DNA of 64,000 nt, from positions 10,674,581-10,738,580 of the forward strand of contig OZ037767.1 of the NCBI GenBank assembly GCA_964035545.1, in the 5' to 3' direction. The notes under the pieces are model-generated. The model worked only from the letters and a program-made list of their open reading frames with translations. It ran no database searches and was not told the DNA's origin. The stretch comes from Bugula neritina (taxonomy: Eukaryota > Animalia > Bryozoa). Every line of letters begins with the position of its first letter. Positions within the stretch are counted from its first letter, which is position 1. Below are positions 1 to 64,000 of the stretch, in pieces. A program made the translations under genes and the position numbers.

Positions 1-1594
1 AATGCATTCTATAATGTCAATTATACTCTATTGATTATGATTTATTTCCTGACAAGTGAATAAGAATAAATGCCATTATAGTTTATATGCACACAAAAAG
101 TTGAATTTAGGAAAAATCATAACAGGAAAAGGTTTTTCTCACAGATTCTAGAGCTTAACGTTAAGCATGATTACACATTAAATACTGAATATTAAATATT
201 TGGTTTCTTTTGGATAATAAACAACAGGTACTATAAATGTAATAAATTAACTAACAGACTGTTTATACTTTATAAGCATATAACATTATGTTACATTAGG
301 TTGTAAGATCTCAAATATATTAGCTTATAGATATATAACAATAGTTTACCTTTTGCTCAGGACTTTGACTATAGTTGCATAGATAAGGTAAAACATGACC
401 AGCTGTAGCTAGTTAAAAAAGGTGTTGTTCAAAACCTAAAAATAACATGTCAAGCTATTTTAAGCACCTCCTTTAGGTGCTGTGGTTAGATAGCAGTCAA
501 TATGAAAACATTTCATTCAATAAAACCTATATTATGTTAAAGCAAAGTTTCATATATGACATCACAAAAAGTTTTACAGTTACATCCTTTATTTCTTCTC
601 AGAATTACCAGGCTTATTTATAGTGTTCAGCTTCCATTTAATAAATATTTCAATAAACAGCAGAAAATTACAGATGACACATTTTTAGGAATAAAATTTG
701 GATTACAAGCCATAAATTCTTGGCACTGTTGAGCTTCCCCTACTACCTGAAGCTAAATAATTCAGGAGATATGGCTGCGTCAACGTAATATTTCCAACAT
801 CACAACTGTAACAATTATAAAAAGTGCGGCAAGATTGCAAGTGATCTCAAATAGAGTCTAAACACCGGGTGATCAGTTTTGATGCATTATATATTTATCC
901 TTAAACGTCTGATGCAATGCCAAAATAACAAAATTTCAATGCCATTTCGTTTCGTCAATATGCAGTTAGAGTTTGACGTTGGGCTGTAACCAATCAAAAT
1001 TAAGCACATTGTTTTCTACAGTGACATGTACATTTTTCGATAATATTTACCAATTGGTAGTAACACTTTTCTCTTAGAACATAATATAAATGTTATTGAC
1101 TAGATAAAAGCAATTTAAAGAAGAAAAATCTGTTCTTACTATATATCCCTAATAAATTTGGGCAAACTAATTTGAAAAGAGTAAATATTTAAAACTGTCT
1201 GTTTATCTTTTAGGTTTATGGTTTTCAGGTTTTTATAACTATAAACGAAAGCTAGATTTTTAAGCTAGGTTTAGTTTAAACAAGCCTAATAAGTATTTGT
1301 TAATCTTTTGAAGCTATGGAATTTCATAAACCAACAACGGCAACTAAAATAAACTAGCAGAAAAAATATTTAAGTTTTAGGACGATATCAATTGATTGGA
1401 TCTAAATTTCCAATAAGGTGAGATAGATTTTACCCAATAGCAAACTTTGAGCACATTTCTCTATCCAATAGCAACACTACTACATTTTTTGAATCAAGTA
1501 GTGCTTGATCCTGGATAAAATGTCTAACGTATGAATATTCAGCCTGAATGTTTTCAAACATGGCTGACATATCTGACGTTCGGTCATATTGTGT

Positions 1595-1645
1595 CGGGCT
1601 TTAATAGCTAGCTAGGCCTTGGGTTCGAATCCCAGAGAGGGGAAT
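1595..1645 (+). mobile_element. Degenerate tRNA/SINE head
   Basis: B-box GGGTTCGAATCCC at about 1620-1633; no complete cloverleaf visible. Confidence 0.35.
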
Positions 1646-4600
1646 ATTTTACATCGTGCTGTTGAATGTTGCAGTTAGTTTACTTGGGCAATGAATTTTA
1701 GTGACTCTCTACGAGAATAAAATAAACTATTGATGTATAGGCCAGATCAGAAGAAGAACGTAGCCTGTGTACCATTGTATTTTATATTGCAGTTGGTATA
1801 TTGCAAGCACTTGACAATTTTTAAAACAATTGATTTATTTTGTTCACCAAACATCCTACCATCAGACGAGAAATGTCATACAAGGTCAAAAGGCTGTAAT
1901 AGCTATTTAATTCATAGCAAGTTGATTCTTAAGACTTTTAGGTAGCGACTTGCTTTGGAAATATTTTATTAAAGTTTCTTGTAGATACATGTAGATAGGA
2001 TTTATTCCATGATTCAGATAAATTCTGCTAAAATTAGCTGTGGAAGCTTTTACGTTTCCTTTTTTCTATCTAAAAACCAAATAAACCAAGAAACCGGCGA
2101 ACAGAGTTTATTGCCTCATATAGTATATATAGTTGAAACAAAGTTCATTATTAGTAAAAGAATAGCATTGAAATCATTATGCATATCCTGAATGAAAATT
2201 TAAGCATTCAGAACAGCAAAAACCGCAAATTTATTACAAGTCATTTTGTCATAAGCTTTGGCCTAACCACATGTGACAATTACTAGCGTTCACTAATGCA
2301 TCTTTTGCAGCACCATCTTTACTCAATAGTAATAGTCTAATGGTAAAACTACTATTGCCTTATAGCATATAATCTGGTATTAGTGCTTAAGAGCAATGAT
2401 TCAACTTTTCTTCCAAATTATTGTATTCTTTAATAAACCATGAGACAATACATCAGCCAGTGTGACCACCCAGTACATGGCTGTTATCTATGCAGCTCCT
2501 TTTCATGAATGTTTGGCAATTATAACAAGAAACACTATTCTTTTTTCTCAGCATCATAAATTTTACACAAAATGGTAATAATTCAGCAAATAGCACAGAG
2601 AACTATATTTAGGATAGATGCCAACACGGTTGATGTAGAATATTCTAAACAAATCTACCCGTTCCACCTTCATTAGCATTTTTATGGTCTTTGAAGGCTT
2701 ATAGTATAAGTGTTTGGAATAATTATTCTAAAAATTGTAAAATAGACTTCACCTGATAAATATAGATATTATACCAAACTAGCATGTATACTCAATGAAC
2801 ACACATATCTTTAGTTTTAAAACATACTATAAAAGAGTTTAAAGAGAAATCAATATAAGATAGTCATTTGTTTTTACAATAGTCTTTGTGTAGATATCTT
2901 TTAATCAATATATATTGCTAAAGGTAATGTCTTCAAAAATGTTGTTGGCGAAAAAAAATCTCAATTGTTTTGTCTAAAAGAGGTGCTAACTTGTCTTAAG
3001 AGAACGCTGCCTAGCTGAAGGAACTTAGAGATGCTGTACCAGTTAAAGAGTTTTTGCAGCACAGGAAATAATGAAGCGTTGTGTACCATATGGGAAACTT
3101 GCTAGAATATTTTACATAAAGTATCTCTTTTGAAAGCACACTGAAGGTAGCTCCACAAATTGGAACTTGTGGAGAAAACAAGGAGCTGACTTATTCACTT
3201 ATTCACGAGATTTTATAAAATTATTTTAACAAATGTGACAAGAAAGTACCCATTTTAAAGCGAGTGCATCTGCCTGTTGTGATTGCTGTAGCTTATCTCT
3301 ATGCATAAGAACCTCATTTTAACAAAGCATGAATCACAAATTGCCAGCACTTGGTAGCAATAATATGAATAAACAGCAAAATACAACACAGCAAATTATA
3401 ATACTGCTTAAAAATGAAGCTTGTATGATGAAAGATTTGAAGCTACACTTTTTACATATGCATGATTTAACAAAACACTATTTTAGAAAAAATATTACTG
3501 TAAAGTGAAATTTTGTTATACAATAACTCAATATTGTAAAAAGTGTTCACTCAACCAATAGGTTTTATTTGTAAAGATTGCACTGCTTGTGTATGCGTAA
3601 TGACAATAACAATGGAACAGACTAAATCACTAGACCGAAACATCTGTATACGAAGAAAAGATGGTCCCTCATTATGCAAGCATAGCTTTGCGCATTATGT
3701 ATGACGTTTTGTCACGTCACCAACAGGGCACTTTAGTGACGTTTTTAGAAGTTTCCAGGCCTTGCACCACTTATAAATTTTATTGCAAGTAACATGCATT
3801 GCATTAACATGTCTTAATTCAACCAGAATCACAAAAACATAAATAAATAAGTAAAAACCGTAAGTGACCTAAAGCTTAAAAAGAAATAAGTTGACAGTAG
3901 GCTGGTATAAACTACAAACTAAAATTTGAAATACGATGCAATTTAGTAGACCAAACTATTATTATAGGAAGCTGAATACTATATAGCCTAAATTGCTGCA
4001 TTATAGAATTATTAAAGAGCACGGAGCCAGAAAATCTATAATACACAATTCATTTTAGCATAGCTTACTAGAAATTACCGTCTAACAACTTTAGATTTCG
4101 AATTGTTTGAGAAATTATTAATTGAAATTTTTAATTTGAAATACAAGTGCTTTTCACTTTAAAATTAAAGTACTTCCAAGTCTTTGCCAGTTTATGGCAT
4201 AAAGAGTTACAAATAAAGAACTGATGAAATAAACAAATAAACTAATTTTATTTTCAGCTGCTTTCAGCAGCTAATGAACTATTTGAATTAAAGCAGCTGT
4301 CCTTTTCAACCAATCACAAGCTCACATGGCTGCTAATAATCAAATCATTTTGCACCATACCAAACAGAGTCTTTTCCTTTCAGTCTTTTGTGTTTACAAA
4401 GAAACTTAAACTACGAAAACATATTACATAACATAAAGTTTTTAATGCAAGCTGATTAGTTTGGTTTTACTTGAGAAGTTTATATGCAGTGCTTGGTGAG
4501 AATTTCAATATCCGACATGGGAGCGCTAAAAGCTGTGGTAGCCGACACTTGGCTTTGTGCAGCTATTTTACCGCGATATGTCAAGGTGGTCATCAAAGAG

Positions 4601-4947
4601 TAGTAAATACTCCTTTTATACTTTATGTATTAAGCATCAAGCGAAGTAAGCGCCATTGCCCAGCCCTTCATCATATCTGGAAGCCTAGATGTCTCTCATG
4701 GTAGTATATCTATACTATGTGTACCTCTTATAGTTAAAGCAATAGTGGTAAAGTGAGTTCAACTCGCAAAAGGTTCAACAAGTGTGAGGAAAATAACCAA
4801 ATGTCTAGAACAAGATATAGACTAAAAGTTTTAACTTGAGGTGAGAGCCAATGCTCAATTCACCATTGTGGCTAGTTGTCCTAAATCTGTCATAGCCAGT
4901 GTATTATTGGACATAATATCTTGATTAGCAATGGCATAAGGGGGGTA

Positions 4948-5084
4948 GGTGCAGTAAAGAAAAAATTGAGAAAAGCCTGTGTTTCTGATGGAAAATGCAT
5001 CAAAGGAAATTATGTTCAAGAATTTTAAACCAAAATCTATGAAGAAAGTTAAAGAATTTAAGATATTAAAATTTCTCCACTGCT
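4948..5084. mobile_element. Same TA-flanked MITE family
   Basis: ta-GGTGCAGTAAAGAAAAAATTGAGAAAAGCCTGTG...AATTTCTCCACTGCT. Confidence 0.7.
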
Positions 5085-6208
5085 ATAACCTTTAACTATA
5101 TGTATGGCCAGCTTAAAGTTATTAAGAAGTAGGAATACAAAAAAGTAAACCATTTTATTATAATATTAAAATGCAGGGGCTGTTTGAAAATTCTTTTCTG
5201 TTGCTCTTAACTGCTCTGAACTTTTAGTAGAATCACCCATTCATTAGCTAATATAGTGAAGAAACCCAAATCTTTTGTCAACTTTCTTCAATATTGAATA
5301 GTATCTGCCAGCTTCAACAACTTTCAACTTGAGCAATCATACACTACACTTTAAAAAAGTAATACTCAATTGCATGTCTTAACATATTCTTTAAATCGGA
5401 TAAAATAATTTTCTATATTCTTTATATCTCTATTTATATTTTAATGTTTTTAAAAGTTTTCATGCTAATGGCAGTCAAACTTACTACTTTTTAGAATAAT
5501 GCCACTTTTAAATGACTAGTTTTTTATCAGGAATCTTCAACTCATAAATATAACTTAGACAATTATTCACTAAATTACAACTGGCTTTGAAATGTACTGA
5601 AAAAAGTATCTTGAAAAAGCTGCTGTAATATTTTGTCAATATAACTTAAAGTTTGCTAAATTTATTAAGTTCCTTTTCTCAAATGGTATTAAAATTAATA
5701 AGACAAATTAATTAAAAATCAAAAACTGCAGTTGAATATTGGAGAAATTATTCAAGTTCAGATATATTATTGATATTCTCAAAGTTTTTATAATGAATGT
5801 TTATAGACTCCTTAAAAACTATTTTAGCTGACTGTATAGTCATTTAAATTAGCCATTCATTTGGTGATCATTTTTATTTAGTGATTCAGACTAAGTTGAA
5901 TGGCTAACTCTTTTTCTAGAAAATTACGTAGTTGTAGCAATTTTAAAAGATACATAACCTATGAAATACTTGACCAAATCTTAGATATAAAAGTTTAAGT
6001 AGCAAAGTAAAAGTATAGAAACCATCTCTGCACCAAATTGTTGCAGTAATGCAATAATTACTACACGCTAATATTAAAGTTTTGTTGATGTCAGAGTCTG
6101 TCAAATTTTGCTTAACAAGTCATGACTCAACTGATTTCAAATGCGCTGCAACACTACGACACATCTCTCTGGAACTATCGCTTGGAAAATATTACTTTTA
6201 CAAATAGA

Positions 6209-6310
6209 CCAATCAGCAGTCACCTCAGACAACAGACATTAATAATTGGATATTAATTGCTCTCTTTCGGGAAGTTTAATGCTATTATAACTTTTTTCTC
6301 CCATATATAA
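6209..6310 (+). promoter_or_regulatory. CCAAT box (6209) and TATA box (TATATAA, 6304-6310) upstream of the candidate small gene
   Basis: gaCCAATcag about 95 bp upstream of TATATAAgg, which lies about 85 bp before the ATG at 6395. Confidence 0.45.
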
Positions 6311-6394
6311 GGAGCCAAAATTGTAAAATATTCATCATACAGCGACTGCTAGGTCTAGAAGTTAGTTAAACACACATCAACTTGAAAAATTACC

Positions 6395-7416
6395 ATGGGA
6401 TACCTTGCTAGTGGGTTTGAATTGATTGCTATTTTTGATGAAGATCAACAAAATTCTTTCTATGGAACCAAAACTGATAAAGAAAGGTATGAATGTTAAA
6501 GTTTACATTTAATTATATTTTAGATACTTGATTTTGCTGCTAAGTTTCCTTCAACTCATTATATATATAAGCATACATTTCAATTCCGATTAGGAAACAG
6601 AATAATGTTTAGTAGCCTAAGTACACAGATTATATAATAGATTATATAACAGATAAAACAAATCCAATAGAATTCTTCAACTGTGTACATTAGCTATTAA
6701 CTATGACTATGTCACTACTTAGTTTCTGCTCAAACTCTACATTATAGTAATATAAAACAGCTCTTGGTATATTTATTTTCCATAAAAATTTGAAAAATAG
6801 TAACATAATAATAATATTAACAATGAAAATATCATAATTCTAATATTAATATTTAATGTTATTCATAATAATTTAATGGAAATTAAGTAAAATTCGTATA
6901 CTAAAATATTTTAACTAGGGAATTGTATAACTATATTTCAGGGCCAACTTTGAAAGAGAAGAGAATGCGGAACAGATGGCTGATTCAGCTGCCGATTACA
7001 AGGAGTCAGCTGACTGCCTGAGTTCAAATTTATCAGATGAACTCTTCATCAATCTAGATTTCACTCACCTTCTCAATGTAAGAGAAATTTTATTCTAATT
7101 TCTGTTAGCGCATGAATTTGGAAAATAATAATTACCATAGCTAATGTATTAACAGGTTTTTTGATTGTCTTTCTGCTAGCAAATGTAGCTATTATTTGCA
7201 AATTCCAATGACTAAAATAAACCATATCACAGGTATCTAGAGCTTATGTATGCAAGAGATACCAACATTGAATTATTTAGGTAGTTTCTGCAAATCTAAA
7301 ATGTTTATTGATAATGATTGCAGCAAGTTTGCATTTATACACAATCAATATTAAAAGTGTAAATTATATATAATATTTTTTCTCTATATGTTTTGTCCTG
7401 TTCCAATAGCCAGTGT

Positions 7417-7495
<79 letters not shown>

Positions 7496-7606
7496 CATAG
7501 CTATAACAATTTGTAACATATCTTTGTACATTTAAATACAATATTCTGCTTTACCGCATCCTTTTAGTAAATAATACAATAATAATATTTTTGTTTTTAG
7601 GCGTAA
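6395..7606 (+). CDS. Candidate small orphan gene, 3 exons (6395-6486, 6942-7077, 7601-7606), about 77-aa acidic protein
   Basis: accATGg start; AAAG|gtatga (phase 2) joins tttcag|G; open frame MGYLASGFELIAIFDEDQQNSFYGTKTDKERANFEREENAEQMADSAADYKESADCLSSNLSDELFINLDFTHLLN; AAT|gtaaga and tttttag|GCGTAA. No homology recognised; last exon uncertain. Confidence 0.5.
7421..7491. repeat. (TA)n microsatellite
   Basis: Perfect TA run. Confidence 0.98.
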
Positions 7607-10600
7607 AACCACCAGTTTCAGATGTTTATGAATTCACAGACCTCTAATCCTTAAACCTTCCGTAAATTTGCAGCTATAAATAGAAAATCTGAACTCTATT
7701 TACTAGAGTACATCAGCTTACTCATATTGTTTCTTATGTGCAAAACAATACTGATTCTAGTCATTATAATTAGTTAAAATATGTTTTCAATCCCATTCGT
7801 ATCATAGGTGAATTTTAGACATGGGTAGGTAAATGCAAAGTTCTACCTATCCATGTACATCTACCTCAGTTACTATACGTTGACTTTGTTTTACCTAAAC
7901 TCCATACATTGTATTATTCTATTTTATAAAATCTCATTGTTTCACTAATTAGCAATTTCAAATTTCTTTAAACAATACGATAGTATTATACATATTCATA
8001 AGCCTAGCAATATTATATTACTTAATGAGTAAATTGTATAAAACGATATTTATGCATCAACTGATTTTAACAATAGAAGTGTTATTTTGAAACAGTTTTT
8101 TCAAAATAAAACATGTCTAAATGTCAAAAATATGTTTCTTTGTTTATACACATTCATAATAGAATCGCAAAACTCGCAACTCTTCTATCTATTTCTTAAT
8201 ATATTACAGACAGCCTGTCGAACTATGCAATTATACTATGCTATGCTACAAAACACAATTTTTGATATAATATTTTAAAAACAGATCTTCTATTTTTAAA
8301 GAGTTTTCTAATTCATCGTTCTTTCAGTAGAGATCCAATAAAAAGTTGCATGCAAGCAATTATTCTATTTCTGCTATTTAAGCTAAATTGATAATAAGGT
8401 GTCAGCACTTGAAAGCATTATTAGTGGTTAAATAATACCTTTTGTCTGCAGAACATACGTAAATCTGAAGCTTTTTCACTATGCAAATTGTAAGCTTGTT
8501 CTCTGGAAGGCTGAAGATTTTTAATTTATATTTTCAGTTTGAACAAGCTGTAACATTTGCCTTTAAATGATAAAATCCGAGTCATGTTTTCATTATATAC
8601 ATGTAACTTTTTATAGTTTTTAAACCAATTATCCGGTTGGTTGTTTTAAATTTGTTCAATTAAACTTTTATTGTAAAATGGCAATTAATAGATGTTATAA
8701 TTAGGAAAAAGCTTGATTCACAAATTCTGCTCAAAGTGGACAACTATACAAAACTTTTGATAATAAATGCAGAATGTTTAAGATTAGACTAATTCTTTAG
8801 GTATGCAACAACCTTCCAAAAACAATTTTCAAGCTCTAGAATTAATAATCCATTTACCAGTATTTGTCAGACATTACATCACTTCATTTGTTATTATTAA
8901 TTTATACAAAGTACAAAGTATAATATCCCATAACCAAATCAGCACATTATGATGCACTATCAACACATTATACGTGTTCAGTTGAACTATTACAATGTTT
9001 ACTGACTCTCTTGCAATTTATTACGTGTTAAGCATCACAGCAATTGTATACGTGCCATAGCCAACAATTTGTTAGTTAATTATTGTTGCAACTTTGTGTT
9101 AGATGGTGAAGCTAAGCAAGCTAGTGGAGTGCTTAGCCCTTGAGACTGGTGCACCCTCATACCTTTCAAGTTTTGAGTGAAGAACTCCTTCTAACTTTGC
9201 AACATCTTTTTATCTCATGAGCTTTTACACTGAAGAATGATTATTTTGGTGTCAATATAAATCCTAGATTCATTACAGGTACTAATCATTTAATTATTAT
9301 CAAACAGAATTTTTTTTTAAGAAAAGGCAAAATTATATGCTTTATTTAATTGACAAAGCTTGAGAAGATCTTCAAATTATAAATAAATAATATTTGTATT
9401 ATTATTCCCATAGTGTAATTATAGTGTTGTTATCAGCGTTTCTATATTTGAACAGCAAATAAAAACTGCTTGCAGTGCTTATTTGCTTGCTTGCAGTGCT
9501 TACTTCTTAGCAGACAACAAAATTAGCCAACTTTTAACTCTAATACTAACAATTTTAGTGTATTAATTTCATGAAGATGCCGGTGAAAGCATAGAAATGC
9601 AACAAAAAGCATAAGCAAAATTTAAAAAATGATAGTTCAATTATTAGTATTGAGAGTTATCTTCTATTAAAAAGAGAGCTTACTTGTGATTTATAATGAC
9701 GACAGTTTTCAGTATCAACTCAACATTGATGTAACTTGTGAAACATCCACAGTAGTTAGGTGGTCAATGTTAACTTCTCTATATCTTTAAATTAGTAGTT
9801 GTCCTCTCCTAAAATGATTCATCCAAGTATTGCTAAAATTTCACTTTTAATAGCTGATAGCTTACTGAATTTTTTGCTTAAGCACATCACAAACATGTCA
9901 ATTTTACTTTTTTCTGTTATATATGATGCAAACTTTCTTAAAACAAAAAACACAAACTTATTTCATTTATTATGGAGCTTTTATGGTTTAGTCTAATATT
10001 AAAAGAACCTGAATTATAAACTTTTCAAGATATAATCAGACATAACACAACATAACCTGACAAGCAAAAATGTATTTGATAATTGCTCAAGATTACTTTG
10101 ATGGTCACAGTGAATGCAGAAATTAAAAGTTCAATAAATTCAATGTAATTTAAATTACCGTGGCACTTCTAATTTAAAACTTATAGTCAACTTGCATGAA
10201 AAAACAGCTATATTAAACTTATAAAACCCACAGAAGATGTTTGAACAAAATAATACTTTCATTTTAAGTATGCTGTACCGAATTGAGGTCCTCTGAAAAC
10301 GTTATAGGGGAATTATTTTTGGCACAATACTATTAGTATTAGTAACTTGACTCAGACCTATTACTACACAAATAATTGTAATCTCAAAGCGAATAAACGT
10401 ACTAAAAAGAGCACGAGTCACGGTATTATTCTTATTATAATTATGTACCTCAATAATATTATTATGCAGGTAAGAGAAATTAGTAGTTGTCTTCTTTCTT
10501 GAACAAGCAATCGTATAAATAAATTGCGGCGACGGTTTGAAAGTTCTGAAAACCGATTAATGCTTTGATTGCATCGAAAGGCGCCATTGATCGAATGACA

Positions 10601-10673
10601 TAGAGGTAACTTCTTTCCCAAAGTGAGTGAAGACTAGTAGTAGTAGTTTAGTATCAATGGTTACAACTGAAAT

Positions 10674-16255
<5,582 letters not shown>

Positions 16256-17367
16256 TCTGTCTGTCTACTGGGCAATAAACTCGTCCTATGCTTGTAATAA
16301 TGGTCAACATGGGAGATTAGTTATTATGAAGCGTGATTGTAATTAATGTCTGTATATATCATGTGTGAAGGGAATTCTTACATTATTTCTCAAGATGTGC
16401 TCAAATAACCATGCTTGGATCATAAGGTTTATGCATTACAATCTATATAATTGAACTGTTATTTTATTTTCAAATTAGTTCTATAGCCCTATTGGTCAAC
16501 TCTACAAGTGTATATATATATATATTATATACTGTTTAGGCTGTCCACTCTACAAGTGTATATACATATATACTATTTAGGCTGTCGACTTTATTTGCTG
16601 TCAACCTTATCATGATTAGAGCACAAGATTATCTCTGCATATATTTTTCAACTTTTGTGTGCGATAACTTTAGAATATCCCATATCCCAACATATAAATT
16701 GTTAAATTATTTTCTGTTGAAACTTTTTTTATTTATTCATCCTTAGCTGCAAATTACAAGCCTGTGTTTGCATAAGTTGAGCCTCCTTTCTTGTGCATTA
16801 TTTCATTGTATTATTACAGTAATATAATAATATAAATACATTTGAATAAAACTTACAAAAGATAAGTAACTGCAAGCAATCTTATGGCCTTGGAAGCTAT
16901 GATAATTGGAAAAAATAATACAATTTTACTATGGTATTTTATAATAGTTTGATGAAAATAAAATTGATATGAAATAGTTAAGTAGCAAAGAATAGAAAGA
17001 TAAGTTCACCTAATCTAATATGCAACACACAGCGGAGACACTGTAGAGTGTAGACAATCGACTAGCGATGTGTCTCAGAAGGGGGAGATAAAGCCTAACA
17101 GAAATGACTAGAGATATAATCACAATGTTTAACAGTACACAGCCTGTCTTGAATCAAACATGCAATACAATAAGTAGAGTCAATAAACACTAGTGCGTAA
17201 TCAAATAATATCTTGAGGCGTGAAATTGAATTTAAGCCAGTATATAATCATAAAAAAAGAAAATGGCATAAACATTTAAGTAGTGCTTTGACAATTATTT
17301 GTCAATAATTGACATTATTTGAAATAATATACATAAATATGGAATCAAAAGAAGGAGGGTTCATGAA

Positions 17368-20300
17368 TCATGGAGAAACACATTTACTATCTTTGTTGAA
17401 AGATAGGCAGGTCAGTTTTTCAGGTTTTGTCATACTTCTTATGGATCTTTCCAGGGTTTCTAAATAAAAACAATACATAATATGAAGTGCAGGACACCAT
17501 GTGAATGTCAACTTACTGCAGGTATAATTATACCACTACATTGTAAACATTGTCATTTTGTGTGAATCTTACAGTGTAGCCATTAGAGAATGAAGAAACG
17601 CCTTCGATGAAGACTATAGAAACACAAAAAATTTAATTTGGAAAAAGTATCCTAGTAAAAAGCATTAAGTTTGTTAGTTTCCATAAGAGAGCAGATAGCA
17701 ACTGTCTCAATAGAGGTTCACCGGTTGGGACAGCTTCATTCAATATAATTTCATACTGAAAAGAGAATAGTAGTAGTAGCATGCGCCCAAGGTGATATTA
17801 ACATGCTATGCCTATTGTGAGAACAGTAGGTGTCTGATTTAGCTTGGTTAGTTCCATACTTACCAATTGCATGCGCTTCATCTGAGAAGATACAATATCA
17901 ATCTTAACAAGAAAACTGAGTACTGATTAGCAGTTGTGTATGCATAGAATATATGTATGTATTAACCAAATATGGGGTGCAATGAGTTGAAATCTCCTCG
18001 TATTACAACACGCAATTTGCAAAATTCCAGTCACAATTCCAATTCAAAAAAATTCAAAAAGTGCATTACGGGGGATTGACAAATGTTAGTTATTATGGAA
18101 GACATTTTTAAAACTGCAAGCAATAGAGGAGCTGCACAATATAACAGTAGACCAAACAATTATAACAAAGAAAATACACAAAGCACAACCAATAGTACTA
18201 ACAATCATTTCCTACCTCTGCTGTTATGAGAAGATTCATTAAGAGTTGGTGAAGGAGAGAATGTCAGCCCATCGACAGCATCACCAGCGGCAGCGAGGTA
18301 CACACCTGGACTGGGTATTGGTGAACTTTGCAGACGCACCTTGACAATCTCAGTACATGTTTCTATGAATGCATCTATTAGTCTGGCCTGTAATACCAAA
18401 ATTGTAATACAAGTAGCTTCAAATATGAGGTGACTGAGTGAAATAGCTTGTGGTTGTCGAACTTGGAGTTGGGGGACTTAACTTTAAACTTGATAACCCA
18501 AACTACTGCACTCAGTCAACTCTAACTTGGAGCTGCTTATAGAACAATACGTAACATACCAGGTAATACAAAGTAGCACAAGAACCATGTGCTGCCCACA
18601 TGCAAACTGCGGTACGTGATTTAACATACCGACTTGGTGTAGACCCTTAGGACTTGACTGCTTATGCCCTTTTCCTGGTCGCTAGAACTCGCGGCAAACT
18701 GCAGGAGCAATGAGGGCAGGCTTTCCACCTTGTCTTTCCTGAAACTCTTTGGTTTCTGAGATTCACTACCACTTTCCTTGTCTATAACACGAAACAAACC
18801 CTGGTATATGATTGGCGCAGGCACGTACATGGGTCGAAGTTATCATAAAACAGCTGATTGGCTGAAAATTCCAACATGGCAGGTAACTTGCACACCTACC
18901 TTCGCCAGAAATGCACTCCCACGTTAAATCTTCATATTGTATCCCAAACACCGGCTCCTAAAACCAGCACACCAACACTACATGTGATGAATATAAAATT
19001 GACTCTTTGAGGTCAAGGCCGTGCATAAATAGGAAGTAGATAGAGAATGCATCACATATAAGCTTACTTGCTTCTCAGTGGATATCACGAAAATGCCATC
19101 TGTATTTGCACCAATGGAAACAGCCAGCCACGAACTGTGCAAGAAACTTTTGCTGCTTCGTTCAATAAAACCATCGAAAAATACAGACCTAAAGTGGCAG
19201 AAAAGTAAATTATTCAGGAATAATTGTAATAAGTTAAAGGTTTAAAATCGATTGGCGACATAGATAGTTGAATTGTTTGAAATAATCACTGTGTTTCCAT
19301 TGTTTCGAATGAATCTGTATGGATGCTCCTACGAATGACCTTGTGGTTGCAGTTGGCATTAACTTATGGCTGTGGTTACATTGATACAACTGCTTTCAAA
19401 CATCTAACAGAAAATACATTGCAAAGAATAATTCGAAGCAATGGAAATATAGCGATTAGCAGATATAAGCATATATTTGCTAGTTTGAGTGGAGACTACT
19501 TGCTACTAATTACTAAACAGTGGTTTAGGTAATATTCTAGTTTTAGTGAAACAAATGATATAAAAGCAGTGCATGGTCAGAATCAGCAGTACAAAATATG
19601 CACACAGCACACTAAATGGCCAGTTCCCAATTAGCCTCAAAACCTAAACAGCCTAAAACCATTAACCTGGGATATTTTGATAAAACTTGCAAAACCAAAG
19701 ATTTACAAGCTAAGAACTGATAAACTCCTATGGTTTTATTTCCATGCAGTTGTCCTAAACTGTGTTTTCCAGCTGATTGGAAAGCATAAGTTATAAAACT
19801 TTTTGGTTAAAGCAAAAGCCTCGAGTTGATTGGGAACTGGCCACAAATCCAACAATGGATTTGATGATTTAACTACAAGTGTGGTTACACAGATCAGAGA
19901 AATCAAGAAAATTATAGTAAGTTGAAGGTAGAAGTTATACATTAAACAGGTCAAGAAGGATAAAAGTCACACTGACCCATAAAATGGAAGTGATTCTGAA
20001 CACTCAGAAATATAAGTTAGTCTCAGATCTACTGCAGGAGGATTATTCAGCAGGCTGTGGGTTCTGGCAACATGTGATTGGCTAACAAGTGGAATTAGCG
20101 ATTTCAAATCATTCAAGTGCAACACAGGTAATAAGGCGGCTTGATTAGCTCTGAAAGATAGTAAAGTGTGCAGGTAAGCTAGGACAAAATGTCCGTAGAG
20201 AAATAGCTAACTGGAATATCAAAGTGAGTGTTGTTTGATAGAACAAATAGTTTTTATGTAGCTGCTGTATTGAATTTATGTATTTTTGAATAAATTTGAT

Positions 20301-23282
20301 CTCATAGAATATTGCTAATTTTGGCTGATTTATGTAGGTTGATAGTCTAGTATTGTGCATTGTGTTTTAGCTTTCAGTGTCAAATCAGTGATTATTTATT
20401 CACCAGATCATCAAAAGTTGTCATTATTACAATGCGACTGCCTGTAATTTGGGAGCTTCAGCTGTTTCAATTATGTACAGAAGATGGCAGACAAGATGGT
20501 GGACAAGATGGTAGACAAGATGATGGACAAGATGAGAAACAAGAGAGACAAGATTGCAGAAGAGATGGCAGACAAGATGGTAGACAAAATGGCAGAGAAG
20601 ATGGTGGACAAAATGATGGACAAGATGACACACCAGGTGATAGACACAGCTAAAAGTTTGTAACAACAGTTTTTAGTAGATCACCTCTACTGCCTTGCTA
20701 TGCATTTGCTAGGATGATTATACAGAAAAGTGAGAGAGCTTACAGTGAAGTTGCCAACAATCATGCTCTCCACTCTATAGGCCACTTTATAGACCGAGGC
20801 CCATAGAATGAGCTGAGTTTGATAGTGCTGCAAAGTCCTTTAGATAGAAATATATGTACAATTTAATTCTAACTCAATAACCATTATAACATTATTAAAA
20901 GTTAATATAAGTGTGTCAGCTTATGAATCAAAATTTATAACATATCCGAGTATATTTTACAGTAAAATTTGTTGCTTTTGTATCTATAACATTCTTGGAC
21001 ATTCTGTTTCATATATACACTGTGCGGGAGAGCTAACAAACTCTTCAAAACTGAGTTCACACATATCTTAGATGTTGTAGTATGTGAACGCACATGTTTC
21101 CAGTGTAACCACAGCTTTATTGATATGAAGGGAAGAGTGAGGTAAGCAAATCATTACAACATTCATACAGAGTCACTCCCAAACCAAACTTATACCAAAA
21201 GCATATCAGCGACTGAGAAGCCTAGCAATTTGCGAACAGCTGATGAGGTGAAATAAGCTGAATCAATGGCTGTCAAACTTCACCAAACATTACCCATAAT
21301 ATGGCAGTATATGTACGCCGTCGAGGTATGCTTTGTACCACTTCTCAACTCTTTCATGGTCTGCATTTGCAGATTGTTCGACGGGGTCAAAAGATTTGTG
21401 AGTGAAACAGAATAGCTTACAAACTTCATCATGTAACTTAGAGTTTGACTGAATGGACAAAGGAAACAATGAATGCAGGGACCTGTAAAATGTGGAAACA
21501 TTACACTAGTAATAAGCACATTAATAAGTAGCTCAACAAAAAAACCAACTGAAGTATTCTCTCCAAAAGAGATGACAACTGCTACTTTCCTTGTCATTTC
21601 TACCCCCCTCGACAATTTTATCATTGAGTTTTTCAATAACACTCACATCACTTTGATAGAATATTGAGCGAGAAAAAATCCTGTATAGTTAACCAATAAA
21701 ATTGTAAGAGAAAATATATGCCATAGCATCACATAAGCATATATAACTATGCATAGTACTTCATTATGCCCATGTAGCCACACAATAATAAATGCATGGT
21801 GGAATAATCAACCGAATACTGATAATATTATAATTAAAACGTTTCCTTAACAGTTTCCGTTAGTCCTATGCTGTGAACTCTAAATGCTGCATCGATTCAT
21901 GTCTGCAATGTTATGCCAAGTAAAATATACTTTATTCTTTTAAATAGACCGTAAAGAACCCTGTTATGAAATGCATTGCTATTTTGAAATAAGTTTTATG
22001 GGTTTTAGCTGATGAAAATACATCATATAAAAGATTATCGTAAGTTTGATAAGCCAAGGGAAAAGACTCTGGCCTTACTTGTAGTAGTCTGGGGTGTGCT
22101 CCAGTTCATTATACGGCCCATACTGCATGACACAAAGAACTCCGGCTAATTTCACGGCTAGCTCCCTATCACAAGGATATGTACCATTCATAATGTTGGA
22201 CCGAGCTTCCGTGAACAGCAACTCCAATATTTCCGTATCTGTCACCTGTGAGAACATAATAGCGCATACCTAAGATGAACCAAACACTTGCAGCATTGCA
22301 AGATGTTAAATGATCACAAGTTTACTATCAGTTTGACACTTTTTTAAAACACTGAAATTAAAATCTATTAGGCGTATAGCTGTTCACTAATTTGCCTCAA
22401 ACCTACATTATAAACTAATCCTAACAAAAACTATTATCACTTAATTTTTCTTATGAAACTCAACGTACTTTGAGATCCTCTTCCCGTGAAATGTATACAT
22501 TGCGTCGGAGGTGAACATAAGGTTGCTGTGTCTGTATCAGTTTCTCACTAACCGTTGTGTACTTTCGGAGGTACACTGGCCATTTACCGAACAGTTGAAC
22601 AGGACAATGATTGGGTTTCAATTGCAGCTCTACAGAAATTATTGCCCAATTATAGGTTTAACCATAGATTAAACGAAACTCAGAAACATAGAAAGTATCT
22701 TGAATAAAAAATCTTAATTTCTACCCAAATCAGAAGACACAAGCCATAGACTGAGAACGTGTCTTGCCTCCCTGGCATTGAGCTCTAACATCTCGATAAC
22801 ACTATCCATAATCTCAGTGGCTTGTGTGCGCTGGTCAATTGTGAGGGTTACATGTGTCAGGTCTGGCAGACATATGTGCAGTTCAAGCTCTAAATAATAT
22901 ACAAACACGTATAAAATACTGACAGTCAATGGTAATAAGGTAACAAAAACACTGTAATAAGGTTCTGCATTCTACATTCTGCATTCTACATTATAACAGT
23001 AATGGCAATAAATTTGCAGAGCTATGAATAAGTCAAGAAGCACTCAATTGAGTTTAACATGAATGCTAAGGGGACTGAAACTTAACATTCAAAAACTAAT
23101 TGCAAATTTTCATAAAATTTTTACAAAGAATTCTGAGTTTATAATAATCAAAGTGTATTATTCGAGTGTTTGAAGAATGATTTACCACTGTGGCGCTGTG
23201 CTGTTCTAGACACCTGTCTTGAGGGTAATGGTGCAACGCCAGCATTGACTTCAGTCAACTCAACTTCCTCGCTTTTGCTCAT
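17368..23282 (-). CDS. FRMD8: FERM domain-containing protein 8 (iTAP/Bili)-like; core exons 23282-23186, 22889-22725, 22629-22469, 22245-22079, [21482-21294 or 20150-19977], about 19188-19068, 18957-18900, 18781-18630, from about 18387, small tail exons, 17459-17368
   Basis: Spliced LSLWLVSSDLELQLKPNHCPVQLFGKWP...PYVHLRRNVYISREEDLKVTDTEILELLFTEARSNIMNGTYPCD...LP(Y/F)YGSVFFDG...GIQYEDLTWE matches FRMD8-family motifs. Tail splicing is ambiguous. Confidence 0.88.
20481..20645. repeat. 12-bp degenerate tandem repeat
   Basis: GACAAGATGGTG-like units lying between the two FRMD8 paralogous exons. Confidence 0.9.
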
Positions 23283-23699
23283 ATTTTAATGTTAATATAA
23301 GAACTCTACATGAAAATAGAAAGCAATGAAGATATGATAATTAATTGTTGACTAAATAATGACTTAAGTTTAGTTATAATTATAATATTAATAACGGAGC
23401 AATAATCAGTTTTCAACAAACTTACAAAGCCAATTGGCAATTGTTGCTTGTATGAAATTTAATCTTAATTATAATTATTATTGATAATCATAATCATAAT
23501 CATAATGATAATCATAGTGTAAATAATAAATTGTTATTTGGGAAATGTAAATAAAATATAAGTTATTAAGTATAACTATAAATATGGTATATTATAAACA
23601 TGAAATAACAATATTTAATTCAAACAATAATTTACTAAATTTAGTGACAAATAAGTATTTAATTGTCATAATTTAAATTATCCATATTCATATTCAATT

Positions 23700-23840
23700 T
23701 CATATTCATATTGTAACACCAACAGTAGACGTAGTAACACTAACACTAACAGTAAGTGTAACACTGTTACTAACGCTAACAGTAACAGTAAGTGTAACAG
23801 TAATGACTAATGAGTAATGAGTAATTACTATTACTAGTAC

Positions 23841-23897
<57 letters not shown>

Positions 23898-24120
23898 CAG
23901 TATTGACTACGAGTATGACTAGGTCTATTGTAATAATTATAATATACTCAATCTCATCATCACTTTTACTGTTAGTGTTATAGCTATACTTAAGCTTACA
24001 GTTACAGTTTACAATTTATGAATATCAATAAAATGTAAATGTAGTTGACCGTGACATTGAGCCTAATTAAAAGTTAGTCTAAGATAATATATATAACACT
24101 AAGCCCTATGTAACACTATG
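23700..24120. repeat. 3/6-bp periodic low-complexity tract including (AGT)n, in the FRMD8 5' intron
   Basis: ACTAAC/AGTAAC/AGTAGT hexamer-phased sequence. Confidence 0.85.
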
Positions 24121-24183
24121 GCAATATAAAACAACTTACCTGCAAAGGCTTAGAATCTTACTTGAATATCCTAAATATGATAG

Positions 24184-24358
24184 ACGAAAGTTGTTAAAAG
24201 CAGCACCAAGTTGGTGGCCACTGAGTACAGTAGTTTGAGATCTCAAGCTTGAAGCTGAAGGTTCGGAGTTTCAATTCAAAACCCCAACTCAACACTTGAA
24301 ACTTTCAAACTACTGCACTCAGTGACCACCAATTCGGCCATGCTTTTAGCAACTTTGT
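24184..24358. mobile_element. Palindromic MITE-like element with about 55-bp imperfect inverted arms; diverged relative at about 18408-18553
   Basis: ACGAAAGTTGTTAAAAGCAGCACCAAGTTGGTGGCCACTGAGTACAGTAGTTTGA ... TCAAACTACTGCACTCAGTGACCACCAATTCGGCCATGCTTTTAGCAACTTTGT; CAAACTACTGCACTCAGT recurs at 18499. Confidence 0.7.
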
Positions 24359-24579
24359 AGAGTTTTAAATCATTAAATGTTACAGTTATCATAATCATAA
24401 TGATAGTGATGGTTTTACCGTTATTGTTCTAGATTTAATTTGTCTTTGACATAGTCATACTAAAGTTGAAATGTCTTCAGATGTGAAATAATAAAATAAT
24501 AAATACAAATAGGGTTATACCGTTGCTGCTAGAATTTTATTTCATTTTCTTCCCAGTCCCCTGACAGTAATTGTAAAAT

Positions 24580-25320
24580 AGATCATTATGATTATGATTA
24601 TCATACTCATAGTCTAAGCCATAGATCTGACTGAGACTCAGTGATAGATGATAGTGATACTGATAGTGATGGTCACTGTCAGCATCATAGTGATATTGAT
24701 AGTGATAGTCATACTCAGTATGATACTCAGTCACTTTCAGTTTCATAGTCAGTAGTCGTAGACGTAATCCGATAGTCGTAGACTAAGACATAGTCACTGA
24801 GTCATACTCACTGTCAGTACTGAGTACAGGTATTCACTATCACAATGAGTATGACTATCATTATGAATGTCATGCTGATACTTATAAGTGATACTCATAC
24901 TCAGTCATAGTGATAGTGATACTGGTGGTGATAGAGTAATTCACTAAATGAGTAAATATAATAGTAATACTAATAGCCATACTCATAGTCATAGTGATGG
25001 TGATACTCATACTCATACACTTACAGTGATACAGATACTCATAGCCATAGTGTTGCACTTTCCTTTTAGTCATACATTTACAGTTAGTCACTTGAAGTTA
25101 CTCTAGCTCTTAGTTTAAGAGTAAGAGTTAATGTTACTCATGCTGATACTCTAACTCATGGACCATTTTGATACTAATGGTGAGTTCATAGTGATAGTCA
25201 TAGTGTAGGTGTTGCAGTTACAGATAGTGATACTGAAGTTAAGACTAACTTTTCTATTGAAAGCTAATTAATACTTGTAGTTATACTCATTATGAGTTGA
25301 TCAATGATAGTCATAGTAAA
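24580..25320. repeat. 6-bp periodic degenerate tract upstream of the SAV1 coding region
   Basis: GATAGT GATACT GATAGT GATGGT CACTGT..CATAGT GATATT GATAGT..CATACT. Confidence 0.85.
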
Positions 25321-26416
25321 TAAATATAAATTCTTTAATAGAATAATTGTAGGTATTTCATCAAAATTAAAGTATTTATGAAGTATCAAATCATGTGTTT
25401 AAAATTTGAACAAAATGTGTAATAAAACTGTGATGAAGACTTTGTTTGGTAACTTTCATAAGCTTTGTCGTTGCATTGAAAGTCCTGTGTAACTAGATTG
25501 AAACTCAAACTAAAGTTGCCAAGCTTTCTCTGTAATTTCCACAGTTTTAAAGCTGTAAAATTGGTTTCTTTCTTGGCAAGTTGCCCATTTGATTGCAAGC
25601 CTATACATTTTGTTGTACATGTTCTTGAAGTATGCTGCTATTACAATATTAGTTGTATCTAAATGTTCATACACAAATAAGCTTAGTAAGAAAGCTGTTT
25701 CTATTTTATTAGTCTATGTTTTTATTTATCAGGGCTTACTAATTATTGCCCAAGACTTGTGCATCTGCAATAACTATTGGCAAATACACCGATGGTGTTG
25801 GCAATAATTTTCAGCTGCCAATGTTTAGTGATGCCAATTTTCTGCATACTATTTATAGGTTTCATCAATTGACATAAATTATTGATGTCATACCTGAAAT
25901 GTAACATAATTTCATATTTCTGAAACTACTGCTACTCATCAATTCCTTTAATACCTTCATATATTATGTACTTTTGTACTTGCGATGTATTAAAACACAT
26001 GCCAATGCAAACATACCTAGATGCTGCATTAAGCACTTTGAATAGTTTGTAAATTTACAGTTGTAGCTCAGTGCTAAAATTTTTAAGAAGAATGTCAATT
26101 TTATGAAGTGATTACTCCATTGCACCATTTCTCAATAAATAAAAAATAACTAAAGGAATATTTCAAGTTAGATTTTTCAGAAAATTCACTGAAATTTTTT
26201 TTGAAAATTGGTATGCTGCTATCAAGTAAATATTCATTCTCTAGAGAAAATATTATTGTATAGTTGGATTGTAATCTGAAGAGCTACACTCTAACAATTC
26301 ATGGGGTTAAAGAATGTACTTTTAAGAGGACAAAACTCCTAATTGAAAGTGGGCATGTGAAAAGAATTTAAACAAAATTTAGCTTATATGATTTAGCTTA
26401 TATAAATGTTATTAGG

Positions 26417-31802
<5,386 letters not shown>

Positions 31803-33449
31803 GAATTGCCAACTTCTACTTTAACTTTTTGCTAAAAACTTTTAGTGCTTTCAAAGCAGTTATTTGAATTAATGTCCAAAAAGAGATGCTTGTTATATAA
31901 TAGTGGTTTAAATCCATTCGAGGTATTTCCAGTATTCAACTAACTAACCCAAAGATGATTTCGGAAAGCTTTAGTAAACGTGTGCAAATAACTATCAAGT
32001 TTTCCAGCCTATACTAGAAATTTTCAAAGTATTGTAAAATACAGTCAGTTATATGCTTTATGTGAAGTGGTTTAGCAGCTTAATTAACCATTAAATCAAC
32101 TCTCATTTTTATTTTGCCTATTTTATTACAACTTTTATGGTTTTAAGGTTGGATTTATAAAACACCGCAACCAATAGATTGTGCTCATTTGAGATTAATG
32201 TTGAATGCTAGAAACACCTATAGCAAGATGATATGCTCCTGAATTCATACAACTTAGAAGACATTAATCTCTTCATTATTAGGCATTTTTTATATCTCCA
32301 AGCATTAGCTGATTTGCAGTGAATCTCGAAACTTTCCAAACTTTTAGCTTTAACTGTTTATTTCACGCCAGTTAGTTGGTTGTTCACGTATAATAATATC
32401 CTTAACATACTGTTGTAGATAATATAAACTGGCAAAGCTAAGTCTGGTTGTTTTAGCCGAATACTAGTGCAGCGATTTCTTCATTGGTTGACCCAGTGTG
32501 ATTTATCTCAAGCTATTTTTATACCTCTCTATGCTTTCACATCAATATTTTTATTTATTGAAGCATTTCAAGTAAACTTTCAGCATGTATTAATGCAACA
32601 GAAATTTCTATGTAGTTGGATAATTTAGTAAGATGTTATGTATATATATATTTTATCTAAAATTTTAAAGCTTTTATAACTTTTGTCTTTTGTAAGATAC
32701 TTTATATTTACCTAAGAAGCTTAAATCTAGACTTGTTGCTGGAATTAATGCTGGAATTGCTTTTAATAAACATGACTATAAATAATTGTACTGAAGGTTT
32801 ACTGGGGGTTCTTGCGTAAGCATCACCGTCCTTTTAGATTTAGTTGTTCACACATTCCGCTTCAAGTTATGGACATGACATTCAACGTTGTGTTGTCTCA
32901 TAATGCATTTTAATATTTTTATAAATACCACAATACTATTTGCATTTTTAAAGCTCATTTTATATAGTATTTAGTAAGCACTAGTTTCTAGCATAGGATG
33001 ACAATAAAGCTCGCTATATTGGTGCATGATATGTTAAAACCATAATTGTTATCTTTATTTTATTCACCTTTCCTTGTTGCCTTTGTTGAATAAATAATTG
33101 TTTAGTTGTCGCCTAACTTATTGCCTGTCATCATTTCTGGACAGTTTTTGTTGTAAACAATGTGCAGAATTTCATTAGTTATTGAAACATATTTAACAAG
33201 AATTAATTGTTACTGCCAGTTATCATGAAATAATAAAGAATACATTACAATTCTCAAAACCTTCCAACTATATGTACAAAGTCATTAAGATATGCTAAAA
33301 AATAACCATATATCCTCAGTTTTTGTACAAATCAAACTTTTCTCACTGGTCTTCATGGAGAATTAACAGCACATTAGATTTATAATTGAAAGTTCATAGC
33401 TCAGTAGAACTAACTGTTGAACGCATATCCACCTTGAAACATGTTGAAA

Positions 33450-35003
33450 TCATTCTACAAAATGAACCCTGCCTCTTCTTCTCCCAGAGCCTTCAATTGA
33501 CCTTGAAGATTTCTCATAGTTCAAGGCCATTTCATAAACATCATTTTCATCACACATATATTCTTTTATTGCATCTAACTTTTCGTCCAAGTTCATACTG
33601 GATATTGGCTTCTCATCTAAACTGGCTTTCTTCTTTCTTTGACACTTCATAGCAATATTCTCAATGGCCATATATATTTGGCCCATCTCTGCTAGCTATT
33701 GAAAAAATAAATACAAATCATCAAACACCATTTCACCATACAAGTCAATGTAAGTCTCAAGACTGCAAAAATAATTGCAGAAATGGCTCTGAATTGTTTT
33801 CCCTTAATTTTACTATGAAAAATAAACAGTTACACAACAGTATGTAATCAATGCACTACTTTATGTACAGTAGTGTAAGTTAATTAAGTGAGCAGCCGTG
33901 ATCTAGGGGTTAGAGCGTTTGCTTAGTAAACCTAAAATCATGGGTTCGAACCCGACAAAGGCCATTGGTGATGTTAGGAAGAGCATTCAGTCATAACTGC
34001 TCCTGTGCCTCGTCTGAATAAGTCCTTAGCCCACTCTAACAAAAACACCTTCCCATCAGGAGTTTTCTTACAGGTCTCCGGATGGTGACTATAAACTTGC
34101 GTGAGAGTACAAGTTAAATAAGTATTACATGGAACACAGAAAAAGCAGTAGAAAACTTGCCTCTTCTCTAGAAACCTCCTTCTCGACAATATACCACTCT
34201 TCCTTCTGCTTGCCGCTGTCAATTGTCCGCTCTTGCTGTTTCTGCAGAATAGCTACTTGGCTGCTGATAGACACCACCCTCTTTTCATGTTCCTGCTTCA
34301 GCACCTCGTACTCGGCTTTCAGCTTTTCTAACTACAAATAGACGTACCAAATTATGTAATATATATTGCATTCTAAGTTCATTTTAACTTGCATAAGCTA
34401 CGTTTATTTTTACTCTCCAATCTGTTTTATATTGCCATAGCTATTTCCATAACTGAGGTTTTCAAATTTATTTGAGTTCAGCATAGGTACTTCTAAACTT
34501 CACAAAGTTTTGTAAGCTACATATTGCATTATATAAAAACATAAGATTGACATGAGAGTCACTAATATGAAATCTGAATCAATATAAATGAACTTGCAAG
34601 TGAATCATCAAAACATCTTTGCTTCCATTATTACAGAATAAATTTCTTATACAATATACTGTGGTGACTAAAATCTATTTATGCAATTGGAGAACGGTAC
34701 TAATTATTACTCAATAATTGATGACATCATAGGAGCACAATAATTGATGATGTCATATACCTGTGTAGCATTTCCTTCTAGATCTTTCACCAGGCCACCA
34801 TGTGTAGCACTCAGTGTTTCATATCTCATCATTAGACTGTTTATTTGATTTTCTGACATCTCTAAATAATCTTTAAAAAAAACAAAATTGTATATTTAAA
34901 TATTTACTGCTGTATTGAAAATCTATATATTTCTATGTTAAAATATATATTGCTATATTGAAATACTTACTGCTGTATTTAAATATATTATTTGGCTATA
35001 TTG

Positions 35004-35071
<68 letters not shown>

Positions 35072-35091
35072 GTATATAATATATATATATG

Positions 35092-35124
<33 letters not shown>

Positions 35125-35149
35125 GTATATGTATATATATATGTATATA

Positions 35150-35203
<54 letters not shown>

Positions 35204-38200
35204 TATTGAAAGATATTTTGTTGTATTGGACACATCTAAAGGCTAACATTGGGATAGTATGAGTCATACTTTGTCAGGAATCAATTTATTTTTTATAAAA
35301 GCAGCTTGCAGCATTAATGTATTTGAGTTTAAGTTTATATTAAGTTGCAGTAACGTTCAGTTCTAATTGGACTTTCATAGATTATGGAGGAAAGAAGCAA
35401 TAAAAAAACTTTGTTAAATTAGTAAAAACTTAAAATTATAATATTATTACAACATTATAGCTGAAATTGAAATATATTAATATTATTCTGAATTTGTTTT
35501 TTCAACAACAGCCTTGTACTTTATAAAATTAAAATTAAGCACAACAGAAGCAACATAAAAACTGAATAGAATGTAACTGGTAGTTATAAATTAAGCTGAA
35601 ACAACAAAACATAAAAATTGAACTGAACATCTGAACACAAGGGAACAATTAAAAATGCTTTTACCAAGTTGCAGGGATTATTACTTCAATGGTAAATTGT
35701 TAAATATATTTCAAATATATGCCTTAGTAACAAAGTGATCTAAAACTTGTAAAAAAATAGCAGTGTTTTATTGATTTGGTGGATAAAAACTTGCGTTTTA
35801 GTCACAAATGCACCTGCAGGGTTGGAAGAATATGCAAGCTCAAGTGCGATGTAACTACCTTGAACAGACATAAACATTTTGATTCAAGCCAAGCTTTGTA
35901 GCAACATTCTTTTAATAGAAATAAATAAAAGTTTCTTTAAAAATTTTCTAAATAAAACAATGTGAATGAGCAAATATTCATTTCTCTTTTATGTCAGCAA
36001 TTTAGGAATTTTTTTTAAATAACAGTCTACTGTGTTGTCTCTATATTTTACATATATATAGCATTAATGACTGTCCACACTACCCATGCTGCTCAGCTAT
36101 TTAGTATGAGCAATAAAACTAGCAGTGAATGACTCATGAACTGCACAATCACACTAGATTCATGCTTTACATCAATCTCATCCCCTTTTTGCAGTGCAGA
36201 GGTACAGAGGGGGCTTTGAGATAGAGGTCATATGTTGAATTATAGTATGTACCCATAATTTGAAACTACACACTTAGCTAATTAGGGTTTGAGTGATTAT
36301 TGATAAATAAAAACTCATGCAAGTTTATAGTTGCTATCCCTGTGAAAAACCCCTAGTGGAAAAGGTTTTTGTTAAAGCAAGCCAAGTACTTGTTTAGATG
36401 AAGCACAGGAGCAATTATGACTGGATGCTCTTCCTAACATCCCCAGTGGCCTTTGTCGGGTTCGAACCCATGACTTCGTATTCACAAAGCAAATGCTTTC
36501 ACCCCTAGACCACGGCTGATAATTATTTTTTCTTATTTTCAAAACTTTGTTTTTGTGCTATTCTTTTTAGCATAGTTTAAAAATTTTAATTAATATTACA
36601 ATTATTATATTCTAATAACTTACTTTCAGGAAGTTTTTCAATTGATTGCAGTAGAAACTGTTCATATAATCTGTACACGTCAATCTTTTTCTGTAGCTTG
36701 CTGTGTCTAAAACACAACAATGTTGTTTACTTATATAAACAGTTGCATTAGAGTTTAGACAATAGCGATGGCACACCACTGTGTTTATGACATGTATGAG
36801 TTATTGGAGTTATTCTCTCTATCACCACAAGCTGCACAGCAATCTCGCTTACGTACAATAGAGTTAAATCCGTTTGTACATCTTGTAAACACAAAATATA
36901 TTAGAGAAAAAAAATTGGGTAATACTTGCTGCTGATTGTCAGATTATTCACAAAACCTGCCAATGCAGCTCTATATTGATTAACTTTGAATAGCTGTTAT
37001 TTGTGTGTGAATTTTAATTTGTCTCCCATTATTCACTAGAATTTATTTTCAATAGCACAAATGAACTGTTTTTCGTAATTATATTTATGTAGATATTTAC
37101 ATTTTCTTTTGTTGCTCGAGCTCTACTCTTAATTCTTCTACCTCTCTAGACTTTTGCTCGTTCAGCCGAACTTCTGTTTGATATCGTTGAATAGCTCTTC
37201 TTCTTTTAGCTTCATTATCTGCTATGAATTTCTCAAACTTTGTTACCCTTTCCCTCATCTGTAACACATCATTATGTTTGTGAGTTTTATATTATATCAA
37301 GTATATCAAAGATTTAGACAGCTGTTAGTAGCGGCTAGGTGTATATAAAATATTCTTGCAAAAATCGACAAAGCTACTGTTATAAAGAAAGAAAAAATTA
37401 GAAATAAAAAGAATTGATAACTAGAGTCAGCCATAGCTTTATTTTGGTCAACAAAAAAGCTGCTGTTTATACAGGTGAATGCATGAAAATAGTTAAATTC
37501 ATGATGTTTAGGGTTTAAAAACAGTGAGCTAATTGAAATATCATAACAAACTTTTTGCTGTTCTTTTTGTAGTGCGACTTGTCGTTCAGCACATTTTTCC
37601 ATACGTTTTCTAAATTCTTCTCTTTTTCCAGCCAATTCAACTTGAACTTTTTCAACCTATAAAATGCAATATATTCTAAGATGTCAATAAAAGATAAAAT
37701 TTATGCATTACAGATAGCATGCAAAAAGCAATATATAAGTCCTACAAAAACTAATGAGTCAATTAACCACATTTATCATCAGAACTAATTCTTAAATACA
37801 GTAGGCAGTGCTCTCTATTTTTTAAACCTTTTCAATATCAATATAGCCAAATGCTCAAGTTACCTCTACTTCTTTTTTCAGCAACAAAGTTTTTTGTAAA
37901 GTGTTGATACCAGTCTCTATGAGACGCCCAGCTGTTTCGTGGACTACAGGAAAAGTTTTCACATTATCATCCTCATCTTCTCTGTAAAAATTTTGGTAAT
38001 ATTAAAAATATACATATAGCAATGTCAATACTTGTCTATGAATAAATTATATAAATATAATAGATATTAGTATGAGCTAATAAATTCATGTGCTACCAAC
38101 AATCACTACACTACGAACTACAAATATTACTATTAGTATTACTGTTAATATAACTATAGCATAGGCCATAGGTATTACTATTAGTATTAGACCAATAGTA

Positions 38201-38446
38201 ACAGACTTAGTGACAAAAATAGTAAAACTATATCAGAAGTATCACCGTTAGTATTACTGCTACTAGCATAACTATTACTATTAGTATTACTATTAGTTCT
38301 ACTACTGTTAGTGTTAGTGTTAGTATAAGTATTACTATCAGTATGAGTATTACTATAACTATTAGTATTGTTTTCAGTTTGAATTGTAGTTTTTACCTGT
38401 CGTTCAGTTGAGTCACAAAAACATTTTTTCTTAGATTTGCATTCAT
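33450..38446 (-). CDS. DUF4200 coiled-coil protein (CCDC42/CFAP73/CCDC197 family), about 8 exons
   Basis: Spliced [14 protein letters not shown]...[74 protein letters not shown]...YEQFL...[12 protein letters not shown]...[13 protein letters not shown]; the KFEKFIxDNEAKRxRA pattern is typical of DUF4200. Paralog not resolved. Confidence 0.8.
33891..34105 (+). mobile_element. tRNA-derived SINE
   Basis: A-box-like GTGATCTAGGGGTTA and B-box GGTTCGAACCC, then body TGGTGATGTTAGGAAGAGCATTCAGTCATAACTGCTCC shared with other copies. Confidence 0.8.
35007..35199. repeat. Interrupted (TA)n microsatellite
   Basis: TA run with TG interruptions. Confidence 0.97.
36312..36518 (-). mobile_element. tRNA-derived SINE, same family, opposite orientation
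   Basis: Reverse complement reads CAGCCGTGGTCTAGGGGTG..GGGTTCGAACCCGACAAAGGCCACTGGGGATGTTAGGAAGAGCATCCAGTCATAATTGCTCC..CTATAAACTTGCATGAG. Confidence 0.8.
38100..38390. repeat. 6-bp periodic degenerate tract in the first coding intron of the DUF4200 gene
   Basis: ATTACT ATTAGT ATTACT GTTAGT GTTAGT units. Confidence 0.85.
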
Positions 38447-38590
38447 TTTTGTTTAAATTTGTTTAATGTGTAGCGTCTAACTAAATTAAAAATGTCCTCA
38501 CAAGCAACTGGATTAAACCTGTGCACAGTATGAGTATGCAATTTTCTGCACAATTTTAGGATTAAAGAGTACTTGAAAACGGAAGTTAAT

Positions 38591-38603
38591 GGTGCTAGGC
38601 AAC
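38591..38603. promoter_or_regulatory. RFX X-box-like element upstream of the DUF4200 gene
   Basis: GGTGCTAGGCAAC, one mismatch from GTTGCTAGGCAAC, 145 bp upstream of the minus-strand ATG at 38446. Confidence 0.55.
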
Positions 38604-39319
38604 GAACATTTTTTGGGATAAAGTTGGAGTTGTTGCTCCACTTTAATATGCATGAACTCAGCCAGTTGCATGTTGCCACATAAACCACGTCAATCATTCT
38701 TATAAGTTATAATAAAATTATAAAATAGATTGTGTTTATAAAAACACATTCATAATTTTTTTTTAAATATTTGATAACATGTTATAATATATAACTTGTA
38801 CAAACAATATGACATAAGATAAGTACTACAGCAAATCATTGGACTGTAGAAACTGCGAATAATTATAAATTTGACAAGACCTGTTTTGTGACTAATATAT
38901 ATATCGTAATACCTCAATCAATAATCTATACTTCTACGATTTTACAACTAAAATCCACGTCGAGTTTTCAGCTACTTTCTTCTGTCAAGGTCAAAACTTC
39001 AGCTTCCACAATAATTATTGGTATTAAAATAAAATTTTAGTCTCCAGTGACTGTCAAACTTAATATTACCAACTCTTAGCCTCTTGCAATACCACTTACC
39101 AGTGGTTGATACCTGATTAGTGATTACATTTATGTGAATACAAATATAGCTTGCATAATATGTTGTTACCTTTATTATTATCATAATGATAATGTTTAAC
39201 TTAATTATTGTAATTATAAAATAAATACTAAATTATTTATATTTTATATTAATTTTAAATACATAATTAATATTATTATAATTAATATTATTATTATTAA
39301 TATTTAATTTTATTAACTT

Positions 39320-39730
39320 TAACTTTAGGTTTACTAACAGTAACACAGTAACTGTGTTGATGTTAGTGTTCCTTTTAGTGTTATTGTTACACTTACACTG
39401 TTACTGTTAGACTTAGAGTTAGTGTTAAGAGTTACTCACTTGTAATTACAGTTACTCACTTACAGTTTCTGTTAGTCAGTAATTTAGTGTTAGACTTACT
39501 TTGACTCTTACTCTAGCTTTTAGTTTAACTTTAACTCTTAGTCTGAGTCATGTTCTTACTCTTACTCTTACTGTTGATGTTATGTGTAGTTCTAGTTGTA
39601 CAGTTTTAGTTTGAATTTTACTTCATCTTTTATATGTAGTTTTACTTTTATTTCATTTTGTGGTTGTGCTTGTAGCATCAACAGCAGCACTAGTATTTAC
39701 ACTAACAGTACCAGTACTATTACTGTAATA
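39320..39730. repeat. 6-bp periodic degenerate tract upstream of the SEC11 coding region
   Basis: GTTAGT/GTTACT/CTTACT/CTTAGT units. Confidence 0.85.
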
Positions 39731-40435
39731 GATGTAGTTTACTTGAATTTTTGAGGCTTAGTTAGTAATAGTTAGCAAATGTGATTGTAAATATTTAGTA
39801 AACACTACTAAATAAAGTTTGTCAACTGTTAAGTTTTGCAATTAACAAGTTAGCCTTTTAGCTTTAGCTTTAAGCTTATATTTGAAGAGTTGCTGGTTTT
39901 GCTTTTTAGTCTTACCTGTTGATTATTGAACTTGAGGTTTATCATGGACATGATGACAATTATCATGCTAATGTTCGTTAAAGCATAATGAATCATGATA
40001 ACTAATAACCTTTATTTTTATTGCTAAATATACTTAATTTTTTTAGGATAGTAATTTGAAGTTGATTCAATGCTCATGATTATAAATAACTTTGACAATA
40101 ACAATATGAATATAAAACTCATTGAGTTTTATTTTATATTTGTAATAGTTCTATTAGCAATAAGTTTATGTGCGATATCATGTATAACATTTTCATTTCA
40201 AGATTGTTATATTTAATATAGATTAAAGTTGAATGATGATAGTTTTACTTATAGTGGCAGTACACAGTGCATTAAAAATAATTTTAGCTTTTTATGCAAC
40301 CATAAACTATGATTTGAAGTCAAATTAAGTATCCTCTAGTTGTTGTACTGAACTATTATAATACAGGCTAGTTGTAGCCACTAGCATTCAATTTACTCTG
40401 TGAGTGACTTTTTTTTAGCTAGCCCGAACTACACG

Positions 40436-42770
40436 ATGAAGGTTCTTGAGCAATTTGATTTCTTAGATGATGTTCGGCGAATGGATGCTCGTCAGGTAAG
40501 CCTAACAAATTTAAAAAGAAATAAATCATTTTTTACATATTGGTTAAAATAAAAAACATAATTTTTTAATCTATCTAAGCTTGTATTGTTATGTGAAACA
40601 GTCAATCGTAAGTCCTAATTCAATATATATTTTTTAATTTCTAAGTGAATGTTCAATTCAAGTGAACCACTTCAGTAATTAAAATTTTTGACTGCTAAAT
40701 TAATCTATTTCTTTCTGTGAACATAATTTGGATAATTTATTTACTCAGTATTTTCTGTGTCTAGTACCAGTAAAAAGTAAAATATTAATAAATTATTAGT
40801 CGTAGCGCCAATATGTAAAGCACTTACTCAGAATTATGGTTGTGGTTGTGATATATGTATAACAGATAATAATATATAAATGAAGTAATATATTTGATAA
40901 GAGAAATGGTAATTTTGCTGTGAGCTGCTTAACATCTGTTCTTTATTTACAGGTAGTTTACCAATTCTTAAACTTTTGTATGATTGTCGCATCTGCATTG
41001 ATGATATGGAAAGGTCTGATGGTAGTAACAGAGAGTGAAAGCCCCATAGTTGTCGTGCTCAGGTATCTGTTCATGTTAATATATTAAGTAATCGTGGGCA
41101 ATGCTGACTAAAGTTTCAATGTTACAAAAGTGGTAGTATTTATGTAGTATCAATGACCATGGTCCATGTATGCAGTGTGTTTTCAGTTAGCTGATTAAGG
41201 AACATAATGTAATGGTAATTTTGTTAAGTGTTTTTAAATGATATACTAGTACTAATTAGTAATCTCATAATATATGTGCTAAAAGTGAAGTTAACAATTG
41301 TTCGAGAGTGCAACATAAAAAGTGCTTTGGTATTGCAAAAACATATTGTGTTAAATTTTTATAAATTGACCTGCAAGTTATAGGTGTAAGCTTAACTGTA
41401 ACTAAAAACTCATGAAACTTGTCCAGTTACCTTTGTAGTATAAATTTACTCTAAAATTGTTAGTAGGTACGAGTGGTTTGTGGTTACTTGATTGTAAGCA
41501 ACGAAGCTGTATTATTTAGTGGCAGTATGGAGCCAGCTTTCTATAGAGGTGACCTCTTACTGCTCACCAACCATCACGATGAACCCATCAGAGCTGGTGA
41601 GATCGTAGTATTCAAAATAAAAGGCAGAGATATTCCAATAGTGCACAGAGTTATTAAATTACACGAAAAGTAAGTATTCTAGAACGTTCTGGCTCCTTGC
41701 CAGTAGACTTCCTTGTAAAATTTGTATTCGTAGTTCATCTGTTTGTAGTTTTTTTATTCCACTTGTAACTTTTATCAATTTTTTTTAAAGGGAGGATTTC
41801 TGTTGTGGTAGATTACAGTTCTTCTATACATTGTGTCAAATCAAATGTCTGATGAAGCCAAGTCGTGGTTTCAAAAATAAGAAAGTTTTCATTAAATTCA
41901 AGTCAGGCAGATAGCTTAAATAGCTTTGAGTAAATTCAAATACAGTTTAACAGTTGTAATGGCAAGTGTGTATGACACAAGTAACTGATAACTCTTATAT
42001 GTTTACTGTGAAACTTTACTTCGAGACTTTTTTGCTGCAATATTTCATCTAAACTGGTTGAAATAACAATACTAAATGATCCACTGTAAATACAACTCAT
42101 TGTGCTGTAAATACAACTCATTGTGCTGTAAATACAACTCATTGTGCTATAAATATACAGAGAAGATGGCACCACGAAGTTTCTCACTAAAGGTGACAAT
42201 AACAGAGTAGATGATAGAGGGTTGTATGCACCCGGTCAGCTATGGCTGAAACGAGAAGATGTCGTAGGCCGCGCTAGAGGGTGAGTGTTTATAGAACATA
42301 GCACATGCTATACTGTATACCGTATTATGCCTTGTTGTATGCTAACCTACATTCAGTTACATTATAAAGTATGCTATGGGTTATGGGCTGTACTTTAGAC
42401 TCTTCACGTTTGTTTACAGATTTCTACCTTATGTTGGAATAGTTACTATATTAATGAACGACTACCCACAGTTGAAGGTAAGTTTGTTTCTGTGAGAGAC
42501 TTAGTCTTTCTGTCACTATTGCCTTTTGCTCACTGGTTTATGATGCTGTAACCATTTCTGAACTTCTTGTGGCTACATGCATTGTTTGAAAGATTTCCAA
42601 TGATTCGAAACACCTTAATAAATATTATGTTTTATTCATTGATTGCATTGCATTTTGATGAGATTTGATTTAATGAGTTTACTATTTTTGTTACGTTGAT
42701 TTTATGCTTGTAGTACGCTGTGTTAGGATGTCTGGGCATATATGTCCTGATTCATCGTGAAACCAACTAG
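40436..42770 (+). CDS. SEC11: Signal peptidase complex catalytic subunit SEC11, 184 aa; exons 40436-40495, 40953-41062, 41520-41669, 42161-42280, 42420-42477, 42714-42770
   Basis: [94 protein letters not shown]; catalytic Ser/His/Asp motifs present. Confidence 0.98.
42084..42160. repeat. 21-bp tandem repeat x3 ending at a SEC11 splice acceptor
   Basis: CTGTAAATACAACTCATTGTG repeated, then ...AAATATACAG|A. Confidence 0.9.
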
Positions 42771-43383
42771 CCATTTAAGATCTGAATCTTTCTTCCTACC
42801 TTCTTCTTAAAAAAACCATAACCAGTAAATAGAACAAGCACCTGCATCTAAGTGTCAGATTTTATTTCAATGCCCTGACATACTTAAGCAACTTTTCCAA
42901 TATAAATATTTGTTGTTATCTTAAGTAAAATGTTTCCACCAGAATACTATATTTTACAAAAAGTTTTGACAGCTCTATGTATTTTCTTTTTAATACAAAC
43001 TTCCAAACTAATTTTATGGATTATTGTGAACACTAAATCTGTTTGTTGTTGATATTTGAATGGGCATGTTTTAACTGCAAAGAATGTATTTAGATCTATC
43101 TCCGTAGATGTTGGTATAAGTCTAAGTTAATTATTGTTAAACTGTTGTTGAAATAAATGTTGATATTATAGCATTCTTATCTGTGTCATTTATTTTATTA
43201 CTGAACATAGTAGCATAATAAAGTATTTCATACATTGACAGTTGCTTACAAATTACAAATTAATATTGATCAACCATTTAGTAACAGTGTCAAAGTTGAC
43301 ATTAAATACATTACACAATTATATAATTGAGATCATGAAAAGTGTGGTACCCCAGTATGATCTGGTTAACTAGGTAGTCTAAT

Positions 43384-46300
43384 TTAGTCTTTGCTAGACT
43401 GGTCCGGTGTACTTCCTAATGGCCCAGACTGGGCTAGCGTACTGTCTAATGGACCAGATTGGTCTGGCATGTTGTCATCCATGCAGTTCAAGGCTGTGTG
43501 GTCTGAGGAGCTGTTAAAAGAAGGTATGGGCTCCAGAGGCTCTTGGATTGCCAGTACGGTGCTATTGTCCAAATTTGTAGCAGTCAGACTGAACTGTACT
43601 TTCATTGTTGATGGAATGCTTTCTGATCCATTAACTGAGAAGAACCGCTCTTGTGTTGGTGGTGGTGCCACACACTTATCTAACAGCGGGTCACTCCTTT
43701 GACTAGAACCAGTTGTTGTTGGTGCTGCAACCTGAATCTCCGGCGCAGGTGCCTTCCGGAACTTGTTGAGTAGTTTTCCATGACTTCTGGGGTGGGGGGC
43801 GCTGTAGCTGTAGAGAGGCACCTTTTTAAACGCCAACGGTTTCTTTCCACTACCTACCAACAACCATGTGCTATCCCCTAAACTAAATTTGCAGGGAATA
43901 AAATGTGGTTTTGTAATAGCATATCTATCCACTTACCTTGTGCACCCTTGTTCTTCATGAGATCGGCCATTTGTTTTCTCTGAGAGAAATCCTCATCACT
44001 GGTTGCATCATTATTTCGACCCTCTACTAAAAGGGTTGGTTACGATTTTATGCAACCCATAGTGTCCTTTATATTTGCAGATCATACATAATAAATATAC
44101 CAGTAAAATGGGTGTACGGTCATTTTAGTTGCGGTAATTTATAACAAAACAATTGTATGTAATTCTCATACTTGCATACATCAAATTACGTACATACAGC
44201 TGGATTTCCTGAAACTTGAAAGAGGCCACCCATAAGTACAAACACAACTAAAGCTCCCACAACCACTCCCACTATCCACAGAGGGCTTCTCTTTGGTTCT
44301 TCAAAGTCTGTATTAGCTGTCTCTAAATGTATAAGATGTAGGTGACTGTGTTATTAACATATTTATGTGTGTATGCTTTATATACATTACGCATTACATG
44401 TGAAAAACATTAAAATTAAATAAAGATATGTCAATATAAAACAGAATAAGCAAAATATTTTTTCTGTTTGGGACAAGATCTTTATTTCTAGCCTAATTTA
44501 TAAACTTGTAAAGTAAATTAGATACTTGATGTTTTAATATAACTGGTGTTGAGCATAGCTGTAGAATATATATAATGCTCTTACACTGCTAGTTATAGAT
44601 CATTTGGACTATTCTGTATAGGCGCAATTCATATTACAGAGTAAATAATGGCATGCAATAACTACCTGCTACGGCTTCAATCGTGGCTTCTATGATGATA
44701 GTAGCGGAATGAACATCTATGCCAATCGGTCTGTTTCCAACCGTCACGTTGTATTGCACAGCAAAAGTGTCGTCAGAATATTTGGCTCTTGCTTCTTTTT
44801 CTATCCCATAGTCTTTGTTGTACATGAGGTCTACGCAGCTAAAGTAATATTTCTACAAGTATACATGTAGTATATGTAAGAATTTAGTGGTACCCTGCTA
44901 TGCAGTTCAATATCATTGTTTATTATTGCATTAGTGTCTGATGATTTCTGCCTGTTATAACACACTCTAACATGTAGTCTACTTAATTTTGATTGTATCT
45001 TTAAATCGATCATACTTCATGTTGAAAGATGATTTGAAAGTATAATTAAAAGATCTATTGCTACTTTACAGTTTTATGCCATTAGAAAGCTTGGAATTTA
45101 CTGATTAGATGAAAACATTTGAGTTTTTCTAAAGCAGGGCTGTTAAACAGGCGGCCCCAGCGCTGGAAGTGACTCCCAGTCTACACCTATTTGGCCCTCA
45201 AAAGCATAAAGCAAAAATTATTTTTCAAGTATGCAGGCTTAGAGTGAAAAACGACTTTTTATATGTCTTATTCATACATATGCTACAAAACATGCAGCCT
45301 GCATTAACTATTGGGACTTTATTGTGTAGCTAGTGATTCATAAGGATTTGGAATGAAATATTCTAAAAAATACTGGCCCTGTGGCCCCCAGCACAAACTA
45401 AAGTTTACAACATGGCCGGCACCACGGAACATTTCCGTTCAGTGGCCCTCAGCTTAAAAAGGTTTGACACACCCTGGTCTAAAGTATCCGTGCAATCCTG
45501 GAGAAGTTGTGTAAGCAGCAATGCACTGTGGAGAAATTATGTAATGCTCTCAACATTGCAGTTGACCCTACCGGGATTTGAGCGCATGACCTAGCACATT
45601 ATACTAGGTCAGCCCTCTAATCCCTAGCCTTCGTATGAAGATATTTGAATCAGAGAAATAAGTTCTGTGTTGTAAGAGGGTAAAGTTGTCATTTAAACTG
45701 AATTTAGTGAATAATTTTGAGATTATGTATTATTATATTACATTTGCTGCATGTGTACTTAAAGCATATTATGCTAGTCCTGAAACAACCTAAGTAGGAA
45801 TAAAACAACACTATCACAACGGACTTTTGGTAGATTGACTCAGGGGAAAAGAGTGGGATGAATTGGTGTTTAGGTGCAGTAGTGGAGAAGTTTTAATAGC
45901 TTAAGATCTGTAATTGTCTTTAGGGGTTTTGGTTTGGGGCATGGCTTGAAATTCTCATGAGAACACAATTTTCTTTGCTACATTTTTTATCTAGAACACA
46001 GGCTCTTCTCAATTTATCCATTACTGCACCTACCTCTGAATATCCTGCAAACTGTGCAGAAACTAGCCACTTTTCAAGGATAGGAAAAAGTGAGTGCATG
46101 AAAGCAATGTGTTATTTCAAATTAGTAAGTTTAAGTATTTAGTGGCATAAAATGTACTTAAAACAGAAGGCTGCCAGCACTATAATATAGCTCACAGCTA
46201 ATTTAAGGCAAATGACTGAAACTGTTAATGATACACATTTTTTGCCACCCAATCTCTTTCTATACTAGGTAGCATGCATACCAAGTTTGAATTGAAGTAG

Positions 46301-48704
46301 ATCCCAATCTCCACTGCACAAGAGTTAAAGTATTGAGATTTGATAGCATATCTTAGCACTGTTCTTTCTTGATCACCAATACTTTTAGCTGATGAATTGT
46401 CCAACCTAAACCTGCCAATTATATTATAAACTTGCGTTTACCCTCACCACTGACTATTAAAAGCTTAGTTTATAATATTTAGTACGTGGTGGCTCTTTTT
46501 AGAGTTCTTGATATTCTATATCCTTGTTCAATTTTAGTAAGCACTTGTACGTTATGCACACAACACCCACGTTAGATAGTATTAAGTGAGGGATTATGAA
46601 TGAAATTACTAATAAAAATTAAATATCTGGATTGCTTTATTCTATACAGTAAACGCATCACTTCAATACAAAATTTTATATTACAATATACCTATATATA
46701 ATTATATTTTTGTATCACAATATATATTAAAATACATATTGTTGGGACAGTCCAAGAGTATTGAAAGCTTTTGTTACATTATGCTAATATTATTTAAACA
46801 ACAAGCACACATCAATACAGCTTTAATTGGAGTTTTATAGCTATGTTGGCTATTTTATGCTTTTCTACATTTTGTATGGCATAGCTTATTTTGGCTACCA
46901 CAAAAAATGCTAACTTTTACACTACTATATAAAGCCAGCACTTAATAATGTCATTCATACTTTTTCATCTAGTCTTTGGTGGTAAATACACATACCCTAA
47001 TATAGTGAAACACAACACATATTTTTATATAACAGCAGGCTGCAAAATACATTTAATATGCATTTTATTACTGCTGCTCTCATAAATCTTCAAGGTTGCT
47101 GGAAATGTTATTGTGGAGTAGTTACTTACTGCATAATACAACTGAAATTCTGGACTACAGGAAACTGTGTGTTGAGTAGCGTGAGCTCATAGCGTTCTCC
47201 TAGAGCCACATATACTACTGGAGCAGATGGAATTGACACTTTCTCTCTCTGAAGTTAAAACAGCAATAGAATCAACAACTAATTTTTTTTTATAAAAGTG
47301 ATATTTTATGAGGAAATATAAACATTTTAGTTAACGCTTTATTAGCTAGTGCCTTTTGCTATACTTTGAATACAAACTGATTTAAAAAAGAGGTAGTTTA
47401 TACTAGATGATATCACTCGTGGTAATGATGAGCATGATTGTTATTTTGCAGTATGTTCAGTAATGCTTACAGTACAGAAAAGTACTGTGACTTAGATAGA
47501 ACAAAGTAATCAATAATTGATTTCTCCTACCCTTATAATTTTTATTAAAAGTCACACAAAAGTTCAAACAAAATGTCTAGTAAAGTAAATGTATCACAAC
47601 TTATCAAAACTATTAAATGGAACTTATGTATTGTGGATTACACAGAAAATCTGGTATACTAAAGAACTTCTGGTATAATAAATATGATTTTCAACAATTC
47701 AATGACTTTTACCTTTTCCAAACTTAGCTGAGTCAAGTTCGTCGCCTGTAAAAAAGAAAATATACATTTATAGAAAGCCTTTATAGTGCATGTAGCATGC
47801 AGCTTTCATGTTCATTCTACCAGTAGCAATTAGCAACCTATTTAGGTTATAGTAGAAAACAGGTTAAAAACGCAATAAGTGAAAAAATTCAAAGTAAGCA
47901 AATTTCTTTCTTTCTGAATGCATAGTTCTGAAAAGGATAGTTGCACCCTATTTCTGGCTCCCACAAATGAACAAAAAAGAAGACATTGCAGATGTTTATT
48001 ATAATATTTCTCTTGAATGGGGCTAATTTAGGAGAAAAATAGTTGTGCACAAGTTTGGTATAAACTATAATGTAATAAAATGATGGTACATTCTAAAACT
48101 TTAGCTAAATAAACTTAAATAATTTATAAAAACTTGGTTTTTGAGTTTGGTGCGGGTTTATCAATTTATTTGTACTTAACTTGGGTCATACCGTGGAAGC
48201 TAGGAAGCCATCCGTTCTAACATGGTCTAGATCTTTATTTTCATAGTTGTTTACACATGCGTGATAAAAAAGGAGATTGAATACTGCAGCCTGGGTATAA
48301 TGACCAGCATAGCCCCAGAATATATACAAGACATACATAAATGCAAGGTATCTGTGCATGTCATCAACTACATCACTTTACTATCAGTTGATAGCAGCAG
48401 TAAGTAAATCTAATCTGTCAGCATAAACTATGCAAAACATTTACAAATGAAATTTTGAAAACGTTTGAAATTTCTCAGTTTCTTCAAATGATTCGAATAA
48501 TTTTCATGTTCATCATATTTCAAGAAAAAACACGTGGGATGAAGAGACATTGTTGCAAACTGACAAGATGAAGTAGTACTCTTAGCTTGATCTTACAATG
48601 GCCATTACGTGGTTTCCAAGCTTCGCACTATGCAAACGGAGTCTTCATTTGATTTTTGGAAACACTTACATCGAATGAAACCATAAGTTCGTCTGTACGA
48701 GCAT
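43384..48704 (-). CDS. Uncharacterised type I single-pass membrane protein, 456 aa; exons 48704-48670, 48351-48192, 47745-47713, 47248-47130, 46405-46282, 44852-44666, 44322-44194, 44026-43937, 43877-43384
   Basis: Nine GT-AG exons join in one open frame (1371 nt): signal-like N-terminus MLVQTNLWFHSIYLAFMYVLYIFWGYAGHYTQA, ectodomain with Cys and sequons NLT/NFS/NSS/NVT, TM LWIVGVVVGALVVFVLMGGLF, and a long S/P-rich tail. Confidence 0.72.
45135..45476. mobile_element. hAT (Charlie-like) non-autonomous element
   Basis: TIRs CAGGGCTGTTAAAC / GTTTGACACACCCTG; 8-bp TSD TTCTAAAG / GTCTAAAG; internal GGCCC repeats. Confidence 0.8.
45873..46030. mobile_element. Same TA-flanked MITE family
   Basis: ta-GGTGCAGTAGTGGAGAAG...TCTAGAACACAGGCTCTTCTCAATTTATCCATTACTGCACC-ta. 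Confidence 0.8.
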
Positions 48705-49395
48705 CCATTCCCATTATGCAAAAGAATGGAAATGCAGTGGCCAACAACTAACAAGATATGTGCCCAGTAATGAGATAAGATGTAGCCAAGGGCATATTAT
48801 TTCAACGCATCTTGTATTAGTATTGCCAAGTAACACAAAGAGCTACATCACGGCTCGTATACAATGTTGCTAAGGCTTCTTTTCTGATGGAACTACAAGG
48901 CTAAATATGATAAAAAAATTTTACGAGAAATCGAAACTAGAAAAGTTTAAAAGTTTTAGAGACAACCTTTATTTATATTATTTGTATACTTTGAATCATT
49001 AGCATAATGTAATTTAGTAACTTTTATATAAAACAGAACTAAATACAACATAAATATTTATAATTTAATACAGCTCATAAGAAAATAGAAATGAGAAGTT
49101 GCATAAAATAGATAATAGTGAACTTTTACTAGCAGCTTAGCATATTCTTTTTAGTTGAGATGGTACAAATGACAAAATAAAAGCAAACTTCTTCTATCGA
49201 GAGGTTCAAACCAGTGCCCAGTGGTTTGAACCAGCTTAGCAAAATAAATAATTAAACTGAGTATGTTGAGAAGAGCAAGCAATGATGGTAGACATGGAGG
49301 ATTGAGTTTATAGCGTATTCAGTCCAACAGAGCGTTTCATGTTCAAGTGGCCTGTGGTCTTCGTTCTAAGCTGATGACTGGTGGGGGGGAGCTGG

Positions 49396-52300
49396 TCACG
49401 TTGGAAGATCTTTAGGCACATGGTCTAAGGGTACAGGCATGTGACTGTGTTCAGAGCCATGCATCTCAGGCTGGTAGGTCAGTAACACTATCATCGTCCA
49501 CAGGTGAAGGAGTAACTACAAACACAGGTATTACAGGTAAACACAGGTGTTACATGTAAACACAGCATCACAAGGTACACCACCTGTACATTGTCATGTC
49601 AGTTATGTAATGTGATGGAGATGAATACAAAATAATAAGTTAAGTTGTAAATGTCTTTGGCTCAACCACCTTTGATCAGCTAGTAATTTATTACATGAAT
49701 ATTTTATTAGATTAGCTGATTGACTTTTAACAATCTTCCTTCTTAAGTTATAGAAATATATTATTCTATATTTTCCCAGTTTCATCTAGCATTTCAAAAT
49801 ATATATTCACCATCAAAATGGTATGAGTGAATCTGACAAGTATATAATAGTATCCAATAGTTTTATTTTAGTTAACCATCAATGCAGCTATTTCTACCCC
49901 AAGTCTAACATCTGTGTGTATATATAGTACAGTATATATAATAGCGTATGTAATACAGTATATATAATACAGCATATATAGCAGAGCATATATAATGTAG
50001 CATATATAACACAGCATATATAACAGAGTGTATATAATACATGATATATATTACAGTATATATAATAAAGCACATAATTTTATAATACGGCATATATAAT
50101 ACAGCATAATATATTGTACAGTATATAATATAGTACAGCATATATATAATATAGGATATATCTATAGTACAACATATATAAAATACAGTATATATAATAC
50201 AGAGTTATCTTACCATGTATATAATAACGAACACCCTGGCTATAGGATACCGTCTCAGAAACACACCAAGTCTAATGCTACAAAATTAAAGAAGTAGAAT
50301 CAAAGACCAGCAGTAATTGAAAAGTGACTGTCAAATAGTATAGTATTATCCCTCGTCATTCGGTCATTATATAACAGTGAAAAGTTGAAACTGTGTGTTT
50401 GGGCAGTAAACTATGTCAGTTATATTTTAAGAGCGTTATAAGATTATTTTACTGATTTCTTAGTGAAGCCAGTTTCATAGTATCTTTGAACACTGATGAT
50501 GACTTAGGTTTATACTGATACGTCGTGGAGAGATTTTTTTCTAAACATATTGCATCAGCTTTTAAAATACGAATGTTCCAATAGATTTAAAACGAATTAA
50601 AGCTTATAACTTAAAACTAAATCCAAGAGCATCTTACTAGTAATCAACCAATCCACAAGCACCTTACAAGTAATCAACCAATCCACGGGCAGGTTACACA
50701 TAGCTAAGACAGGTACCTGAATCGGTCTATCGTGTTTGCTGCTCGTTTGACCTTTCGGGCGAACTCTGGGTCTGTCGGAGATTCTTTGAGGAAGGAGGGA
50801 AGATTTGGTCGATGTCTCATTCCATCTTCCTCGCCCACGTACACCGTAGTGCTCTGTAATATGGCAATATGATAACAGCATAGTAACATGTAGTATATAT
50901 ATACCATCTAATATACACCGTAGTGCTCTGTAATATAACAATATAATAACAGTATAGGAAGATGTAATATATATAAAGATATACCATCCATTAACATTCA
51001 CTCTAAAAGATATCATCAGCGCACACCAGTAATACAGTATAATATAACACTGCAAAACAAAATGTATAATTTGCTGATATAGTATTCCATAAAAGAAACA
51101 TAAATGTGGGCAGCTGGAATACTTGATGACATATACACTCTGGGGAGACAACTCCTACTCATACAGTTGAATCTCATAAACAGAGTTTTGAAAGTAGAAG
51201 AATTTTATTTCAATTTTGCAATAACATATTCACTGTTGAGTTGCAAATTACTTTTCCTTTAGCATACAAATAGAGTACGCAACATAAAGTGATAGTATAT
51301 AATATACAATGTTAGTATACAGTGTTAGTATACACTATACAGTGTTAGTATACAATATACGGTGTTAGCATACAGTGTTAGTATACAGTGTTAGTATACA
51401 GTATACAGTGTTAGTATACAATATACAGTGATAGTATACAGTGTTAGTATACAGTACACAGTAATAGTATACACTATACAGTACACAGTGTTAGTATACA
51501 GTATACAGTGTTAGTATACAGTATACAGTGTTAGTATACAGCACACAGTGTTAGTATACAATATACAGTGTTAGTATACGACGTACTGCTGTGTTCTGAT
51601 GTTCTGTCCTCTCCAGCTGTTTGCACTGCTGCTCTGATCTCTCCAGCTGGAGTCTCAATGAGTTCTTCTCCGTGCTGAGAGACTCGACTAACGTCTGCTT
51701 CTCTATCAGATTCTCTGTGAGCTGATGAAGTCTCGTCTCTAGCTCACTCTCTGAGGCAGTGCTTAGCTTTTTAGACATGACCTGTATAGCATGTATAGTG
51801 TACAGTATAGCGTGTAGAGTATAGCATGTGTAGTATAGAGTATAGCATGTAGAGCATAGCATGTGTAGTGTATAGCATGTATAGTGTACAGTATAGCATG
51901 TAGAGTATAGCATGTGTAGTATAGAGTATAGCATGTGTAGTATAGAGTATAGCATGTGTAGTATAGAGTATAGCATGTGTAGTATAGAGTATAGCATGTG
52001 TAGTATAGAGTATAGCATGTATAGTATAGAGTATAGCACATGTAGTAGAGTATAGCATGTAGAGTATAGCATGTGTAGTGTATAGCATGTAGAGTATAGC
52101 ATGTGTAGTGTATAGCATGTATAGTGTACAGTATAGCGTGTAGAGTATAGCATGTGTAGTAGAGTATAGCATGTAGAGTATAGCATGTGTAGTGTATAGC
52201 ATGTATAGTGTACAGTATAGCATGTAGAGTATAGCATGTGTAGTATAGAGTATAGCATGTGTAGTATAGAGTATAGCATGTATAGTATAGAGTATAGCAT

Positions 52301-55300
52301 GTAGAGTATAGCATGTGTAGTAGTGTATAGCATGTACAGTATAGAGTATAGCATGTAGAGTATAGCATGTGTAGTAGAGTATAGCATGTACAGTATAGAG
52401 TATAGCATGTAGAGTATAGCATGTGTAGTGTAGAGTATAGCATGTAGAGTATAGCATGTAGAGTATAGCACGTGTATTATAGAGTATAGCATGTATTGAG
52501 ACAGCGCACCTGGTTACGCAGTTTGTCAACCTCCACATCTCTGTCAGTAATCTGCTGCTGTAAAGTTGTCTTCTGAAGTACAGCCTGTTCCTGTGTGTAC
52601 TTCATCTCCTCGTCTTTCTGACGTAACTCTGTTATACATTTATATTATATAGTATACAGTTATATTGTATAGTATACAGTTATATTATACAGTATACAGT
52701 TATATTATATAGTATACAGTTATATTGTATAGTATACAGTTATATTATACAGTATACAGTTATATTATATAGTATACAGTTATATTGTATAGTATACAGT
52801 TATATTATACAGTATACAGTTATATTATATAGTATACAGTTATATTGTATAGTATACAGTTATATTATACATTATACAGTTATATTATCCAGTATACAGT
52901 TATATTGTACACTATACAGTTATATTACACAGTTATATTGTACAGTATACAGTTATATTGTATAGCATATAGTTATATTATAGTGTATAAATTATATTAT
53001 GCATCAAACTATATGATTATATTGGTAGACTACACAATATACAAACATGCAATGTACAATTATATAACATAATATACATTCATACACTGTAGAAAACTAC
53101 ATACATTATGCAACGGCCTAAACAGTACAACATACCTACTAGTATTCCAATTTAAGTGTACGTGCAATGTACTTACTGTGTACACTTATACAACATTAAT
53201 CTGGTCTGAATTATCACACTCACACCCACTTACTTTATCTAAACCATCCTATGTGCATCACACTTACCTTTATACCATTGCACTTACACTCCCACACACT
53301 AGCACACTTACCTTGCTCTACACTCTTGTACTTTCCTTTCTCCAGACCACTGTACTTACACACCACACTTACACTACCACACTTACACTAACACACTTAC
53401 ACATCACACTTACACTAACACACTTACACATCACACTTACACTAGCACACTTACACATCACACTTACACTAGCACACTTACACTACCACACTTACACTAC
53501 TACACTTACACTAGTACACTTACACTAGCACACTTACACATCACACTTACACTAACACACTTACACTAGCACACTTACACTACCACACTTACACTCCCAC
53601 ACACTACCAACTTACCTTGCTCTAGCCCACTGTACCTAGACTGAGTCTGACTCAACTTGTCCTCCAGATTATCAATAGTCTGTCTGGACTCGTCGTGGTC
53701 GGCCTGCAGCTGAGTCTCCAGGTCCTGGGAACACAAACTACGTAGACTTAGTACCTTGTAGGACTACAGAGGTTACAGAGGCTGGGTGACATGGCAGCCG
53801 TAAAGATGAACTAAATCAGAGGTGTTGGTGGAGGCTGCCAAGTTGATGTGGAAATTGCACAGAGAAGAAATAAAATCCATCAACAGCCTCCTAATTGTAA
53901 GTTCATAGACAACACTCCAGATGCTACGCATTCTATTGTAAAACATTTCTACCCCTTCTAAAACAATCTCATTATAAGCAGCCATTCATTCATATTACAT
54001 AGGCAGACTTGAAGGCTTAGAGCCATGAAAATAAAGTAAAAAGAACTCAACAGGGTTACACACGATACATCACAGCTATATATACTATAAAAACTCGCAT
54101 AAGTTTATAGTCTTGAGAGAAACCCTGATGAAAGGGGTTTTCGTTAAATCAGGCTCAGGACTTATTTATATGTGGCACAGGACAATTACTAGGCCAGCAT
54201 TTTAACCCCTACCCCTGCTCCCTACAGCTACACATCCTATAATATCCCTTCATTCCCGCAACACAAGTAGCTATTATACGTATATATTAGCAACCGTGTA
54301 CTATGATTGGTCGAATTACCTGCACTTCCATGCGTAAAGATTCTACAAGGGCAGACGATTGCTGGAGTTCCTGTCGCAACATTATCTTTTCTTGTTCCAT
54401 CTCTGCATTGATGTCTGAACTCAACTCTCCATCTACACCTTCTACTCCACATTCTTTCATAGAAGAGATCAATTTGTCTTTAGACTACAGCATATATAAC
54501 AAACACTCTGTGACCTGCAACATGACTGATGACGCAACTACACAATATATGAAATAGTATAAATACACTATTACATATAACACATGCATAATGATATTAC
54601 ATGTAATAGCATCATGAAATTGCTTATCATAATACTCTAAACAGTCTAACTACGATATACCGCATGTAGTTCAACTATGATAATATCGTATGATATGATA
54701 ACATTGTATGATACGATAATATGTGATACAATAACATCGTATGATATGATAATATTACCTGTAAAATACGAGCTGCCTTCTCTTTGTAGTCACTTAGCTC
54801 TTGCTTTGCTGACTCCATGTTTATTCTGGAATGTTTTAGTTGCTGTGAAAGTGTCTCAGTGCGATCTGGAACATGGTAAATAATGATTAACACTATAGTA
54901 TGTAGTGAACATGGTAAATACTGACTGATACTATAATCTAGTGTGTAGTGAACCACATGGTAAAGAGAATCTTAAGAGGTTAAGCTAGGAGATCAAGTTA
55001 AGAGATCGAGCTGAAAGATCAGACTAAGAGGTCAGGTTAAAAGGTCAGACTAAGAGGTCAGGCTAAGAGATTAGGAAAGTGACTCACGTTTCTCATCACT
55101 CAGCTTCTTCTGCAGCTGAACCACAGTCTCTGAGAGAGCTTGCTGGTCAACTTCAAGTCTAGACTGCCTCTCTGAATACTCTCTCTGTTTAATCAAAATA
55201 GTATTTCATCATCACACAGCCTTACAACAGCAACATTGCGTCACAAATTAACAACTCTATTCACATATTTCTCTAGCAACAAGAGAAAGCTGCATGACAA

Positions 55301-56058
55301 TAAAACAAACCTTCATGGAATATTTCAACAAGAAGCACCAGACCAGGAAGTATTAAACAAATGTAAAACATAAGGGTGAGCAACTTAATTCAATAGAATT
55401 CCATTCCTGTATATCGATGAAAATTCAGAAGTGTTGAGCTCTTATTTTGCGCTGCAATGTGAACGAGGCATGAGACTTGTGAGTCTGTCAGTCAGTGTCA
55501 GTCAGTTGGTGTCAGTCAGTCAGTGTCAGTCAGTGTCAGTCAGTTAGTGTCAGTCAGTTGGTGTCAGTCAGTTGGTGTCAGCCAGTTGGTGTCAGTCAGT
55601 CAGTGTCAGTCAGTGTCAGTCCGTATAAGGGGTGAATATGAACTCAGTTCAAATACTCACCTGAGATTTCTGTGCATTCTCTTGATCCAACTTCAACTTG
55701 CTTTCAGCCTCCGCTAGTTTCATCTGTAAGAAAACAACTCTTTAAATAATCCACAACTGATAGCCTATACAGTACATTTTGGTGGTGGTAGTAATAGTAG
55801 CAGTAGTAGTAGCAGCAGTAGCAGCAGCAGTAGTAGTAGCAGTAGTAGTAGTAGCAGCAGTAGCAGCAATAGTAGTAGTAGTAGCAGCAGTAGCAGCAGT
55901 AGTAGCAGCAGTGGTAGTAGCAGTAGTAGTAGCAGTAGTAGTAGTAGTAGTAGCAATAGTAGCAGCAGTGGTAGTAGCAGTAGTAGTAGCAGCAGCAGTA
56001 GCAGCAATAGTAGTAGTAGTAGCAGCAACAGTAGTAGTAATAGTAGTAGTAGTAGTAA

Positions 56059-56090
<32 letters not shown>

Positions 56091-58879
56091 ATAGTAGTAG
56101 TAGTAGTAGTAGTAGTAGCAGAGTTTGAGTGTAAGGTTTGTTTTCTATACTGTATAATATTGAGCATATCAATTTCATTGCCAGTTATATATCTCTCTAC
56201 AGAAAAGGAATGAAAGTGACTACAGTCAACTGGTGGAGCTCGTTAGTGACACGAAATATCACCTTTAAAGAATCCAGAGCCTGGCTGTGGAGGCCGCTGG
56301 AGTCAGAATGATCTCTAAGTATTCTTTCTCTATCTTGCTCAAGTTCGTCCAATCTAGAGGACTTTGATTTAACCTCACCCTCTAATTCCTCCAACCTTAC
56401 TCTTAATATCGCCACCTGAAATTGAGGTAGGTGCAGTAATGAAGAAATTGAGAAAAGCTTGTGTTCTAAATTAGAAATGTAGCGCAAGAAGTTATGTTCT
56501 CGCGAGAATTGCAACTCGCACCCCAAACCAAAATTTGATAATAAAATTAAAGAATATGGGCTATTTCAATTTCTCCACTACTGCTCCTAAATGCTGGAAT
56601 TGAGATGCTTACAGTAATAGTCATGTAAGACAAGGGGTGCAAGGCTATTACTAAAATCAACATGATTACAATAACATTGCCATTAGTATTCAATACTGGT
56701 TACACTGTAACTCTATAATTGACACGGGGGGGGGGGGGGGGGGGGGGGATAAACACACCTGGCTATTTTTAGCATTCAGCTCTTCCACCTGATCTGTTTC
56801 CCTGTCTCTCAACTCTCTCAGCATCTGCTCCAGTTTACTGATTTGTCGGTCTTGGGAATCGCTTTTAGTTTTGAACACCGATAACTCTATAGAGTAACCA
56901 GAACAGTTCTAATACAAATACAGCAGTAGTTACAGTTGTAGTTAGTAACAGTGGGAGTTAGTTAAGGTATTAGTTATTTATAGCGATATTTAGTGACATT
57001 TGCAGTTAGTAACAGTGGTAGGAGTTACAGTTAGGACTCCATTCGAACTACAAGTGCAATAGTCACTAAGTCATAATTACATATAAATCTATATTCAAAT
57101 TGAACAACATTGGATCTATAGCCGGGGATTATATCAGTAACTAAACATCACAATACCAAAGGCATAAACAAATTGGAACTGCTTCAAGACATCTAAATAT
57201 AATATAGAGACAATAAATTCTAGGCACACAACTTTTACATCTCTGACAGAACCTATTCAGTCCCAGATTACATTTTAAAAGTAAACAAATACAGGTGTTG
57301 AACCACCAGGCAGTCTTACCACTCTCGGCTTGTCGTGCTCGCTGTAGAAGTGAAGTAACTTCACTGTTGAGAGACTGAATCTCACTCTTAAGTAAGCCGT
57401 TCTCGAGCTCCAGTGACTTAACGTCGGCATCGACAGCAGCAGCGTCTGAAGGCAGTCCCATGCTGTGGGTGCTCATCGCAGACGCGGTCATCTCTCCAGA
57501 GACGGTCATTGTGGGAGGATTCTCAATCAGTTCGTATTCGCTGGGGCACGCTGATGACCCAGAATTCCGATCTGTCGGGCTATGATTAGCATCATCTGTG
57601 TGACAGATATACAACTGAGTATAACATTTAATAAGCAGAGAACTGAGACAAAGAATGTTCACCTTCAATTGAATCAAATTAATAGCCATTCAACAAACTA
57701 TACAATATAACCTTACTTTATTTAGTTCATACTAGCAAATTAAGACAAACAAATAAAATTGGATTAAAAATTAATAAGATTTTGCTATTTGGGGTGTTCT
57801 CATTTGCTGATTCCAAACATGTGTAAGAAAAGTTCGGCAAAATTAAACCCTTTATTTGTGACAAAATAAATGCACTTACGTAACAAGACCAGCTATATGT
57901 GAATACTACTTGGCTTATGTTACGACTATCAGATGAACACATTGGAATAGGTTGTATTCATTTAAAAGATTAGAAGCTGCACTATTTGCAGATTAAAAAG
58001 TTTAATTCCATAAAAGTATATAGAAGAGAGTTTTTCAATAATTAAACACAGTTCATTAAAAGTGATGCAAAAATCATCACATGACTGGTGTTTCTTGACT
58101 AATAATTTAAAAAAACAAACAAACAGAACATATAACAAAATTTGAAAGATTCTTGATTATGTGGATTCATTTACCAATACTTCATTAGTTAAGAGCAAAA
58201 ACATATATATTAGGAGCTAGATTTTCATGAATCAGGCAAAATTGATTTTAATAAGTGTGTATGTACTAAATAAAGTGGAGTGACCCAAAATGCTTTCAAA
58301 ATACCACCGTGAAGCACATACAGTTCACTTGTCATTTAGCAACAATGATTTCATGCAGCAAAGCAGCATCTAATGTGTTTAGTGGTTTAGGTAATGATAG
58401 CCTATGTACCTGCAGGAGTATGTGGTCGGGCTGTGAACTGAAGCCCGCTGTCTGTAGTCCTGGCAGAGCCAGTGCTGGACTGTCTGGAGTGTACAAGCTT
58501 CTTCTTAACTTCCTTAGTTGGTTCACTGTTCAGGAAGTCAAACAACTCATCGTCCAAAGTTTTCTTGCTGGGCTTCTTACCAATAGAGGAAGGTTTGGTC
58601 TGAACAGTGATAGGAGGAGTAGGAGTTCTAGAATATTCCAAGACATTCCGCATTTAATACGCACACTTCCTGTGGTCTGGTGTAAACATGGCAGAGTAGA
58701 AAAAATTACCTGGCAGGGTCAGGGGGTGATACAGTGAGGGGAGACTTCTTATTCCCGGAGACTGGGGAGGCAGACCCTTCCTCAGATATGGTTGAGATGT
58801 TGAGGGAAGCGTTGGCTGTCTGGTCTACTTTGTTCAACAATTCTTCTGCTTTCCCGGCAAGTCCAGTAAGCCATGACAT
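49396..58879 (-). CDS. GOLGA5: Golgin-84 (golgin subfamily A member 5), about 15 coding exons; non-coding first-exon donor at about 60180
   Basis: N-terminus MSWLTGLAGKAEELLNKVDQTA; LDDELFDFLNS; ELETRLHQLTENLIEKQTLVESLSTEKNSLRLQLER; C-terminal IRLGVFLRRYPIARVFVIIYMLLLHLWTMIVLLTYQPEMH TM anchor. Confidence 0.95.
49915..50205. repeat. Degenerate minisatellite (ATACAGCATATATA-like) in a GOLGA5 intron
   Basis: About 14-bp degenerate units abutting the donor at about 50213. Confidence 0.9.
51295..51580. repeat. Minisatellite (GTGTTAGTATACAGTATACA-like) in a GOLGA5 intron
   Basis: Direct tandem units abutting the donor at 51586. Confidence 0.95.
51783..52497. repeat. Minisatellite (AGAGTATAGCATGT-like) filling almost an entire GOLGA5 intron
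   Basis: 14/21-bp units; source of the spurious long ORFs 51551-52538. Confidence 0.97.
52640..52990. repeat. 20-bp minisatellite in a GOLGA5 intron
   Basis: TATATTATATAGTATACAGT units. Confidence 0.95.
53200..53612. repeat. CACTTACACTA-type minisatellite in a GOLGA5 intron
   Basis: Degenerate ACACTTACACTAGC units. Confidence 0.9.
54091..54200 (-). mobile_element. 3' fragment of the same SINE family
   Basis: AACTCGCATAAGTTTATAG..GTTAAATCAGGCTCAGGACTTATT..GCACAGGACAATTA resembles 36312-36420. Confidence 0.55.
55484..55620. repeat. (GTCA/GTGTCA) repeat
   Basis: Tandem GTCAGTCAGTTGGTGTCA-like units. Confidence 0.9.
55781..56120. repeat. (AGT/AGC)n trinucleotide repeat in a GOLGA5 intron
   Basis: Source of the poly-T/L/V ORFs. 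Confidence 0.97.
56430..56587. mobile_element. About 160-bp TA-flanked MITE (Tc1/mariner-like)
   Basis: ta-GGTGCAGTAATGAAGAAATTGAGA...TTCAATTTCTCCACTACTGCTCC-ta: imperfect TIRs with TA flanks; multicopy in the window. Confidence 0.8.
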
Positions 58880-59039
58880 TCTGAGGGCAACTACTGCTTA
58901 GAAAACAACATGAAGGGTCAAGGTGGGGTCTAACAAACAAGTAACAATGGCATGTTTCTGTATTAAACTTAAAAAGTACTGAAAAGTCTAGAATTTTTAT
59001 TACACATTGAGAAGCAGTTGTCTTGAAGTGAGACAATTG

Positions 59040-59900
59040 TATTGCTATCAGTATTACTGTATAATAAATATTATTACTTATATCTATCCGCTAGTTATTA
59101 CAAATATTATTAGTATTAGTAAGACTATAATTATTAGATTTATTATTAGTATTAGATTAGTATTACTAGTACAGTAGTACTAGTGGTAGCCTACTACTAC
59201 TAACATTAGATTTAGTATAAGTATAACTATTAGTATTACTATAGTCTATAAGTATAAAACATAAGAGTTAAGACTAAGAGTAAGTACAACAACTACAGAC
59301 AATGATAGTGACTACATCTACAGGACTACATCACAGGCACTACCAGTTTTAATTTCAACTTGAAGTTCAACTTCAAGTTAAAGTAGTGAGATACTAGTAT
59401 ACTCATATTGCTACAGTATGACTATGAGTATGAGCCATGAGGATGAAGTAGTAGTACTGCTACTACTAGTAGTATTAGTAGTACTATTAGTAGACATACT
59501 CAGACTAATACTATTAGTAATACCCATAGTGATAGTAGTAACACATACTCACATAGTTACAGTATAAGGTCTAGTAGTAGTAGTAGTACTAATAATAATA
59601 CTAATACTAATAGTGCTAGTAGTAATAGTGGTGGTGGTGGTAGTGGTAGTAGTAATAGTAGTAGTAGTAGTAGTAGCAGTAGTAGTAGTAGTGCTACTAG
59701 TAGTACTACTAGTACTAGTACTAGTAGTAGTACTACTGACTACTAGTACTGCTAGTAATAGCCGTTTCAGTCTGAGTTTCACTTTCAAGATGAAGATGAG
59801 CAAAGCCAAATGAATAATGATTATCAGTCAGCATTATTATCATTATGATTATCATTATGATTATGATAATAGTAATTTAATAGACACTTAAACATACTCA
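59040..59900. repeat. 3/6-bp periodic tract including (AGT)n in the GOLGA5 5'-UTR intron
   Basis: ATTAGT/ATTACT/ACTAGT/AGTAGT phased sequence. Confidence 0.85.
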
Positions 59901-61120
59901 TAGAAGCAATAAATATAATAGTATCTGTAATTGCATTAACTATTGTAGATACTAATTTATTAAATCAATTATGAAACAATAATTTGGGAATAATAATGAG
60001 CAACTCTCATTATTAAAATTTTATTTATATTCAGGATTGTGATTGTACCATTAGCATTACTATTAGATTTAGTATTTATTATTTAGTAAAGACGCAAATT
60101 ACAGATGTAATAGTGTCAGACGTGGAGTATTATTAATGACAGGTATCTATACACTCAAATTAAACACAGATATAAATTACCTGCAGTTTTGAGTCGAGCA
60201 GAACAAATTTATTGCAGTTGTAGAGTTGCTCTCCCCACTTAACAGCTCCAAGCTCGTATGCCTATTGTATCAAAATTGGCATCTAAAATCGTCAAGCAAT
60301 GCTTACTCTTATTAAACTCAAATCTGCAGTTGATGCTTGTCATGTGTGGTCACTGTGTGTTACACAAGGTTAATGCTCCAGTTACAACTCACAAGCATAC
60401 ATTACCGTGTAAGTTACAACATGAAGCTAGAGCTCTAGTCACATTTGCATATTAATCCCAAAGCAAGAGCGTTCATCAAGAGAAAGTAACTCCGTAGTCA
60501 TCATAAAACATAAAAGTCCTATTAGGCGCCCCAAGATGTGCTTATGATCATAGACCATTTAAAATCAATGTCATAAGACTTTCAATTGAACTATAAAGTT
60601 TTGTACTACGCAAAGGTTTCGGGATGTGTGACAAAATCACATAGGTCAAAAAATAATAACACTAGTAGTAGTAGAGCTGCATAGTTTTGCTGTAAACATT
60701 TTATTATAATAAATGGTACTATGAAAATATGACATTTTAGATATTTTTTACTACTAAAATTGCAAATAGAAAAAGTTCAATCCATGCATATGAAATACAA
60801 TAATAGATAAAAAAACTTTTTACATTTCATATAAGCGTTGATTGAACTTTTGCGTTGTGGCTTCATAAGCTTAATGTTACATGAACACATAAATACCATA
60901 TAACAATAATAATTTAATAAATAGAAAATGTAAACCAGTATATATGTACATGAAAAGTGTGTGTACTACTGTGTTCATATATACAGAGTCAATCAGGTTG
61001 TGATGGCCTAATTGGTGTAACTGTCAACAATTCTGCAGGCATGTCTGCAGATATACTATCTACAATATAACTTCATCTGCGGTAGAGTTTCCAGGGCAGA
61101 TGGAAGAAAGTATAGACAGA

Positions 61121-63279
61121 TCACTGTACGGTATGACTATCAAGTTTCTCAGGGTCTGTATGCTTACTGGTAAGAATGTATATCAGATACCTACAACATG
61201 CAGTTGAACACTATACACAGCTGGGGGGAGGGGGTCACACAAGGTCGAAGCTCAAGTTATAACATAATTCAAGTAATGCAAACAGTGGTGAGAATGAAGA
61301 CTCAGTGTATTCAGGATAATGTATTTACTAATTACTTTTAGTTTATAAAGTTAACTCAAAGGTCTGCAAAATGATATTTTGAAAATGGGTTATTTCTAAA
61401 GTAAAAAAAATAATTCAACTATTGCAATATATATTATATACATTCAAAAAAATTTAAAGACCAATTTCTTGAGCCCGGTAATTTAAAAAAGGCAAAGGAT
61501 TATTGATATACAACATAAAAATTATGTAACTAAAAGTGGCATGATTAATTTTTAAACTTGACTAATAACAAAAAATACAAAAACTTCCAGTTTATCTAAT
61601 AGCTTATCTAGCTGAAGAGGTCTTGGTGTGTGAATTATACGTTAGCTGAGAGAATCAGAGTGGCTATGACTTACGGGGCTGGTACAAGAAGCAGCAGGCA
61701 GCCGGCCATGATGGAGTGTTGTGAAATGTCCATCATAGATATAACTAGAGAGAAGATCCCGTAACCATGGAGAAAGAAGCAGAGCAGAAGTATACAGAAG
61801 CTTCTGGCATTGCAGAGACTTTGTGAGAACAGAGCAGAGATATTCTACAAGATAACAGAAACTTATACGGAAATACAAAAGAAAATAGCAATTTACATTG
61901 CTATTGTAACATTATTGAATTAGATTTTTTAATCAGCAACACATTTTGTAAATTGGAGTTGCTTTCTCTTTTCTTGTTGTCGCAGAAGGAGCACAACTCT
62001 TTTATATAATAGTGTGAAGAGGCCATGTTTCTTTATTTTTAGTTTTAAAATGTGTCAACTTGTAAATAATTGTTTGTCTGAAATAGGCAATACCTGAAAT
62101 CAAGCTACAAAGCTAACTAGGTACAATGAAATTGTAAATAAAATAAATAAATTAAAAGAAACTTGAAAAAGACAAGAACCATTTTCATTAATTGACAGGG
62201 CGCGTGGTAAATACTGTTGATTAGAATTTTAGCAGACGATAGTGATGCGTTTCATGCTTACGGACAACTAAGGGTGGTTACCTAGTCAGCCTGTAACAGT
62301 GCACTAGACATGAGGCTATACTTGTAAATGGCCTACCTGATCCTGAAAGTGAGAGAGATGAACTGTTAGAGATACGACAGAGAGAATGAGAGCCAGGTAT
62401 GGGAAGGAATAATCTAGAAAATAGAGAGATTAACGATTACAACAGAAGCTAGAGAAATAAAAAACAGAGTATGTGTCACAGCTCTTTCCTGATAGAGGCC
62501 TCCACTTGAAATTTAAATATAGACACAATTTCTGACAAATTGCTAGCAGAGTTCTATAACAGATTATCTTTATAATTAGTGTATGACTGTCACAAGAAGA
62601 TCAGATAACTTATTTATAGTCTGAAACCACTTGCAGTATCCACTGCTAGAAATAAACATTAAGATTACTGTCAATTAGCACCAGTCAAAGTTGGCAATAT
62701 CAGGAAATAAGTAAATTACACTTGAAGATGTCATGCTTTGGGCATGCTGGAGGTAATGAGGCAGTACTAATGGAGAATTGTTAGCTGTACAAACTCTTGA
62801 TATTCCAGATTTAAAATCATTCTCTCTTGGTATTGCGTGGAGCTGCAATAGTTGATATTGTTTGACCATAAAACTACAGTGTTGGTTACATATTGTAGCC
62901 ATACCAAAAGGTTTATTTAGAACTTAGGCTATGGGGAAAAGTATTGTGAGTTGGTTTCAGCACCAAAAATATTAATTATTACTCAAAATAATCATTTTAC
63001 CATTTTTCTCCATTGTTTAAAACTGTCGTTATTGTAATGTATTATAATGATATGCACATAAACAAGCTTGCACTGTTATAGGGAGGATATTAACACTCAC
63101 ATATTACTCCTCCTGCAACAGTCTGTAACAAGACAAGCAGAGGCAAGAAGTACAGAGCCCCATAAATAGGGGAAGCACTGTCCACGCCCCGCTGAGTGAA
63201 CCGTTTGTTAGAGAATATAGGTCTAAAGATGATCATGGCAGGGATTTGTAGACTGAAATAGATCATTACACTTGTATAC
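61121..63279 (-). CDS. JKAMP: JNK1/MAPK8-associated membrane protein, 3' part (exons about 63279-63101, 62414-62336, 61843-61674, 61190-61121); 5' exons not identified in this window
   Basis: YTSVMIYFSLQIPAMIIFRP..IYGALYFLPLLVLLQTVAGGVIYYSFPYLALILSVVS..FLHGYGIFSL..LLVPAPYLIYILTSKHTDP matches the JKAMP C-terminal half. Confidence 0.9.
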
Positions 63280-64000
63280 CTGCAACAGATGACTTGACTT
63301 TAGAAGAGTCAGTAGACACAGTAGTTGACTAATTTCAGTCTATCCTGCTAAAATAGAAGGGTGGTAATAGGCAGGACCAGGCAGGATGGACCATGGCTAA
63401 ACCAGAAAAACAGCTCCGGCAAAACAGAAATTATTTATGACCAAATTGTGACTGTATTTATAAAAATAATAGTCTAATATAACAAGTGAAATATTGTCAT
63501 AGTTGGAGGTATAATTAGAGTGTTGCTTTATTTTGAATATAGGATTTATCTCCCTTGGATTGAAGTTTTAGTTATTGGAAACTGTCCAAAGCTGGCAAAC
63601 CTGCCCAGGAACTTCACATCAGCATACAAACACAACAAATTAACCTTAACTTTCATATGACAGCCATAACATCGTAATACTAATTACGAAATAAAATATA
63701 TATTGTTTTACACAATAGCCAAATACGTATTAATAGAATTGTGGGGTTAATTAGGGGGCAAATAACTTCCTAATCAATAATCATCAATACTTTTTGTGTT
63801 GATTGTTTATCAGCCTTAATTAGTAGCAAACTTATTGCTTTTGGTATTCATCAATAAAAAAGCTGCAGCATATCGTACTAGATAATGAGAGTAAAGTCAG
63901 TGGATATATGCAATCTATTGTTGGCTAATGATAATTCTGGGCACCGAAGCTGATGGCTTCATTGCCTGCTAATGAATATATTGATGAATGAACTCTTTCA

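Follow-up and report, generated by a model that had tools for sequence, protein, structure and literature searches.

A gene on the minus strand of the analyzed window (64,000 nt of contig OZ037767.1 of the bryozoan Bugula neritina) is very probably the bryozoan orthologue of FRMD8 (iTAP), in which an old tandem exon duplication gave rise to two mutually exclusive exons, here called A and B. The pair is real, conserved, and apparently specific to bryozoans. In the proposed course of events, an ancient tandem duplication of a single exon would have produced A and B, and splicing would now connect the exon that ends at 22079 to either A or B and then to the exon that starts at 19188. The two messages would encode proteins of ~457 or ~452 residues, with the difference confined to the C-terminal half of the FERM F2 lobe, comprising a linker and three helices. 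Tandem-duplicated, mutually exclusive exons are known from insect Dscam1, myosin heavy chain, and 14-3-3 zeta. The A/B pair is of this well-known kind, an ordinary exon duplication combined with alternative splicing, and it adds a lineage-restricted example.

The FRMD8 locus

The gene model (Table 1) is based on RNA-like Logan contigs from four runs of four studies (X1, X3, X4, and X6), which confirm the four predicted joints of exons A and B with their constitutive neighbors to the base after the stated cut offsets are applied. Exon 2 is 72% identical to the protein of Watersipora subatra and gives a weak Pfam match to the F1 lobe of FERM, and the loose end of the run X6 contig that spans exon 9 matches 17432-17459 with 2 substitutions.

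Table 1 Features of the FRMD8 locus and of the intron between exons A and B, in window coordinates
Feature	Coordinates	Strand	Evidence
FRMD8 exon 1 (5' UTR and ATG at 23282-23280)	23186..23307	-	RNA contigs extend to 23307; joint 23186>22889; ATG context read
FRMD8 exon 2 (FERM F1 lobe)	22725..22889	-	Joints 23186>22889 and 22725>22629
FRMD8 exon 3 (F1/F2 linker region, LQLKPNHCP...)	22469..22629	-	Joint 22243>22467, cut +2; 77% identity to W. subatra
FRMD8 exon 4, constitutive, first half of FERM F2 lobe	22079..22245	-	Ends ...PDYY + AA, phase 2; Pfam FERM_M E 6e-8
Alternative exon A, second half of F2, version A	21294..21482	-	189 nt, 63 codons; joints 22079>21482 (run X6) and 21294>19188 (run X3)
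3' end of minor cryptic exon in A-B intron	20744..20773	-	Donor CT/GTAAGC at 20744 joined to B acceptor
12-nt minisatellite, 12.5 copies, within A-B intron	20481..20627	.	Tandem Repeats Finder
Alternative exon B, second half of F2, version B	19977..20150	-	174 nt, 58 codons; joints 22079>20150 (4 runs) and 19977>19188 (3 runs)
FRMD8 exon 6, constitutive, F3 lobe start, (G)SVFFDGFIE...	19068..19188	-	Joints from A and from B arrive at 19188; 67% identity to W. subatra
FRMD8 exon 7	18900..18957	-	Joints 19067>18956 (cut +1) and 18900>18781
FRMD8 exon 8	18630..18781	-	RNA-contig joints (18629>18386, cut +1)
FRMD8 exon 9	18216..18387	-	X6 contig spans 18216-18386, then continues into sequence matching 17432-17459
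Last coding exon, stop TGA at 17370-17368	17368..17459	-	Acceptor tttatttAG; tblastn match to W. subatra C-terminus

The preliminary description had named the gene FRMD8, and this identification holds, since its full-length relatives bear that name in NCBI and UniRef for many animals and carry both PF00373 and PF24522. In the window, exon 4 matches FERM_M (PF00373) above the cut-off, and precomputed Pfam annotation assigns PF24522, the KRIT1/FRMD8-type F3 lobe, to every full-length relative, including the orthologue from Watersipora; exon 6, used alone as a single short query of 40 aa, gave no Pfam match. Searches with the Watersipora orthologue, which is 70% identical to the window in exon 4, return FRMD8 of reptiles, fish, a hemichordate, and a spider first (E 1e-41 to 1e-26), with KRIT1 ranking after them, and FRMD8-named relatives also come from an annelid, a coral, insects, a lamprey, and a crinoid. 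Human and other vertebrate FRMD8 has the same PF00373 plus PF24522 layout at about 28 to 30% identity to the bryozoan protein. A PDB sequence search with exon 4 found no FRMD8 chain and listed talin and KRIT1 first, and neither A nor B, when queried separately against Pfam and the PDB sequences, returned anything meaningful.

Either-or splicing of exons A and B

Exons A and B, which are similar in length, both of phase 2-2, and spaced 1143 nt apart, are flanked by the PDYYK exon upstream and the SVFFDG exon downstream. Exon A has the acceptor ttttacAG and the donor GG/GTAATG (the slash marks the cut) and translates as (K)SLHSLFPLSIQ...WYKAYLDGVHILPYY(G); exon B has the acceptor tctttcAG and the donor GG/GTCAGT and translates as (K)ANQAALLPVLH...LRLTYISECSESLPFY(G). 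The initial reading of two open phase 2-2 exons with canonical splice sites is thus borne out to the base.

All four joints that link A or B singly to a constitutive neighbor are GT-AG joints at the predicted sites, and the contig end at 22079 is a branch point of the assembly graph in each of the four RNA runs. The joint from exon 4 to B occurs in every run (contig depths of 65, 160, 44, and 37 in X1, X3, X4, and X6) and that from B to exon 6 in three (190, 65, and 128 in X3, X4, and X6); exon B is also present as a separate 177-nt contig in 3 runs. The joint from A to exon 6, with B skipped, is seen in X3 alone (contig depth, 71) and that from exon 4 to A in X6 alone (contig depth, 40), so that the A-junction contigs come from one run per junction, with a shorter side of 22 to 28 nt and the interior of A free of contig coverage. 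The A-to-B joint (21294>20150) is absent from the contigs of the four runs, a type of data that loses rare variants and cannot count molecules, and the joint of exon 4 to exon 6 (22079>19188) is likewise absent among them. Each of A and B joins both constitutive neighbors directly.

The same swap is annotated in W. subatra, whose RefSeq isoforms X1 (486 aa), X2 (475 aa), and X3 (419 aa) share their entire sequence outside residues 200 to 266; this segment consists of an A-like exon in X1 and a B-like exon in X2 and is missing in X3, and RefSeq lists no Watersipora isoform with both. Isoforms X1 and X2 are named "putative FERM domain-containing protein FRMD8P1" and isoform X3 "FERM domain-containing protein 8-like." Together, the joint pattern and Watersipora isoforms X1 and X2 support the either-or use of A and B that had been proposed from the window.

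Could A and B instead be independently regulated cassette exons, with A, B, both, or neither possible and the either-or forms merely the commonest? The length of each exon is divisible by 3, which preserves the reading frame in any of the four combinations, and Watersipora isoform X3 represents the form with neither, although no such form occurs among the RNA contigs of the window. Moreover, nothing that would enforce exclusivity was found, be it docking/selector pairing, a short intron, or a constraint of frame; the absence of rare forms is beyond what contigs can show, and low-level co-inclusion of A and B may occur given RNA data of this kind. However, the four runs yield precisely the four single-exon joints and neither of the two others, the Watersipora annotation is devoid of an A-plus-B isoform, and such a product would carry three helices twice over in a compact lobe, where every aligned FRMD8 has them once. 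Independent cassettes are, in our judgment, decidedly unlikely.

What, then, keeps the two exons apart in the message? Docking/selector pairing is known in some insect exclusive-exon clusters. The preliminary description had raised such pairing for A and B, and crude tests of conserved blocks, inverted repeats, duplex energy, and shuffled pairing found none. When the window was compared with three relatives, no conserved intronic element was detected, although gapped or structure-only conservation could escape so crude a comparison. In three species, the best ungapped pairing of intron 1 with intron 2 did not exceed that of shuffled sequence, with 40, 64, and 29 of 100 shuffles reaching it; the density of inverted repeats was chance-like, and the global duplex energy, a measure that is unrealistic for long introns, likewise gave no sign of pairing. 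One copy of an Rbfox-type UGCAUG is located 229 nt downstream of B, in the window and a sibling lineage alike, but the position is not kept in Watersipora or in lineages L006 and L001. Exclusivity is not due to reading frame, a short intron, or detectable RNA pairing. Like exclusive exons generally, A and B are adjacent homologues that agree in phase and nearly in length, are apparently used one per message, and swap a structural module of one domain; unlike in the insect clusters, there are two variants only, neither frame nor intron length forces the choice, and docking/selector pairing was not found.

Also located in the intron between A and B are a minisatellite and a minor cryptic exon, the latter by its 3' end (Table 1); the evidence for the cryptic exon is a single contig of 60 nt and depth 12, from run X4 alone. 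The cryptic exon was rejected as a third coding variant because a stop lies 6 codons upstream of its donor in the required frame, which makes it a poison exon or splicing noise.

Conservation and origin of the pair

Watersipora subatra has the same gene as the window, with SRF as the adjoining gene in both, the same phase and isoform swap, and the same genomic order of exon 4, A, B, and exon 6. Besides the Watersipora contig, two related contigs carry both exons in the kept order; lineage L006 has A followed by B as in the window, and the contig of L001 includes A and ends after it. Overall, A-like exons were found in L001, L002, L003, and L006 (47 to 51% and 95% identity) and B-like exons in L002, L003, and L006. 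Identity between the window and W. subatra amounts to 47% for A and 37% for B, compared to ~70% for the constitutive exons. A profile of A retrieves every A exon at E<1e-35, and a profile of B built without L006 retrieves the B exon of L006 at 1.7e-11; in word-based protein searches, the A alignment gave one match, which led to the L006 contig, and the B alignment gave none. Judged by sequence, A and B each form an orthologous set across bryozoans. The pattern goes far beyond chance, with A as well as B being spliced and kept open in relatives, as opposed to one of them being untranscribed and decayed.

The closest comparison is with the sibling lineage, in which A and B each have 98% nucleotide identity to the window and the A-B intron has 90.6%, with 49 gap positions. 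The coding changes, tiny in number, are 3 synonymous and 0 nonsynonymous in B and 1 synonymous and 3 nonsynonymous in A. These counts, together with B joints in four of four runs against one run for each A joint and the uncovered interior of A, would suit a relic exon A, spliced at a low, nonfunctional level, with B alone of importance in Bugula neritina; such a relic is nevertheless highly improbable, given that five lineages, no more than 47 to 51% identical across the deeper comparisons, retain A as an open exon whose splice sites are intact and which has 20 invariant residues. Moreover, where its joints are seen, A has contig depths of the same order as B (71 versus 190 in run X3; 40 versus 37 in run X6), it forms a RefSeq isoform in Watersipora, and in most lineages it is A rather than B that better fits the canonical segment of FRMD8 in other animals.

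How similar are the two exons to each other? BLASTP of A against B inside the window gave zero alignment, and the A and B exons of Watersipora align at an E value of 7e-6 with 32% identity; cross matches between A and B of different species were also seen (Watersipora and L006). Comparison of the A profile with the B profile by hhalign gave an end-to-end match over 54 columns (E 9.4e-6; probability, 83%), resolving an earlier comparison of this type with few sequences, in which the final 13 columns only were matched before relatives were added. These alignments identify A and B as distant paralogues, with a similarity that becomes significant once relatives are included, and the Watersipora BLASTP match and the profile comparison support the exon duplication put forward in the preliminary description.

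In the other animals compared, the segment is single. The LP and P.YG positions do not vary across 16 aligned FRMD8 sequences and have one occurrence each, and three outgroup genomes (the annelid Owenia, the hemichordate Ptychodera, and the crinoid Anneissia) have one exon for the segment, with no second copy found in any of them; alignment and genomes agree that the C-terminal segment of F2 is normally single, as had been assumed. A weak match in Anneissia was rejected as a second copy because it lacks a splice donor, and it was regarded as noise. The segment swapped in bryozoans corresponds to the single ...LP...YL..C..LPYYG segment of vertebrate FRMD8, and all aligned non-bryozoan FRMD8 proteins have one such segment, unlike the bryozoan pair. 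For human FRMD8, the splicing event found in the literature consists of the skipping of an exon and involves no exclusive pair. As a separate observation, the FRMD8 isoforms of Owenia differ in an N-terminal cassette only. The switch had been thought undescribed for FRMD8; no paper on it was found in the literature, but the RefSeq annotation of the W. subatra isoforms already records it.

Predicted structure and possible function

AlphaFold2 models of Watersipora isoforms X1 and X2 have pLDDT values of 79 and 78.6, with an equal order of helices in the swapped segment, and the best Foldseek match of both is the FERM domain of KRIT1 (target-normalized TM-score, 0.85; E about 1e-20). The A and B versions are thus both predicted to complete the same FERM fold. 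The KRIT1 FERM domain (PDB 4hdq, 8t09, and 3u7d) is the closest solved fold and shares the Pfam family KRIT1_FRMD8_FERM_C; KRIT1 differs in having about 21% identity, ankyrin repeats, and binding to Rap1 and HEG1.

Mammalian FRMD8 binds the cytoplasmic N terminus of iRhom and stabilizes the iRhom/ADAM17 sheddase, keeping it at the cell surface (PMC6042961); a 2024 paper describes the site of the FRMD8-iRhom interaction as mapped no more than approximately. A six-frame genome search for the iRhom N-terminal domain PF12595 gave no match, and it says nothing on the presence of iRhom because the control genomes were equally silent. On the explanation preferred here, exclusive use of A and B would alter a binding or regulatory surface of FRMD8, or its stability. 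A more specific proposal is that B, the strongly diverged copy, retargets FRMD8, such that one isoform keeps the ancestral binding to the iRhom tail and the other binds a different membrane client or none. We consider this unlikely; if it were so, the choice between splice forms of the F2 lobe would serve bryozoans to tune shedding of the ADAM17 type or a new pathway. Selection has long kept two very different F2 half-lobes, suggesting that this half of the lobe is functionally sensitive, and the two natural variants are ready material for binding studies of FRMD8, a little-studied adaptor.

The FRMD8 gene and its exons A and B

The evidence supports exons A and B of FRMD8 in Bugula neritina as a real, conserved, mutually exclusive pair that swaps half of the F2 lobe of the FERM domain and is apparently restricted to bryozoans; it belongs to a well-known kind of alternative splicing. 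Joints of RNA contigs, plus one loose contig end matched separately, yield a coherent ten-exon model, with 457 codons when exon A is used and 452 with exon B (sums of exon lengths). Exon 4, the constitutive upstream neighbor, encodes VTDTEILELLFTEARSNIMNGTYPCDRELAVKLAGVLCVMQYGPYNELEHTPDYY and stops two bases into a split codon, right before GTAAGG; it matches Pfam FERM_M at an E of 6e-8. Exon A (189 nt; acceptor ttttacAG, donor GG/GTAATG) and exon B (174 nt; acceptor tctttcAG, donor GG/GTCAGT) are both open in the frame dictated by exon 4, start with an L(F/L)P motif, end with LP(Y/F)YG and pass the identical phase to exon 6. Rereading of the sequence thus confirmed all exon coordinates, phases and peptides of the preliminary description.

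Coordinates of FRMD8 features and splice junctions, for the window and for Watersipora subatra (contig L002)
Feature	Location	Strand	Evidence
Start codon ATG	23282	-	ten-exon model
First exon, 3' end	23186	-	RNA contig joints
Exon	22889-22725	-	RNA contig joints
Exon	22629-22469	-	RNA contig joints
Exon 4, constitutive	22245-22079	-	RNA contig joints
Exon A or exon B (alternative)	21482-21294 / 20150-19977	-	RNA contig joints
Exon 6, peptide start (G)SVFFDG	19188-19068	-	RNA contig joints
Exon	18957-18900	-	RNA contig joints
Exon	18781-18630	-	RNA contig joints
Exon	18387-18216	-	RNA contig joints
Last coding exon, stop at 17370-17368	17459-17368	-	loose contig end match
Junction, exon 4 to B without A	22079>20150		runs X1, X3, X4, X6; contig depth 65, 160, 44, 37
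Junction, B to exon 6	19977>19188		runs X3, X4, X6; contig depth 190, 65, 128
Junction, A to exon 6 without B	21294>19188		run X3; contig depth 71
Junction, exon 4 to A	22079>21482		run X6; contig depth 40
Watersipora exon 4	L002 6404-6574
Watersipora A	L002 7757-7958
Watersipora B	L002 8768-8936
Watersipora exon 6	L002 10059 onward

Single window exons or proteins of relatives served as search queries. With exon 4 as the query, an exhaustive HMMER search retrieved P0003, a 475-aa W. subatra protein 70% identical across this exon, and a word search identified P0003 and its sisters as "putative FERM domain-containing protein FRMD8P1" X1/X2 and "FERM domain-containing protein 8-like" X3. After Watersipora, the matches of P0003 are FRMD8 proteins from reptiles, fish, one hemichordate and one spider, with KRIT1 ranking behind these, and cluster look-ups likewise gave FRMD8 as the name for crinoid, hagfish, lamprey, coral, insect and annelid clusters. 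FRMD8 names outrank KRIT1 among the relatives, indicating that the window gene is the bryozoan FRMD8 orthologue.

The genome comprises 216 Mb in 321 contigs. An SRF-type MADS-box gene (11159-16055, plus strand) lies tail-to-tail with FRMD8, as it also does in W. subatra (L002 13382-15281), a case of conserved microsynteny. A WW-domain gene occupies 27900-30400 on the plus strand (WW domain at 29450-29662, Pfam E of 1.6e-10); by sequence likeness, it is a candidate for the Hippo-pathway gene Salvador/SAV1. Long (TA)n/(ATAT)n microsatellites, intergenic or intronic, are found at 12271-12475 and 26769-27104. The A-B intron harbors a 12-nt minisatellite of 12.5 copies (20481-20627) and, in one run at depth 12, a cryptic donor, CT/GTAAGC at 20744, closes a segment (20744-20773, minus strand) joined to the exon B acceptor. 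A stop just upstream in the needed frame argues against a coding variant; a poison exon or splicing noise is possible.

Either-or use of the two exons

RNA data were Logan contigs from four RNA-like runs of four studies under the same organism label (X1, X3, X4 and X6, distinct from the Watersipora isoforms of similar names), mapped to 17600-23400. Once the cut offsets are applied, contig joints coincide exactly with the predicted splice sites, all GT-AG, and connect A as well as B directly to exons 4 and 6. Neither an A-to-B joint nor one omitting both exons occurs among the contig joints of the four runs, contigs being prone to omit rare forms. Exon B forms its own 177-nt contig in 3 runs, and the upstream contig ends at 22079 in all 4, as happens in assembly graphs where paths branch. 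Contigs, unlike reads, give approximate depths and lose rare forms. Each A junction comes from one run with 22 to 28 nt on its shorter side, and the interior of exon A is covered by no contig, a gap that is no proof of absence. In the public annotation of W. subatra, isoforms X1, X2 and X3 differ solely at residues 200-266, which are A-like in X1 (67 aa), B-like in X2 (56 aa) and neither in X3. The proposed either-or use of A and B is supported by the RNA joints together with isoforms X1 and X2.

The RNA contigs diverge from the window by 2 to 6% in exons, as do metagenome contigs L003 to L005 with the same organism label, which also differ by ~9% in an intron. This divergence suggests that the runs and L003 to L005 represent a cryptic sister lineage and not the strain of the window.

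As for what enforces the choice, the reading frame is dismissed because both exons are multiples of 3, and a short intron because the A-B intron measures 1143 nt in the window, ~810 nt in Watersipora and ~500 nt in L006, a Logan contig of another relative. The search for docking/selector pairing proposed earlier was negative: comparison of the window with three relatives showed no conserved blocks outside exons, inverted repeats were no denser than expected, and in three species the best ungapped pairing of intron 1 with intron 2 was equalled by 40, 64 and 29 out of 100 shuffles. A global duplex energy measure was uninformative, and the position of UGCAUG is not conserved among the loci compared.

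Predicted structures and published work

Both isoforms were modelled with AlphaFold2, using the Watersipora proteins X1 (pLDDT of 79) and X2 (78.6) and an alignment of 16 sequences for each. The swapped segment is predicted to form helices at 207-211, 213-235 and 244-259 in X1 and at 202-205, 208-211, 214-230 and 239-250 in X2, B having shorter helices and a shorter loop than A; the first F3 strand follows directly in both. The best structural match of both models is the KRIT1 FERM domain (Foldseek E of about 1e-20, target-normalised TM-score of 0.85). Since the models keep the helices, the F3 strand and the KRIT1 match, either exon is predicted to be able to complete the same F2 lobe.

iRhom/ADAM17 is stabilised by FRMD8, which binds the N-terminus of iRhom (PMC6042961); in 2024 the mapping of the interaction site was still approximate (PMC10896983). 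A published splicing event of human FRMD8 is an exon skip, in contrast to the exclusive pair in the bryozoan. The literature search found no paper on bryozoan exclusive exons, in line with the view of the switch as undescribed, but it already stands in the public W. subatra annotation; as far as seen, it is publicly annotated and apparently undescribed in papers.

Orthologues, divergence and age of the pair

The Watersipora genome has the order exon 4, A, B, exon 6. L006 shares 80% identity with the window in exon 4 and carries A-like (1618-1818) and B-like (2318-2491) exons in the same order, both exons are present in L003 to L005 of the sibling lineage, and metagenome contig L001 stops after an A-like exon (5412-5622). 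A profile of A exons detects all A exons at E<1e-35 and B exons at 0.002 or worse, and a B profile (window plus Watersipora) detects the L006 B exon at 1.7e-11 and A exons at 0.09 or worse. These separate matches indicate two orthologous sets and a duplication older than the split of the window, Watersipora and L006 lineages.

Window A and window B share no similarity visible to BLASTP. Watersipora A and B match at an E of 7e-6 (32% identity), Watersipora B matches window A at 0.002 and L006 A at 0.005 across species, and a five-sequence A profile aligns with a three-sequence B profile end to end over 54 columns (E of 9.4e-6, probability of 83%), bearing out the claimed exon duplication. Both exons match one FRMD8 segment, ...LP...YL..C..LPYYG, present once in every other FRMD8 compared; the P of LP and P.YG are invariant across 16 aligned sequences.

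Between window and Watersipora, protein identity is 67 to 77% in constitutive exons, 47% in A and 37% in B, and the swapped module evolves faster than the remaining protein, yet stays open with splice sites intact. Against the sibling lineage, constitutive exons have a pS of 0.19 (range 0.13 to 0.25) and a pN of 0.022. A and B are ~98% identical in nucleotides, compared with 90.6% and 49 gap positions in the A-B intron; synonymous and nonsynonymous changes number 3 and 0 in B, and 1 and 3 in A. Their pS against L003 (0.03 for A, 0.07 for B; very small counts) is below that of constitutive exons, as expected if splicing signals sit within alternative exons.

A profile built on the F2 segment of FRMD8 proteins from outside Bryozoa (15 sequences) matches exactly one exon each in the annelid Owenia (5e-19), the hemichordate Ptychodera (1e-20) and the crinoid Anneissia (7e-22), in agreement with a single F2 segment as the norm; it also detects bryozoan A at 1e-5 to 3e-4 (L006 A: 0.25) and B at 0.007 to 0.03. 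Given the single copy in these three outgroups, the pair looks bryozoan-specific among the genomes compared, with Bryozoa represented by cheilostomes alone and with molluscs, brachiopods and phoronids outside the sample. A weak extra match in Anneissia lacks a donor and is regarded as noise. In Anneissia japonica (L008 14561-14998), a near-copy of the exon's own acceptor region and first dozen codons precedes the single F2 C-terminal exon in the same open frame, NIEVIFIYLFCFSLSIENLLP... occurring twice; this partial tandem duplication could provide an alternative 3' splice site.
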